Below, piece by piece: positions 1 to 64,000 of a stretch of 64,000 nucleotides of DNA. Each line of letters begins with the position of its first letter. The stretch's first letter is position 1. The translations under genes and the position numbers were made by a program. This DNA comes from Alphaproteobacteria bacterium (GTDB lineage Bacteria; Pseudomonadota; Alphaproteobacteria; Bin95). The stretch lies in contig OZ224045.1 of NCBI GenBank assembly GCA_963665325.3, positions 1,184,001-1,248,000 of the forward strand, written 5' to 3'. The notes beneath the pieces are model-generated. The model ran no database searches and had not been told where the DNA came from. It was given only the letters and a program-made list of their open reading frames with translations.

Positions 1-719
1 CCGGAGGAGGAAAAGTGCGTGGTCCAAGAAGATACAAAGCATTTCAGCACCAGAGATGAACCACTCTGACCGACTAGGAAAGGACACAGACCGGTGAGAA
101 TAACACTCCCCACTGGGAAATCCAACCACGTTGCCCGCACAGGGTGCGCAGGCACTCACAATTCCTCCCACCACAACAGGATGTCCTAAAGCCGTATTGG
201 AGTCAAGCCGCAGGTCCGAACTGAGAATCGACAGTGAACGGGTATGACCACCACCGTACCAGTGCTCGACCAACGTCAGGGCTCATCCCCCATGCCGGTC
301 ACACTGCATCTTCCTTACCTGTCTCGTCATCGCCAGCTCCCCATGCATATTGCTCAATATTATTATTGACTCCGGCGTCGTACTCTGCCAGCCTCCTGTC
401 GTTCAGCACCAGAACTGAATCAGAGAATGACAGAATAGGAAAGGAAACCAACTATGCTGGTATAGCCAAGGTCAACCACTTACCGGTGGTGCTGACCTTC
501 ATTCGCGGAGCCTTGCCGATCGGGAGGTTCCGCGAACACTTGTCCACGAACTCCGAATTACCCGTCATGTCGACCGCCTCACCCGAGGCGGCAACCCTAT
601 ACTCAGAAACTACGACCATGGAGAAACACCATGACTGACTTCAAAATGCTAGCCTTACCTCTTTTCTGCCCCCTGACGTCGCCTGTCATTTGTATGACGA
701 GCTCACACCGAAGGAATAG

Positions 720-941
720 ATGGCGATGGCGTCATTAACAGTATATTGCCGCCAGTGCTTGAGAACTTGGTGTGCTGAGGCATTACCTGATATAATTCGC
801 CAATGCAACAGAGAACACTGCCCTCGACAGGCACCTGATAGCAAACAGTTTGATGCAAAGGCAGCGCTCTCTTTATTGGGTTCATTTGGCGCCCGAACAA
901 CGGGTTATAAGATGTCCGCTCTAATTCATTACCTCGAGTAA
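720..941 (+). CDS. small Cys-rich hypothetical protein
   Basis: 73-aa ORF with CRQC and C-x4-CP, preceded by AAGGA; no family recognised. Confidence 0.3.
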   Translation: MAMASLTVYCRQCLRTWCAEALPDIIRQCNREHCPRQAPDSKQFDAKAALSLLGSFGARTTGYKMSALIHYLE

Positions 942-985
942 CTACAATCGTATAGAAAACACCATAATCTCTTCGCCTTGACTAA

Positions 986-1417
986 CTCACCGTTGATCCC
1001 TTTTCATTTCCTGCAAAATGTCATTCAACTACCGACCATAATGAGACGCTGGATTCACGTCAACCTATTACAGACTTGGTCAATCCCAATATTGATGAAC
1101 AAGAACAAGCACCTTATGAATTCATAAGAACATTCACAGTGGGTGCGACTGGAGACGATGTAAAGATATTGCAGAGATATTTGAATAACTTTGGATTTAT
1201 CGTCTCAGAGGTAGGATGGGGCTCACCAGGAAATGAGAGCACGTACTTCGGAATCAAGACAAAGCGGGCACTTGCACAGTACCAAGCCCACTACCACGAA
1301 GACATCCTCCTACCACTTGGTTTGAGTTATGGAACAGGTTATTTTGGCAAGAGCACAATCGCACATATAAATGGAAAAATTGTTGAAAAGCAGCTGAGTA
1401 TGCTGTTGACCAAATAG
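986..1417 (+). pseudogene. 3' fragment of a surface protein with a C-terminal peptidoglycan-binding (PG_binding_1-like) domain
   Basis: FIRTFTVGATGDDVKILQRYLNNFGF..GSPGNESTYFGIKTKRALAQYQ..IL.PLGL..GTGYFG; the frame is open back to a stop at 983 through a linker-like stretch with no convincing start or RBS. Confidence 0.75.
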
Positions 1418-1480
1418 GGCATTTGGCGATTGAAAGTCGTTCCAGCAATTCCAACATACTGGCCATTCTTCCTTCCGATT

Positions 1481-2974
1481 TCAAAAATATCGTTCAAACA
1501 AGCACGATATTGGTTTTGGCACTTCAAAAGTTTGATTTGTAACTCGGTTTGGGAGGCCAGAAAAGACACTACCGCCTTTCTGAGCCTGACAAACCCAATC
1601 GTGTGGCTTGAAATAAGGAGTTTTCCCGATTACTGTCCGGTTCGAAAACGTGTTTTCAATCAGTATACGCTTTTCTGTGGGATCAAGTGTTTCGTATAGT
1701 AATGAAAGGCGTTTTGTGAGTTCGATAAAGTGTTTGAGATGATGGGAGAGGATGTTGGGATTTGGAAGCTGGTGGAGTTGTTCCTTTAGTTCTGTAAGTG
1801 TAGTTATCGTTTCATGTTTTTTTGTTAGATATGTTTGATTGTCAAGTGTTCCATCCACGAGTAGATCGGTGATACGTTCAAGTCGTTTCTCTTCTGCATG
1901 TATTCGTAGTTTCAAGGAGTGTTGTTGATGTTTCTGCTCAAGCTCGATACACGCGGCATTCCAGTTGCTTTCCATTTGGTCGCAAGCGTCCTTGGTAAAC
2001 TCGTACATTCGTAGTGCAGAAGTGATGTGTTCGTCCAAAACTTCTTCACGCAATGTCTTGGTCGGACAGTTGCGTCCATGACAGCGGTAATAAACATGTC
2101 CTTTCTGCAACTCGGGTGTCATAGGAAGTTTGCAAAGCCCGCAACGAAATAGACCACGAAACACATGGTGGTGCTTAGTCTTCTTGGGACCATACTTGCC
2201 AGCCTTGATGTCTTGTACTCGCTTGAACAGAGAAACGGGAATGATTGGTTCATGTATTCCTTGGTAAGTTTCACCGCATCCTCGCAAGAAAATGACTCCG
2301 GTATAGAAAGGGTTGCGAAGCATGGTCTCAATTCCACACATACTGAGAGGACGACCGTTCTGGTTTCTGAAGCCCTGCCGGTGTATCTCTTCGCGCAGAC
2401 TCCGTAGTGAGTGCTGGCCGGTGGCATACAACTCGAAGGCTTGTCTGACAAGCTGTGCTGTCGTCGGGCATGGTGTCTTCGCCTGTCCTTTCCCGTTGTC
2501 CAGATATCCCAAAGGTGCTCGGAAGGGATACAACCCCTGCTTTAGGCGGCCTCGGATACCCTTCCTGGTCTCCTCACGGAGGTTGCGGATATAGTCGGCG
2601 GCAATGACAGCGAGCATGTCAGCCGTGAGCCGTCCTCCCCGGGTAGTGAAGTCAAGACTTTCGGTCGCGACGTAGACGTCTATTCCCTGGTCGGGAAGCT
2701 CGGAGACAATCGACCAATCCTTGAGGTTCCTGGCGGAGCGGTCAATCTTGTGCATGATGAGACCTGTCGCCGCCCCCTTTCGCAGCTGTCGGAGCATGTT
2801 GTTGAAGACTGGCCTGCCGCTCTTTGCAGCAGTTTCTTTTTCTTCAAACCATTTCGTGACGTACAGCTCATTTTTTTGAGCAAAGGAGACAATAGCGTCC
2901 TTCTGCTCCTGCAAGGATACCCCCTCCCCTTGCTTCACTGTACTGACCCTAATGTATCCGTAACAAGTTTTCAT
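1481..2974 (-). CDS. large serine recombinase (resolvase, recombinase and Zn-ribbon domains)
   Basis: YIRVST catalytic motif, GRPVF, KIDRSARN, APLGY, LRNPFYTG, GIHEPII, CGLC/YYRC Zn ribbon, coiled coil. Confidence 0.95.
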   Translation of the reverse strand: MKTCYGYIRVSTVKQGEGVSLQEQKDAIVSFAQKNELYVTKWFEEKETAAKSGRPVFNNMLRQLRKGAATGLIMHKIDRSARNLKDWSIVSELPDQGIDVYVATESLDFTTRGGRLTADMLAVIAADYIRNLREETRKGIRGRLKQGLYPFRAPLGYLDNGKGQAKTPCPTTAQLVRQAFELYATGQHSLRSLREEIHRQGFRNQNGRPLSMCGIETMLRNPFYTGVIFLRGCGETYQGIHEPIIPVSLFKRVQDIKAGKYGPKKTKHHHVFRGLFRCGLCKLPMTPELQKGHVYYRCHGRNCPTKTLREEVLDEHITSALRMYEFTKDACDQMESNWNAACIELEQKHQQHSLKLRIHAEEKRLERITDLLVDGTLDNQTYLTKKHETITTLTELKEQLHQLPNPNILSHHLKHFIELTKRLSLLYETLDPTEKRILIENTFSNRTVIGKTPYFKPHDWVCQAQKGGSVFSGLPNRVTNQTFEVPKPISCLFERYF

Positions 2975-3176
2975 ATATACAAATGATTAGTCATGACATT
3001 TCGATTCTCGCGTACTTTCAGAAAATTGCAAGTGAGTATCATCGCTCCACGGGAAGGAGTCTTCTTTCAGCATGCGAAGAAATACCTGCCGACACAGGTG
3101 CAGATATCGTTCAAGCTGTTCGTCATGTTCCATGGACAGCACTTTCAATGCGGAAGGCGTAAAAAAAAAGTCCCCG

Positions 3177-4346
3177 TCACTCCCGTCCAGGGGGAGGCAA
3201 GGTAGTCATGGTGAATGGTCGGCTCGGCTCGCCGTCGATCATCATGCGGATGAAGGCGTGATGGTTGTGCAGGTTCACCAGGTCCCGCGCTTCGCCGTAG
3301 TCAAGCTGCGCGGCGAGGAGCGGTGCGTCAGAGGCGCCGACCCTGAAGCAAATCATGGTACCGACATTCCCCATGATTGAGGCAAGGACCGTATCGCGGT
3401 TCTGTTTCGTGTGTTGCTGACTGAGGACGACGCCGAGGCAATATTTTCTTGTCTCCGAGAGCAGGTCGGCAAGGGTCTCGGTCGTGAAGGAATGAAACTC
3501 GTCGACGTAGAGGAAGAAGGCACGCCGATTCCCCTCGGGCACGTCGTGTCGGGTGAACGCGGCGTTTGTCATCGCGGACACCAGCAATCCGCCGAGGACG
3601 TTGGTAATGTCGCCCCCGATACGTCCCTTGGCGAGATTGACGATGAGTGTCTGCCCTTCGTCCATGATCCTACGGAACCGCAGCGGTTCCTTCGGCTCGC
3701 AGAGTGCGGTACGGACCACGGGATGGGCGAGGAACGCTCCGAGCTTGTTGGCGATCGGGGCCAATCCGTCCGCTGCCTTCTTGTAGTTCATCGCCGGATA
3801 TTCCCTGATCCAGAACTGCTTGACCTGTGGGTCCGCGATATGAGCGATGGTCTGCTTCCTGAAGGCGCTGTCGAGGAAGAGGCGCAGAATATCGCGAAGG
3901 TCGGTGCTGGGGGTATCGAGCAGTGCCAGGATGGCGTGGCGCAGCAAGTGCTCCATGCGCACGCCCCAGGCATCCGTCCACTGCTTGCGCAAGGTTTCGA
4001 TCAATCCGGAGGCGATGAGCGGTCGGAGTGCTGGCGAGGTCCGCGTCAGCGGGTTGTAACCGTACGGGCTGTTTGGATCGGCAATATCCCATGAAATGGC
4101 AGTGTCGGCACAACGCTCGGAGAGAGCGTCAGCAAGATCGCCATGCGGATCGATGAGAGCGAACCCTGTCCCGTGTTCGGCGTCCTGCACCGCCATATTC
4201 AAAAGCAGGGTGGATTTCCCCGTGCCGGTCTGACCGATGATATAGGTGTGCATGAAGCGGTCGTGCTCCCGAAGACCGAACGGCACCATGCCCTGCCGGT
4301 CATTCGCCCGGCCGAGTATGAGAAGTGGGTTGTTTGCACTTGCCAT
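3177..4346 (-). CDS. VirD4/TrwB-like (HerA-FtsK superfamily) ATPase, type IV secretion DNA-binding domain protein, no TM anchor
   Basis: HTYIIGQTGTGKS Walker A, IDPHGD, LYVDEFH Walker B, SETRKY, NVGT.ICFRVG; start placed at MASANN (4346). Confidence 0.9.
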   Translation of the reverse strand: MASANNPLLILGRANDRQGMVPFGLREHDRFMHTYIIGQTGTGKSTLLLNMAVQDAEHGTGFALIDPHGDLADALSERCADTAISWDIADPNSPYGYNPLTRTSPALRPLIASGLIETLRKQWTDAWGVRMEHLLRHAILALLDTPSTDLRDILRLFLDSAFRKQTIAHIADPQVKQFWIREYPAMNYKKAADGLAPIANKLGAFLAHPVVRTALCEPKEPLRFRRIMDEGQTLIVNLAKGRIGGDITNVLGGLLVSAMTNAAFTRHDVPEGNRRAFFLYVDEFHSFTTETLADLLSETRKYCLGVVLSQQHTKQNRDTVLASIMGNVGTMICFRVGASDAPLLAAQLDYGEARDLVNLHNHHAFIRMMIDGEPSRPFTMTTLPPPGRE

Positions 4347-4797
4347 GGGGCAATGATGGCGTTTCGTCCTGCCGTGTACCACTCCCTGCCGTTCTCGATC
4401 ATCGCCATTCCCGAATATCGGGAATGGTCGGTACTTTGTTGCCGTCCCTTCGTTCTCCATTATGGATACAGAACCAAAGGAAGAAGGCCCAGGAAGTACT
4501 GAGGACGACGGACGTAGACATGTCTTACATATCGTGTTGTGGCAGTCGTGCCGGTCGTCATTGCTTTGGCGGTCATCTTGTTCGTTTTCGAGCCGGATAT
4601 ACCCGTTCTTCCCAAGGAGGATCGGTCGGCTCTGGATTGAGGCGTTCACGTCGATGAACCTGTCTCAGTCGGGGAGAGAGTAATCGCCGTTTGCGAGTCT
4701 CGTGCTCGGAGCAATGGGGTGAAAGGACGGCAGTCCTTTCGCGTCTCTTGTCTCCGGAGCGCGCTATATCTCCCACCTTACTCGCTACAGATATACC

Positions 4798-5154
4798 ATG
4801 CTCAAAGAATTTCTCTACGACCTGAAGTCCGCCAGAAAGCGTGCCGGTCTCACGCAATCCGATTGCGGCCACCTCGTCGGTGTCTCCAACAACGTCATCT
4901 CCCAGATTGAACTCGGACAGCGCCTTCCGACCGTGCGGGAGCTCTGCGCTCTCTCCGTCATTTACAATCAGCGCTTCGACAGTCTGTACACCGCCATTCT
5001 GCGCCGTGTATGCAGTGACGTTGCGGTAAAGCTCGCGTCATTGCCGGAAGCGCCCCACACTTGGCTCATCCGTCACGGACAGAGACGGACGCGGACGCTT
5101 GCTCGGCTGACGAAGACCTTACAAGCCGATTCCCTTAAGACGATATGCGGGTAG
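4798..5154 (+). CDS. XRE-family helix-turn-helix regulator
   Basis: ARKRAGLTQSDCGHLVGVSNNVISQIELGQRLP. Confidence 0.9.
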   Translation: MLKEFLYDLKSARKRAGLTQSDCGHLVGVSNNVISQIELGQRLPTVRELCALSVIYNQRFDSLYTAILRRVCSDVAVKLASLPEAPHTWLIRHGQRRTRTLARLTKTLQADSLKTICG

Positions 5155-5636
5155 GCAGTCAGCGTGTGCTCTCCGTCGCCACACGCACCGAGCGGGTTGG
5201 CTGCGTCGTCATGGAAGATGGCGACCTGATGTTCTGGCAAGGAGCCGCGAACGCCGGCAGAGACCCGATGGAGGCTGGTGCCCGGCTTGCCCGCTGGGTC
5301 CGCGACTACCGCCCCGACATCATCGTCTCTCAGGACCCCAACGCGCCCGGCAGGAAGCACGGCACTCAGGTCGATATCCTCCGGGCATTTGCCCGTGTCG
5401 CGGGCGAAGCTGTGGCGGTCAACCTTGTCGTGCGACGCGAGCATCCCTTTGAAAATGTATATGTCGAAGCGCAACATCTGGCAGCGCAGTTTCCGGACTT
5501 GCAGGACATGACACCGGAGAAACCTCCGATCTGGCGCAAGGAACCATACCGTCTGGTGTTCTTCGAGGCCCTGGCGCTGGTGCGGGACGCGGGTCTGCTC
5601 GCGCCATTCTCGCAGATGCCCGAGGACGACCGGTAG
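5145..5636 (+). CDS. hypothetical protein, possible RNase H/RuvC-like fold
   Basis: RVLSVA..RVGCVVMEDGDLMFW...WVRDYRPDIIV pattern resembles RuvC N-terminal strands; overlaps the HTH gene stop. Confidence 0.6.
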   Translation: MRVGSQRVLSVATRTERVGCVVMEDGDLMFWQGAANAGRDPMEAGARLARWVRDYRPDIIVSQDPNAPGRKHGTQVDILRAFARVAGEAVAVNLVVRREHPFENVYVEAQHLAAQFPDLQDMTPEKPPIWRKEPYRLVFFEALALVRDAGLLAPFSQMPEDDR

Positions 5637-5784
5637 CCAACCGGTTCGTTTGATTGTTGCGTAGTGCCGTCGTGGCATCGACGTCTGTGCGCATGCGCTT
5701 GCGTGCCCGCCGGCGAGGCAATGGCGATATTGCCTTGCGCGCGGTCATGTGCTTGGCTCCATGTTGCAAACACGCCTTGGACTT

Positions 5785-6010
5785 CCCGCTCTGTCGGGTC
5801 GTCCGCTGAATAGAAGAGCCTGATACCCGGCAAGGGGTAGCTCCCCGCGCTTGGCGAATAAGCGGAAACCTCCTGATTCCAGGGTGTGTTTGCAACGGCC
5901 CGACGCCAGCCGGCGTCGAGCTACGCAACCGACTGGAGGAAGACCATGTTCAACCGCTTCGCCATTACCACCGCCATCGCCTTTGCGCTTGCCGCCTGTG
6001 GAGGCGGCGG
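5785..6010 (+). repeat. conserved structured leader plus signal-peptide coding region, copy 1
   Basis: Colinear with 12109-12334 (CCCGCTCTGTCGGGTCG..GCTGAATA..AGCCTGATACCC..GGGGTAGCTCCCC..GCAACGGCCCG..CAACCGACTGGAG..ATGTTCAACCGCTTC). Confidence 0.92.
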
Positions 6011-6848
6011 GTCGGGAGGCAGTCCGAAAACCACCATGAACGACGAGAGTAAGACCGGAAATACGCCCATGGCGGAAAGGCCAGCCCCGCAAGCCGTAAG
6101 GACCTTAGGTGAAAACGAACTGCTAATCGGCAGGGCTAGTAGGTCTCAGCATGTAGTGGGCTCGGAGTATATCAGAAAGCCGATTCCCGCTGGGGTTACG
6201 TGGGTAACGGCGACTGAATATCGCGTATACGATGTTGTCAATAGGAGTTACAGCCCTCAAGCAGCAGAGGAAGATGGACTGCTTAGCCAGTCCTTCTATT
6301 ACGGTCATTGGTCAGACAGAAATATGATGCTGTATTTCGGCGGTTGGCAATACGATCCGCTGACGATAAGGCGGATAGCTCGTTTCAACGTCAGCCTAGG
6401 GAATGATGAAATCATAGGGTCGGTTTCTGGCGTTCAGCCACTAACAAAATTTGCAGACAGTCCCCGCATCCAATCTCAGAAGATGGTGAATTACGGCGGG
6501 ACTCTTGTTGGTTTTACCACAAGCAACAAACAGCCTTTGGGAGCAGAAGTAAGCATCCAACTCAACTTAGGAAACGACGTGACAGGCACATTTGATCTCG
6601 CCGGGCTCTCCACAATTGAACGCGATGGCTCTCTGAAACCCTTTCTTGGGGGGAACCTCCACCATGACATTGCTGTCACCGGCAATACCTTCACTACAAC
6701 GGGCGGTGACCCTGGAACCGTAACAGGCTTCTTTGCCGGTGAGACTCACCAAGCCGCAGCAGGAACAGTCCAGCATTCCGCTTTCACCGGCGCTTTCGGT
6801 GCCGAACCTTTTGGCTCCTCGGAACCAACGGCGCGAGCGCCGAATTGA
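5946..6848 (+). CDS. surface lipoprotein with TbpB-like C-terminal beta-barrel
   Basis: RBS GGAGGA, MFNRF..ALAAC lipobox, Gly/Ser tether, C-terminal GFFAGETHQAAAGTV..GAFGA. Confidence 0.8.
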   Translation: MFNRFAITTAIAFALAACGGGGSGGSPKTTMNDESKTGNTPMAERPAPQAVRTLGENELLIGRASRSQHVVGSEYIRKPIPAGVTWVTATEYRVYDVVNRSYSPQAAEEDGLLSQSFYYGHWSDRNMMLYFGGWQYDPLTIRRIARFNVSLGNDEIIGSVSGVQPLTKFADSPRIQSQKMVNYGGTLVGFTTSNKQPLGAEVSIQLNLGNDVTGTFDLAGLSTIERDGSLKPFLGGNLHHDIAVTGNTFTTTGGDPGTVTGFFAGETHQAAAGTVQHSAFTGAFGAEPFGSSEPTARAPN

Positions 6849-7018
6849 CAGCCTCCGATAGTTATGGCGAGGCCATCAACGACACTCGTATTCGCAGCAC
6901 CGGTGGTGTCAGCGGAACGCTCCTCGCCCGCCTTTACGGAAACGACCATGAACAAATCGCAGGCTCAATCGAGCGTGAAGACCTCATAGCAGCGACTCCC
7001 GCTCAAGCCCAAGGGTAG
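6803..7018 (+). pseudogene. orphan C-terminal fragment of another TbpB-like lipoprotein (different frame)
   Basis: Translates ..GGVSGTLLARLYGNDHEQIAGSIEREDLIAA, matching the C-terminal barrel motif of both intact lipoproteins. Confidence 0.6.
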
Positions 7019-7061
7019 TCGCGTAAGCGAGCTAATGTCGCAAAGCAGCGTTCAGGGTTGG

Positions 7062-8024
7062 TCATACCCGACCGATCCTGAACGCCGACAATTCTGCCCT
7101 GAGCCAGTCGCCCTCCAGCAGATCAAGGTCGGGCATCGGTGGTGAGAATACCGTGCCGAATACCTCCCATGACCGAAACAGCATCCGCGAGCGCACCGAT
7201 GGTGCGTACTGCTCAACCAGCGGGAGGAGTTGTGCGAGGCGTGCTTCGTCGTTGACAACCGTCAAGACTAGCATCGGTGCACGGAGCCGGAGGTGGTCGC
7301 GGTAGCGGTTGCCTCCGAGATAGTTTTCATATTGCAAGAGCGAGCGCCGCCAGCTCTTTCTGTTGAAATTTGCCGACACGGCTGGTTCGGTTGCGCGATC
7401 GGCCTCAACAAGAAAGCAGCGATACCGACTGCCCTCGGGTGTCTTGTACTCCAGGCCGAAGAGCGCGTCGGGAACAAGGTCGATGCAACGCGTCTGCCCC
7501 TCGTCGTGGATATGCACCGGAGCGCGAAGCGCGACATCGGCGCGACCGAGAAGAAACGACTGCGAGAGGAACGCGAGGTCATCCCGTCCCCTCACCGCCG
7601 CTTCAATCGACGCGGTGATGCAGGCGACCATGCAGGCATGCAGCCACGGACCGTTCGTTGCCGGACGATGCAGATACCAGTACCCCGCGTCACTGAGCGC
7701 TTGCTCTGAGGCTGGCGTGAGATCGTAGACCAACTGCTTGTAGCGGCTGTCGAGCGTGCGGAACTGTTGTGGCGGCCGGGAGAGGTAGGCGCTGCCGTGC
7801 GGTGTGTTCTCCTCGTTGAAGAGATCCGTGAGTCGCTCTTTCGCGCGTTTCCCGCTTTTGTGCGTGTCCTTGGCGAGTGCCAGAAGAAACGACGATGGGA
7901 GCGGTCCATGCTCGTAGAGTTTTTGAAACCATAGAAGGTCGCGGTCCGTCGGTGTAACCCGCTTGCCGCTCGATATGCGATGCGCGCGCTTGCGCCGTCC
8001 GATGGCGTCGTGCTGTTCGCTCAT
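7062..8024 (-). CDS. replication-relaxation family protein (MOBC-like PD-(D/E)XK relaxase)
   Basis: N-terminal wHTH (TDRDLLWFQKLYEHGPL..RLTDLF), H in WLHACM, VPDALFG..FLVEADRATE..K..LLQY; start MSEQH directly after the upstream stop. Confidence 0.85.
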   Translation of the reverse strand: MSEQHDAIGRRKRAHRISSGKRVTPTDRDLLWFQKLYEHGPLPSSFLLALAKDTHKSGKRAKERLTDLFNEENTPHGSAYLSRPPQQFRTLDSRYKQLVYDLTPASEQALSDAGYWYLHRPATNGPWLHACMVACITASIEAAVRGRDDLAFLSQSFLLGRADVALRAPVHIHDEGQTRCIDLVPDALFGLEYKTPEGSRYRCFLVEADRATEPAVSANFNRKSWRRSLLQYENYLGGNRYRDHLRLRAPMLVLTVVNDEARLAQLLPLVEQYAPSVRSRMLFRSWEVFGTVFSPPMPDLDLLEGDWLRAELSAFRIGRV

Positions 8025-8025
8025 C

Positions 8026-10245
8026 TCAGAGCTCAAAGCCGGCGTCGGTCCCGCTCTCGTCTTGAGGACGCCGTTTGTTCGACCGGTTGCTCTTGCCAGT
8101 CGGTGTTTCCATGGACGGGGCCGGTGTCTCGTCCTGTCCGCCATTCCGGTGCCTGCGCCGCCTGCCTCGGCGCTGTTCTTGTCTCGGTTCGTCCTTCTGT
8201 TCAACCGTTTCGGAGGCCATTGGCCCTCGCGTTTGGAACTGCTGATCAATGACGGAGTGGTGCTCCGCGTAGCGCTTGCGCATGCTCGACCGCAGGCCGT
8301 CTCTCTCCTTCGGAGTCATTCTCGGTTGCCGTTCAAGCGCGCCGAGGGGGAACCGGAGCGGCACCGCCGTTCTTGTCGTGCCCCGCAGATGTGCGGCGAA
8401 GCAACCCTTGGGCTGTCGTTCAATGAAGTCCGGGTCGCAGGAGAGCATCGATGCAAGTGCGCGAGCGTCCTTGGCGGAGACGCCACCGGCGAACTTTATG
8501 GACGTATTGGCAGCGAAGGCGTCCTGCAAACGTGGCTCAAGCTGTCCGAGGTACTGGTGCGCCAGCACCATACCCACCTTGTACTTGCGCGCCTGGGCGA
8601 GGATGATGCCGATGTTGCGGTCGAAATAGTCGGCTGCCTCGTCGATATAGACAAATGTGGGCAGCCGTTCCCGTTCCGGCAGGGTCGCCCGCTCCTGTGC
8701 CGCTTGGGCGATGAGCGCGATAAAGAAGCGCCCGAATATCTCGGTGCCCTGTTCCTTGAGCAAATCCTTGGCGGTGTTGATGAGGATAACCTTGCCGGCG
8801 TTCATCTCGTTGAAGAGGTCGAGCTTCGAGCGTGGCGAAGAGAACATCCGATCGAAGGTCTGATTCTCGAGAATACCCCAGAGCCGGCGCAGTATCTGCT
8901 TTTTGGTCAGGTCGAACTCGCGCGAGGAAAATTCGGTCTCGAAGAAGTGCCGCGCGGAGCCCGTGAGCGTGGCAATGTGCTCGGCGAACTGCACATGGCC
9001 GTTTGGTTCCATAAGTTGACGGAGGGTATGGATGGTGGCGTTCGGCACCACGAGCATGAGTCGGGTGACGTAGCGGAATACCACATTCTGCTTCTGCGTC
9101 ATTTCGGCGGAAAGGAGCGACCCGAGCACGAAATCGTAGAGCTCCAGAATGGAATTAGTCAGTCGTTCTCGTTCAAGCGGCGCGTAGCCGGTAAGGCGGT
9201 CAAGGCCCGCGTCAAAGAGATTGAGCGATACCGGATACTCGACATCGCTCGGATCGATCAGCACGATTCGGTCGTGCAATGCTCCGCCAGGGGCAAACAC
9301 CGCGAGGCCGGCGATGGTCTCGATGAGGTCGCCCTGACTGTCGAGGACAATCACGGAGCGCTTCCCTGCCGCCACCGCCTCAAGGTCGCAGCCAACAAGG
9401 TACTGCAAGGTCTGGGTTTTGCCGTGTCCGCTGCCGGCAACGATATGGTGGTGCTCAAAGCGCGCGTCGGTCGGTAGCGGGAAGTCGATCTGCTGCGTGA
9501 AGAAATCAACAAGCGGCGTGCCACCAAGATAGGTGTCGAGAAGCTCCGCCGGATCGCTGAGTAACGATCTTGACGGTAGCTTCGGTGCACGGGAGAGTGC
9601 CTTCGCATTGTCGGGATTGCCTCCCGATGCGGCAATCGCGTTTCGCTCCAGACGACCGCGCAGCCGATTGCCTACGTCGGCGCGGACCAGCTCCTCGTCA
9701 AAGAATGCCGAGCAGGCGTTCTCCGTCATGGCGCCGGCACGGTCGAGATTGTTGACGAGATCGGTGGCGACGGTGATGTCCGTGTCGCTTGGCGCCTCCG
9801 CGAGGAGCGCAGGACAGGCGTGAAAGATCGGGGAGAGGAACCCCACGACCGCCTGTTGCAGCACCGCTCTCGCCTGCGGAAGGTTTCTGACAAGCGCGAG
9901 TTGGTAGTTGAGCGCGTCGCGCACTTCCCACCACTCAGCCACCGTGCGCTTCGTACACCAGTCGATGTCGGGAAGCCGGAACATAGATTCATAGTTGAAC
10001 AGTCGGGTTACCAGAATGGCGATCGGCTCAGCCTGGCGATGCTCGGCACTCAATCCGAAGGCGCTGAGCACATCGACGACAACATCCACAATGAGCCGGT
10101 CGCGCCCATGCGCTTCGATAAGGTCATGCTTTCTGAACAATCGACGCGCACGGTCTGCAAGCGCCCGTGCTTCATCCTCGTCATCGTACCAGAAGAGGCC
10201 ATGCGTGAAGGCGTGCCATCGGGGACCGAGGTGGAGGCGAAGCAT
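8026..10245 (-). CDS. type IV secretory system conjugative DNA transfer family (VirD4-like coupling) ATPase
   Basis: RFEHHHIVAGSGHGKT Walker A, DSQGD, YIDEAADY Walker B, QARKY, AHQYLGQL, ANTSIKFAGG. Confidence 0.9.
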   Translation of the reverse strand: MLRLHLGPRWHAFTHGLFWYDDEDEARALADRARRLFRKHDLIEAHGRDRLIVDVVVDVLSAFGLSAEHRQAEPIAILVTRLFNYESMFRLPDIDWCTKRTVAEWWEVRDALNYQLALVRNLPQARAVLQQAVVGFLSPIFHACPALLAEAPSDTDITVATDLVNNLDRAGAMTENACSAFFDEELVRADVGNRLRGRLERNAIAASGGNPDNAKALSRAPKLPSRSLLSDPAELLDTYLGGTPLVDFFTQQIDFPLPTDARFEHHHIVAGSGHGKTQTLQYLVGCDLEAVAAGKRSVIVLDSQGDLIETIAGLAVFAPGGALHDRIVLIDPSDVEYPVSLNLFDAGLDRLTGYAPLERERLTNSILELYDFVLGSLLSAEMTQKQNVVFRYVTRLMLVVPNATIHTLRQLMEPNGHVQFAEHIATLTGSARHFFETEFSSREFDLTKKQILRRLWGILENQTFDRMFSSPRSKLDLFNEMNAGKVILINTAKDLLKEQGTEIFGRFFIALIAQAAQERATLPERERLPTFVYIDEAADYFDRNIGIILAQARKYKVGMVLAHQYLGQLEPRLQDAFAANTSIKFAGGVSAKDARALASMLSCDPDFIERQPKGCFAAHLRGTTRTAVPLRFPLGALERQPRMTPKERDGLRSSMRKRYAEHHSVIDQQFQTRGPMASETVEQKDEPRQEQRRGRRRRHRNGGQDETPAPSMETPTGKSNRSNKRRPQDESGTDAGFEL

Positions 10246-10254
10246 CTGAATGCC

Positions 10255-10761
10255 TCAGAGCACAAACCGTCGAGCTTCCTCGACCGGAAGCGGACGAACC
10301 TTACGTTGCTCGGTACCGCCCCAGTGCTTTGCACTCTCAAGCAGTTGGCGGAGATAGCCGGCGGCATTCTCCAGCCATGCCTCTTTGCGAATGAGCTCGA
10401 CGACACTGACGCAGGAGAAGTATCGACCGTGGAGCAAATCCTTGACCAGAATTGTCTCTCGCTTCTCGGTGAAATACCAGAAAGCGCCGCCGCCTCCCGC
10501 AAACACGCTCAAAAGAAATGCCAGCACCATACCCAACCCCATCGCGAGAAGAGCGAATACGATGAGAAAGATCGCGACCCCTGCGATGACGGTGTTTCTG
10601 AACAAGTGTTCCTGTTCCGCCTGAATCATGACCGCGTTGTCGAGTCGGTAGCGCTTGAGCAATTCCTTCTCCTCGTCATCCAGCTCAATCTTGCCCCATA
10701 ACTTGAATCGTACTCTTCTCAGTCTTCCAAGGGTTTGTTCCCGTTTGAATAGCAGTTCCAT
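10255..10761 (-). CDS. hypothetical membrane protein (2 TM helices), co-oriented with the ATPase and relaxase
   Basis: Hydrophobic VIAGVAIFLIVFALLAMGLGMVLAFLLSVFAGGGGAFWY; AAGGAAGAAGAA upstream of ATG. Confidence 0.8.
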   Translation of the reverse strand: MELLFKREQTLGRLRRVRFKLWGKIELDDEEKELLKRYRLDNAVMIQAEQEHLFRNTVIAGVAIFLIVFALLAMGLGMVLAFLLSVFAGGGGAFWYFTEKRETILVKDLLHGRYFSCVSVVELIRKEAWLENAAGYLRQLLESAKHWGGTEQRKVRPLPVEEARRFVL

Positions 10762-11104
10762 TTCTTCTTCCTTTTCTGTCTCTCTGCTATTCCCGTTCTC
10801 TCTCAATGTGACCGTAGGGAACATTGGGAGAGGGGAGAGGGCGAGGGGTGGGGTTTGGGGTAGCTATGCATGAACCCGCCCAGGGTTCATTCTCTTTGGA
10901 GGAGGAAAGAGAATGAAGTCGCGGAAAGCGGCGGAGACGCGGGGGCATGGAATGTGTCGCTCTGGATGGGGATATGGTCGGCAGGGTCATGGGGATACAG
11001 GAAGTCCTTGGGCGTGTCCCCATCGGGAGGGCTCGCGGGTTTAGCATGATTGGATAGAGAGATGGGCGGCCGGGTGTGTGCACGCCCGACCGCCCTGCTC
11101 CCAT

Positions 11105-11302
11105 TCAGGAGTGTCGGGCAGGAGTTTCGCGACGGTCCATCCTGGACTGGAGCCAGTCGAGCACCTCCTCCTCTACCCATCCCACGCGGTTCTCGCCGAG
11201 CTTGACCCGCTTGGGGAATCTGCCCGCCTTTTCCAGCCGTGCGATGTGCTGCGGTGAGTACAAGACCAACTCCTTCAGCTGGCGTTTTGAAAGTATCCTC
11301 AT
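11105..11302 (-). CDS. alpA: AlpA family phage regulatory protein / excisionase
   Basis: YSPQHIARLEKAGRFPKRVKLGENRVGWVEEEVLDWL; RBS GGAGG. Confidence 0.92.
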   Translation of the reverse strand: MRILSKRQLKELVLYSPQHIARLEKAGRFPKRVKLGENRVGWVEEEVLDWLQSRMDRRETPARHS

Positions 11303-11402
11303 CTCGATGCCTCCGTGAGTGGAGAGCATCGCGATGCCCCAGGGTTGACAATGACCTAGGTGGCGCGATGGTAGCGGCAATCTGGAGTACGGAAAAGCGC
11401 CC

Positions 11403-12017
11403 ATGTCCGCACAGACAGTCGTTGCAGAAACGAGACGAAGGGCAACCTACCAGGATGTGCTCAATGCGCCGCCGCACAAGGTGGCCGAGGTTGTTGAGGG
11501 AGTGCTCTACACCAACCCGAGACCGGCACCACGACATGCGATAGCCAGTTCCGGAATTGGCGCAAGCATTTCACCTCCTTTCAACTACGGACGCGGCGGC
11601 CCTGGTGGCTGGTGGATCATCGATGAGCCGGAACTGCATCTCGATGAAGATATATTGGTGCCCGACCTCGCAGGCTGGCGGCGGGAGCGTATGTCGGCGA
11701 TCCCCGCCACCGCGTATTTCACGCTTGCTCCGGACTGGGTGTGCGAAGTGCTCTCGCCCTCCACTCGAGCGCTCGACCAGGGACGGAAACGGGCACTCTA
11801 TGCCCGCGAAGGGGTAGGCTATCTGTGGTTCGTCGATCCCGACGCCCGCACGCTTGAAGCGTTTGAGCTGAACGACCGCCGCTGGGTGTTGCTTGAGACA
11901 CTGACGGGCGATGCCACGGTCTCGCTGCCGCCGTTCGAGGCGATCCAATTCAGCCTCAGTGACCTCTGGGTCGATATAGAGTCGGAGCAGGACACCGGTC
12001 GGGACGGAACCGTCTAG
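11403..12017 (+). CDS. Uma2 family putative endonuclease
   Basis: ATYQD..AEVVEG..PRPAPRH..VPDLAGWR..APDWVCEVLSPST..KRALYAREGV..LWFVDP. Confidence 0.93.
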   Translation: MSAQTVVAETRRRATYQDVLNAPPHKVAEVVEGVLYTNPRPAPRHAIASSGIGASISPPFNYGRGGPGGWWIIDEPELHLDEDILVPDLAGWRRERMSAIPATAYFTLAPDWVCEVLSPSTRALDQGRKRALYAREGVGYLWFVDPDARTLEAFELNDRRWVLLETLTGDATVSLPPFEAIQFSLSDLWVDIESEQDTGRDGTV

Positions 12018-12108
12018 CCTGATCGGTCCCCTCATGGACGGCCCTCAGCACACTGCTTGACTCATTCTTTGCCCGCTTTTACCGTCATATCTGCGACGTT
12101 CACACAGA

Positions 12109-12334
12109 CCCGCTCTGTCGGGTCGCCCGCTGAATATAACAGCCTGATACCCAGCACGGGGTAGCTCCCCATGCGTGGTGAATAGGCGGGACTTCACATC
12201 TGTTCTGTGTGACGTCGCAACGGCCCGGCGCCAGCCGGTGCGGGTCACGCAACCGACTGGAGAGGGATCATGTTCAACCGCTTCACTATTGCTGCCGCCG
12301 TCATCCTTGCGCTTGCCGCCTGCGGAGGCGGCGG
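12109..12334 (+). repeat. conserved structured leader plus signal-peptide coding region, copy 2
   Basis: Same length as, and colinear with, 5785-6010. Confidence 0.92.
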
Positions 12335-13250
12335 TTCAGCAGTTGTTGGGCCGGTTGGCTCCAAGATGGAATCTGAATCCAGCTCAGGCACCAACAGTGT
12401 GCTATCCAAGTACCATCGCCATCTAAACGACGGAGATTCAAATGACGCATGGCCTGAAGTCGGAGACTACACCCATATCTTTCATTTCCTCGTTGGCGAA
12501 TCCATCGGTGATGGATTATTTGCCATAGCTCCATCAAATGTTTCGTGTCAGGAAGAGAGTTGTTGGGCTTCCGAAGCAGCGGCTAATTCGCTAGGGTCGG
12601 TTGCGGGAGTTCAACGTGTTATGGAGCATGCCAATATCCCCGTGTATCGAATACACGGAGAGAATACCTTTGCGGGGTTCGACTACAACACCTACGGAGC
12701 GTGGCTCGAATTCTCATCGTTCACCGTTGCGCGCACCTGTGACATCGGCGAAGATTGCGGCTTACGCGCCGCCTTCGACAGTGCCATACCAGCCGTTGGC
12801 GGCCAGCCGTCTGGATCCAAACCGAGAGGGCTAGGGTCGGCCTCTTGGCTCGGTGTCGTGATTGCCGCCGATACGCAAACTTACAATCTCATCCTCGGTG
12901 ACGCGGAGATAAGTATTAACGACCTAACTGCAGTCACTCCTCTTGTGGATGTCACACTGACTAGGCTGTGGGATGTCGATGCCGGTATCGCACGCGCCGA
13001 CATTCGATGGCATGGCCTTCCCATTAGTGATAGCAGTCAAACCATCAATGTGCCTGTAGTCAACGCTTCGCCGGCTGGTGCGTTTGGGCGTGGCCACATC
13101 CCGTTTCCCTACTCCGGTGTAGTCACCCACGACGGACGCGATGACTACGTAATGGGACAGTTCTTCGGCAATGCGCATCAGGAGGTAAGCGGAAAATTCG
13201 TACATCGAGCCACATCCACGGCAGGAGTGTTCGGCGGGAAACGTCAATGA
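12270..13250 (+). CDS. surface lipoprotein with TbpB-like C-terminal beta-barrel
   Basis: MFNRF..ALAAC lipobox; YGAWLEFSSF, GSASWLG, GQFFGNAHQEVSGKF..GVFGGKRQ. Confidence 0.85.
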   Translation: MFNRFTIAAAVILALAACGGGGSAVVGPVGSKMESESSSGTNSVLSKYHRHLNDGDSNDAWPEVGDYTHIFHFLVGESIGDGLFAIAPSNVSCQEESCWASEAAANSLGSVAGVQRVMEHANIPVYRIHGENTFAGFDYNTYGAWLEFSSFTVARTCDIGEDCGLRAAFDSAIPAVGGQPSGSKPRGLGSASWLGVVIAADTQTYNLILGDAEISINDLTAVTPLVDVTLTRLWDVDAGIARADIRWHGLPISDSSQTINVPVVNASPAGAFGRGHIPFPYSGVVTHDGRDDYVMGQFFGNAHQEVSGKFVHRATSTAGVFGGKRQ

Positions 13251-13655
13251 GGCGACGCGCTTGCGAATGCTGATCGGCGAGCTGCCGACGACGTGCCAGT
13301 TCGTCTGGTGGACCGAGTCCGCGTTGCTGGTGAACGCTCAATGCCCCAAGCAGCATGCTAACGCCGCTAATGTCGGGGCAGGACGAGTTGCCACCACCAC
13401 CAACAAGGTGATTGACACTGTCTGCTCACGGAGGCATTAGCAGATACCGAACGGCGGACTGTCCAGACGAACCTCGCGGTCGGGGATAATCTGCTGCTTC
13501 GCCCCGTTCTCTGGAGGACGCATATCCTCCGGAGAACATTCTCTCGCAATACCATACTCCCTCACCGAGTCACCTTCTGGATGGGGGATAGAAAGGTGGA
13601 TAGATATTTGTCTAGAGACAAATTACCTACTAATAACAACATATTGTCACATGCG

Positions 13656-13677
13656 TCAAGTCTCTCCTGCGGCACCA
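13656..13677 (+). other. attR: duplicated 3' end of a tRNA (probably tRNA-Leu)
   Basis: TCAAGT-CTCTC-CTGCGGC-A-CCA fits T-loop, 3' T-stem, acceptor strand, discriminator and CCA exactly; no 5' half upstream. GGGGGATA/GGTGGATA arm-like repeat at 13583-13602. Confidence 0.75.
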
Positions 13678-13794
13678 TTCCCGGATTCGGCGGCCTTTCG
13701 GTATTCTCCGCTTGAGAGCGTTTGGCGGGGCCTGTCCGAACGGGAAATACCTGTCTGCGAAGACCAGCAGGCGCGGGGGGGATACGGCGGCGGC

Positions 13795-15156
13795 ATGATC
13801 GAGTTGTTCGGGGGCGTGGTCGGCGGGCTCGGCCTTTTCGTCGTCGGGATGCGGTTCCTGACGGAGAACCTGAAGAAACTGGCGAGCCGGCGGCTGCGCC
13901 GGACGGCGCAACGCTTGACCGGGCGTCCCCTTATCGCCTTCTGCTGGGGTGTGCTTGCCGGCGGCGCCACCCAGAGCATGACCGCATTGGTCTTTATCGT
14001 GGTGAGCATCCTGCGCTCGGGGCTGACAACGACGAAAGGCGCATTTGCGCTTACTTTAGGCGGCACCGCCGGGACGACGCTTCTTGTGCTGGTCGTCACC
14101 TTCGACATCAGGGCGGTTTCGCTGTTTGTACTGGGTATTGCCGGCGTTGCGGTGGCCAGTGAAGCCATGGCGAAATACCGCTCGGTTGCGGCGTCGTTGT
14201 TCGGCGGTGCCATGATTATTCTCGGGCTGACACTGCTGAAAGATGCGGCGGCGCCGCTGGCCGACCAGCCCTGGTTCCGGGATATGCTGGAATGGGCCGG
14301 GGATTCGCCGATTCTCGCCTGTCTGGTCGCTGCAATGCTGACAGCCGTGGTGCAATCCTCGAGCGCGGTGTCAGTATTCGGCATCAGCCTGGCGGCCGTC
14401 GGGGTCCTCACTGCGGACCAGACCATCATGGTCATCTACGGCAGCTTCATCGGCTCCGGCGCGATCATGTACATTTTGTCGGTGAACCTGAAAGGCAGGT
14501 CCCGCCAGGTCGCCATGTATCTGGTGTCTTTGAACCTGGCGATCTGCGCGATCGCGATCCCCCTGTTCTATCTCGAACTCCATCTCGGCATTCCAGCGGT
14601 CAAGGCCCTCGTTCTTTCCCCGCCTCGCGATCTGGACCAGCAGCTGGCCCTCGCTTACCTCATCATCACCATAGTCCCCATTCCTGTCTTGCTCCTGCTG
14701 CTTGGACCGACGGCCGTGGCTTTCGAGAAACTCTGGCCGGAATCGCCCATCGACGAGTTGTCGAAGGCGCAATTCATTTACGATCATGCTTCGGTGGATA
14801 TCGGCACATCGGCAATGCTCGTCGAACTTGAGCAGAAGCGCGTGTTCCGGATGCTGTCGCGGTATTTCGACGCCGTGCGGCGGGATGCAGACCTGAGGCA
14901 GATACGGACCGCATGCCGGAATGTGCTGGCCGAGGTCTCCCATTTTCTGGATGACCTTCACGAGACTCATCCCATGCAGGGAATGGAAAGCCGCAACACG
15001 ATGCTGAGCCGCCTGAAGCTTCTTTCGTGGATGGAAAGTGCGGTAGGGGATATGTGCGAGGCCCTGCTGGATCTCAAGGGCCGGCCGGGGCTGGAAAAGT
15101 TCCGCATGGACATTTGCGAGGGGGTGGACACCGTATTGCGCACCGATGGGTGCTAA
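13795..15156 (+). pseudogene. Na/Pi cotransporter family protein, C-terminally truncated
   Basis: GGLGLFVVGM, TQSMTA and VQSSSA repeats, PhoU-like helical tail that ends abruptly (DTVL|RTDGC*) where AT-rich integrase-leader DNA begins. Confidence 0.75.
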
Positions 15157-15210
15157 CTATCTGATATAGAGCTGTTTTTTCTCCCGAAATGTGGCAGTCG
15201 GGGAAGTGGA

Positions 15211-16383
15211 GTGCAATCCCTTTCTTCCCAGGCTGCAACCGGAGCCGGGAGAAATCCGTTGCCGAGAACCAACCTCACCGAGACCCGCGTCAGGGTGCTC
15301 AGGCCTCGCAAGTCCGTCCGCGAGGTTCGCGACAGCAAGCTCAAGGGCTTTGGCGTCCGTGTGTCGCCCTCGGGCCGCAAGCAGTTCTTCATCCACTGCC
15401 AGCATAGCGGCGAACGCATCTGGAAGATCGTCGGCGACGCCGGAAGCATGAGCGTCATGGACGCGCGGGCTTCGGCTGCCGAAATGCTCACCGCCATCAG
15501 GCGCGGCAAGGAGGCGCTCCACGCGCCCGGCGAGACACTGTTCGAAGCCATCGCCGAAGCCGCCTTCCAGCGTCACGAGCGGCGCTGGAAACCGGGTACG
15601 ATGGTCGTGAACCGCAGTCATCTGCGCAACCGGATCATGCCGCATTTCGCCGGGCGACAGATTGCCGAGATCGACCGGCAGGAGGTGAGGAACTGGTTCG
15701 CCCGCCTGCGCGCGACGCCAGTTGCGGCAGACAGGTCCATGCCGGTCCTGTCCGTCATCATGAGGGAGGCGGAACGGATGGGCATGCGTCCGGAGGGTTC
15801 CAATCCCTGCCGGGGCATCCGGCGCTACCGTCGCAAGGGTCGCGAGCGGTTCCTCTCCGACGACGAAATCCGCCGGCTGTCCGCAAGGCTCAGGGTGTAT
15901 GAGACCCGTTGGGTGCCGCAGGTCGCCATCATCCGCCTGTTGCTGCTCACGGGCTGCCGCAAGAGCGAAATCCTGACCCTGCAATGGTCCGACTACCGCG
16001 ACGGCCGCCTGTTCCTGCGCGACGGCAAGACGGGGCCCCGAACCGTGTGGCTGTCCGACCCGGCCCGGGCCATTCTCGACGACCTTGCGCCGAAGGGCCG
16101 ATGGGTATTTCCCGCATCGCGGGCCGACCGGCCCGGCAGCGCGGCCTGGCTCGACAGGTTCTGGATCAGGGTCCGAGCCGAGGCGGAACTGGAGGATGTG
16201 CATCTTCATGACCTGCGCCATACCGTAGCCAGCCTGGCTCTCAGGCAGGGCGAGACCGTTCTGTCCATCGGCCGGCTGCTCGGACATCGCAGGGCGGAGA
16301 CGACGCTGAAATACATCCACCTCGCGGACGCCATGGTGCAGGACGCGGCCGAGACGGTCGGAAATGCGCTGGAGGGAGAGTGA
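15211..16383 (+). CDS. tyrosine recombinase/integrase with N-terminal arm-binding domain
   Basis: GFGVRVSPSGRK; TGCRKSE, KTG, HDLRH, LLGH, TTLKY. Confidence 0.95.
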   Translation: MQSLSSQAATGAGRNPLPRTNLTETRVRVLRPRKSVREVRDSKLKGFGVRVSPSGRKQFFIHCQHSGERIWKIVGDAGSMSVMDARASAAEMLTAIRRGKEALHAPGETLFEAIAEAAFQRHERRWKPGTMVVNRSHLRNRIMPHFAGRQIAEIDRQEVRNWFARLRATPVAADRSMPVLSVIMREAERMGMRPEGSNPCRGIRRYRRKGRERFLSDDEIRRLSARLRVYETRWVPQVAIIRLLLLTGCRKSEILTLQWSDYRDGRLFLRDGKTGPRTVWLSDPARAILDDLAPKGRWVFPASRADRPGSAAWLDRFWIRVRAEAELEDVHLHDLRHTVASLALRQGETVLSIGRLLGHRRAETTLKYIHLADAMVQDAAETVGNALEGE

Positions 16384-17576
16384 TGGCGGGCAGGGAACGG
16401 ATGAAACTTACCGACGCCGCCGTCTCCCGGCTTCGCCCCCGCGAGCGGGAATACACGGTCTGGGACACGCGCGTGGCCGGCCTCGGCGTCCGCGTGCGGC
16501 CTTCCGGCGGGCGCAGCTATGTGCTGCTTCTGGACATAGGTGGGCGCACGAAGCGCGTCTCGCTCGGTCCGGTCGGTGTGAAGAGCCTGGACGAGGTTCG
16601 CAGGGAATGCCATGCCCGCAGGGCGAACCCGGAGCCGGAGGAAAAGCCCGTGCCGGCTCGTCAGGTCCCGCTGTTCCGGGACTTCGTCGCCGGCGCATGG
16701 AAGGAAGCCCATTTCGACGGCTACAAGCCTTCGACGCAGAAAACCGCCCGGTATCAATTGTCAGGCCAGCTTCTGCCGACATTCGGAGCGAAGCCGTTGA
16801 ACCGCCTCGGGGAAGCCGGAATCAAGCGCTGGTTCGACCGCCACAGCCGGACAGCCCCGAGCAACGCCAATCACTGCCTTGCCTGCCTCCGACAGATCCT
16901 GAACTTCGCCGTCGCCTGCGGTTATATCGAAAGCAACCCCGCCAATGGCATCGAGTGCAACCGGCGCCCGAAGCTCACCCGATTCCTGTCCCGGGAGGAA
17001 CTCAGACGCCTCTACGCTGCCCTCGACGTGGAGACGGGCAAGGGGAACATGCAGCCGGCCGACATCATCCGCCTCCTGCTGCTGACCGGCTGCCGCAAGA
17101 GCGAGATCGTCAACCTCAGCTGGTCGGAAGTCCGTGAAGAGGGATTGGCCCTCACGGACTCGAAGACCGGTCCGAGGACGGTCCCGCTGGGCAGTCGGGC
17201 GCGCGCCATTCTCGACCGGCAGCCGCGCAGCGAGAGCCCTTTCGTGTTTCCCTCGCCGCTCGACCCCGTACGCCCGCGCGATTCCGATCTCCCGTTCTGG
17301 TACCGCGTCAGGCGCGAAGCCGGCATCGAGGACGTGCGCCTTCATGACCTGCGTCATACGATGGCCAGCCACGCCGTGATGAACGGCGTGCCGGTGCCGG
17401 TGGTCTCGCGCCTGCTCGGGCACTCCAATGTTCATATGACGCTGCGCTACGCCCATCTCGCCGACCGCGATATCGAGGCGGCGGCAGAGCGGACCGGGCA
17501 GGCGATGGCGCAACTCATGGGACTGGGCCTTCAAATGCACCCCTTGGATACGCCGAACGGCGGGTCGTCCGGATAA
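16383..17576 (+). CDS. tyrosine recombinase/integrase (second paralogue)
   Basis: WDTRVAGLGVRVRPSGGRSY; TGCRKSE, SKTG, HDLRH, LLGH, MTLRY; TGATG stop/start overlap. Confidence 0.95.
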   Translation: MAGRERMKLTDAAVSRLRPREREYTVWDTRVAGLGVRVRPSGGRSYVLLLDIGGRTKRVSLGPVGVKSLDEVRRECHARRANPEPEEKPVPARQVPLFRDFVAGAWKEAHFDGYKPSTQKTARYQLSGQLLPTFGAKPLNRLGEAGIKRWFDRHSRTAPSNANHCLACLRQILNFAVACGYIESNPANGIECNRRPKLTRFLSREELRRLYAALDVETGKGNMQPADIIRLLLLTGCRKSEIVNLSWSEVREEGLALTDSKTGPRTVPLGSRARAILDRQPRSESPFVFPSPLDPVRPRDSDLPFWYRVRREAGIEDVRLHDLRHTMASHAVMNGVPVPVVSRLLGHSNVHMTLRYAHLADRDIEAAAERTGQAMAQLMGLGLQMHPLDTPNGGSSG

Positions 17577-18017
17577 CGCATCCGTTTCATCCGCTTCACG
17601 GCCGCGAGTTTCCGCTGGTCGAGACCGCATCGGTGATGGGGGTGGGGCGGGTTCATTACACGGCTGACGGCTGACGACTGACGACGGGACGCTGCGCACG
17701 ATCCGTCAGTCGTCGGAGACATGTCGGGCCATATCCGAAGCCGCATGATCTGAAGGCCTCGCGGAAGCGGTTGTCGCGGCCCGGGGCCGACACTCGAAAT
17801 AGCCGCGAGGCCGCCTTTCCATGGAGCGGGGAATATCCCCGGCCCCCGTCTTTCACCGATCAACACGAGGTCCGGGCGTGACGGTCCCGGACCTCGAGGG
17901 AGACTATATCGAAAAGTCAGCCCTTGACCCGCCAACCTGCCGTAGATCACTTTTCGGATTGAACGAAGTAGCGCTTCCCGGTTGTAGAGGCGCTATCGAA
18001 TGGCAAGGGAGGAAGAA

Positions 18018-19313
18018 ATGCCGAAAGACTCGCAAGAAACGAAGGGCCTTTACGCGTGGTTCGCGGAGAACCCGGAAGAAGCGCATCGACAATTTTTCGA
18101 GCCGAAGCCGGGGTTGAGCCGCCGCGGTTTCTTTGCCGGGGCGGGGCTGGCGGCTGCGGGCGGCCTGCTCGGCATGACGATCCCGTTCTACGCCAACATG
18201 CCGCGCGGGCTGGTGCCGGCCGCCTTTGCCTCGGAGGATGTTCTGGTCGGTAAGGACGGGCTGACGCTCCTCAATGACCGGCCGATCAATGCCGAGACGC
18301 CGGCGCACCTGCTCGACGACGCGATCACGCCTACCGCCCGGCACTTCATCCGAAATAACGGCCTGCCGCCGGAAGACGCCGACGCCGCAGGCTGGATGCT
18401 CACCGTGGACGGGCTCGTGGAAAACTCGATGGAGCTGTCCATCGAGAACCTGAAGGCCGGGTTCGAGGTGGTGACCATGGCGCTCACCATCGAATGCGGC
18501 GGCAACGGCCGGGCCTTTTTCGATCCGCCGGCGAAGGGCAACCAGTGGACGGTCGGCGCCGTCGGCTGCTCGGAGTGGACCGGCGTCAGGCTCGCCGACG
18601 TGTTGAAGAAGGCCGGGGTCAAACCGGGCGTGGTCTATACCGCCCATTACGGTGCCGACACCCACCTCTCCGGCAAGGAGGGCAAGCTGCCGATCTCACG
18701 CGGCGTACCGATTGCCAAGGCAATGACCGACAATGTGCTCATCGCGTTTGCGATGAACGGCGGGCCGCTGCACAGGCAGAACGGCGCGCCGCTCCGCCTG
18801 GTCGTACCGGGCTGGCCGGGCTCCTGCTCGCAGAAGTGGCTGAAGCGCATCCAGCTCCGCGACATCGTGCATGACGGGCCGAAGATGACCGGCACCTCCT
18901 ACCGCGTGCCGGGCTATCCGGTCGCTCCCGGCGACAAGGTGCCGAAGGAGGATTTCGAGATCATCGAGCGCATGCCGGTGAAGGCCCTCGTGACAGCGCC
19001 GGAAAATGGCGGCGCAGCAGGCAGGGAGGTGGAAGTGCGCGGCCATGCCTGGTCGGGCGACCGCACCGTTGCCGCAGTCGATCTTTCCATCGATTTCGGC
19101 AAGAGCTGGATGGCGGCCGAGCTGGACAGGCCGGTCAATCCGGGCGCCTGGCAGAACTGGCGGCGCACGGTCGCATTCCCCGAGGCCGGCTATTACGAGG
19201 TCTGGGCGCGGGCGACCGACAGCGCGGGCGAGATGCAGCCCTTCGCCATCGACTGGAACCCGAAGGGCTATCTCAACAACACCATGCACCGCACGGCGTT
19301 GCGCGTGTCCTGA
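18018..19313 (+). CDS. sorT: periplasmic sulfite dehydrogenase, molybdopterin subunit (sulfite oxidase family, SorT/SorA-like)
   Basis: Tat motif SRRGFF, NAETP, HFIRN, ECGGNGR (Mo-ligating Cys), GAPLRLVVPGWPG, WNPKGY. Confidence 0.9.
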   Translation: MPKDSQETKGLYAWFAENPEEAHRQFFEPKPGLSRRGFFAGAGLAAAGGLLGMTIPFYANMPRGLVPAAFASEDVLVGKDGLTLLNDRPINAETPAHLLDDAITPTARHFIRNNGLPPEDADAAGWMLTVDGLVENSMELSIENLKAGFEVVTMALTIECGGNGRAFFDPPAKGNQWTVGAVGCSEWTGVRLADVLKKAGVKPGVVYTAHYGADTHLSGKEGKLPISRGVPIAKAMTDNVLIAFAMNGGPLHRQNGAPLRLVVPGWPGSCSQKWLKRIQLRDIVHDGPKMTGTSYRVPGYPVAPGDKVPKEDFEIIERMPVKALVTAPENGGAAGREVEVRGHAWSGDRTVAAVDLSIDFGKSWMAAELDRPVNPGAWQNWRRTVAFPEAGYYEVWARATDSAGEMQPFAIDWNPKGYLNNTMHRTALRVS

Positions 19314-19337
19314 CCGTTAGCGCCGGAATTCTGCGGA

Positions 19338-20042
19338 ATGCGGGCCGCCATTGCGGCGGCGCTGCTGCTGCTCGCTTGTGCGGCAGCGGCAGCGCCGGTT
19401 AGTGCGGCTGACCTGGAAGCGCGTCTTGCCGCGGCCGATCCCGGCCGCGGCAAGAAGGTGTTCCGCAAATGCGCTGCCTGCCACACGGCGGAGAAGGGCG
19501 GTCGAAACAAGATTGGGCCCAATCTCTGGGGCATTGTCGGCGCGCCGGCAGGGGCCAGCGAAGGGTTCCGCTATTCGAAGGCGATGAAGGCGTTCGGCGC
19601 CAGCTGGACGCCGGAGCGCCTCGATGTCTATCTGACGAAGCCGCGCGCGCTCGTGAAGGCCGGCTCCATGACCTTCGCCGGCCTGAAACGCGAGAGGGAC
19701 CGCGCCGATGTCATCGCCTTCCTGAACGAAATGGGCGACAGCCCGGCCGATTTTGGGAGCGCGTCTGCAGCGCCAGCGGTTCCGCAGACGCCGGAGCCGG
19801 AAGATTTCGGCCTGATGGTCAGCGCGCCGGGCGCCTCCGAGACTTTCGACGCCTGCACGCCCTGCCACTCGGAACGGATCGTCGTTCAGCAGGGCCTGAC
19901 GCGAGAGCAATGGGACGAGCTTATGGTGTGGATGGTGGAGGAGCAGGAGATGGAGCCGATAGAGAACGGCGAGCTCGCGGTCATCCTCGACTATCTGGCG
20001 GAGCATTACGGCCCCGACCGCCCGAACTTCCCGCGCCGATAG
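19338..20042 (+). CDS. two-domain c-type cytochrome, probable electron acceptor of the sulfite dehydrogenase
   Basis: Signal peptide; CAACH..GPNLWG (c2-like) and second domain CTPCH..WMVEEQEM..LDYLAEHY. Confidence 0.88.
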   Translation: MRAAIAAALLLLACAAAAAPVSAADLEARLAAADPGRGKKVFRKCAACHTAEKGGRNKIGPNLWGIVGAPAGASEGFRYSKAMKAFGASWTPERLDVYLTKPRALVKAGSMTFAGLKRERDRADVIAFLNEMGDSPADFGSASAAPAVPQTPEPEDFGLMVSAPGASETFDACTPCHSERIVVQQGLTREQWDELMVWMVEEQEMEPIENGELAVILDYLAEHYGPDRPNFPRR

Positions 20043-20860
20043 GCGGTACTCCGCCGGTAAGGATTGCAGCGTCCGCCCGCAGCAGTGCCCTTCAGGACGG
20101 CTCGCAGGCGGCCGGGGCGTCGCCAGAGACGTGCCGCGAAGCGCCCCTTCAATCTCTACCAGTGGGTATTGTCACCCTACTGACTGCGGGCGCCGCTCGG
20201 CAGCGCGTTGGCGGCGAATCCAAGGACTCTGTAGGCTCACCCCGCACCCGTCACAACACAAGCGCCAGGCGGTCTCCATGCGTTTCGTGCGGAGTGAACC
20301 GCCAATCGGAAGGGAAGATTGACCATGCGGCCTCACGCCTTTCCCGTTCAAATTCGCAGCGTCAAACCACCTGCCGGACATCACCGTAAGCCCATTCCCA
20401 AGCAGCCTCCTGCACCAGCCGCAAGATTGCCCATTGACCGATTTAGTTCAGTCCCGCGATAGCAAAGTCGGCGCCTCTGGAGTAACTGACGAACAGCGAG
20501 CGGACGCTCTCTACGCCCTTCTGTGGGGACCCTATGGTGCCGAAGAGCGGGTGCTCATCCTTCGGGAGTGTGCGCGGGATGCGGCCTCTTGAACTTTGGT
20601 CAGATCTGCGACGGCCTCCGGAAGGCGACGGGGCGGAGTTGGCTTTCTCCAGCCGTACTCGCTGAATCGGACCTCGATTGGGGCGAACGCCATTTGCCCG
20701 ATCCTTGTTGGTTTAGTCTGGGCAATATGCAACGCTACTTTACCAGCGCGGGATCGGAGGCACCTCCTTTGACAGCAAGCCATCCTTCGCGGTAATCGGC
20801 ACCGGTATGGTAGGCATCTGCTGCGCCTTCTGCCTAGGGAACGAAGAGTTCAATGTCGCC

Positions 20861-22518
20861 CTAGCCCGCATTTCTCACCGTGGTTGTCATGGGAAGGCGT
20901 TTTGTGTGTTTGCGAGGTCTTGGGAGTGGCGCGCCGGTTTTCTGCTTTTGACGGCGCAGGGGTATCGGTTGCGCCTGAGGCGCTCTGGCGTCCGGGGTAT
21001 GTTTCCTTGTTGTTGACGGTCTGGTTGAGTTGGAGCCTTGGGCTCAGGTCAGCTGCATAATCGCCGGTATGCGTGGGCGAAGATATCGGCATGGGGACAG
21101 GCGGATGCCATGGCGATGCGGATACGCCTTGCGCTGCGTCGGACCTGAGCGCCGACTTTGAGGAGCTTGAGGCGTATGGAGCCGCATGTGGCTCTGGCGA
21201 GGCGAGTGCCTGCGAGCGCGATGCGCCTCAGGGCGGAGAGCAGGACATAGGCCATGGAGGCGAACCAGAGGCGGAGCTGGTTGGCGCGCATGGCGGTTGT
21301 GGAGGTGCGGTCGGCGAAGAGGTCGAGCTGACACTCCTTGATGCGGTTTTCCATCTCGCCTCTGGCGCAATAGAACTGTTCGTAGAGGACCCGCCGGTCG
21401 ATGACAGCCCGGCTCAGCGAGGTGACGATGAAGCGCGGGTTGGCGCGGCCCGGCAGCCACTCCGCCTTGCCGACGACGCGGCGCGGGCGCGACCAGGTCT
21501 TCAGGGTTCGATAGCGGAACTCGGTGAACAGGCGCGCGGGCTCTGCGCTTTTCTGCGAGCGCGCCTCGGCCCGGTCCAGGGCCGGCTGCAGGCGGGCTGC
21601 CAGCCGCGTGTTGCGCGCCAGGCCGAAGACGTAGTCGACGGCATTGTCCTCGCACCATGCCATCAGCAGCTCGCGGGCAAAGCCCGAGTCGGCGCGGAGC
21701 ACGATCTCCACTGCCGGCCAGCGGGCGCGGATCTGTCCGACAATCCGCTCCACCTCCTCGACCGCGCCGGCGCTGGCATCGATGTTGGCACGCCTCAGCT
21801 TTGCCGCCAGAAGATGGTCGCCGCAGAAGATGTAGAGCGGCAGGTAGCAGTAGCAGTCGTAATAGCCGTGGAAGAACCGGCCCTCCTGGCGTCCGTGCAG
21901 CGGGTCGTCGGTGGCGTCGAGGTCGAGCACCAGCCGCTCCGGCGCGCGCTCGTGGGCGTCGAGAAACAGGTCCACGAACAGCGCCTCGATCGCACCGGCA
22001 TCGTGGCCGATGCGCCGATAGCGATGCGCGCCCACCGGCGCGTGCTCCAGACGGTTCAGCGTCGACTTGCCTGCCAGCGGCGCACAATCCCGCCGACGCG
22101 CCTCCAGACGGCCCAGAACCGCGCCCAGAACAGGGTCGCGGCGCAACTCGTCGTGGTCCACAAGGTCCTCGTAGCCCAGCGCAATCCCGAACACACGCTG
22201 GCCCACCAGCGTCTCCACATCGTGCACAACACGATACGAAGAGCGACCGTCCCAAAAGCAATCCGAAAACCGATCTACCAGGCCTATCGCCCGGTCCGTC
22301 GCCCCCAGAAGCAGCGCGCCTGCGTCCGAGGTCATCGTACCGCCGCCGAAATCCGCCACAACATCGCGGCCCTTCAGCCGTGCAAATCGCATCGAAACCG
22401 GGTTACACTCTGTCGGCATCGGGGAGCTCCTCTGCAACCGGACAAGTCTTTGTCACAAAAGAACTTTCTCACATGCAGACCCCCGATGCACCTACCCACG
22501 GTGAGAAATGCGGGCTAG
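20861..22518 (-). mobile_element. IS1380-family insertion sequence
   Basis: Perfect inverted ends CTAGCCCGCATTTCTCACCGTGG / CCACGGTGAGAAATGCGGGCTAG (the CTAG may be the target duplication). Confidence 0.95.
21049..22419 (-). CDS. IS1380-family transposase
   Basis: FGGG.MTSDAG, GYED..DHD.LR.DP, LDLDATDD, LRADSGF, RGEMENRIKE. Confidence 0.95.
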   Translation of the reverse strand: MPTECNPVSMRFARLKGRDVVADFGGGTMTSDAGALLLGATDRAIGLVDRFSDCFWDGRSSYRVVHDVETLVGQRVFGIALGYEDLVDHDELRRDPVLGAVLGRLEARRRDCAPLAGKSTLNRLEHAPVGAHRYRRIGHDAGAIEALFVDLFLDAHERAPERLVLDLDATDDPLHGRQEGRFFHGYYDCYCYLPLYIFCGDHLLAAKLRRANIDASAGAVEEVERIVGQIRARWPAVEIVLRADSGFARELLMAWCEDNAVDYVFGLARNTRLAARLQPALDRAEARSQKSAEPARLFTEFRYRTLKTWSRPRRVVGKAEWLPGRANPRFIVTSLSRAVIDRRVLYEQFYCARGEMENRIKECQLDLFADRTSTTAMRANQLRLWFASMAYVLLSALRRIALAGTRLARATCGSIRLKLLKVGAQVRRSARRIRIAMASACPHADIFAHAYRRLCS

Positions 22519-22519
22519 T

Positions 22520-22967
22520 GGAACCGGGCCGGTTCGAGCGATGAGGCCTCGTTCAGCAATCTCTGCGGCTTCGTCAAGGCCTCCTGCCCACCGGCCGCCA
22601 TGCTGCGTGTGCTCCAAAAGGCGCCCGGAAGGTGCGCGTGCCCAGGAGGGACACGAGCGACATACCGGTCCGGAATGTCGTGGTGGTGGCCGGCGTCTGG
22701 TCGCGGCCATGCTCGGCACGAAGGTCCCGCTGGAGGCGGAGGGCGTGCGCCTCCGGCGGCGTCGCCGAGTTCGCACCGCCGGAGGCGCCGGAGGCCCCCC
22801 GGGTCGCCACCCGTGTCCGCCGCCACGGGGACGCGCTGTTCCCGGAGATGAAGGGCGGACGGGTTACCGAATGGATGGGCCCGCGCCCCTCGCATCCGGA
22901 TTCGAAGCCGGTCATCGGCCGCCCGCCGAGCGTGGACCTGGCGCCCTTCCGGCCCGACCGGTTCTAG
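22520..22967 (+). pseudogene. D-amino-acid dehydrogenase-like FAD oxidoreductase remnant (internally deleted)
   Basis: VVVVAGVWS, WMGPRPSHPDSKPVIGR, DLAPFRPDRF*; 5' part missing at the IS. Confidence 0.7.
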
Positions 22968-23013
22968 AACGCGGACTCCGCCCGAGAGCCGCCGCAGACG
23001 GAGACAGGAAGCC

Positions 23014-23676
23014 ATGGAACACAACTGGGATTTCTACACCGTCTTCATCGGCTACGAAGGGTGGTGGCTGAAAGGCCTGCTCGTCACCATTGCCTATGCG
23101 ACCGGAACCGTGATCGGCGGCCTCATCATCGGCGTCGTCTGCGGCATGGGCCTGCTCGCGAACCGCTGGTGGCTGACCGTCCCGATTCACGCCTATGTGG
23201 AGCTGTTTCGCTGCACGCCGGTGCTGGTCCAGATCATCTGGTTCTTCTTCGCCCTGCCGATCGTCATCCAGGTCGATCTGCCCGGCTGGCTGGCCGCCGG
23301 CATCGGGCTCACGCTCTATATGGGCTGTTTCGCCACCGAGATCTTCCGGGGCGGCATCATCTCTATCGACAAGGGCCAGTGGCAGGCGGCGCGGGCCATC
23401 GGCATGACCTACCGGGAGATGATGCAGCACATCATCCTGCCGCAGGCCGTCCGCCGGATGGTGCCGCCCTTCGTCAACCAGTCGGTCATCCAGTTCAAGA
23501 ACACCGCCCTCCTCTATGTCGTCGCGGTGCCGGACATGATGTACACGGGCTATCTGGTGGTGGCCGACACCTACCGGCCGCTGGAGGTCTATACAGGCGT
23601 CGCGGTCGCCTATTTCGTGCTGCTCTACCCGATCACGCAGTGGGGCAAACGGCTGGAGGCGCGCAGTGATCAATAG
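23014..23676 (+). CDS. polar amino acid ABC transporter permease
   Basis: [36 protein letters not shown]. Confidence 0.95.
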
Positions 23677-24466
23677 CTCCGGAACCGGCCCCCGCAGCCA
23701 CCCGACGGTGTCCCTGCGCAACCTCCGCAAGAACTACGGTTCGGTCGAGGCCGTGCGGGGCGTGTCCCTCGATGTCCATGCGGGTGAGGTGGTCGTTATC
23801 ATCGGCCCGTCCGGTTGCGGCAAGTCCACGACATTGCGCTGCCTCAACCTGCTGGAGGAGCCGACCGGCGGCACGCTGCGCGTCGGCGACCGGGAACTGG
23901 ACTTCGCCAACCGGCGCAGCCTGCCTACGGGCCGCAACCTGGCGCGCTTCCGCGCCCAGTTCGGCATGGTATTCCAGCAATTCGACCTGTTCGCCCACAA
24001 GACGGCGCTGCAGAACGTCATGGTCGGCCCGACGGTGGTCCAGAGGATTCCGGCGGCGGAAGCCCGCAGCCTCGCCGTGGAGCACCTGGCCCGCGTCGGC
24101 CTCTCGGGCATGGAGGACCGGCTGCCGCGCGAGCTCTCCGGCGGCCAGCAGCAGCGCGTGGCCATAGCCCGCGCGCTTGCGATGAAGCCCGAGGTGCTGC
24201 TGTTCGACGAGGTGACCTCGGCGCTCGACCCGGAGCTGGTCGGCGAGGTGCTGGCCGTAATGCAGGGGCTGGCCCGCGACGGCGCCACCATGGTGGTCGT
24301 GACCCACGAAATGGGCTTCGCGCAGGACGTGGCGGACCGGGTGATCTTCATGGACATGGGAGAGGTGATCGAGGAGGGCTCAGCCGGCGAAGTGCTGACA
24401 AACCCGCAAAGCCCCCGCACCCGCTCCTTCCTGACGCGGTTCCACCGGCAGGAGGCGGAGGGGTAG
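23666..24466 (+). CDS. polar amino acid ABC transporter ATP-binding protein
   Basis: [34 protein letters not shown]. Confidence 0.95.
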
Positions 24467-24580
24467 AAGGGCTCTCAGCCGTCTTTGTCGAGAACCTCGA
24501 CCCGCCGGCCATACCTTCCGCCAAAAGCAGGCCGAAGCCGCCAAGCCCGATTTTCGACGGAGGATGGGAGGCCGCGCCCG

Positions 24581-25723
24581 TCATTCCAGCAGCAGGGTCC
24601 GGTATGCGGCGAGCCGGTCCGTATCGACCGCAATGCCGAGGCCCGGCCCGTCCGGGACATGCACCATGCCGCCGCGGACCGGGAACGGCTCCGCCAGGAT
24701 GTCCTCCCTGAGATAATAGGTGGACATGTAGAACTCGCAGCCGAGATGCAGGTCGGGGAGCGCCGCCATCAGGTGCGCGCCCGCCGCGTGGGCGACCCCG
24801 GTTTCGAACATGCAACCGCCATAGACGTCGATGCCGCCGAGCCGCGCAATCGCCGCCACCTCCAGAGCGCGCCTTATACCGCCGGATTTCATGATCTTGA
24901 GCGCGAAGATATCGGCAAGGCGCATGGACACGCCTTCCATCGCCTCGCGCGGATCGAACACCGACTCGTCCGCCATCACCGGCGTGTCGATGGCGCGGGT
25001 TATGTCTGCAAGCGCGGCGCGTTCGTGGCGCTTCACCGGCTGCTCGATGAAGGCCAGCCCGAACGCCTCCAGGTCCTTCAGGGTGCGAATGGCGTCGGTG
25101 GCCCGCAGCCCCTGGTTGTAGTCGATGCGGATGCTGAGGGTGTCGCCGTAGAGGGCACGCAGCTTCTCCAGCCGCATCCGGTCGAAGGCGTGGTTGTCGA
25201 AACCGGTCTTGAGCTTCAGGACACTCACGCCGTCGCCGGTAATGCGCGCGATGTCGTCGAGGTCGGCGTCGAAATCGGGGTTGGCGACGGAAAAGCTGAG
25301 CGGCACCGCCTCGCGGTGGCGGCCGCCGACCAGTTCCGATACCGACAGGCCGCTTATCTGCCCCGCAATGTCGAGCAGGGCGGTCTCCAGCGCCGCCTTC
25401 GCCTCCGGGCAGCCGACGACGACCCGGTCCGCCATCGACAGGTGCGTCTCGACCTGGACCGGGTCCCGGCCGATCAGATGGGGGCGCAGATGGACATGGA
25501 GGGCCGCGGCATTCGCTTCGGCAGTGCCGGTGAATACCGGCCAGGGCGATGCCTCGCCCCATCCGGTGATGCCGCCATCCGTCCAGACCTCCAGAATGAC
25601 GCTGTTGACGCCCGCGACATCGCCGCTGCCGTGGGAGTGAACCGCCTGAACCGGAATGCTGACGGTATGGACCCGCAGCCCTTCGATCTTCTGCCGGCCG
25701 GGCGCCCCGGTCACGCGATCCAC
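24581..25723 (-). CDS. muconate-lactonising enzyme subgroup enolase-superfamily protein
   Basis: GWGEA, KLK, DYNQ, IEQP, ADES, LKIMKSGG, GCEF. Confidence 0.92.
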   Translation of the reverse strand: MDRVTGAPGRQKIEGLRVHTVSIPVQAVHSHGSGDVAGVNSVILEVWTDGGITGWGEASPWPVFTGTAEANAAALHVHLRPHLIGRDPVQVETHLSMADRVVVGCPEAKAALETALLDIAGQISGLSVSELVGGRHREAVPLSFSVANPDFDADLDDIARITGDGVSVLKLKTGFDNHAFDRMRLEKLRALYGDTLSIRIDYNQGLRATDAIRTLKDLEAFGLAFIEQPVKRHERAALADITRAIDTPVMADESVFDPREAMEGVSMRLADIFALKIMKSGGIRRALEVAAIARLGGIDVYGGCMFETGVAHAAGAHLMAALPDLHLGCEFYMSTYYLREDILAEPFPVRGGMVHVPDGPGLGIAVDTDRLAAYRTLLLE

Positions 25724-27417
25724 TCGCTCACGGGTGCGGCCGCCTCGTTCAGCGGCTGGCTGATGACATCGACGAGCGTGGGGCCGTCATGCTCGACCGC
25801 CTTCCTGAGCGTGGCTTCGAGGGCATCCGGGTCTTCGACGCGCCACGACTTGACTCCGAAGGCCGACGCGATGGCGGCATGGTCCGAGCGCTCGAAATCG
25901 ACGGAGAAGTAGCGTTCGCCGAAGCCCGCCCGCTGGCCTGCCTTGATCCAGCCGAAGACGGCGTTGGAGAACACGATGAAGGTAATCGGCATTTTGCGGC
26001 GCACGACCGTTTCGAACTCGCCGCAGGTGAAGCCGAAACTGCCGTCGCCCATGAGCGAGACGACCTTCCTGTCCGGCCGGCCGACCCAGGCCCCCATCGC
26101 GGCGGACATGGAATAGCCGAGCGCACCATGCGCCCGGTTGGAGAACAGCGTGCGGCCCGTGGTTCGCAACTCGTAGAAGGCCGACACATAGGGGCAGGGC
26201 GTGCCCGGATCGGCAACCACGATGGCGTCGTCGTCGAGCACCGCACGGAGCGCGGCGACAGTCCTTTCGGGCTTGATCGGCCGGTCCCCGCTCTCGGCAA
26301 GCGGACGGAACGCCGCCCATTTCCTCGCCTTTGCCGGGGCGACGGCCGCCGCCCCGCCGAACCCGGCCGGCGGGGACTTGCGGGCGTCGAGCAACCGGTT
26401 CAACGCCGCCAGCCCGAGCCTTGCATCGCACACCATGCCCGCCTCGGTGCGGTAGGACGCGGCGATAACCTGGGGATCGCAGTCGAGATGGACGATGCGC
26501 GTGGACCTGGACGGCGTGCGCCAGCGCTCGGTCGTGACGGAGCCCGCCCGGCAGCCGATGAAGAACACGAGGTCGGCCGTGTCCAGGAAGTCCTTCGTGG
26601 CCGGCACGCCGCCGTTCGAGCCGACGACGCCCACATTGTTCGCATGCGTCTCCGGCAGGCTGCCCTGGCCGGAAACGGTCGTCGCCACCGCGATGTCGAG
26701 CCCTTCGACGAAGCGCCGGAACTCGGCCTCGCCGCCCGAAAGCACGATGCCGCCGCCGCAGACGACCGCCGGGAACCGGGCGGTCAGCAGCGCCTCCAGC
26801 AGCGCCGCCGCATCCTCCTCCGGCGGCGCCGAGGGGAAGGCCGGATAGGCCGCGTGGCGCGGCTCCGCCCAGATCGTGTCCGGATCGACAGGATCGCGCT
26901 GCACGTCGATGGGGAAGCCGAGATGGGCGGCGCCCGGACGGCCCGTAGTCATGGCCCGGAAGGCGGCGCGCACCATGTCGGGCAGCATGTCGGACCGGTT
27001 GAGCACGGCGTTCCACTTGGTCAGCGGGCGCATCAGGCCTTCCTGGTCCAGCTCCGTCAGCGGGTAGTGGCCGCGCGAGGAGACCGAGACGTCCGAGGTG
27101 ATCGAGAGGACGGGCACGGAGGATTCGTTCGCCTCGACCAGCCCCGGCAGGATGTAGGTCGCGCCGCCGCCCGACGGGCCTTCGCAGATGCCCGGCCGGT
27201 GCGTCACGCGCGCATAGCCGTCCGCCATATAGGCGGCCGAGCGTTCGTCGCGCGTCAGGATATGGTCGATCTTGTGGTCGAGCCGGTAGAGCGCATCGTA
27301 GAAGGGCAGCGTGGTGTCCCCGCAAAGGCCGAAAATATGCCGGACACCATGCGCCTCCAGCATCCGCACCATCGCCTCGGCGCCGTTCAGGACGTTTCCG
27401 GGAGCATCCCCTGTCAT
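25711..27417 (-). CDS. thiamine diphosphate-dependent enzyme (acetolactate synthase-like)
   Basis: RDERSAAYMADGYAR, SGGGAT, GDGSFG..N ThDP motif; start MTGD at 27417. Confidence 0.92.
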   Translation of the reverse strand: MTGDAPGNVLNGAEAMVRMLEAHGVRHIFGLCGDTTLPFYDALYRLDHKIDHILTRDERSAAYMADGYARVTHRPGICEGPSGGGATYILPGLVEANESSVPVLSITSDVSVSSRGHYPLTELDQEGLMRPLTKWNAVLNRSDMLPDMVRAAFRAMTTGRPGAAHLGFPIDVQRDPVDPDTIWAEPRHAAYPAFPSAPPEEDAAALLEALLTARFPAVVCGGGIVLSGGEAEFRRFVEGLDIAVATTVSGQGSLPETHANNVGVVGSNGGVPATKDFLDTADLVFFIGCRAGSVTTERWRTPSRSTRIVHLDCDPQVIAASYRTEAGMVCDARLGLAALNRLLDARKSPPAGFGGAAAVAPAKARKWAAFRPLAESGDRPIKPERTVAALRAVLDDDAIVVADPGTPCPYVSAFYELRTTGRTLFSNRAHGALGYSMSAAMGAWVGRPDRKVVSLMGDGSFGFTCGEFETVVRRKMPITFIVFSNAVFGWIKAGQRAGFGERYFSVDFERSDHAAIASAFGVKSWRVEDPDALEATLRKAVEHDGPTLVDVISQPLNEAAAPVSEWIA

Positions 27418-27685
27418 GTTCCGCAATCCATCGCCAGCCGTCCCTCTGAAGGCTGAGCGCTTCCGTCCCACGCTGCCCGTTCCGTATAGGGGCCGGCATG
27501 CCGGGTCAATAGTACTCCCCAACCTCCTGGTATCCTGGCCGATACCTCGGAAGGCACCCCGTAGCGGCGGCAGAACTATTTCCTTGCCCGGAGGTTCTCG
27601 ACGGCAGACTATGACCAAGAGGCGGACCGGCCGTCTCAATGGAGAACTCGGCCGTTGGTCGCCTCGCACAAGGAGGAGGAAACTC

Positions 27686-28516
27686 ATGAAGAGGATTTTC
27701 GCAGCCTTGGCATCGGCTTTCGTGGCTGCGACGCTGCTGGTCGGCGGCACGACCGCGGGCCAGGCGGAGTCCACCTGGGAGCGGATCAAGAGCAGCGGCG
27801 AGGTCAAGTTCGCGGTGTTCAACTATCCGCCCTATTTCGTGAAGGACAAGGACACCAACGAGTGGGGCGGCGCGCTGATCGAGATGGCGAAGGATGTCGC
27901 CAAGGAGCTCAAGGTCGAGCTCAACATGGTCGAGGTCGGCGGCTGGAGCGAGCTGGTTCTGGCGATCTCCTCCGGCAAGGTGGACTTCGCGGCCGGCATG
28001 CAGGCGACGCCCGTGCGGGCGACGGCGATCGACTTCGCGGGCCCGATCTACTGGATCGAGTGGGTGACCGTGAACAACAAGAACTTCGAGGGCAAGAACT
28101 GGGCCGACTACAACAATCCCGACGTGAAGGTCGCGGTGATGACCGGAACCTCGGACCAGCTCCTGCTTGAAAAATGGGCGCCCAAGGCGACCCAGGTCCA
28201 GTTCAAGGAGTTCTCGCAGATCATCCTTGCGGTCAGCTCCGGGCGGGCCGACGCCTTCACCACCACGGTGCTGTCCAGCATGATCGCCAAGGAGAAGAAC
28301 CCCGAACTCGGCACCTTCAACAATCCGAAGCCGCGCGCGGCGCTGCCCGGCTATTTTGGCATTCGCAGCGAGATGGACCCCACCTTCAAGAAGTTCCTGA
28401 ACTGGTGGGCGGAGTGGAACAACCTTCTGGGCCACAATGAGCGGCGCATGAAGGAAGCGATGCTGAAATACAGCGAGATCACGGAAATCCCGGACACGGT
28501 GTCCTTCTCGCCGTAG
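27686..28516 (+). CDS. amino acid ABC transporter substrate-binding protein (SBP_bac_3)
   Basis: RBS AGGAGGA, signal peptide, TWERIKSSG, YPPY, TPVRA.AIDF. Confidence 0.92.
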   Translation: MKRIFAALASAFVAATLLVGGTTAGQAESTWERIKSSGEVKFAVFNYPPYFVKDKDTNEWGGALIEMAKDVAKELKVELNMVEVGGWSELVLAISSGKVDFAAGMQATPVRATAIDFAGPIYWIEWVTVNNKNFEGKNWADYNNPDVKVAVMTGTSDQLLLEKWAPKATQVQFKEFSQIILAVSSGRADAFTTTVLSSMIAKEKNPELGTFNNPKPRAALPGYFGIRSEMDPTFKKFLNWWAEWNNLLGHNERRMKEAMLKYSEITEIPDTVSFSP

Positions 28517-28526
28517 CTGTCCCAGG

Positions 28527-28562
28527 GAAAGCCCCGCCGCCCAGCGGGGCTTTCGCCTTTTA
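28527..28562 (+). terminator. rho-independent terminator
   Basis: GAAAGCCCCGC-cgccca-GCGGGGCTTTC followed by TTTT. Confidence 0.8.
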
Positions 28563-28639
28563 TGTCCCAAAATTCAGTAACCAAATGAGAGGGCAGAAAA
28601 GTTGCGCTAGGCCAGCAGTGCCGAAGGGGGTTAAGCCCT

Positions 28640-28890
28640 GTGGACGAGGCCGGCGAAGTCCTACCGCCCTTCCACCGGGAGCCGGATCGGCGGCTCATGC
28701 TGCGCGCGATGCTGGATGCAATCTCTTTCCACCTCTGCGGCGTTACCGGCCGCAACGACATCCGCTGCATCTACTCGACCTTCCACTTCGTCGAGCGTGG
28801 AGAAGCAGGTGCGGGGCCACTGCCGCTCCTGCGACCTCTGCCTCGCCCGGACGAGCGCGCTCGAGGCGGGCCAGCCCAACGCGGTGAACC
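28640..28890 (+). pseudogene. C-terminal remnant of a type IIG (Eco57I-like) restriction-modification protein
   Basis: LPPF..DRRLMLRAMLDA..FHL.G...DIR.IYSTF..VER, continuing in another frame as RSCDLCLA...LEAG. Confidence 0.6.
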
Positions 28891-28936
28891 CAGGCGTTTC
28901 GCAGCGGTGTTACATTGGCTACCGTGGAGGGGACGC

Positions 28937-30107
28937 ATGCTGACCCTCACCGAAGAAGTCCTGCTGCTGCTGGGCGATGAGGAAGGAACATTCCTACCGG
29001 TCGACAAGCACGCCTTCGACTGCGCTCTGGCGGGGGCGGTGTTGCTGGACCTGGCGTTTGCCTACCGGATCGATACCGACCCGCAGGTGCTCACGGTGAT
29101 CGATCCCGCGCCGACCGGAATGCCCATGCTCGACCGCATCCTGGCCAAGCTCGCGTCGCGCGCGGACGCGGTGGATGCCGCGAGTTGGATCGGGGAGTTA
29201 TCCACGGACGATGCCGAGACCGTTCGCGAGCAGGCGTTGGCCAGCCTGGTCGAGCGCGAAATCCTGGAGAGAAAGGAAGAACCTTTCCTGTGGGTTTTCC
29301 GTCCCGTCCGCTATCCGATGATCGATGGGGAAGCGGTGCAGGAGATCAAGCTGCGGATCGACGACGTGCTGTCCGACCCCCGGGATGTCGCTCTGCTGAG
29401 CCTGGTGGACGCCTGCCAGATCCTCCCCGACCTCTTCCCCGACCGGAAGCTCAACGAGGTGACTCCCCGGATCGGGCTGCTGCGCAAGATGGACCTGATC
29501 GGACGCGAAGTCGCCGGAATGATCGCCAATATCCAGCGCACGATCATTCTCGCGGCCCGGGCGGAGGCGGCCCGGTTCAAGAAGTTGCGGCTGATCCTTG
29601 CCGCCGTCGGCGATGCCGCGGCTGCCGTCACGCTTTTCGCGCCTCGGGTTCCGGTCCCGGACAGTTACGGTCCGAACTTGCTCGAGCATCTTTGGTTCGA
29701 CGGCATCTGGCGGCAATGGAGCGGATACCTGATTCTCGGCCTCGCTATCCTGGGGTTGGCCATTGCCATCGTTATCAAGAAGCGGCTGGTCACGCAGATC
29801 GCTCGCTCCCATCGATGGAGGCTCTCCCATTTCGTCCTCGGTGCGGGCTGCGTGCTCGTCCTGTTCGCCCATACCGGCTTTCGCCTGGGCTCCGACCTCA
29901 ACGCGGCGCTGATCGGTTTCTTCCTCGCGGTGCTGCTGACCGGCGCGCTCGCCGAAATTTGCACCGGCACCCCATCCCGGCTGCGGGCGATTGGGATCGC
30001 CAAAGCCCGCCAGGCTGCGCCAGCATCTGATGCGGCTCCATATCATGGCCATATGTCCTCTGCCGGCGCTACTGATCGTCCATATCCTCACGGCCTACCG
30101 GTACTGA
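28937..30107 (+). pseudogene. GPP34-family domain fused to a His-containing multi-TM (cytochrome b-like) domain; one frameshift near 30001
   Basis: LTEEVLLL..AGAVLLDL..RIDTD..DPRDV..KMDLIGR, then WRQWSGY..SHFVLG..AHTG; the true end RLHIMAICPLPALLIVHILTAYRY* lies in a shifted frame. Confidence 0.75.
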
Positions 30108-30119
30108 CGGGATCGGCGG

Positions 30120-31604
30120 GTGTCTCGGAGAGCTATTTCTTGGCTTGTGTCGGGGACGCTGCTGGCTTCCGCCTTCGTTGTGGCGTCGATGTTCGTGAGC
30201 GGGGACCGGCGGATACCGCCCGCCGGCGCGATGACCGATGCCCACCATCAGCTGGAGATGTCCTGTGAGACCTGTCACGGCACAACAGCCTTCGCCGATA
30301 CGGCAGCAGCGGTGAAGGCGCTGAACAGGTCCTGTCTGGCCAGTCACGAGGACGAACTGAAGGCTGCCGACGACAGCCATCCGCGCAAGACCTTCCGCAA
30401 CCCGAGAATGGCCGCTTACTGGGAAAAGCTCGACGCGCGCCTTTGCACTACCTGTCACGTCGAGCACCGCCCGGAGATCACCAAGGTGGGCGCGGTCACG
30501 GTCGCGATGGATTTCTGCATGGCATGCCACGCCGAGGGCGAACAGGACGTGCGGACCCGGCAGCCGAGTCACGCCGGCCTGACCTTCGACAGCTGTGCAT
30601 TGAGCGGCTGCCACAACTACCACGACAACCGCGCGCTCTATGAGGATTTCTTGGTCAAGCACTCCCATAAGGCCTGGCTCGCGCTTACTCCGATGCACGC
30701 GCTCGCCGCGCGGGCCCGCACGGCGAGCGTGGAGTCCGCGGCAACGCCGCTCGAACCGGGCGACGCCGTGGCGCCCGCCTCTGCACTCGCCGGTCCCGCC
30801 GTCCTCGAAGACTGGGCGGGCTCCGGCCATGCAGCGGCCGGGATCAACTGCGGCGCCTGCCATGCGCCCGCTGCCAGGGACGCGTCACTGGAGGCGATCG
30901 AAGCCGACTGGGTGGACGCGCCGGAAATGTCAGTCTGCTAAGACTGCCATAGAATATAGGCAAGGACCTTCGTCAGGGGCCGGCACGGCATGCGCCAGCA
31001 TCCTCGGATCGCAAAGCCGCGCGATCCGCACCATGCCATAAAGGGGTTGGGGCTCGATGGAGTGCTCCCGGAGACCGTCATGGTGTGGCTCGAAGACCCG
31101 GCCGTGCCCGAACGCATGACCGCCGGGGAGGCGCGGTTGCCCATGCGTGACGCCGCCGCCGACCAGGATCTCGATTGCGGCACCTGCCACATGCCTCATG
31201 CAGTCGATGTCATGCGTGCAGCGGTCGAAGCCTGCACGTCCTGCCATGACGACGAGCACAGCCGCGCCTTTTTCGACAGCCCTCACCACGCGCTCTGGCT
31301 GGCCGAACGCGACGGCCTAGCGGAGCCGGGTACCGGTGTCAGCTGCGCCACCTGCCACATGAGCAAGATCGAGCGCCGCGGAAAGATCGCGACCGACTAC
31401 AACCAGAACGACAATCTGCGACCGAACGAGAAGATGATCCGGACCGTGTGCCTCGATTGCCACGGCCTCGCCTTCTCTCTAGACGCGTTGGCAGACGCTG
31501 ACCTGATCGACCGCAATTTCTCCGGCAGGCCCATGGTCCATGTCGAAAGCATCGAATGGGCGGTGCGCCGGGCGGAGGAGCAAAAGCAGAAGGGCGGCAA
31601 TTGA
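30120..31604 (+). pseudogene. multiheme cytochrome c (about 11 heme sites) with two in-frame stops
   Basis: CETCH, CLASH (degenerate), CTTCH, CMACH, CALSGCH, CGACH, C*DCH, CGTCH, CTSCH, CATCH, CLDCH; the two ORFs are in frame across TAA and TAG. Confidence 0.88.
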
Positions 31605-31662
31605 CAGGCGCTTCCGTGCGCATTCGTCAATCCGAGCCCCGACCACAGGGAGGACCAGCAGA

Positions 31663-32226
31663 ATGAAACGAAAATCGCTCTGGATGGCCGGGCTTGCGCT
31701 TGGCCTTGGAACAGCGACGGCGGCCGCCGCGGCCGACGGGATCTCGTACCAGCGGGCGGCCGACATGCTTTACCGGGTGATGTCCGCGGACCGGGAAGTC
31801 TATACCCGCGTAGTGGTGCAACGCCTCACGGTAGACGAGAAGATCATAACCGCGTCGGAGCATTTCGGTGACGACGCAGCATTGCCTCTCCCGGTTCAGA
31901 TGTTCCGCTTCGGCGCCGAAAGGGTCATGGACGAGACCGGGGACTTCTCCTACTCGCTGCTCTCGCTGGATCCTATCAACAAGAAGAAGGGCCCGGGCAC
32001 GCTGCTGGAAAAGGAAGGTCTCGAATTTGTGGTCGACAACGCCGATGAGAACTTCTACGGCGAGGAAGAGCTCGGAGGCGAACGGTATTTCAACGCTGTC
32101 TACCCCGACCACGCGGTCGTCGAGGCCTGCGTCGTCTGCCACAATAATCACAAGGACTCTCCCTGCACCGACCTCATGGTCGGTGACGTGATGGGCGGCG
32201 TGGTCATCCGCATTGCGATGGATTGA
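31663..32226 (+). CDS. DUF3365 / Tll0287-like periplasmic c-heme protein
   Basis: Signal peptide, ADREVYT..VVQRL, LPLP.QMF, YSLLSL.PIN, CVVCH, GGVVIRI. Confidence 0.85.
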   Translation: MKRKSLWMAGLALGLGTATAAAAADGISYQRAADMLYRVMSADREVYTRVVVQRLTVDEKIITASEHFGDDAALPLPVQMFRFGAERVMDETGDFSYSLLSLDPINKKKGPGTLLEKEGLEFVVDNADENFYGEEELGGERYFNAVYPDHAVVEACVVCHNNHKDSPCTDLMVGDVMGGVVIRIAMD

Positions 32227-32567
32227 GCGCATCGCCGGTCCCGCGGCGGCGGCTCACATCAAGCTGTAGGGGTCCACCTCTATCTGGAGGGAGACGTTGG
32301 CGGGCAGGGGGCCGGAGTCGAGCCAAGCGCGCAGCACCGGCGGCACCGGACGGTCTGCCAAGTGCCAGCGACAAGAATGAGTCTCAACACTCAGCCGCTG
32401 GTATTACGCACCGCTCTGACGAGGAACGCTCCCAACCGCCGTCCGCGTGGCTATCAGGTTGCTGCGCCCAACCGCCGGACTTCAGCAACTAAGTGCAGTT
32501 TGTGGCCGTCACCTATAAGGGTGAGGATCACCGCCTCGTGCGAGGACGGCTTGACCGTGAGCGCCCA

Positions 32568-35084
32568 TCAGAACGAGAGGCTGTAGCGCATCAGCAGAGC
32601 GGCCTCGTGCTCGCCCTGGACGTGTCCCGCGTCGCGCGTGACGATACCGGCCAGATGTGCCCGTCCGCCCGACCACGGACGGGAGTAGGCCAACTCCAGA
32701 TCCATCTGACGCCCCGAGGGCTCCAGATCCAGAGCGGCTTCCTCGACCGTGACCCGCCCATCGGGGGTGCGGCCGGACACCCACCGGAGCTGCGCATGTC
32801 CCGCCTCGACGCGCAGCGGTTGAGACAGTCGGAATCCCAACTGTCCTCCGGCACGATCCAAACTCTCACTGACGAGGCCCAGAGCGAACGAACCGGTCCG
32901 GAGCGCCGATGCGTCGCGCACCATGCCATGCCCCCGCATCTCGGCGTGGCTCATGCCCGCGTGGGCGCTGGCGAGCAAAGTCCAACCGGCGCCAAGGGAA
33001 CAATGCGCCGACAGCCCCGCGATGACGGAGTCCGCAGCAATTTCGCCGAACGCCCCACTCGGCCGGCCGCCCACCACGGCCTCGGCTTCCGCGAGCCACC
33101 CCCCCTGCACGGCAAGACCGTGCTCGCCGAATCGGTATTCCGTCAAGAACCCCACGGCTTCGCCGGCATCGGTTTCCCGGCGGTCGCCGTACTGCGCCGT
33201 GCCCCGGAAGGCTGCGATACGCAACGCGCCTGCCTCGCCGCTTGCCGCATAGCCGATGCTGGCGCCGTTGCGGGCGAATCCGAGGAACGGATTGGCGAAC
33301 GCGCCGTCGTCGGTGAACATGCCCGGTTCGATCGACCCGAATCCTTCATCCGCCTCGCCGTCGCCGGCATGGAGCCCGAACTGCAAACCGGGGTGGACGC
33401 GGTATCCGAACAGCATCTTTCCGCTGCCGATGCCTTGCGCGAGCGACAGCGAACCGAGCGAGCCGGAAACGTCCTCCTCACTGCGGAGGGCCGATCCGTG
33501 GACATCACCGAAGCCATGCGAAGTCGCCGCAGCATCGAGGCGCAGCCGGAACTCGGCGTCCTCCATACGCCACCGCGTGCCGCTTGGATCGCGCCCCAGC
33601 ATTCCGAGACGCCGTTCGAGCCCGAGCACGGCGAACGCGTGGGGCCGAAGGTGGTCGCCGAGCGGGCGGAAGAACGGCGCGTCCAGGTCGTCGAAGCTCG
33701 CGACCTCCTGCGAGGCGAGCCCCCGCGCCAGGGAATCCCCGAACGCTCCACCCAGGTGGAATACGCTGGCGGTGCTCGGCGCCGACGGACCGGAGAGCGA
33801 GCGACCGGTCAGCATCCGCGTCCCGCTCACCGGCCGGGTCGCGGCGTCGAGGTCGAGGAAACCCCGGCCGTAGACATCGGAGTCCGCGTACTCGCCGGTG
33901 CTGTCGGCGGTCGCGAGCATGCGCTCGACGATCTCGTCGCTGCCGAGCTGGTTGCGATAGTGCTGCGCGAGCAGCCCAATCCCGCCAGTGACGAACGGTG
34001 CGGCGGACGACGTCCCGGACTCTTCCAGGGAGAGATAGCACTCCGCAGTGCCGTCGGGGCAGTAGAAGCGCGGCACGGGTCCGGTGACGTCCACCCCCGG
34101 CGCGGCCAGGCAGAACGCCCTCGCAATCCCGCAGCGGCTGGAGAACCCCGCGATCCGGCCCTGCCGGTCGGTCGCCACCACCGCGAGCGAGTGACCGCGA
34201 AGCTCCGGAATCCGTACCGGCAGTCCGGCCGTGATATCGACCGACGTGGCCGATTCCTCGGAACCGTCGAGACTGACCTCCCCGTTCGAATTGCCGGCCG
34301 CCCAGACGTAGATCGTGCGGGCGCCGGCCGGCGTATCGGCCTGGGCGATGGCATCGATCACGTTGGGGAAGCGCGCGCGCAACGCTTCTTCGTCGAAGTT
34401 CTCGATGTTCCCGGGCAGGCCGAAGCTCGCATTGACCGCGGTCGTTCTGCCGTTCAACCGCTCGAAGGCCGATGCGAAGTGCTGCTCGAGATCGGATTCA
34501 ATGTCGCGGATCAGGTTCGGAAGATCGCGGATCTGCTCGGGGGTGGGGTTGTCGTCGAGGAGGTCCTCGATGATTTCGCCCACGTCGCGGAAGCCCACCG
34601 AGATCACGTCGGCGTCAAAGGCGACCCCGTGGATGGCCGCCGCACTGCCTGCGCCCGCGTCGGGCGTCGCACGGCGGCCCGCCGCCATGATGCCCGCGAC
34701 GTAGGTTCCGTGTCCGATCAGGCTGAGACAGGCGCCGTCGGAGGCGCGGTGGTCGCAGGTGTCGAAGTCGGGGTCGTAGCCCTCGACGTTGCTCGATTCG
34801 AGCTTGTCCTCGAACTTCGGATGGTTCGGGTCGACCCCGCTGTCGACGATACCGAGCGTGACCCCCTCGCCGGTCGCACCGCGCGCGTAGGCGTAGTGCG
34901 CCTTGATCCGGGTCAAGCCATACTGATTCTGGAATTCCGGGTGCGCGGCATACGCGCGCCGCCGCTTCTCTTCGGACCTCGGGGGCTCGGGCAAAACGGG
35001 AGGCGCAGTGGACATGCTCCCGGACCCGACGCAACCCGTCACGACGAGCGCCAGTCCGACCGCAAGTGCTCCGCGCTTCGACAT
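32568..35084 (-). CDS. S8 (subtilisin-like) peptidase with lipoprotein signal and C-terminal beta-barrel-like domain
   Basis: VVTGC lipobox; triad GIVDSG / HGTYVAG / GTSSAAP; oxyanion AAGN; terminal Y-x-L-x-F. Confidence 0.9.
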   Translation of the reverse strand: MSKRGALAVGLALVVTGCVGSGSMSTAPPVLPEPPRSEEKRRRAYAAHPEFQNQYGLTRIKAHYAYARGATGEGVTLGIVDSGVDPNHPKFEDKLESSNVEGYDPDFDTCDHRASDGACLSLIGHGTYVAGIMAAGRRATPDAGAGSAAAIHGVAFDADVISVGFRDVGEIIEDLLDDNPTPEQIRDLPNLIRDIESDLEQHFASAFERLNGRTTAVNASFGLPGNIENFDEEALRARFPNVIDAIAQADTPAGARTIYVWAAGNSNGEVSLDGSEESATSVDITAGLPVRIPELRGHSLAVVATDRQGRIAGFSSRCGIARAFCLAAPGVDVTGPVPRFYCPDGTAECYLSLEESGTSSAAPFVTGGIGLLAQHYRNQLGSDEIVERMLATADSTGEYADSDVYGRGFLDLDAATRPVSGTRMLTGRSLSGPSAPSTASVFHLGGAFGDSLARGLASQEVASFDDLDAPFFRPLGDHLRPHAFAVLGLERRLGMLGRDPSGTRWRMEDAEFRLRLDAAATSHGFGDVHGSALRSEEDVSGSLGSLSLAQGIGSGKMLFGYRVHPGLQFGLHAGDGEADEGFGSIEPGMFTDDGAFANPFLGFARNGASIGYAASGEAGALRIAAFRGTAQYGDRRETDAGEAVGFLTEYRFGEHGLAVQGGWLAEAEAVVGGRPSGAFGEIAADSVIAGLSAHCSLGAGWTLLASAHAGMSHAEMRGHGMVRDASALRTGSFALGLVSESLDRAGGQLGFRLSQPLRVEAGHAQLRWVSGRTPDGRVTVEEAALDLEPSGRQMDLELAYSRPWSGGRAHLAGIVTRDAGHVQGEHEAALLMRYSLSF

Positions 35085-35421
35085 CCGGCCCATTCCAATA
35101 CCGAGCGATGCGCTCCGCTCCGATGGTACGGTCTGCGCATGGTCCCGGAAATCGATAAGGGTTCCAAGGGTGCTCGTCGAGCAGTCCGATCCGAGTCCGA
35201 GGAGCTTCACCAATCAGGCGCGCTCAAGCGCCGCGCTGGCTTGAGCCCTCCGGGGCAGGATGGCGCCATGGTCGCGACGGTGACGAATATCGGCCCTCCA
35301 CTCATCACGCCCCCCGGGACACTTGTTTGATCGAGAAGGTCAAGATCCAGTATGTTCGATTATACGACCTGCGCCATATGGCCGGCCCTGCCGGGCGTTG
35401 CTTGCCCGGCCCGGGCATCGT

Positions 35422-35712
35422 TCAGGATGGGCCGCCGGCGTTGACGGCATCCTTCAGCGTCCTGCCGGGCTTGAATGCCGGGACCGTCGAGGGGCCGATT
35501 TCCAGGGTCTCGCCTGTCCGGGGATTGCGCGCCGTGCGCGCGGGACGCTGTCTGGTCACGAAGACGCCGAAGCCGAAGATGCGCACTTCGTCGCCCCTGG
35601 CGAGCGCCTCGCCGATCTCGGCGAACACGCCGTCCACGGCCTCCACGGCGGCGGGCTTGCCCATCCCGGTTCGGGCCGCCAGACCGTCGGCCAACTGCCT
35701 CTTGTTCATCAT
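35422..35712 (-). CDS. hup: HU-family DNA-binding protein
   Basis: MNKRQL..GFGVF..RPARTARNPRTGE..PAFKPGRTLKDAVN. Confidence 0.95.
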   Translation of the reverse strand: MMNKRQLADGLAARTGMGKPAAVEAVDGVFAEIGEALARGDEVRIFGFGVFVTRQRPARTARNPRTGETLEIGPSTVPAFKPGRTLKDAVNAGGPS

Positions 35713-35913
35713 CTAGGTTCCTCTCCGGCCCCGCGGCCGCGTTTCCTCATTATCGGCGTTCGACTAACACGAATTGCACCCGCACGCGATCTTCGGCAGT
35801 CCCGAATTCGGCGACCTGTCATGGATCGGTGCGGGCCGGCGTTTACGGGCGGCAGGGGGAAGGCATCTGCTTCCCGGCTGCCGGTTCCAGGCGGCGGGCC
35901 CGCCCGGTGCCGT

Positions 35914-37293
35914 TCACCCGAGCGGTTTGCCCTCGTCCTCGAAATACTGGCGCGTCACCTTGAAGACCATGGGCGCGAGGAGCAAGAGCCCGATCAGATT
36001 CGGTACCGCCATGAGACCGTTGAGCGTGTCGGCTAGGTTCCAGACGAGATCGACCTTCACGTTCGCGAACGCGAGCGCCGCCAGCACCCACAGGCCGCGA
36101 TAGATGAACAGGCTTTTCTCCTTGAACAGGTATTGCCAGCATCGCTCGCCGTAATAGGACCAGCCGAGGATCGTCGTGAACGCGAAGATCGCGAGCGCAA
36201 CGGTGACGATGTATTGACCGCCGGTCATCGATACCTCAAAGCCGGTCGAGGTCAGCACCGCTCCGGTCAGCCCGCCGCCGTCCGCGCCGGTCATGACCCA
36301 GGCGCCCGACGTCAGGATCACAAGCGCGGTCATCGTGCAGACCACGATGGTGTCGATGAAGGTGCCGAGCATCGCGATGACGCCCTGGCGGACCGGGCTG
36401 CTGGTCTGAGCAGCCGCGTGGGCTATCGCTGCCGAACCCAGCCCGGATTCGTTCGAGAAGACGCCGCGCGCGATCCCGAAACGGATGGCCGCCGCCACCG
36501 CCGCGCCAGCAAAGCCGCCCGTCGCGGCGGTCGGCGTGAACGCGTGGGTGAAGATCAGGGCGATCGCATCGGGGATCGCCGCGATGTTGATCGCCAGGAT
36601 CACCAGCGCGGCGCCGAGGTAGAGCACGATCATCGTCGGCACCAGCCGTCCGGCCACCTCGCCGATGCGGCGGATACCGCCGATCACCACGACGCCCACC
36701 AGAGCCGCGACAACCACGCCGGTTGCCCACTCCGGTATGCCGAAGCTGTTCTCCAGCGCGGCGCCCATCGAGTTGACCTGCACCGCGTTGCCGATGCCGA
36801 ATGCCGCCACGGCGCCGAAGACCGCGAACGCCAGCCCCAGCCATTTGCCGAGTTCGGGCGCGAACTCGCCGACGCCGTTGCGCAGATAGTACATCGGCCC
36901 GCCGACATACTTGCCGGTCGCGTCCACCTCGCGATATGTGACCGCGCAGACGGCTTCGGCGTATTTGGTCGCCATGCCGAACAGCGCGATAAGCCACATG
37001 TAGAAGATGGCACCCGGTCCGCCGAGTGCGATCGCGGTCGCGACCCCGGCGATGTTTCCGGTACCGACCGTAGCCGACAGCGCCGTCATCAGCGCGTTGA
37101 AGGGCTTCACCTCGCCCTCGCCGGTCGCGCCCTGCTTGTCGAACAGAAGCCGGAAGCCGTAACCCACCTTGCGCCACGGCATGAAGACGAGGCCGAGGGT
37201 CAACAGCACTCCGGTGACGCCCAGAATGCCGAGCATGGGAGGCCCCCAGGCAAAGGCGTTTACCGCACCGACGATGGTGTTGAGCCTGTCCAT
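35914..37293 (-). CDS. agcS: sodium:alanine/glycine symporter
   Basis: ATVGTGNIAGVATAI..GGPGA, GGPMYY, RGVFSNESGLGS, WSYYGE. Confidence 0.95.
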   Translation of the reverse strand: MDRLNTIVGAVNAFAWGPPMLGILGVTGVLLTLGLVFMPWRKVGYGFRLLFDKQGATGEGEVKPFNALMTALSATVGTGNIAGVATAIALGGPGAIFYMWLIALFGMATKYAEAVCAVTYREVDATGKYVGGPMYYLRNGVGEFAPELGKWLGLAFAVFGAVAAFGIGNAVQVNSMGAALENSFGIPEWATGVVVAALVGVVVIGGIRRIGEVAGRLVPTMIVLYLGAALVILAINIAAIPDAIALIFTHAFTPTAATGGFAGAAVAAAIRFGIARGVFSNESGLGSAAIAHAAAQTSSPVRQGVIAMLGTFIDTIVVCTMTALVILTSGAWVMTGADGGGLTGAVLTSTGFEVSMTGGQYIVTVALAIFAFTTILGWSYYGERCWQYLFKEKSLFIYRGLWVLAALAFANVKVDLVWNLADTLNGLMAVPNLIGLLLLAPMVFKVTRQYFEDEGKPLG

Positions 37294-37576
37294 GGCCGTC
37301 CTCCAGCCTCTTCGCAGTGCCGGCCTGTCCCCATGCGGCCGATCCGATGCGAACCTGAATCCTCATATCAGACTGCGGCAGGGCTGACTACAAGGTGTCG
37401 GAAGAGCCTGGAAGCGGGAGAGGGCGTGAACTTCCGGGTCGAAGAGCGCCCGCGCCGCCTTCAGGTCAACGATATCGCGCCGATCTGAGGCCGCCGGCGG
37501 CCGGAGCGGTGCGGGCACATTCCGTCGATCCCGGAAACGCGGCTTGCGGCGGGCCGGGTTGTCGGCGGCACGTCCC

Positions 37577-38017
37577 TCAGGGCAGCTCGCCCTCCGGGCG
37601 GGGCTCCGGCCCGGATGTCCCGGACTTCTCCGGCGCCAAGGCCGCGGCGACCCGCTTCGCAGCCGCTTCGCCGACCGCAGGTGCCAGAACCGCGCACAAC
37701 TCCGCTGCCCGGCCCGAAGCGGCAAGCTCGCCCGCCCAGGCGGCAAACAGCACCGCAAGCCGCTCATGCAGCCCGGAGCGCAAAATGCTGCGACCGCTCT
37801 TCCCGGCCAGAAAGGGCCGCAGATGGCGCACGGCCTCCAGCAGGCCGCGTTCGCCCTCGACCCTCAGGCCCCCCGCCTCCGCCAGCGCCGCGTCCACAAG
37901 ATAGCGCGAGATCGACTTCCCCTGCCCCTGCGCCCGCTCTTCCGCCAGCGCCCATTCCTCATCCGTCGCCGAGATTGAAAGCCGCACGAGCGCCGAACCG
38001 GGCAGCGGGCGGCTCAT
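37577..38017 (-). CDS. ribbon-helix-helix / MobC-like relaxosome accessory protein
   Basis: LSISATDEEWALAEERAQGQGKSISRYLVDAAL. Confidence 0.7.
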   Translation of the reverse strand: MSRPLPGSALVRLSISATDEEWALAEERAQGQGKSISRYLVDAALAEAGGLRVEGERGLLEAVRHLRPFLAGKSGRSILRSGLHERLAVLFAAWAGELAASGRAAELCAVLAPAVGEAAAKRVAAALAPEKSGTSGPEPRPEGELP

Positions 38018-38310
38018 CTCCCGCCGTCCTTCGCCGCCGCTTCTTCCGGGCTGCCTTCGTCGGCCACGGCGCCGCGTATCACGTCCGCGAAACCGATCAG
38101 CCGGCGGACCCCGTCATGCAGTTCGGCCCGTTCCGCCTCCGACAGGCGGGGAGCCTCTCCCTTGCCGCCGCCGTCCCCCAGCGCCCGCTCCAGCACGAAG
38201 GAGGAAACCGACACTCCCGCCGCTGCCGCCCGCTCGCCGAGCGCATCCCGCTCCCCTGGGCTGCAATACACGCTGCGGGGACGTTTCGCAGTCTCGGCTC
38301 TTCTCCGCAT
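38014..38310 (-). CDS. ribbon-helix-helix / MobC-like protein
   Basis: RSVYCSPGERDALGERAAAAGVSVSSFVLERAL; ATGA overlap with the next gene. Confidence 0.7.
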   Translation of the reverse strand: MRRRAETAKRPRSVYCSPGERDALGERAAAAGVSVSSFVLERALGDGGGKGEAPRLSEAERAELHDGVRRLIGFADVIRGAVADEGSPEEAAAKDGGR

Positions 38311-38414
38311 GCCACAGTCCTCCAGTATAGGCTCCGCGCTCTGCGACGGCTTCCCTTGCGGCGTCCTCACTGCGCCACTACCCTCCGGCCCGGACAGCCG
38401 GCCGCATCCCGACC

Positions 38415-38465
38415 CTTATGGCGTAACAGCATAAGATCACCGTTCTTATGGTGCAACGACGTAAG
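38415..38465. promoter_or_regulatory. paired palindromic boxes CTTATG-N9-CRTAAG (operator or oriT-associated)
   Basis: CTTATGgcgtaacagCATAAG and CTTATGgtgcaacgaCGTAAG, starts 30 bp apart, upstream of the RHH genes. Confidence 0.5.
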
Positions 38466-38903
38466 ACATTACGGTGCGGCAACACAAGCATGAACGAGGC
38501 GTGCAAGCCGGACGAGACTGTAGCGTGTCGGTTCCATGTCGAGCGCTACTGACCCGACTGTCCCAAACCCGAAGACCCGGGTTTCGCCATCGGGACCATG
38601 TTAAGCTGGCCGCTATGGCAACGCGGGCGGACGGACCCGGCGCCGCGCTGGGACGACGGCACCCCGCAATAGACCCGGCGCAGCTGCAGGCTCCGGAATT
38701 CAGGCAAAGCGAGCATACGGACCTGTTGCGATGTTGGCGCATTGGCTATAACTGCGCGCTCGAGATATTGCGCGCATTGATGTTCCCGACCGGGCGCCGC
38801 GCCGTTTCCAGCGGATTGCGCCTCACAGCATGATGCCGTGTCCGGGCACGTTGTCGCCCCGGCGTTTCCTGTCCAGACCGTTGTACCGGTTACAGGCGAG
38901 TAA

Positions 38904-39167
38904 CTAGCCCGTCCGCGCCTCCACGATAACGCGGCCTCGCCCGCGCCGGACAACATATCCGCCGCGCCGGATCATGAGCTTGCCATCCTGAATGAGGTCC
39001 CATAACGCATCGCGGATAACCTCCGCGTTCGCGTCGGTCTCCGGTGCTTCGACTGCCTGGTCGAGCCATTTTGCAAACGCCTCGTCGGCAATGGTCCGGC
39101 CTAACGACTTGCGAAGGGCATTGAGCGTTCGAAGCTGACCCTTCTTCAGGTTCGTCTCGTCGATCAT
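38904..39167 (-). CDS. small hypothetical protein
   Basis: MIDETNLKKGQLRTLNALRKSLG..; AAGGA RBS; protein-like composition. Confidence 0.7.
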   Translation of the reverse strand: MIDETNLKKGQLRTLNALRKSLGRTIADEAFAKWLDQAVEAPETDANAEVIRDALWDLIQDGKLMIRRGGYVVRRGRGRVIVEARTG

Positions 39168-39326
39168 CAGGCGATGTCCTTCCCTGTTCCCATATTGAGC
39201 ACGCACCGCAATAGCAGACATCGCGAAGAATACACAACGATATATCCGTGTTCGGAACTTGCGGCTCGCATGTCATAAGGCATGTGTCGGGTTGCTTTCG
39301 GGCACCGGGTTTTCTTTGAACGACTT

Positions 39327-39600
39327 TTCGTATTCATGTCTCTTGAGAATGTCGTTGCGGCCTGTCATGTTTTCCCCGGAAACAGGGTTTCGTCAGCCGC
39401 AGTCGGATTGCGGCCCGCTCCCTCAATGCAGGGAGACCAGGTGCGGCTGGATCGCATGATTGCGAAGCCCGCCTGAGCGCATGGCGGAGGGCGTTCGGCG
39501 CATTCCGCTCCGTGCGTGGTGACCGATGCCGCGGGGGAGGCGTGGCGGACAAGGAGGCGATATCGATGGAGGGCCGCGAAATGGATGTCCGGGATTCCGA
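39327..39600 (+). repeat. ~270-bp dispersed repeat copy 1 (promoter/leader plus first codons MEGREMDV)
   Basis: Reverse complement of 60089-60361 with long identical blocks. Confidence 0.92.
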
Positions 39601-40537
39601 ACGCAGGCGCGCTGCAAATGCCGCGCTGACGGAGATTATCGAAGAGGTTTGCCGCCATTACGCGCCTTCGGGTGCGAGGGTCGAGGATTGTTGGGAGGTT
39701 CGGGACGCCGGTGACCGAGTTGCGCTGCGTGTCTTTCTCGCCGGCCCGATGCAGGGCTCGTGGACTGAAGCGGCTGCTGGCGCGCGGGGCGACGCGCTCG
39801 ATCTCGTGGCGCGGCTCAGCGGTCTGGACGCCGCCGGCGCGCTGGCGGAGGCAGAACGGTTCCTGAGTCGGCAGTCGATGGAACCGGACCGGAAAGCCGG
39901 AGACGCGGGCGGCGACCAGATGGCGCTGTTCGGACCCTTGCCGGAGAGTCACGAACGCAAGCGGCCGGCGCGGCGGTCCGCCAGGGGCCGCAACGCAGGG
40001 GCATCGCGGCGGGCGACAACGCAGCATGACCCGCCGCCCGGCGACGCGGTTCCCCCCTCCGGTGACGAACCGGCGGGCACTGACGAAGCTGCGTCCGGTT
40101 CGCAGTCATCGCCAGACGCACCTGAGCCCGAAGGCGGCAAGGCGGGGCCGGCTCCGGCGGCCCGTTCCAGCGGCGCGGCGCTGGGTCCCGGCGGGTCCGG
40201 ACATCCGGTGCCGGACCCGGACGGCATCGGGTTCACCGCCGATGACCGTCAGCTTCTGCGAAGGTCGGTCGAGGACGCCGCCTGGACTAGGTCCCACATG
40301 ACGGTTCGGGAGCGGGATGTCGAGGCGCATGAGCGCGCAAAGGCGCGCAAGGACGGACATGACCGGCGGCGGCGCGGGACCCGGACGATCGCCGCCTCAT
40401 GCGGGGTGCTTGCGGTTGCGCTTCCGCTGCTGGGCGTGGCGGCGGAGGAACGCTATGGCGTCATGGACCGGGCAGCCCTGCTTGTGGCGTCTCTGGACGA
40501 TTACGCGCGAACGGCGTGGCAGCCGGATGAGGGCTGA
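39566..40537 (+). CDS. hypothetical protein with primase-N-terminus-like domain, low-complexity linker and C-terminal hydrophobic helix
   Basis: RBS AAGGAGG; VFLAG..GSW.EAA.G..GDALDLVA...LAEAERFL. Confidence 0.6.
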   Translation: MEGREMDVRDSERRRAANAALTEIIEEVCRHYAPSGARVEDCWEVRDAGDRVALRVFLAGPMQGSWTEAAAGARGDALDLVARLSGLDAAGALAEAERFLSRQSMEPDRKAGDAGGDQMALFGPLPESHERKRPARRSARGRNAGASRRATTQHDPPPGDAVPPSGDEPAGTDEAASGSQSSPDAPEPEGGKAGPAPAARSSGAALGPGGSGHPVPDPDGIGFTADDRQLLRRSVEDAAWTRSHMTVRERDVEAHERAKARKDGHDRRRRGTRTIAASCGVLAVALPLLGVAAEERYGVMDRAALLVASLDDYARTAWQPDEG

Positions 40538-40579
40538 GAAGGGTCCGGCGACCGCCGATCGCCGATCGCGGGTCCGACG

Positions 40580-43500
40580 ATGGTCGCCAATGTAACGAAG
40601 ATCAACTCGGCGAGCTCGGTCGTGCGCTATTTCAGCGAGGACGGCTACTATGCCGACGGCGACCCCGAGCACCGCAAGGCGAGCCGCTGGCACGGTCGGG
40701 GCGCGGCGGCGCTGAGGCTCGGGCGCCATGTCTCGCCGAAACGCTTTGCCGAGATCATGAGGGGCGAGGCTCCGAAGGCGGGTGTACGCCTCGGTACCGT
40801 CCGCGACGGGGTGCTGGAGCACGAGGCGGGGAGGGACGTGACCCTGTCGGCGCCGAAATCGGTTTCGCTGGCTGCGCTGGTGGACGGCGACAGGCGGGTG
40901 GTGCGCGCGCATGACGAGGCGGTGCGGGCGACGCTCGACTGGATCGAGGAGGAGCTGCTGCTGACCCGGCAGTGGGACCGGGAGCGGCGGCGTCACAGGC
41001 GGGTGCGCTCGCCGAGCCTTGTGGCGGCGGTGTTCCGCCATCTCGCGAACCGCAATCTCGACCCGCAGCTTCACAGCCATGCGGTGGTCGCCAACATGAC
41101 ATGCACGGGCGACGGCGAGTGGCGGAGCCTCGACCTGGGTGCGCTCGGGTCCAGCGAGATGCTGATCGGGGCCTTCTACCGCAACGAGCTGGCGGTGCGG
41201 CTGGTCGAGCTGGGCTACGACCTGGAGCCTTCGCTGGCGGGCCACGTGCCGAGCTTCGAGATACGCGGCTACGGGCGCCCGGTGCTGCGGAGCTTCTCGA
41301 CGCGGCGGCGGGAGATCCTGGCGTGGGTGCAGAAGCACGGGGTGGCGAACACGGCGTCCCGGCGCCAGCAGGCAGCGCTGGCGACGCGCAAGCGCAAGGA
41401 CGAGCCGGACCGCGCGGCGATGACGGCGATGTGGGTGGTGCGCGCCCGCGAGATGGGCCTGCCGGGCAAGAAGGCGCAGGCCATGCGGCGCCGGCGCCGG
41501 CGCATCCATGAGACGGCGGTGGACGGCGCGGCGCTTTCGGCGGCGGAGATCGTGCGGCGCGGCATGGATCAGCTGGAGGAGCGCCGGTCGGTGTTCACGG
41601 CCCGGATGCTGGAGACGCTGGCGCTCGGCCACTCTCCGGGCGCGTTCCGGCTGCCGGCGCTCCGGGCGGCGGTGCGCGGGCTGGTGCGCGACGGCCACCT
41701 GGTGGCGGCGAAGAAGCGGCGCGACCCGTCCTTCGCCACCGACCGCATCCTGCGGGGAGAGAGGGACGTCGTGGCGCGGATGCGCGCCGGTATCGACGAC
41801 GGCGCGCCGACCGTGGCGGAGGCGGCCGTCGACAGGGGCCTGGCGGCGGGCCGGCTGACGGAGGGCCAGAACCACGCGGTGCGCCATATCCTCTGCTCGC
41901 ATGACCGCATCCTGGCTGTGCAGGGCTATGCCGGCACTGGCAAGACGGCGATGCTGCGCGAGGTGGTGCGGCTGGCGGGGGCGAAGCGGGTGGTCGGGCT
42001 CGCGCCCACGGCGGTCGCGGCGCGCGCCTTGGGCGAGGAGGCCGGCATCCCGGCGCGAACGCTCGCATGGTTCCTCGCCCGGTTCGGCGACGCCGCCGAC
42101 GGGCTCGTCGGGGACGAAGCACTTGCGGCGCTCAGGCGGCGCTATGCCGGGACGGTGCTGGTGCTGGACGAAGCTTCGATGGTCGGCACGGTGCAGATGC
42201 AGGCGCTGATGCGCATCGCGGAGACGCTCGGGATCGGGCGGCTGGCGCTGGTCGGCGACACGGCGCAGCTCCGCGCCGTAGATGCGGGCGGTCCGTTCCG
42301 GCTGCTGCAGCGGGCGGGCATGCCCATTGCGGTCATGGACGAGATCCTGCGCCAGCGGACCCCGGAGCTGAAGGCGGCGGTCGATGCAACGGTGGACCGG
42401 GAGCCGGCGCTCGCGGTCGAGCGGCTCGGGGACGACGTTCACGAGGTGGACGCCGGCGTGCTCGGGGAGACGGCGGCGCGCATCTGGCTCGGGCTCGACG
42501 AGGCGGCGCGCAGGGAGACCGTACTGCTCGCGCCGACGCACGAGCTGCGCGAGCGCATCAATGCGACCCTGCGCGAGGCGCTGGCGGAAGAGGGCGTGCT
42601 GCACGCGTCATGCCCCGGCTCACCATCGAGCGGCTGGTGAGCCGGGGCATGACGCGTGCGCAGAAGGGCGACATCCGCAACTGGGTCGAGGGCGACGAAG
42701 CGGTATTCCTGCACGACATGTGGGGCGGCAAGGCGCGCGCCGGCGAGTGCTTCGCGGTGACAGGCGTCGAGGGCGGGCGCGTGCGGCTGGAGCATGCCGA
42801 CGGGCGCAAGCTCGCGATCCGCCCTGACGGCCGGGTGCGCTACCAGGTGGAGGTCTACGAGACGCGCACCATCGAGATCCGCGCCGGGGACCGGATCCGC
42901 TGGACCCGCAATGACCATGCGCGCGGTCTCGCCAATGGCGACCGGGCGGAGGTGACGGATATCGGCCCGCGCAAGGTCTCGTTCCTGGGCGAGGACGGGC
43001 GCGCGTTCGCGCTCTCGCGCAAGGACATGCAGCTGCGCCATCTCGACCATGCCTGGAGCTCGACCGTGCACGGGGCGCAGGGGATCACCCGCGACAATGT
43101 CATCGCGGTGCTGGACTCAGGCCATGGGGCGCTCACCGACCAGGCGACCTTCTATGTGGAGCTGACGCGGGCCCGGGACCGGGTTGTGGTTCTGACCGAC
43201 AACCGCGAGGACCTGATGGCGGCGCTGGAGGAGGCGACGGGCGAGCAGATATCGGCGCTGGAGGCGGTCGGCGAGGACCCGGCGGTCCGGCTGACGGAGA
43301 AGGAGGAGCTCTGGCCGCAACTCTCGGCCTGGCGGGCGCATGCGGCCCGCGCCAAAGAGGCGGGCCTGCTGCCGCTCGACATGGAGGAGCACGGGGAGGT
43401 GCTGGCGCGGCTCGGGAGGCTTGCCGCGCGCCGGAACCTGCCCTGCCCGCCGCCGGCCGCGGTCGCGCTCATCCTCGAAGAGCAGGAAACGGAAGCGGCG

Positions 43501-45447
43501 CGCCGCGGCGAGGTCGAGGCCTGGCTCGGGGAGAGCGGCGGGAGCGAGGCCGCGCGCGGGACGCTGGCTGGAGAAGCGGAAGCTGCAAACCTTCCGCTCA
43601 CCGACATGCCCGGCTGGCGGGCCTGGCGTGATGCGGCGGAACGGAGAGCAAAGGCCGGGTGCCGGTTGCTGGCAGACTACTACCGCCCCCATCTCGACCG
43701 CACCGGGGGCGACCGGGCCGAAATCGAACGCGAGACCGCGTCTCTGGAAGCGGCCGTCGCCCTCGACGACGATTGCGCGGGCCTGCTGGAGGACTGGCAA
43801 ACGCATGGCAACGCTGCCGAAGCGGCCGGCGTTCATCCGTTCCATGCCGGGGGATACGAGGCCCTTGTCGCGCGTCTCGAAGAGATCGCGGGCAGAGGAG
43901 AACTGCCGCCGGGGACCTCGGCGTGTCTCACCGGTATGCTGGAGGAGCACGAGGCGCTCGTCCGGGCGGGCGCGGCGGTCGGACATGTGCTGCCGTCATA
44001 CAGGAAGGTGGACGGGCGCCGCGCGGGCCTGCTGGCAGAGGCCGAAGCCTCCGACGTGCCGATAACCGATCTTGCCGGGTGGAAGGACATGCGGGAGGAG
44101 GCCGGCAAGTTGATGCGGGCGGGCAAGGAGCTTCTCGAATGGGAGACGTTCGGCGTTCACCTGGACCGCGACCCCGCCGACCGCGCCCTGGTCGAACGGG
44201 TGGTCGCAGCTGCGGAAGCCGACATGTTGCTGGCCGATGCGCTGGTCAAATGGCGTACGCATGCCAGGCTGGCCGGGGACGAAGGTCTTTCGCCCTTCGA
44301 TATGGAGAGAACGGACGAGGCCATGGCGCCGTTGCGGGCGCTCGCCGCTCGGGACGATCTCCCGGTGCCGCTGCCGCAGGGTATCCTCGACCTCGTCGAC
44401 GAGCACGGGCGCGAGATGCGGGCCCGAGACGCGGTGGACGGCTGGAGCCGAACCATGGGCAAGCTCGCCCATGGCCGCGACGAGCTGGTCGGGCGGGCGG
44501 CCGACGGCAAGCTGGCCATCGCGGAACTGCCGGACTGGCCGAAATGGCGCGAGGACGCCAGGACGGCCGTGGCCTCCGGCCGGTCCCTTCTGGCGGATGC
44601 GGACTGCGCGCCGGGGCTCGACCGGAACGCCGGACTTCGCGCCGCGATCGGGAACGGCGTCCAGACGCTGGCGGCGGGACTGGAAAGAGAAGCCTCCTGC
44701 GCCCGGCTCATCCGCGAGTGGAATTCACATGTCGGGATCGCGCGGGCCGCCCGCATCCGTCCCTCTACCGTCGGGGGGCATGGCGAACTTGCGGCCCGCA
44801 TGGCAGGGATGGCGGGGCGCACGGACCTCGACAAGGCATCGACAGCGCGCTTTGCCGAACTCCTGCGGGAGAACGAACGGCGGGAGCGGGCGCAGATCGG
44901 GGAGGATATTGCCTCGCAACGCGAGAGGCTTCTGGAGTGGGCCGGCGGCGATGCCGAACTCCTGCCCTACCAGTTCGACTATGACCGGTTCCGCGAGGCC
45001 GTCACGGAGGCGCGCGGGCTCTTCGACCCGGACTCGGAGTTCGGCGAGCGCCTCGCGCGTTTCGACAAGCAGATGGATGGCGCCGAAAAACGCATGCACG
45101 ATGCGGAGGCGCTGCGGGAACGGGCCTTCTCCCTGGCAGAGAAGGCCCTCGAACTCGACAGGCACGTCACCGACAATCCGGGCGCGCCGATACACGAGCA
45201 GAGAGGGTTCCCGGCCTGGCGCAGGGATGCCGACCGGTTCCTCGACGACCGCCGCACAGCCCTGCGGGACCGCCTGATGGCGCCGCACCTCGACCGGTCA
45301 TCTGGACGCAGCATGCTCGAGACCTCCGCTTCGATCCTCGAGCAGGAGAGGTTCCGGGCGCCGAAGCAGGAGATGCGGCAGGAGGCGGCGCGGCGCCAGC
45401 GGACGCAGACCCTCGACCGCAGCGAGGGCGGCGGGATGAAGTTGTAG
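40580..45447 (+). pseudogene. trwC: MOBF (TrwC/TraI-like) relaxase-helicase with repeat tail; frameshift near 42605
   Basis: YF..DGYY, DVTLSAPKSVS, RNLDPQLHSH, QGYAGTGKT, LDEASM, GDTAQL; continues in another frame with GDRIRWTRND, TVHGAQG, FYVELTRAR. Confidence 0.88.
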
Positions 45448-45638
45448 ACAGGAACCGCGGGGGCGCTCGGCGCGTCGCAGGTGAGAGCGGACAAAGCCAT
45501 AGGGAGCCGGACACATCCCCCGGCCATGTGAGCTGTACGAACCTGAAATGATGTTGCCGCCACCGGATTGAGCGTAATCGCGGAATTCCTGCTGGCAAAG
45601 TCCGGTGCTTTTCCTTGCCATGTCTTCAGGGCGCGGCG

Positions 45639-46710
45639 TCAAAAGGTCTTCGAGACTCCGATTGTGGCACCCTGATTGCACCAGGCGTTAATCGGGATAC
45701 CGGACCGGTTCCGCTCGACGAAAAAGCCGACAAAGGGGGCGAAGCCGCGATATTGCAACGCGCGGTGGAGCAGGTTCACCGAGAGGCGCGTCTGCCGATC
45801 CGAACGCGTCTTCCCGAAAAGAGGGTCCCTGCCGGCGTAGCGCCGCCAGTTGACGGCCGCCCTGGGCGAGACCGAGAGGCCGCCTGCGAAGGCATGGGAA
45901 ACCCCGAGGGCGAGACCGCCGAGCCGGCTGCCGTGACGGCCCTCTCGGGCGTCGACATGTTCGAGGTCGAGTTCGGCCCTGAAGGTCGTCCGGGAGTAGA
46001 GTGCGTAGTCGAGGCCGGGCCGCAGGGTAACGGTCCAGCCGTTCAGCCCGGGATGGTCCGGATGGCCGCGGTGCTCCGCGCCGAGCGCGGCGTCGAGCCG
46101 CAAGGCCGGCGACAGGCGCACGCGGCCGCGCACCCAGGGGCCGATCCCGTCGCTGTAGCGCTTTCCCCCAGCCATCGCCGGCCGAGGCGCAGGCCTCCGG
46201 ATACGCTGCCGCCATCGAACAGTCGCGCCGCCCCGATATCGCCCTGCACCGAGATGTCGTTCCAGTTGGATCGCTCGTAGAGCTTCGCCGCCGCCGAAAC
46301 CGCCAGCACGCCGCGCCAGTCGTGGGCAAGGACGGGCGAATGTTGCGCTCCCGTGCTGACCAGCAGGCCCGTTCCGGATGCTTCGCGGGCATCCTCGTCG
46401 AGACGGAACGGCACGTCGCCGATACGTATTTCGTTGTCATCCGTGCGCTTCGCCGGATTGCTCTCCGGCAGAATCGCCGCGGAGACCGAGACCGACCATC
46501 GCTTGCGTGCATCGATCCGGTCGAGCCACGCCTCTACCGCCTTCTCGACGGAAGATGGCAGTTCATCCGCGAGCGAGGCCTCGAAATGGAACCGGGCCTT
46601 CCCGTCGCGTCCGAGCAGGCCGTAGATGCGGGCCAGTTCGAGCCGGACGCGGGTCAGATCGGGGCGGACCGCGAGGATGGATTCGAGACGCCCGGCGGCC
46701 TCCGGCAGGT
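45639..46710 (-). pseudogene. surface lipoprotein assembly modifier (Slam/DUF560) remnant, 5'-truncated and frameshifted
   Basis: TPR RPDLTRVRLELAR..ARFHFE, WSVSVS..PESNP, barrel strands, DPLFGKTRSD, C-terminal VSKTF. Confidence 0.8.
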
Positions 46711-47022
46711 GAGCCGTTTTCCGAGGCGGTATTCGACGGCGTCGAGATGGCGCCCTACGGCGTCGATGTGCCGACGGTCGATCTCCGAGAAGCGTTCGAG
46801 GATTCGCCCTTCGCTGCGGTCGATATTCTTTCCGGTTCCGCCGACGGCTTCGATGAGTTCGTTCCGGAGTTTCCGGCCCGGGATATCGAGGTGGTATCCG
46901 CGAGGGTTCGCGGTGGCGCCCGCGCGCACGCGCAAGGCTGCGACCCTGGCGTCGTCTGGTTCCATTCCGGCGTCTTCGAGCGCCTTGGTGATGCCGTCCA
47001 GATCGGGGGGCGATTTTGCCAC
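46711..47022 (-). pseudogene. hypothetical coiled-coil protein fragment abutting the Slam remnant
   Basis: ITKALEDAGMEPDDA.. N-terminus; the frame runs into Slam sequence. Confidence 0.35.
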
Positions 47023-47245
47023 TGGTGGAGCCTGCCCGTTTTCGGCGTGTCGGACAAGTTGCTACGCGGCGCCCATTGGAGGTTCGGTGCCGCGCAGCAT
47101 CAACCTGGCACAGACCGCGAAGGAAAGTCGATCCGCCGATTGGAGCCAGCATTCGGCGCTGGACCATGAATGCGCTTCAGGTCAAGCTGAGGAGGATGGC
47201 GCTGTGAGGCCCTGCCCGTCTGTCGGGCCATAGCGGAGGCAGGCA

Positions 47246-47707
47246 ATGCGGCTGAGCAAACGAGCCGACTACGCGCTCCGGGCGCTCGCATATCTCGCCA
47301 TCCACGAAGAACGCCTCTCCACCATCCGTGAGATCGCGGAGTGCTACGGGATTTCCCGAAGCCACCTGACCAAGGTCGTCTGGGGGTTGGGCCGGACCGG
47401 GCACGTGGAGACGGTTCGCGGAAAGAACGGCGGAGTCAGGCTGGCTCGTCCGCCAGAGACAATTTCGCTTGGCGCGGTAGTGCGCCATATCGAGAGTGCC
47501 ATACCGCTCGCCGAGTGCTTCCCCGACGGAGCCGGCGTGTGCCGGATCGCCTCATGCTGCCGGTACCGGTCCATTCTGGCGGGAGCCGAAGAAGCCTTCT
47601 TTGCAGTGTTCGATCGCTACACGGTCCACGACCTGGCGCATCGCAATCGGAGAAGAGGAAGTGAATCCGGGGGCGCGCCTCCGGCCGGGCCGACGCGATC
47701 AAAATGA
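47246..47707 (+). CDS. nsrR: Rrf2-family regulator, NsrR-like
   Basis: DYALRAL, ISRSHLTKVV, TVRGKNGG, ECF..C.I..CC Fe-S ligands. Confidence 0.85.
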   Translation: MRLSKRADYALRALAYLAIHEERLSTIREIAECYGISRSHLTKVVWGLGRTGHVETVRGKNGGVRLARPPETISLGAVVRHIESAIPLAECFPDGAGVCRIASCCRYRSILAGAEEAFFAVFDRYTVHDLAHRNRRRGSESGGAPPAGPTRSK

Positions 47708-47764
47708 GATGTCGTATCCCTGCTCACGCTCTCGCCGGCGGTCTATGTCCTCGCCCTGATGTTG

Positions 47765-48400
47765 CTAGGTCACCTCCGACAGGTTCGTGAGGCTCCGGGT
47801 GAAGTTTCTGGGCAGGCCGGCTGCGAGCCGCGACAGGGAACGGGTCTCGCCGGTGTCGGCTGCTTGCCTGGCATGCCGGCGAAAGACGGCGAAGGTCTCG
47901 CCGGGCCAAGCGCGGTTCCTGCGGGCGAACTCGAGCACGGCTTCGCTGCTGCGCTCGTCTTCGGGCCTGATGACGTCGCGCATCAGGGTCGCGAGGCGGT
48001 CGGGGTCGTGGCGCTGGTCCGCGGCCTCGAAGGCGCCGGCGTCCGGGGTTTCGATCCGGTAGGGCTTGGCCTCCGGGTCGCGGGCGGCGCTGCGGATTGC
48101 TTCGAACTCGGCGATGAGGTAGGCCATGTCGATCCATCTGCGGTCGACATGGTCCCTCTGCGCTGCATTGTCGGCGGCGCGCCAGGTCTGGAACTTCTTG
48201 ACGAATTGTTCGGCCCTGACGTCCCACCATCGATAGTCGGCATTGAAGTCGTTGAGCGCCTGGGGCGCCGGCTCGGCGGGGCGGCGGGCAGGGATGTCGT
48301 CCTCGTCCCCGAAAAGCCGGCGAACGCGCCTGAAGAGGCCCGGGCGGGAGGCCGGCTCATCCGGCGCCGACGGTTTCGGGGCAAGGGCGAGTTCGAGAAT
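47765..48400 (-). pseudogene. C-terminal part of an unknown protein
   Basis: Protein-like frame without its own start, joined to the helicase fragment. Confidence 0.4.
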
Positions 48401-48760
48401 GGCCGGGTAGCCGACAGCCCGAGCACATATCTTGCCTTGGCATGGCTCGCCACCGCCTCGAAACTGACCGCGGGGAGATGGTGGCATTCGTCGACCACGA
48501 GATGGCCGTATCCGGCCACCAGGTCGTCGACCTCGCCTCTGCGCCCCAGGCTCTGGATCACCCCGACATCGACGATGCCGCCCGGCTGACGCATGTCGCC
48601 GCCGATCCGACCGATGGCGGAGGCAGGCAGATCGGGGAACGCCCGGAGACGGGCGAGCCACTGGTCCATCAACAGGCGGCGGTGAACCGGGACGAGGGTC
48701 TTGGTCCTGCGCGCGGTAATGATGGATGCCGCGACCACCGTCTTGCCTGAAGCGGCCCGA
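48400..48760 (-). pseudogene. SF2 DEAD/DEAH (ResIII-like) helicase internal fragment
   Basis: GKTVVA, VHRRLLMDQW, IQSL, VVDECHH, LGLSAT. Confidence 0.8.
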
Positions 48761-48769
48761 ATCGTCAAT

Positions 48770-49014
48770 TGAGGCCGAGCTGAGGAGGAGCTCGATTCGC
48801 TGCTTTCGCCCGAGACTTCGCGGGCCTGACCCGTGCTGGCGTCGACGAAGACGTAATCGGTAACGCCCGAGCCGTGGCATCCGATGCAACCGGAGATAGT
48901 GCTGTTCGCGAAATCGGCAGTCAGCTCGATATTGGCCGTAAACTCACCGGTCTCCGTGCTGCCTTCGCCCGCGCGCTGCGCCATCGCTCCCGGCCATGCA
49001 ATAGCCACCGTCAT
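48770..49014 (-). pseudogene. fragment of a TbpB-like beta-barrel protein
   Basis: TGEFTANIELTADFANSTISG. Confidence 0.5.
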
Positions 49015-49411
49015 GCCGGAAATACTCCGCCGTCAAGGATGAAGACGTCAGAATACGCGCCTTGGTGACTATGTCAGCGCGCAACAGCGGTTTTTAAGAT
49101 ACACTCTGTACACTACATCCTTGCCGGAGTACGCAGGACTGGATGGTGCCAGGAGAAATCATCGAGACAGCAGCGCCCCCCGTTGGTGCTGTTTTGTTGC
49201 TCTGCCTCTGTTTGCGGCGTTCGCGTATGACCCATTCGGCTAAGAACCGGCCGAGACCGCCTGGCGGTCAAAGGCGGGAATGCCATGTTCCGAGATCGGG
49301 CTCCCGGGGGCTTGAGCGTCCGTGCGCGCGACCCGAACGAGCTGAGGCGCGCCATACGCGAACGGCATGGAAGACAATCCGCGCATGCTTGAATGATCGG
49401 GACAACCTGCG

Positions 49412-51889
49412 ATGAGAAAAATCCTCGCCACGTTCGCCGCGACCGCCATTCTCGCGACGGTGCAGGTCCATGCGGGTTCTCTGGCACCCGCCCCGCAGAT
49501 CATCGCCGAATACGACCGCAGTTTCATCGAGCGCTCCGGTGCCCAGACATTCGGCGAGATGCTCGACACGGGCATCATCCGCTATTTCTTCACCGGCGGG
49601 CGCGACCTGCTCATCCTGGTGAACGGGCGGCCCTACGCTACGACCGCACACAATCTGGATTCCCTCCCGCTTTCAGCGGTCGAACGCATTGAGGTGCTGA
49701 GAGCCGAGAGTCTGGGGACGCTTGGTGGGCACGCCGCAGTACGCGGTGCCTTCAACCTTGTGCTGAGGAGGGATCTGGACGGCTTCGACATGCGCACTGT
49801 CGCCCGGATGCCGGGCCGCGACGGTGGCGACGCCTGGCAAGGCGGCGTCTTCTGGGGCGGAGCAGTCGGCACGGGCGGGCACATGACCCTCGGCGTGGAC
49901 GTGATCGACCGTCAGGAAATCCCGGGAAGCAAGCGCGAGCACAGTCGCTCGGAGTGGTCGGAAGGCGGGAGCTTCGCCGAGGCGAGGAACGTCAGCGTCG
50001 GCGGTAACACCGTCTATGTCTTCGACAGGAGCGAGGGAGAGCTGAGATCCGTGGCGCTAGGTGAGTGCGACCCGGCGCAGGGCTACACCGGCCCGCTCAG
50101 CAACCCGCCGGGGATCGGCTCTGGCGACAAGGGCTGCGGGTTCGCCTACGGCGACTTCTGGTGGGACAGTGCAAGCTACGACCAGAAGAACGCAATCCTG
50201 AGCCTCGATCACCCTCTCGGGGAGCGCGCCCGGTTCCACATGGACGCAAACGTCACGCAAGGACGTTCAGCGTTCCGCTACGCTCCTTCGGTGGATGTCT
50301 TCTCCGTCACCCCGAGCGAGAGCCTGCTGGAGGCAATCAATGCATCGGCGCGCGGAGCCGGCCCGGCGTTCGAGGCGACGAACGAGGACATCTTCGCAGT
50401 CGGGCACCGCTTTATCGGCCACGGCAACCGGGACTGGAGGACGAGCACCGAGGAGTACGATCTCTCGGCAGGCGTCGAGGGCCGGCTTACGGAAGGCCTC
50501 GGCTACGGTGCCCGCATCGACGCCTGGAGGTTCGACAGTTCGGTGACGGGCGATACCTTCGTGGATGCTGAGACGATCGGGCGCGAGATCGAGGCCGGAA
50601 GGTACGATCTGACCGATCCGCTGTCGATGGGACCGGACCATCTGAGAGCGATCGAGAGAAGCAGCCTGCGCGAGGAGGAAAACATAGGTGCGAAGTATCA
50701 GGGTGCGCGTCTGGCACTTGAGGGCGTCGGTCCGGGCATCGGCGGGCGCAACTCGGCATGGACCGCGGGGGTCGAGTTGGCCCATGTGGAGGCCCACCGC
50801 CTGCTGGCGTTCCGGGCAGGAGACGGCCGGACCCACGACGTGAACGGGGTGCTCGGGTCGGGCGGCACAACCTATGCCGGCGAGCGCGATGCGGCGGGAG
50901 GCTTCGCCGAGTTGTCCGTTCCCTTTGCCAACACCTTGGATGTAAGAGCTGCAGTACGGGCCGACGAGTACGACGACATCGGCGGGCTGAGCGCGTGGCG
51001 CCTCGGGGCCGAGTACCGCCCAAGCGATATCGTGACGCTGCGCGGTTCGCGGAGCACGGGCGACGAGGCGCCCTCGATGCACCACCTGCACAGTACCGCG
51101 GCGCAGGACCATCCCTATGTCCGCTGCGTCCCGGAGAGCGGGCCGCCACCGCGCAGGTGCGACACGGCGGACTACCGGCAGGTGACGCGCCGCACGAGCG
51201 GCAGCCCCGAACTCGAGCCGTCAAGATCGGACAGGCTCTCCATCGGTGCCGAGGCCCGCAGAGGGCCGTTCTACCTCATCGCGGACTGGTACCGGCTTAC
51301 GACTTCGGATCTGCCGGGGCAGCAGGGGGCCACCTGGGCGATACTGAACCGCCCGGAGTGCCCGCCGGGTGGCGGCAGCAATTGCATTGAGCGAGCGGCC
51401 GGGGACATCACCATCCACGACAGTTTCGCGAACATCGTCGAGACCAGTATTTCAGGAGTCAACACCCGGTTCGGGGCTCGCATGGAGACCGGCTGGGGCT
51501 TCGTAGCGATGCGCGGGTTTTGGCGCTACGTCACCAGCAGCGAGGAGCGCATTGCAGGCGAGAAGCGGGCGTACCCGCTTCCGCGCAACGCCGTGCGCAT
51601 CGTTACCTCGGCCGGGCGTGGTGCTCTCACTGCCTTCTGGGCCGTGAACTACCGCGGCGAGATCGAGAACCGGTGGGACGACGGACGCTTCGGTTCCTGG
51701 ACCGGCCACGACCTGACGCTCGACTGGAGAGAACCTCTGGGGCTCGAAGACACGCGGCTGACCGCAGGCGTGTATAACGTCACCGACGCAAAGCTATCCA
51801 CCAACACCGCAAATCCCTCCGCGACCGACGGGCCCCGCGCGGCCGGCTGGGGTCGCACCTTCTTCGCAACCTTCAACATGCAGTTCTGA
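49412..51889 (+). CDS. TonB-dependent receptor
   Basis: Signal peptide, plug LILVNGR..LDSLPLSAVERIEVL, RADEYDD, PELEP, GVYNVTD, terminal F. Confidence 0.92.
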   Translation: MRKILATFAATAILATVQVHAGSLAPAPQIIAEYDRSFIERSGAQTFGEMLDTGIIRYFFTGGRDLLILVNGRPYATTAHNLDSLPLSAVERIEVLRAESLGTLGGHAAVRGAFNLVLRRDLDGFDMRTVARMPGRDGGDAWQGGVFWGGAVGTGGHMTLGVDVIDRQEIPGSKREHSRSEWSEGGSFAEARNVSVGGNTVYVFDRSEGELRSVALGECDPAQGYTGPLSNPPGIGSGDKGCGFAYGDFWWDSASYDQKNAILSLDHPLGERARFHMDANVTQGRSAFRYAPSVDVFSVTPSESLLEAINASARGAGPAFEATNEDIFAVGHRFIGHGNRDWRTSTEEYDLSAGVEGRLTEGLGYGARIDAWRFDSSVTGDTFVDAETIGREIEAGRYDLTDPLSMGPDHLRAIERSSLREEENIGAKYQGARLALEGVGPGIGGRNSAWTAGVELAHVEAHRLLAFRAGDGRTHDVNGVLGSGGTTYAGERDAAGGFAELSVPFANTLDVRAAVRADEYDDIGGLSAWRLGAEYRPSDIVTLRGSRSTGDEAPSMHHLHSTAAQDHPYVRCVPESGPPPRRCDTADYRQVTRRTSGSPELEPSRSDRLSIGAEARRGPFYLIADWYRLTTSDLPGQQGATWAILNRPECPPGGGSNCIERAAGDITIHDSFANIVETSISGVNTRFGARMETGWGFVAMRGFWRYVTSSEERIAGEKRAYPLPRNAVRIVTSAGRGALTAFWAVNYRGEIENRWDDGRFGSWTGHDLTLDWREPLGLEDTRLTAGVYNVTDAKLSTNTANPSATDGPRAAGWGRTFFATFNMQF

Positions 51890-52201
51890 TACCAGCGGCC
51901 GAGATTTGAGACTCATGGGGATTCCCAAGGAGTGCGGCTTCTGACTCAATGGCCGAACCCGCTGTTGGAGGGTTGGTATGTGGGCAGCAATCCCGTTGTC
52001 GAGTCCTCCGCCTCTTCCCCATCGCCCGTGTACAGCCCAGATGGCCTAAGCGCGAAATCGACATCCGCGTCTTTCTGGCACGCCTGCGGATCCGCTCCCG
52101 TTTGTCGGGTAGGCAATAGATGCAATGTTGTTTCTCCTATTCCTCCTGCTGCTTGATGACGGCGCGGGACGCGTCGTACCGGTGGGACGCGTACGGCCGG
52201 A

Positions 52202-52240
52202 AAAGGCAAAGGGCCGGCGCGGAGGCCGGCCCTTTCCTTT
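52202..52240. terminator. bidirectional hairpin terminator between convergent genes
   Basis: AAAGG.AAAGGGCCGGC-gcggag-GCCGGCCCTTT.CCTTT. Confidence 0.8.
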
Positions 52241-52261
52241 GCGTGTCCGCCCGGAGGCGGA

Positions 52262-54577
52262 TCAGACGGTGTCGCCCATGGGCAGGTCGCGCATGCGCTT
52301 ACCCGTCGCGTGGAAGATCGCGTTGGCGATCGCCGGCGCGACCGGCGGCACACCTGGCTCGCCCACGCCCGAGGCATGGACCGAGAAGGGATGCGGCACG
52401 ATGTGCGTGTGGACCTTCTCGGGGAAGTTGTCCGAACGCACCATCTGGTAGTCGTGGTAGTTCGACTGCACGGCCGCGCCGTCTTCGAAGGTGACGCCGC
52501 TGTAGAGGGCGATGGTCATGCCCTGGACGGCGGAGCCTTCCATTTGGCTGCGAATCCGCTCCGGATTGGCCGCAAAGCCGCAATCGACGGCCATGTGCAT
52601 CTCGGGCACGGTGATCTTCCCGTCCACGATCTTCACATGCGCGCAGGTCGCCACATAAGTGACGAACGAGCGGTGCACCGCCAGTCCGAGGCCCTCGCCT
52701 GCGGGCATCTGCTTGCCCCAGCCGCCCTTTTCGGCGGCCAGCCTGAGGACGTTCTTCAGGCGCATGGTGTCGATCGGGTACTCGTCATAGACCTCGCCAT
52801 AGTCCCAGAAGTTCTCCGGGAAGCCCTGCTTCGGCGGGTCGAGCTTCCGGTCGGAGCCGATCAGCTCCAGCATGACCTCGAGATCGTCCCGGCCGAGCTC
52901 GGCCGCGAGTTCCGACGCGAAGGACTGCACCGCCCAGGCGCGCGGGATGTTCGAGACGGAGCGGAACCAGCCGATGCGCGTGTGCGCCATCGCCTTGCCG
53001 TTCTCCACCGAAAGGTTCGGGATTTCGAAGGGGATATCGACATGCCCCATCCCGCTCTCGATGAAGAACTGGTGCCCGCTGTCCGGCGCGAAGGTGGACA
53101 GGATCGACGGCGCCACCGAGTTGTGCCGCCAGCCGGTGACCTTGTCGTCGCCATCCAGCGCAACCTCGATCCGCTCCACCGAGGCGGTGTGGTAGAAGCT
53201 GTGCCGGATATCGTCCTCGCGCGTCCACTGCACCTTGACCGGCATGCCGAGCTTCTTGCTGAGCATGGCGGCCTCGATGACGAAGTCGCACTTGGACTTG
53301 CGGCCGAACCCGCCGCCGAGCAGGGTCACATTCACCCTGACGTCGGCGACCTCCATCTTCAGCGCCGCCGCGACATCGCCGCGCGCGCCGAAGGGCGACT
53401 GCACCGGCGCCCAGATCTCGCATTTGCCGTCCGCGACACTGGCGACCGCCACCGGCGGCTCCATCATCGCGTGCGCCATATGGGCCTGGCTGTATTCCTG
53501 CGCGAAGGTCTTCGCCGCGCCCACGAACGCCGCCGCAGCGTCGCCCTCGGCGCGGAACACCTGCCCCGGCTGCTTCGCCGTCGCCCGCATCTCCTCCAGG
53601 TAGGACTCGGAGGTATAGCCGCCATGCGGGCTGTCGCCCCACTGGATCTCCAGCGCGTCGCGGCCCTTGATCGCCGCATCCGTGTTGGAGGCAACGACGG
53701 CGACGCCACCGAGCGGGGCGAACTTCGCCGGCATGATCGAGGCCGCAAGCGGCACGACATGCTCGACGCCCGGAACGGCCATGGCCGCGCTTGCGTCATA
53801 GCTCTTCGCCTCGGCGCCGACCACCGGCGGGCGCGCGACGGCCGCCACCTTCATTCCCGGCAACATCACATCGGCGCCGAAAACGACCTTGCCGGTCGTG
53901 ATGTCGTGCAGGTCGGTGATGCCGATATTGCCCTTGCCGATATAGCGGAACTCGGACTCGTCCCTGAAGGACAGCGCCTCGAATTCGGGCACAGGCTGCT
54001 TCATCGCAGCCTCGGCAAGTTCGCCGAATCCGGCTTTCCTGCCCCCGCCCGTCACCTCATGCACGCCGACCGAGACCGCCGAGGCGTCCACGCCCCACAT
54101 TTCGGCCGCGGCATTAGCGAGCATATGGCGCACCGACGCGCCCATCTGGCGCATGGACTGGATGTGGTGGCGCAAGGAGCGCGACCCGTCCGTGTCCTGG
54201 TTGCCGTATTTCTCCTCGTCGCCTTCCGCCTGGACGATCTTCACCATGCCCCAGTCGGCGCCCATCTCGTCGGCAAGCACCATCGGCAGCGAGGTGCGCG
54301 AGCCGGTGCCCATCTCCGAGCGGTGGGCGACGATGGTCACCGTCCCGTCGGCGTCGATGGAGACGAAGATGTGCGGGTCGTAGCGCAGGCCGTTCGGCAT
54401 TGCATCGCCGCCGGTCTTGTAGCGCGCGAAACCCTCGGCCGTTGTGGCGAAGGCGGCGACCACGAAACCGGCCGCCGAGCCCTGCAGGAACCGCCGCCGG
54501 GAGACATTGGCGAAAGCCAGCTTCGCCGCTTCGCGAACGGGGCTTCCGAGGAACGCTTTTTCCATCATGTGCAGCAT
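52262..54577 (-). CDS. iorB: xanthine oxidase-family molybdopterin subunit (isoquinoline 1-oxidoreductase beta-like)
   Basis: Tat SRRRFL, RSEMGTG, AHAMMEP, LLGGGFGRK, WTREDD, GVGEPG. Confidence 0.92.
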   Translation of the reverse strand: MLHMMEKAFLGSPVREAAKLAFANVSRRRFLQGSAAGFVVAAFATTAEGFARYKTGGDAMPNGLRYDPHIFVSIDADGTVTIVAHRSEMGTGSRTSLPMVLADEMGADWGMVKIVQAEGDEEKYGNQDTDGSRSLRHHIQSMRQMGASVRHMLANAAAEMWGVDASAVSVGVHEVTGGGRKAGFGELAEAAMKQPVPEFEALSFRDESEFRYIGKGNIGITDLHDITTGKVVFGADVMLPGMKVAAVARPPVVGAEAKSYDASAAMAVPGVEHVVPLAASIMPAKFAPLGGVAVVASNTDAAIKGRDALEIQWGDSPHGGYTSESYLEEMRATAKQPGQVFRAEGDAAAAFVGAAKTFAQEYSQAHMAHAMMEPPVAVASVADGKCEIWAPVQSPFGARGDVAAALKMEVADVRVNVTLLGGGFGRKSKCDFVIEAAMLSKKLGMPVKVQWTREDDIRHSFYHTASVERIEVALDGDDKVTGWRHNSVAPSILSTFAPDSGHQFFIESGMGHVDIPFEIPNLSVENGKAMAHTRIGWFRSVSNIPRAWAVQSFASELAAELGRDDLEVMLELIGSDRKLDPPKQGFPENFWDYGEVYDEYPIDTMRLKNVLRLAAEKGGWGKQMPAGEGLGLAVHRSFVTYVATCAHVKIVDGKITVPEMHMAVDCGFAANPERIRSQMEGSAVQGMTIALYSGVTFEDGAAVQSNYHDYQMVRSDNFPEKVHTHIVPHPFSVHASGVGEPGVPPVAPAIANAIFHATGKRMRDLPMGDTV

Positions 54578-54580
54578 GGC

Positions 54581-55033
54581 CTAGACCCCCGTCGATGCGA
54601 GCCGCACCGCGGAAACGATGCGCTCGTAGCAGCCGCAGCGGCAGATATTGTCGGCCATCCCGTCCAGGATTTCCCGGTCGGTCGGCTTCGGGTTCTCGGC
54701 CAGCAGGCTGGCGGCCTGCATGATCTGCCCGGTCTGGCAGAAGCCGCATTGCGGCACATGCATCTCGCGCCACGCGACCTGGACCGGGTGGTCGCCGTCG
54801 GCCGACAGGCCCTCGATGGTGGTGACCGCCTTGCCGGCCACATCGCCCACGGTCATCATGCAGGACTTCTCCGCCTTGCCGTCCACATGCACCGTGCATG
54901 CGCCGCAGAGGCCGGCCCCGCATCCGTATTTGGTTCCCGTCAGGCCCGCCATGTCGCGCAGGGCCCACAACAGGACGGTGTCGTCCGGTCCGTCCAGCAT
55001 CCGGGCTTCACCGTTGATGGTGACGCTCGCCAT
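54581..55033 (-). CDS. iorA: [2Fe-2S] subunit (IorA-like)
   Basis: GTKYGCGAGLCGACTV, QCGFCQ, NICRCGCY. Confidence 0.93.
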   Translation of the reverse strand: MASVTINGEARMLDGPDDTVLLWALRDMAGLTGTKYGCGAGLCGACTVHVDGKAEKSCMMTVGDVAGKAVTTIEGLSADGDHPVQVAWREMHVPQCGFCQTGQIMQAASLLAENPKPTDREILDGMADNICRCGCYERIVSAVRLASTGV

Positions 55034-55099
55034 TCCATGTCCTCCTCTTCAGTGACCGCACCCGAGCCGGCGCCTCGAAGGCGGCCCGGGCCGCGCAAC

Positions 55100-55400
55100 G
55101 GCATGGTAGTCCCCTTTCGGTCCCAGGGGCCAGCGCCGGCGGGACCTTTCGGCGGCAGCCAGCCTCGCGGCGGGACGCACGCGGACGAGGAGGACGGAGA
55201 CAATGAAAAGTTGCACGGCGTTGATGGCCGAGCCCACGAGGAACGCAGTCTCGTAGCTGCCGGTGGCGTCGAACAGCCGCCCGCCGACAGCCATGCCGAC
55301 AGTACCAGAGCCGATCGAGAGCAGGTCGAAGTGTCACGCCCCGAATCCGGTGCCGAACAAGGTCGCCATATAACCAAGCGATGGCCACTCGCACGGCCAG
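55100..55400 (-). pseudogene. MFS transporter C-terminal remnant
   Basis: GMAVGGRLFDATGSYETAFLVG. Confidence 0.65.
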
Positions 55401-55524
55401 CCCATGCTCTCGGCGATGCAGGCCGTCCTGTCCCGATGCGCGCGAACAAGATCGAAGCGCCCGCGGGCTGGAATTTCGGCAACGGATCGCGCAAACCGGC
55501 ATCGGGAAATGCCAAGCCCGCCGT

Positions 55525-57366
55525 TCAGGCGCCAAGGCTGAAAACGTCGATCTCGCCGGCACGGCCCTTGACAGGGTGCCTGCCGGCCGGTGTCGGACGG
55601 AGGTCCGGGCCGAGCGCCGCCGCCGTAGCACCGCTGATGAGGACAGTCGTTTCGGTGCCTTCGGGGAACAGTGCCTTGCCGAGTTGTTCGAGACGCGCGC
55701 CGATATTCACCGTATCGCCGATGATCGTGTAGTTTATGCGACCTGGCGAGCCGATGTTGCCGACGGTCGCACTGCCGGAATGGATGCCGATGCGGATGCC
55801 GAGCGGCGCCACGCCTCCGGACCGGCGCCGGACATTCTCCGTCCGAATGCCGTCGACAATCGCCAGCGCAGCGCGGCAGGCCCGTTCGGCGGCATCGGGC
55901 TGGGCGTCGGGCGCGCCCCAGAACGCCATCACCGAGTCTCCGATGAACTTGTCGACCGTGCCGTCCTCGGCCTCGATGCAGCCGGCCACGATCTCGAAAT
56001 GGCGATTGACAAGGGTGGCGACCTCCGGAGCCGAAAGGGCTTCCGAGACCGAGGAAAAACCGGCGATATCGGTAAACATGACAGTGATTTCCCGCGCCGA
56101 GGAAATCGTGTCGTCCATCTCGCCACGCTTCACCAGCCGCTCGACGACCTTCTTGGGAATGTAGAGCTCGAACCAGCGCAGGGCGCTCAGCATGGCGTTG
56201 AACGACCTGGCCTGCTGATCCAGTTCACGGAACACGCTGCCCGGCAGGTCGCCTATATCGCCAATGTTGAGCTCGCGAACCTGCCCGGCCGCCGCGGAAA
56301 AGCGCACGATGGGCTTTGCAATACGCCGGCCGAGGATCAGAGCAGCGACGATCGAAAGCACGAGGGCACCAATTCCGACCACCAGGGCGACGGTCATTCG
56401 GCGAAGCTCGGCACTGACATCTTCGACGTTGAACCGGACGCCGACGGTCAGCGGTTCCAGTCCGAAACCGTGCAAGCTGCGGAACATGAAGACATGGTTA
56501 TCCCCACCGATCCGGATCGTATGTCCGCTCGTGCCCTCCGCAAGCGAAATGATCAGGTCAGAGCGCCCCTCCTCCCGCCATATCGCCGCCAGAACGGAAT
56601 CCTGAAATTCCGCAAGACGGGGCATGGGGTCTTCGAGCGACAGATCCGGATAGCCGTCCGCCATGAGCGGATGGGCCAGCACCCGGGCGCGCCCGTACAG
56701 GACGAACCGCGTGCCGGGATCGCCCTCGCCCACCTTGCGAACATAGGCCGAGAGTTCCCGGATCGACGCCGTCGCAGCCGCAGCCCCGACAAATCTGCCG
56801 CCGCGCCGGACCGGATGGACCCGACTGAAATAGGTCCCTTCATGCCGCTCGATCCAGTAAGGCGGTACCCAGTGTGGCCCCTCCGGCATGGCCGTCAGAT
56901 ATTCGCGGTATCTCGGATCGTCCGCGTGATCCACTTCACCCAGTTCGATGCGACCGCCTCCGTAGCGCGCCGCATAGAAGGTCTTCAACCCGGGGTCGAG
57001 GAAGGATATCGACTCGATCTGCGGCACGCCCGCGAGGCCGCCCGTCAGCAGGCGACCGAATGTTGCCCGATCTTCCGGATCGAATTCACCGCTCTCGACG
57101 CGCTCGGCGATGAAACGGGCCTGGTCCTCGGCCGGCAGCAGATGACGTTCGATCCGGTCTACCATGTTGGCGATGCTCTGATTGGCGTTGGCGCTCATCA
57201 ACGCCAGGGTGTTTTTTTCGGCGAGCCAGATCCCGACGCCGAGCACGCCGCCCACCGATACGAGAACCAGAAGCGAGATCGCCGTTGCCAGCGTGACCGT
57301 AATCGAAAGGTGGCCATTCCATCGGGCCGGAGAAAGTCGACCTTGCATTCCGGACCTGGCTAACAT
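55525..57366 (-). CDS. membrane adenylate/guanylate cyclase (TM-sensor-TM-HAMP-cyclase)
   Basis: [46 protein letters not shown]. Confidence 0.93.
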
Positions 57367-57544
57367 GGCGAATACAGCTGGCCGGTTCGAAAGCCGATCC
57401 TGGGGCAGGGGCGCACTATCCCGAAGCTCACATTACCGGATGTAACATGTGATGTACTTAGTCCTATTCTATCCACAGTCCAAGCGAGAGGGCGACACAG
57501 CAATTCGACTCCATTCCAAGCCGGGCATCGGAGCAACAGGGATC

Positions 57545-57716
57545 ATGTCCCGTGGCGTGGGTTCGCGGTCCCGGCTCTCGACCGGCTGAAGATCGACGAT
57601 GTGGTGGGCGCCATCTCGGCCCATCTGGTTGCCGGTATCTGGGGCACGCTCGCGGTTGGCATCTTCGGCGGCGGCGATTTCGAGGTGCAGCTTATCGGCG
57701 TGCTCGCCATCGGTAT
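57545..57716 (+). pseudogene. amtB: ammonium transporter internal fragment
   Basis: [30 protein letters not shown]; cut by the IS3 end. Confidence 0.8.
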
Positions 57717-58052
57717 TGATCCTCCCCCATTGGATTGGTCCACCTTTAGGTTATGGAAAAAGGAGGGCCGAGGATGGCGAGGAAGCGTTACAAGCCTGAG
57801 GAGATCGTGAGCCTGTTACGGCAGGCGGAGGTTCTGCACGGCCAAGGCATGTCGATGGCGGATGCGATCCGGCAGCTGGGGATCAGCGAGGTGACGTTCT
57901 ACCGCTGGCGCAAGGAATATGGCGGGATGAGCGGCGACTAGCTCCGGCGCCTGAAGGAATTTGAGAAGGAGAACGAGCGGCTGCGCAGTGCGGTATCCGA
58001 TCTGACGCTGGACAAGCAGACCCTGAAGGAGGCGGCTCAGGGAAACTTCTTC
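57717..58052 (+). mobile_element. truncated IS3-family element (left end plus orfA with a nonsense codon)
   Basis: TG start TGATCCTCCCCC; [42 protein letters not shown]; ends at GGGAAAC. Confidence 0.85.
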
Positions 58053-58084
58053 TCTATTCGGGGCCCACAGGTCGATGCTCCTCT

Positions 58085-58420
58085 TGTCGCTTCCAGGGCG
58101 TCCATATCGACTGCATGGCCTGGTCCGAGTTCACAGAACGCTGGGACAAGTCGTTCACGGTGTTCTACATCGACCTGCCCTATTGGGGCCACGAAACGGA
58201 CTACGGCAGGGACCTGTTCAAGCGCGATGACTTTGCCAGGATGGCCGAGTTGCTCGCCGGCATCCGCGGTCGATCCATACTGAGCCTTGAGGACCACCCG
58301 GAGATACGGCGGATCTTCGACCGGTTCGAGATGGATGAGGTTCCCAACCGCGACACCTTCCGGTCGCGAGAGCGCGGAAGGCGGCTTGCTTCCGAACTGC
58401 TGATCTCGAACGCCGGCTGA
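58085..58420 (+). pseudogene. DNA adenine methyltransferase (D12/Dam-like) C-terminal remnant
   Basis: VFYIDLPYW (degenerate DPPY), ELLISN. Confidence 0.75.
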
Positions 58421-58582
58421 GTTGCCCCGGCCGTCATCCGCGCCCCGCAAGCAGGAACGACAGCGCCCGCTCTTCGAGATAGGGGCCGCTCTCCAGGAAC
58501 CACGCCTCGTTCATGCGAATGAGGCCCGCGGCGAGCGCGATCGCTATGACGAGCATCAGGAAGCTCCGGTCGGGGTTGCGGT

Positions 58583-58807
58583 TCACGGTCGCCGGTGCCT
58601 CGTCACCATCCGCCGCCGGTCGCAACTCGCGCACTCCGCTCTGGTCCGCTCGAAGTCCCAGCGCCAAGCAAGGCGGCGCGTGGCGTTGTTCACGGTTCCG
58701 GCGCCAGCCTCGCTGCGATCGATATGGACCTTGGCCAGACAGCTGTCGCACAGCGCGTCCGGCCCGATGGATTGCAGGTGTTTGCCTATGCGCTCGCGCA
58801 GCGTCAT
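58583..58807 (-). CDS. small Zn-binding hypothetical protein
   Basis: CDSC ... CASC pair in a 74-aa ORF. Confidence 0.5.
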   Translation of the reverse strand: MTLRERIGKHLQSIGPDALCDSCLAKVHIDRSEAGAGTVNNATRRLAWRWDFERTRAECASCDRRRMVTRHRRP

Positions 58808-59477
58808 GGTCCGGAGGTCAAGCGGCTAGTCGCGCGCCATGTGACCTTGGCCGTGTGTGCGCAGCTGATCCTCCAGCGCCGATCGCTGCGCGAAGACATT
58901 CTTCAAGTCTCGAATGTCCTGCCGGGGGTCGCGGCCTTCCAGAATCTCGGCGATCCGTTCCAGGTCCTCGTCTGCGCCGACCACCCGCCATCGCGTATCC
59001 AACAGCTGGACCGCAACACCGAGGGCTTTCAGACGGGCCATTACGCACTCGATGACCTTCTCGTTCCGGGAATAGCGGAGCACGGCTGCTCGCCCTCCGA
59101 AGCCATATCTTCCTCGGTCATACCGCAGCCTCCTCGCCGGCCACGACGGGGTCGCCCGTATCGGGATCGGAAACGTAAAGTTCCTCGCCAGCCTCGCCCG
59201 GCGGCGGGTCGACGCCGTCGAATACAAGCGGCAGGGCGGCTCGCCGAGCGCGGGCCAGTAGATGTCGTGGATCAGCGCCAGGAACTCGGACGAGTCATGG
59301 GCGGGATCGGACAGGTCCCAGAAACGCCCCGTGCCGCCGATGCGCACCGGCTTCGGTGCGGCGAACACGCCCGCAATCCAGCCGACCTCGGAATGGTCGC
59401 CGGAGACCGTGCCGGCCTCGTCGTCCCAGAGGATCGAGCGCAGCTCGCGGCCCTTCGAGCGGTCGGGAATGGGCCGA

Positions 59478-59617
59478 TCCCGGGTCGTGCCGGTAAGACC
59501 GTGGTCGGTGTAGATGCGATCCTCGGCCACGCCCAGCTCCAGGAGCGCCTGGCGCTGTGCGGCCAGGTCCTGCCTGTCGGTGGAGCAGCGCGCATATCCG
59601 ATGAGCGTGGCTGACAT
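59478..59617 (-). pseudogene. Tn3-type resolvase N-terminal fragment
   Basis: LIGYARCSTDRQDL..Q..RIYTD.G.TG..RDRP followed by unrelated sequence; AT-rich res-like region upstream. Confidence 0.8.
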
Positions 59618-59736
59618 GGGGAAAACTGTACGGATAAGGTCCCTCTTTCGCAATTATTTTCGTACCATTCATATGAGACGTACCCGACCAAGGTTTCGCA
59701 GGGGTCGAGATCGTGGGCCACGGCGTCCGCTGAACG

Positions 59737-60088
59737 GACGCCTTCCGCTCAGGGGACATCTGGCTCGCGCATTCCCGGCGTTATGGCGATGTGAAGCGCG
59801 CCCTGGTGCCAATCGAAGCCGCACACGCAACGGCCAGGCTGGCCGTTCCTTTCGAGCCCGGGGAGTGGCTGGCCGAGCGCAAGACGCGCCTGGCGGAGGG
59901 TCTGGAGCGCCTCGCCGCTGCCGCTCGCCACGGCATGATCCCCGGCGGCGCCATTGAGAACGGCGTGCTGCGCATCGGCCGCCCGGCCAGCGTGACGCCC
60001 GAGGACGCCGATGCTCTTGTGCTCGACCTGTATCGCCGCCTGCCCGAGGTGCGGATCACCGATATCCTGCTGGAGGCGGATACCGCCA
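59737..60088 (+). pseudogene. Tn3-family transposase internal fragment
   Basis: DAFRSGDIWLAHSRRYGD...LYRRLPEVRITDILLE. Confidence 0.85.
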
Positions 60089-60361
60089 TCGGCATCCGGA
60101 ACATCCATTTCGCGGCCCTCCATCGATATCGCCTCCTTGTCCGCTGCACCTCTCCCGTGGCATTGGACATTGCACGGGACAGAGGCGCCGAAGGCGCTCC
60201 GACTCGCACTCATCCGGGCCTCGCCATCATGTAATCCTGCCGTAACCGGTCTCCCTGCATCGAGGGAGCGGGCCGCAATCCGGCTGCGGCTGACGAAACC
60301 CTGTTTCCGGGCAAAACATGACAGGCCGCAACGACATTCTCAAGATCGTCATGAATACGAA
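60089..60361 (-). repeat. ~270-bp dispersed repeat copy 2 (inverted relative to 39327-39600)
   Basis: Reads MEGREMDV on the minus strand, then cut by the Tn3 fragment. Confidence 0.92.
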
Positions 60362-60757
60362 TGTCAACGGCGGAGCAGGCGGCTATGGCGGCGTTCGTGT
60401 TCGACGCGGTGCTGCTGGTGCTGGACATGGCGGGCCGGGGCTTGCGCGAAGAACCCGACGCGCTTCTCGCCGCCCATTTCGGCAGTGCGCGCGGGGCGGA
60501 GATTGCAGCCGAGGCCGACCGTAGGGCGGCGGAACGCGGCCTCGCGCCCTGACCTTGCGTTGCAGACACGATCGGTCCTGCGAGACGTCGCGGCCGCAGC
60601 AAGGCCGCAGGAGCACCGCGGATTGACAATGTCCGATCTGTCGGGCTTCACTATGAGCATATGGGGTGGGCGCGGAAGCACCGCGCGAAATCGGAGGGCA
60701 TCGTCGGAACATGGCATTGACGTCGCCGGGACTGTCGATGGTTATAATGCCGATTAA

Positions 60758-60917
60758 GCGCCGTGCGCCGTGCGCCGTGCGCCGTGCGCCGTGCGCCGTG
60801 CGCCGTGCGCCGTGCGCCGTGCGCCGTGCGCCGTGCGCCGTGCGCCGTGCGCCGTGCGCCGTGCGCCGTGCGCCGTGCGCCGTGCGCCGTGCGCCGTGCG
60901 CCGTGCGCCGTGCGCCG
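60758..60917. repeat. perfect 7-bp tandem repeat (GCGCCGT) x 22.9
   Basis: 160 bp, no mismatches seen. Confidence 0.97.
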
Positions 60918-61272
60918 GATATTGTCCGGAGCTAAAGCCGCCTCTGCCCCGACATTAAACAGGGCAACAGTTCAACGATGAAGGCAACCGCAATCTTCGG
61001 GAATGCGTTGAAGTGCAGATTGGCGGCGGCTCCGTTTCCGCCAATAGCAATAACAGCTTCCCCCACCTCCAGCCTGCCATCATGAAACACAACTTTCGGG
61101 CCCGGTTTCCATCCCGCTTCGTCGTGCAACCCGGCTGCTTTTTTCTGCGCGCCGCAGCCGCGCCGGTCCCGGTCGTTCGCATAGTCCCTGTCCGCCCTCC
61201 GCTTCCGAAGGCGTCGCGCTGCAACGGCACCGATGCTGCGTCGTGGAGCCAGTTGCAAGGAGGCCACGATCG

Positions 61273-63300
61273 ATGACCACTGCCGCCGAATGCACGAGAA
61301 TCCAATCCCTAAGCTTGCCCAACGAGCTCATTCTGATGCTCCTCAACGACCAGACCGGATATTTCCACCAGGTTCCCGGCTGGAGATTGCAATGCGCCGT
61401 CGCCGGCGCGGCGCTTGCGGAACTCTCGCTCCTTTCCCGCATCGACACGGATATGGAGTCGCTGGTCCACCTGGACCGAACGGAGACCGGCGATCCCGCA
61501 CTGGACCCGCTGCTGAAGGAAATTGCCGACGAACCCGGTCAAAGGAATGCCCGGTACTGGATCGAACGGCTCGCCGCCCGGATTGAGCCGGTCATCGATC
61601 TGACGTTGGAAAACCTGGTGAGGCGGAAGATCCTGGAACACCATGACGGCGATTTCTGGACGCTGGCTCCCGCTCACTGGCTCACGCAGCGGCAGGGCGA
61701 TTTGGAAGAGGGCTCCGCAAGCCGGTTCATCAAGACACGTATCAGCCAGGCCATCTTCACCGACACGATTCCCGATCCCAGGGACGTGATCGTCATTTGC
61801 CTTGTCAACGCGTGCGACGTCTTGCGCTTCATGTTCGAACTCAACGAGCACGCGGAAAAGCGGATCGAGCTCATCTGCAAAATGGACCTGATCGGCCGTT
61901 CCATAGCCGAGGCAGTCGAACAGAACATTGTCGGCCCAATGGGCCGCCCCGCGGCTCTATCCCGGCGCATACCGCGGATTGCGCTGCATCGCCTGGCGTT
62001 GAATCCGCATATGCGCACGGGCCATCTTCCTGCGCTCCTCGCAGATCTTGCGAAAGAGCATGGCCCGGTATTCCAGATAAAGCTGCCGGCCGCCAAGGCC
62101 ATGACCTTCCTCGCCGGACCGTCGGTCAACCGGTGGGTGCACAAGAGCGGGCGGATGCACTTGAGGGCGGGGGGCTATTTTGCCGGCTTCGAGAACGTCT
62201 TCGGTGCCTCGGGCATATTGCCTGCGCTGGACGGCGGCGACCACTTCCGGCTTCGCAAGGCCATGTCGCCGGCATATTCGCGCGAACGGCTGGCCGGCCA
62301 GCTCGACCAGCTTTTCCATCTTGTCCGCAGGTTCATGGCGACCTGGACGGTCGGAGAAACCTACCAGGCAAGGTCCTTGTGCCGAAGCATGGTCAATGAG
62401 CAGATCTCGTCGCTCCATGTCGGGGTCGATACGCAGGACCTGATCGACGATCTGGTCACCTACAAGGAACGGGCGCTCAGCGTTCATATCATAAAGACCA
62501 TGCCCAAATTCATGCTGAAGACCCCGGGCATGAAACGCCGGGCGCAAGCCATCGACGAGATGCTGGAGCGAGTCCGGCGGGTTCACACGCCCGCCCAGCG
62601 GGCCGGCTGTCCGCGGAACCTTGCAGACGACGTGCTGGGCCTGAATATGAGCGATCCGCAATTGGTGCCGGAAGCGAATCTGCGCTTTGCCCTGACGGCG
62701 ACGGGGCTGACCAGCGTGTATTTCGGCGATATGCTCAGCTTCGCGATTTACGCCATGATTTCGCAGCCTGAGATCCACGACAGGATCCGAAGCGAGGCGG
62801 ACGCCCTGTTCGAGGGCGGCGATCCCGACGGCGAGGACTTCACCCTGTCCGCCACCGACGTTACTCACCGCTTCCTTCAGGAATGTCTGCGCATGTACCC
62901 GGTCATCGCGATGTCCGTGCGGGACGTGGTGAACTCCTGCGTGGTCGAGGGGCACGAACTGCCGGTCGGGACGCGGGTCTATATCGCCCAGGCGGCCTCG
63001 CACTACATGGACGACGTGTTTCCCGACCCCTTCTCGTTCGATATCGACCGCTACCTGCCTCCGCGCAGCGCGCACCGCAGTTTCGGATTTGCGCCTTACG
63101 GACTGGGCACGCACACCTGTCTCGGTATCCGGCAGGCGCTTCTGCAAATGACGGTCAATATGATGATGATCGCGCATTACTTCACGATATCGGTGTCTCC
63201 TTCGGACTATGAACTCCGGTTCAACCCGGTTCCGTCGATGAAGCCGACGAAGAAGCTGAAATTCCACATCGCCGAGCAAAGGCGCGAACTGCCTGTGTGA
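61273..63300 (+). CDS. GPP34-family domain fused to cytochrome P450
   Basis: RBS AAGGAGG; N-terminal LPNELILM..AGAALAEL..RIDTD..DPRDV..KMDLIGR; P450 ECLRMYP, FDIDRY, PYGLGTHTCLG. Confidence 0.9.
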   Translation: MTTAAECTRIQSLSLPNELILMLLNDQTGYFHQVPGWRLQCAVAGAALAELSLLSRIDTDMESLVHLDRTETGDPALDPLLKEIADEPGQRNARYWIERLAARIEPVIDLTLENLVRRKILEHHDGDFWTLAPAHWLTQRQGDLEEGSASRFIKTRISQAIFTDTIPDPRDVIVICLVNACDVLRFMFELNEHAEKRIELICKMDLIGRSIAEAVEQNIVGPMGRPAALSRRIPRIALHRLALNPHMRTGHLPALLADLAKEHGPVFQIKLPAAKAMTFLAGPSVNRWVHKSGRMHLRAGGYFAGFENVFGASGILPALDGGDHFRLRKAMSPAYSRERLAGQLDQLFHLVRRFMATWTVGETYQARSLCRSMVNEQISSLHVGVDTQDLIDDLVTYKERALSVHIIKTMPKFMLKTPGMKRRAQAIDEMLERVRRVHTPAQRAGCPRNLADDVLGLNMSDPQLVPEANLRFALTATGLTSVYFGDMLSFAIYAMISQPEIHDRIRSEADALFEGGDPDGEDFTLSATDVTHRFLQECLRMYPVIAMSVRDVVNSCVVEGHELPVGTRVYIAQAASHYMDDVFPDPFSFDIDRYLPPRSAHRSFGFAPYGLGTHTCLGIRQALLQMTVNMMMIAHYFTISVSPSDYELRFNPVPSMKPTKKLKFHIAEQRRELPV

Positions 63301-63393
63301 CCGGTCTAGGCCGGCTCGGACGGGACATCGGGCCGGAGGAGAAGACTGCGGATACCGCTGTCCCGGCCGCTGCCGGTCCGCCCGGCCCGTGCG

Positions 63394-64000
63394 TTACCGC
63401 GCCCGTTTGAGCGCCATCCGGGTGAAGTCTCCGAGGTCGAGGTCGGTCCCGAACTCGTAGCCCGACCAGTCCAGCACGGTGCTTTTCCCTGTGAGATGGT
63501 TGGTCATGGTTATCTTGCTGCTTCGCCAGAAGCGGTCGAGATATTTCCTGTAACCCTCCACGACCATCGTCTTGAGATGCGCATCCCTGCGGTCGTAGAA
63601 CTGGATCTGCATGGCGCGCAACTCCTCCCGGTCCAGCCAGACCAGCTGGCGCGAATATCCCGAGTCACCGCCGACAGGGACGCGTTCGGGGACGAAGCAT
63701 TCGAGTTCGCCGCATGGCTCGCTGCGCAGAAGCCGGTGGATGAATTTCCCGACCTCGGGACTACCGAGGTCCTCGTAAGAGAATTCGCTGCCCATGAAAG
63801 AGCCCGACTGGTTGGAGGAGCTGATACGCTTGACCCGTTTCAGGGCGGGGAGATAGAGCCACTGGTCATCGGCCTCCTTGTGGGCGTGAACGAGAAACGC
63901 CGTTCCCCTGACATCGCGCGGCCTGTCGAACACGAACAGGGTCCGGTCGCCGTCGCCCTCCACCTCGATAACCTTCAGGCGGACTTCCCGGCGGCTCTCC
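63394..64000 (-). CDS. outer-membrane lipoprotein-sorting (LolA-like) protein, 5' end outside window
   Basis: DDQWLYLPALKRVKRI..SFMGSEFSYEDL, MTNHLTGKST. Confidence 0.9.
   Translation of the reverse strand, partial: ESRREVRLKVIEVEGDGDRTLFVFDRPRDVRGTAFLVHAHKEADDQWLYLPALKRVKRISSSNQSGSFMGSEFSYEDLGSPEVGKFIHRLLRSEPCGELECFVPERVPVGGDSGYSRQLVWLDREELRAMQIQFYDRRDAHLKTMVVEGYRKYLDRFWRSSKITMTNHLTGKSTVLDWSGYEFGTDLDLGDFTRMALKRAR

Follow-up and report, generated by a model that had tools for sequence, protein, structure and literature searches.

Two lipoprotein genes of an alphaproteobacterium follow copies of a widespread, uncatalogued folded RNA that precedes cell-surface genes in many phyla of uncultured bacteria

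The analyzed window comprises 64,000 nucleotides of contig OZ224045.1 (assembly GCA_963665325.3, Alphaproteobacteria) and encodes two lipoproteins, A and B, whose genes are preceded by related sequences termed copy A and copy B (Table 1). In the first-pass annotation the stretches 5785-6010 and 12109-12334 were described as colinear from approximately 160 bp upstream of the ATG through the lipobox. BLAST and alignment confirm this with 80% identity over all 226 bases, and with the ATGs at 5946 and 12270 the common part extends from 161 nt upstream through the lipobox. The two copies are 84% identical from L1 to P2b, 81% from P1b to the start codon and 83% from the signal peptide to GGGS, with 47% identity in P0, and 22 of the 47 N-terminal residues of the lipoproteins are the same. 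As was also noted at first, the genes diverge past the lipobox, where the next 300 nt of coding sequence show only 56% identity, the GC content falls from approximately 0.61 to 0.49-0.52 within both mature domains, and the proteins have a weak C-terminal barrel motif in common. The covariance model R1 scores copy A with 126.5 bits and copy B with 122 bits (E about 1e-22), a likeness that exceeds chance.

Both lipoproteins resemble the Slam-dependent TbpB/LbpB/NHBA/fHbp type in that the lipobox is followed by a Gly-rich linker and the C-terminal barrel motif weakly matches PF01298, NHBA and LbpB. Lipoprotein A itself has no Pfam match, and a profile of its family matches the NHBA (GNA2132) C-terminal barrel with E=7e-4 and TbpB weakly. 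In lipoprotein B, residues 291-325 match PF01298 (TbpB_B_D) with 22.4 bits (cut-off 26); the protein further matches NCBIfam slam_lipo with 22.7 bits (cut-off 80) and, weakly, NHBA and LbpB. They differ from the Slam-dependent type in that every score lies under the curated cut-off and the N-terminal domains match no family. Structure prediction gave no usable model (pLDDT 32.9). SlipAM (PF04575) has 15 matches in the genome, and no Slam gene adjoins genes A and B, the nearest one being truncated (45639-46175). The idea that the pair is carried by a mobile island fits the surroundings of A and B, which hold recombinase, T4CP-like, relaxase-like and integrase genes; other copies of the leader lie on other contigs of the genome.

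The element begins before 5785, which the first-pass annotation had overlooked: in copy A a 19-bp stem, P0, joins the 5' flank to a segment behind the conserved core and is recovered in the minimum-free-energy fold, and copy B has an equivalent stem of unrelated sequence. From the P0 start to the Shine-Dalgarno sequence (SD) the leader measures about 180 nt, and about 170 in copy B. A consensus promoter scan found no promoter at copy A or copy B. If the first base pair of P0 is used to align 100 copies, a promoter-like profile appears at a fixed distance from P0, with T at -36/-35, A at -11 and T at -7. By the weak signal of copy A (Table 1), its transcript would start at about 5763-5765.

Table 1. 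Parts of the two leader copies and the genes behind them; all features lie on the forward (+) strand
Feature	Copy A	Copy B	Remarks
Promoter-like signal	5730..5758	12057..12085	A: weak; TTGCCT 5730-5735, 17-nt spacer, TTGGCT 5753-5758, inferred from sequence and the 100-copy profile. B: TTGACT 12057-12062, 17-nt spacer, TACCGT 12080-12085, read from sequence, spacing matches the 100-copy profile
P0 5' strand	5763..5781	12092..12108	A: GTTGCAAACACGCCTTGGA, pairs with 5878-5896, 19-bp duplex, -32.8 kcal/mol. B: pairs with 12204-12219, 16 bp and one bulge, -27.5 kcal/mol
Linker L1	5782..5792		A: CTTCCCGCTCT; its CCCG and the CGGG of P1a may pair as a small alternative hairpin, P1'; read from sequence
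P1 5' strand (P1a)	5793..5801	12117-12125	A: GTCGGGTCG, pairs with 5896-5904; RNAalifold
Conserved core	5802..5866
P2	5802-5807 with 5861-5866	12126-12131 with 12185-12190
Internal loop	5808-5817	12132-12141	A: GAATAGAAGA, opposite GAATA 5856-5860. B: GAATATAACA, opposite GAATA 12180-12184
P3	5818-5820 with 5853-5855	12142-12144 with 12177-12179	A: GCC with GGC
P4 lower stem	5829-5831 with 5849-5851
P4 hairpin	5834-5846	12158-12170	A: GGGG 5834-5837, TAGCT, CCCC 5843-5846
L2	5867-5877	from 12191
P5	5872-5883		A: CCTG-ATTC-CAGG, alternative local hairpin from L2 and the start of P0b
P0 3' strand (P0b)	5878-5896	12204-12219	A: ends in conserved GCAAC
P1 3' strand (P1b)	5896-5904	12221-12229	A: CGGCCCGAC, overlaps P6
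Pre-RBS hairpin P6	5901-5907 with 5912-5918	12224-12232 with 12237-12244	Loop AGCC in both
R1 match		12108-12240
SD	5935-5939	12259-12266	A: GGAGG. B: GGAGAGGG
Lipoprotein gene	5946-6848	12270-13250	A: 300 aa, lipobox LAAC-GGGGS. B: 326 aa

The fold proposed at first was right in part. Its GGGG-TAGCT-CCCC hairpin is present, as is its pre-RBS hairpin with the AGCC loop, and of the substitutions said to preserve pairing in the latter one is compensatory (A-U to G-C) and one changes G-C to G-U, as read directly. The other two stems, an outer CCGC/GCGG stem built on the first CCGC and a TGTCGGGT/GCCTGATA stem, pair in 70.6% of the cells in 38 copies compared to 69.6% in shuffles, 31 of 500 shuffles being as good, and were not confirmed: the partner of GCGG is the second CCGC (P2), and the long-range partner of CGGCCCGAC is GTCGGGTCG, together forming P1. 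Covariation, which had been suggested as a check, supports the helices P1, P2 and P4. Across 101 copies 94.2% of the cells pair versus 88.1% in shuffles, and changes on both sides of a pair occur in 154 cells versus 45, a value reached in none of 500 shuffles. P1 is paired in 96.8%, its pair 11-187 being UG in 59 copies, CG in 22, UA in 20 and unpaired in none; P2 is paired in 95.5% with C-G, U-G and U-A exchanges at three positions, P4 shows two-sided changes at all eight pairs, and the 3 bp of P3 are invariant. The internal loop GAAUAnAAnA opposite GAAUA is nearly invariant, with G25, A26, A27, A29, A31, A32 and A34 unchanged in 38 copies. The alignment fitted to the model (A4) leans towards the structure of the model; a MAFFT alignment that was not fitted to it agrees with the result (P1 paired in 98.2%).

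P0 remains paired, with a different sequence in almost every copy. It comprises at least 12 bp in all 100 copies (length about 14-30 bp, median 18 bp), with unrelated sequences and a strand identity between copies of 0.38; its own two strands pair with a mean of -29.5 kcal/mol versus -14.5 kcal/mol for strands from different copies, and in 90 of 100 copies the own partner is better than all 30 foreign partners. Throughout, G-U pairs occur on the sense strand. The small hairpins P1', P5 and P6 have only a slight advantage over shuffles: L1 pairs with P1a (P1') at a mean of -8.7 kcal/mol and P5 forms at a mean of -5.9 kcal/mol, each with z<-1.65 in 27 of 100 copies, and in 87 of 100 copies P1b and the 40 nt behind it pair at -10 kcal/mol or below, better than shuffles in just 30 of 100. 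Variant copies carry CUCGGC where P1a is GCCGGG.

The multicopy and widespread nature of the leader had likewise escaped the first-pass annotation, which had recommended a BLAST search of the genome and its relatives. BLAST and model R1 both place the leader at 13 sites in this genome; within the genus BLAST finds it in 14 of 16 genomes, as against none of 20 genomes from the family's two other genera, and R1 has a match in 9 of 150 other families of the class. A 28-letter pattern retrieves at least 97 loci in metagenome-assembled genomes (MAGs) of about ten phyla. Among the matches listed, all 80 titled ones are MAGs (36 Alphaproteobacteria, 17 Gammaproteobacteria, 8 Gemmatimonadota, 6 Acidobacteriota, 4 Binatia and others), and several lie on multi-megabase chromosomes. 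Gene calling gave a downstream open reading frame (ORF) for 86 of 100 copies, 26 of these being lipobox-like and 31 more having a hydrophobic N-terminus according to a crude regular expression. The downstream genes mostly encode exported proteins (Slam-type lipoproteins, GT25, CsgG, porins, OMP beta-barrel, ankyrin and LRR proteins) and no metabolic logic unites them, which speaks against a metabolite riboswitch of the classical kind. The leader before genes A and B is thus a copy of a widespread, uncatalogued folded RNA located ahead of cell-surface genes in uncultured bacteria from many phyla. Of the claim that it is a cis-regulatory RNA, the structured 5' leader is well supported by the covariation, by the fixed place between promoter-like signal and SD plus ORF and by the 13 genomic places, and the regulation is putative.

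In Rfam no match of the leader was found above the gathering threshold and none at E<=10. A known Rfam family, named at first as evidence against the reading, appears only in weak form: the leader stays below the gathering score, yet it is a distant long form of RF02221, sRNA-Xcc1. On this model copy A scores 27.2 bits (gathering score 53) with the same architecture and copy B gives no match; short forms found by R1 score 48, 37 and 35 bits, and conversely, with E<=0.005 as the limit, R1 matches 5 of 12 bona fide RF02221 loci at the same position. Since short forms link both families in both directions, the leader is assigned as a long variant of the sRNA-Xcc1 family. They have in common the closing stem (GNCGGG... 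with ...CCCGNC), the asymmetric internal loop of P2 (AAUAnAA opposite GAAUA), a hairpin that follows P2 and precedes the P1 3' strand, a CACC-like tail and a multicopy, horizontally spread occurrence, and all 12 bona fide sRNA-Xcc1 loci have a same-strand ORF 24-109 nt downstream. In contrast to sRNA-Xcc1, the leader has an extra helix P4 in the P3 loop, the stretch behind P2 is paired with the 5' flank (P0) and does not form a local hairpin alone, and there is no U-run after P1. While the leader precedes surface and exported genes, sRNA-Xcc1 loci precede phage-type genes, with Bro-N in 3 of 12 loci, or symE-type genes, the latter as described in 10.1101/2025.06.18.660453.

P0 and P1 cross, and the linkers (median L1 7 nt, L3 1 nt) are too short for both, so that the two helices are most likely mutually exclusive, which suggests a two-state leader. 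We slightly favor the reading that this long sRNA-Xcc1-like form co-regulates cell-surface genes. Transcription would start at the P0 base. In state A, the 18-bp P0 helix would lock the mRNA at its 5' end, with the P1 3' strand paired downstream in P6; in state B, P0 would be open and the Xcc1-like fold would form, with P1 closing P2-P4 and the small hairpin P5, leaving a single-stranded 5' tail of approximately 20 nt and freeing the 3' arm of P6. As a best guess, a common factor, either a protein or a small signaling molecule at the conserved loop, might shift the balance between the states, and this balance might set mRNA stability or read-through rather than hide the SD, so that a set of cell-surface genes would be co-regulated. 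In this reading the added likeness of A and B up to the signal peptide comes from a common 3' module (P1b, P6, SD, signal peptide), which returns on different mature domains. Several results count against the model. Predicted SD accessibility is nearly alike, 0.45 in state A and 0.41 in state B (higher in A for 13 and in B for 4 of 73 copies), and no general terminator was found, a T-run after P1b being present in only 18 of 100 copies. The slight edge of P1', P5 and P6 over shuffles and the negative consensus promoter scan weigh against it as well. In addition, state A exceeds state B in stability by a mean of 15.6 kcal/mol and the P0 3' strand is transcribed ahead of the P1 3' strand, so that it is hard to see how state B forms without a helper or processing.

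The same stability and order of synthesis would suit a static leader, i.e., a constitutive 5' module in which P0 shields the mRNA from 5'-end-dependent decay and insulates expression from the downstream gene, with P1 as an Xcc1-like relic; the equal SD accessibility of both states and the attachment to many unrelated genes point the same way. A relic would not be expected to stay paired under U-G, C-G and U-A exchanges, with no mismatch at pair 11-187 in 101 copies, and protection of an mRNA end needs neither an internal loop nor a GCAAC junction that are nearly invariant across phyla; we regard this explanation as rather unlikely. Somewhat more credit, though still a minority share, is given to the proposal that the main point is the cassette, a constant promoter-leader-signal-peptide unit recombined onto variable mature domains and thereby varying the cell surface, as first suggested. 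In its favor, A and B are alike from P1b through the signal peptide and unlike in P0 and the mature domain. In other genomes the MFNRF...ALAACGGGGS signal peptide heads proteins with different middle domains, 4 of 100 P0 clusters span two or more protein families, 5 of 98 protein clusters include two or more P0 stems, and genes A and B both lie among mobile-element genes. The recurring signal peptide and some mosaics stand, but the RNA leader is far more general than the lipoprotein family, preceding also GT25 enzymes that are not exported and many unrelated exported proteins whose signal peptides are their own and quite unlike, the RNA is left unexplained, and the swapping is putative, as the few mosaics could partly reflect fast co-evolution of P0 in orthologues.

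Release of the core by termination or processing as a trans-acting small RNA on other mRNAs appears improbable. For sRNA-Xcc1, an 88-nt RNA of Xanthomonas campestris, species of about 88-100 nt are reported on Northern blots (PMC2996969), and seven homologues are reported as transcribed in Xylella (PMC12189769); the literature describes sRNA-Xcc1 and the Xylella sXF RNAs as trans-acting. The perfect 18-bp P0 may be a substrate of a double-strand RNase, and in copy A hairpin P5 and the T-rich tail behind it (5871-5884) make up a terminator-like site. However, copy B has no such site and the T-run after P1b is rare, every copy is immediately followed by a same-strand SD and ORF, and the sole variable part, P0, is base-paired, which leaves no obvious exposed seed for target pairing. 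Least probable by far is a repeat at the DNA level (a MITE, an attC-like or other recombination site), although the element is multicopy, patchy over phyla and flanked by inverted repeats, and sRNA-Xcc1 is described in integron cassettes (10.1101/2025.06.18.660453). The inverted arms differ between copies and still pair, which points to selection on the folded strand and not to transposase ends; moreover, the orientation is fixed relative to the promoter-like signal and the ORF, the G-U pairs lie on the sense strand, and a blastn search of 72,556 plasmid records gave no leader match, which also counts against a DNA repeat.

The two-state leader may also be compared with regulatory RNAs beyond sRNA-Xcc1. 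Second-messenger riboswitches of the c-di-GMP-I (GEMM-I) type occur in many copies per genome before heterogeneous genes for surface, adhesion and secreted proteins, and have conserved junction bases and covarying helices. The leader is alike in copy number, gene context, conserved junction and covarying helices; it has no likeness to them in sequence or structure (no Rfam match at E<=10), and no clear expression platform was found. The Brt1-9 RNAs are described as specific to the genus Bartonella, as preceding HTH regulator genes and as ending in a terminator-like structure, in which they differ from the leader (PMC5387305). By description only, the likeness lies in a multicopy, highly structured RNA of about 200 nt located just upstream of genes and linked to the surface, Brt1-9 being connected to the surface adhesin badA and proposed to have a dual role as small RNA and cis "riboswitch" (PMC5387305).

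The leader preceding the lipoprotein genes A and B (copies A and B) is strongly supported as a real structured RNA; its helices are designated P0 to P6, with a and b denoting the 5' and 3' strands. RNAalifold applied to ten copies from this genome revealed four helices, namely P1, a long-range stem formed by GUCGGGUCG with CGGCCCGAC, P2 (CCCGCU with AGGCGGG), P3 with 3 bp and the hairpin P4. When 38 diverse copies were aligned by MAFFT, 93.5% of the cells were paired compared to 90.0% upon shuffling, and none of 500 shuffles equalled the alignment in any measure. For 101 copies aligned on the covariance model, an alignment that is biased towards the structure of the model to which it is fitted, 94.2% of the cells were paired versus 88.1% in shuffled controls, changes on both sides of a pair occurred in 154 versus 45 cells, and all slid controls were below 54% paired. 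In these 101 copies P1 was paired to 96.8%, and its pair 11-187 occurred as UG (59), CG (22) or UA (20) with no mismatches. The two stems originally proposed in the first-pass annotation did not stand, as they were paired to 70.6% compared to 69.6% upon shuffling, with 31 of 500 shuffles being as good. Almost no variation was seen in P3, in the internal loop separating it from P2 (GAAUAnAAnA opposite GAAUA) and in the GCAAC preceding P1b. As is typical of riboswitches, the leader thereby shows an aptamer-like conserved core, covarying helices and invariant junction bases. Judged by eye, the internal loop did not fit a K-turn or a loop-E motif. A resemblance of the P4 loop to ops, the element of operons that depend on RfaH, was dropped as a reading because P4 is variable and absent from short forms.

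The helix P0 was found directly outside the colinear region. A P0 duplex of at least 12 bp is present in all 100 copies with enough flanking sequence, with a median of 18 bp, and the strands of the same copy pair with a mean energy of -29.5 kcal/mol compared to -14.5 kcal/mol for strands taken from different copies. In 90 of the 100 copies the own partner was better than all 30 foreign partners. As this pairing is kept with only 38% identity between the P0 3' strands of different copies, P0 is the most strongly co-varying helix of the leader. That the leader is a MITE or a transposable repeat, an identity considered early on, was rejected, since conserved terminal inverted repeats are absent: the inverted arms differ to this extent between copies and yet are self-complementary within each. 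With the first paired P0 base as the reference point, the upstream sequences show a promoter-like profile with T at -36/-35 (0.52 and 0.62), A at -11 (0.54) and T at -7 (0.57), and this fixed distance suggests the base of P0 as the probable start of the transcript. A consensus promoter scan revealed none at A or B.

Copies A and B were reported in the first-pass annotation to be colinear from upstream of the start codon through the lipobox, with divergent and AT-richer genes thereafter, and both observations are real. BLAST aligned all 226 bases with 80% identity, and both proteins start with the N-terminus MFNRF...ALAACGGGGS. The identity amounts to 84% in the core from the linker L1 to P2b, to 81% from P1b to the start codon and to 83% from the signal peptide to GGGS, and it drops to 56% in the next 300 nt of coding sequence. 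The proteins can be aligned only at 22 of 47 N-terminal residues and at a weak C-terminal G.F.G..H....G.FG motif, and the GC content falls from approximately 0.61 to 0.49-0.52 inside the mature domains of A and B alike. The P0 stems of both copies are only 47% identical, i.e., they are unrelated in sequence.

It was furthermore proposed that the shared part constitutes a constant cassette onto which variable mature domains are swapped. This stands in part: the A-type signal peptide is also found in other genomes on proteins with quite different middle domains, A and B have the 3' module in common but not P0, and among 110 copies 4 of 100 P0 clusters are associated with at least two protein families, as are 5 of 98 protein clusters with at least two P0 stems. 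Some module shuffling is thus likely, probably inside the invariant P1b region. However, it is a side process that leaves the RNA unexplained. The proposed mobile island was borne out by genes for recombinase, T4CP-like, Replic_Relax and integrase proteins surrounding A and B (Table). The Ruegeria Trans44 sRNA is located between the lipoprotein genes, inside the stretch of mobile-element genes, and a gene for an Uma2-family putative restriction endonuclease ends approximately 75 nt before P0 of leader B.

Table. Positions of the leader copies, their genes and further features in the window and on contigs C1 to C5 of the genome
Feature	Position (strand)	Remarks
Colinear stretch, copy A	5785-6010	
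Colinear stretch, copy B	12109-12334	
Lipoprotein gene A	5946-6848	start codon 5946; 300 aa
Lipoprotein gene B	12270-13250	start codon 12270; 326 aa
P0, copy A	5763-5781 with 5878-5896	19 bp; directly upstream of 5785
P0, copy B	12092-12108 with 12204-12219	
Terminator-like site, copy A	5871-5884 (+)	P5 hairpin followed by TGTGTTTG fits the pattern; copy B without such a site
Serine recombinase	1481-2974	
T4CP-like	3177-4649 and 8026-10245	
Replic_Relax	7062-8249	
Two tyrosine integrases	15211-17576	
Ruegeria Trans44 sRNA (RF02649)	11073-11336 (-)	193 bits
Uma2-family putative restriction endonuclease	11403-12017 (+)	PF05685, E=2.9e-25
Truncated ORF with PF04575 match	45639-46175 (-)	178 aa; only the C-terminal part (positions 109-288) of PF04575
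Overlapping ORF in another frame, just upstream	46043-47167 (-)	374 aa; no Pfam match
PF04575 match on C5	C5:255393-256250 (-)	
Leader on C5	C5:260437-260569 (-)	
Identical leader and GT25 copies	C1:804-814 kb and C3:1329-1338 kb	
Identical Slam matches	C2:103-106 kb and C4:1097-1100 kb	

Slam-dependent surface lipoproteins are characterized by a lipobox, an 8-stranded barrel at the C-terminus (PF01298 / NF041636) and a Slam translocon, the gene of which is usually adjacent. Both proteins A and B carry a lipobox. Protein B matches the last barrel strands of TbpB (PF01298) with 22.4 bits (cut-off 26) and the NCBIfam model slam_lipo (NF041636) with 22.7 bits (cut-off 80), and it shows weak matches to NHBA and LbpB chains. 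Protein A alone did not match anything; the profile of its family, comprising ten relatives of A, matches the NHBA barrel over approximately 105 residues (E=7e-4), and one family member carries PF01298 (E=6.7e-10). An AlphaFold2 model of A calculated from 11 sequences was unusable (pLDDT 32.9). The genome encodes an unusually large set of 15 matches to PF04575 (SlipAM), the Slam translocon of surface lipoproteins. In the light of these translocon matches and of the barrel matches, 'Slam-type surface lipoproteins' appears a reasonable name for A and B, every curated cut-off being missed. None of the PF04575 matches adjoins A or B, the nearest one being a truncated ORF, which together with the ORF overlapping it may represent a frameshifted or truncated Slam gene. 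On C5 a PF04575 match lies approximately 4 kb downstream of a leader on the same strand.

The leader is not private to the two lipoprotein genes, as it had appeared at first. BLAST with its first 130 bases identified 13 places in the genome and the same 13 were found with R1, the covariance model built from leader copies, nine of them scoring 63-130 bits and four being degenerate or truncated. The genes following the other copies encode GT25 glycosyltransferases, further lipoproteins and secreted proteins. The identical leader and GT25 copies on C1 and C3 and the identical Slam matches on C2 and C4 represent either large duplications or assembly redundancy at contig ends. Within the genus a BLAST match was found in 14 of 16 genomes with 2-11 matches each, none of 20 genomes from the family's two other genera had one, and R1 matched (E<=1e-4) in 9 of 150 other families of the class. 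A degenerate 28-letter pattern drawn from the most conserved stretch of the leader was found at 97 or more loci in a collection of species-representative genomes, with approximately two chance matches expected as estimated from the information content of the pattern. Among the matches listed, 80 have titles and every one of these is a MAG, assigned to Alphaproteobacteria (36), Gammaproteobacteria (17), Gemmatimonadota (8), Acidobacteriota (6), Binatia (4), 'Candidatus Multivorans/Multivoraceae' (2) and, with one each, Nitrospirales, Latescibacterota, Phycisphaerae, Chloroflexota, Opitutia, Syntrophobacterales and an unassigned proteobacterium. Binning artefacts do not account for this distribution over phyla, as several matches lie on chromosomes 3-9 Mb in size. 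The isolate names of many matching MAGs resemble those in bin sets from sponge and coral holobionts, and a habitat tie to sponge-type holobionts is regarded as a lead. The SB06xx_bin series is included among sponge-associated Entoporibacteria in PMC7883664. The leader had no blastn match in the plasmid collection, and a partial search of the literature on sponge symbionts, riboswitches and structured RNA motifs revealed no earlier account of the motif.

An ORF was called after 86 of 100 copies; in N-terminal pattern tests, which like the ORF calls are crude, 26 of these were classed as lipobox-like and a further 31 as hydrophobic at the N-terminus. Pfam was run on 71 of 110 called ORFs, with A, B, near-identical paralogues and most ORFs below approximately 100 aa set aside, and a family was matched for 25 of the 71, many of which are N-terminal fragments cut at the end of the locus. 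These comprise GT25 (5 ORFs), CsgG (5, one also with LpoB), rhodanese lipoproteins (3), OMP beta-barrel proteins (2) and, with one ORF each, TbpB_B_D, ankyrin, LRR, dienelactone hydrolase, inverse-autotransporter beta domain, Big_9/cadherin, methyltransferase, T5orf172, TM2 and a weak Gp10_C. The leader precedes genes for envelope and exported proteins of many kinds, from which no ligand can be deduced. Between an Acidobacteria MAG and a gammaproteobacterial MAG, the CsgG-like proteins that follow the leader show 63% identity over 162 residues, which points to a joint transfer of gene and leader. Among the proteins encoded after the leader are also eukaryote-like repeat proteins, i.e., an ankyrin lipoprotein and a secreted LRR protein (loci L056 and L107, in MAGs labelled Latescibacterota and Pseudomonadales).

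How the leader acts has to be considered in view of the arrangement of its helices. P0 joins a strand outside P1 to a strand inside P1, so that both helices cross, and the linkers have median lengths of 7 nt (L1, between P0a and P1a) and 1 nt (L3, between P0b and P1b) at 18 bp of P0. On this geometric argument P0 and P1 are unlikely to coexist as a pseudoknot and would be mutually exclusive, and both of these incompatible helices are conserved. In state A, P0 and P2-P4 would be formed together with the pre-RBS hairpin P6, which is built with P1b, the strand common to P1 and P6, and a small L1/P1a hairpin (P1') would be possible. State B would correspond to the fold of the Rfam family sRNA-Xcc1 (RF02221) with P1 closing P2-P4 and the small hairpin P5, leaving the first ~20 nt and the 3' arm of P6 free. 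State A is predicted to be 15.6 kcal/mol more stable on average. Occlusion of the Shine-Dalgarno sequence (SD) was dropped as a model, as the predicted accessibility of SD and start codon in constrained folds of 73 copies, 0.45 in state A and 0.41 in state B, did not differ consistently. A terminator or attenuator was also rejected as a model: of the two leaders only A contains a terminator-like site, and a T-run follows P1b in only 18 of 100 copies. P1', P5 and P6 beat their shuffles only weakly. The predicted stability of state A, the equal SD accessibility, the few T-runs and the weak P1', P5 and P6 favour, with moderate confidence, that control would be exerted via the 5' end of the mRNA, i.e., its stability or processing, or via a factor binding the invariant loop, rather than by a simple switch.

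The most far-reaching reading, which we consider improbable as a whole, is that the leader serves as a sensor RNA, horizontally spread and common to symbionts from approximately ten phyla in marine-invertebrate (sponge-type) holobionts. A common signal from host or community, or one common protein, would bind to the invariant internal loop and flip P0 versus P1, resulting in a joint remodelling of the surface across unrelated bacteria of one host. Among the genes affected would be those for Slam lipoproteins, GT25 enzymes of LPS, CsgG, porins, and proteins of the ankyrin and LRR types. If this was true, sRNA-Xcc1 and its many relatives would be cis-acting switches rather than trans-acting small RNAs. 

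In many phyla of uncultured bacteria, the long form marks a set of envelope and host-interaction genes that includes genes for ankyrin and LRR proteins of eukaryote-like type, which suggests a shared post-transcriptional control of surface presentation spread by gene transfer. As two states are explicitly described, the idea is directly testable. The comparative support is unusually strong with more than 100 distinct copies, covariation in four helices and conservation of both incompatible helices, and a duplication that looked private turned out to belong to a large RNA family missed by Rfam 15.

As regards known RNAs, a Rfam scan of the whole window at gathering score revealed the Trans44 sRNA only and nothing on the leaders, and E-value scans of leaders A and B returned only a weak match to sRNA-Xcc1. 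Copy A scored 27.2 bits on RF02221 (E=0.006-0.014; gathering score 53), copy B had no match to it at E<=10, and a whole-genome search with RF02221 found nothing at the leader places. The expectation that the leader would lie outside known families therefore holds at gathering score and has to be qualified for copy A. In the cmscan alignment of copy A, the leader shares with sRNA-Xcc1 the closing stem P1, P2 with the internal loop AAUAnAA opposite GAAUA, and P3, and the same three helices are recovered by RNAalifold and pair counts. In contrast to sRNA-Xcc1, in which P3 is a short hairpin and the total length is ~87 nt, the leader has a ~31-nt insertion, P4, in the P3 loop. Short copies lacking P4 were found with R1 in other families of the class. 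Four such short forms scored 48, 37, 35.2 and 26.7 bits on RF02221, and a long-form locus (L147) scored 27.4 bits. In a sample of 151 genomes from the phylum, RF02221 exceeded its cut-off in 24. Of 12 such bona fide RF02221 loci, R1 conversely matched 5 at the same place at E<=0.005, and 7 at E<=1. The link between leader and sRNA-Xcc1 is real because of the short copies without P4, their RF02221 scores and these R1 matches. At some sRNA-Xcc1 loci in other genomes (e.g., L150 and L160) the 5' flank could pair with sequence surrounding the SD or start codon downstream, to which it is complementary, and short forms may also possess an outer clamp, placed there over the ribosome-binding site.

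Published accounts describe sRNA-Xcc1 as a small RNA that acts in trans by a mechanism not known (PMC2996969; PMC12189769; 10.1101/2025.06.18.660453), and the last of these reports it upstream of symE in integron cassettes. A discrete small transcript of this kind would be expected to end at a U-run behind P1, whereas copies A and B show no U-run after P1b. All 12 bona fide RF02221 loci are followed by an SD and a same-strand ORF 24-109 nt downstream, which is Bro-N antirepressor-like in three of them. Unlike the Brt RNAs of Bartonella, compared by description only, which have an HTH (Trp) gene downstream, the leader does not precede genes for HTH regulators. By its architecture, the matches in both directions and the downstream ORFs, the leader is thus a new, long, P0-clamped and P4-bearing variant of the sRNA-Xcc1 family, which as a whole looks like a family of leaders, and the orphan 'virulence-linked' small RNA sRNA-Xcc1 gains a likely general role as mRNA leader, since all its bona fide loci studied lie directly before an ORF.
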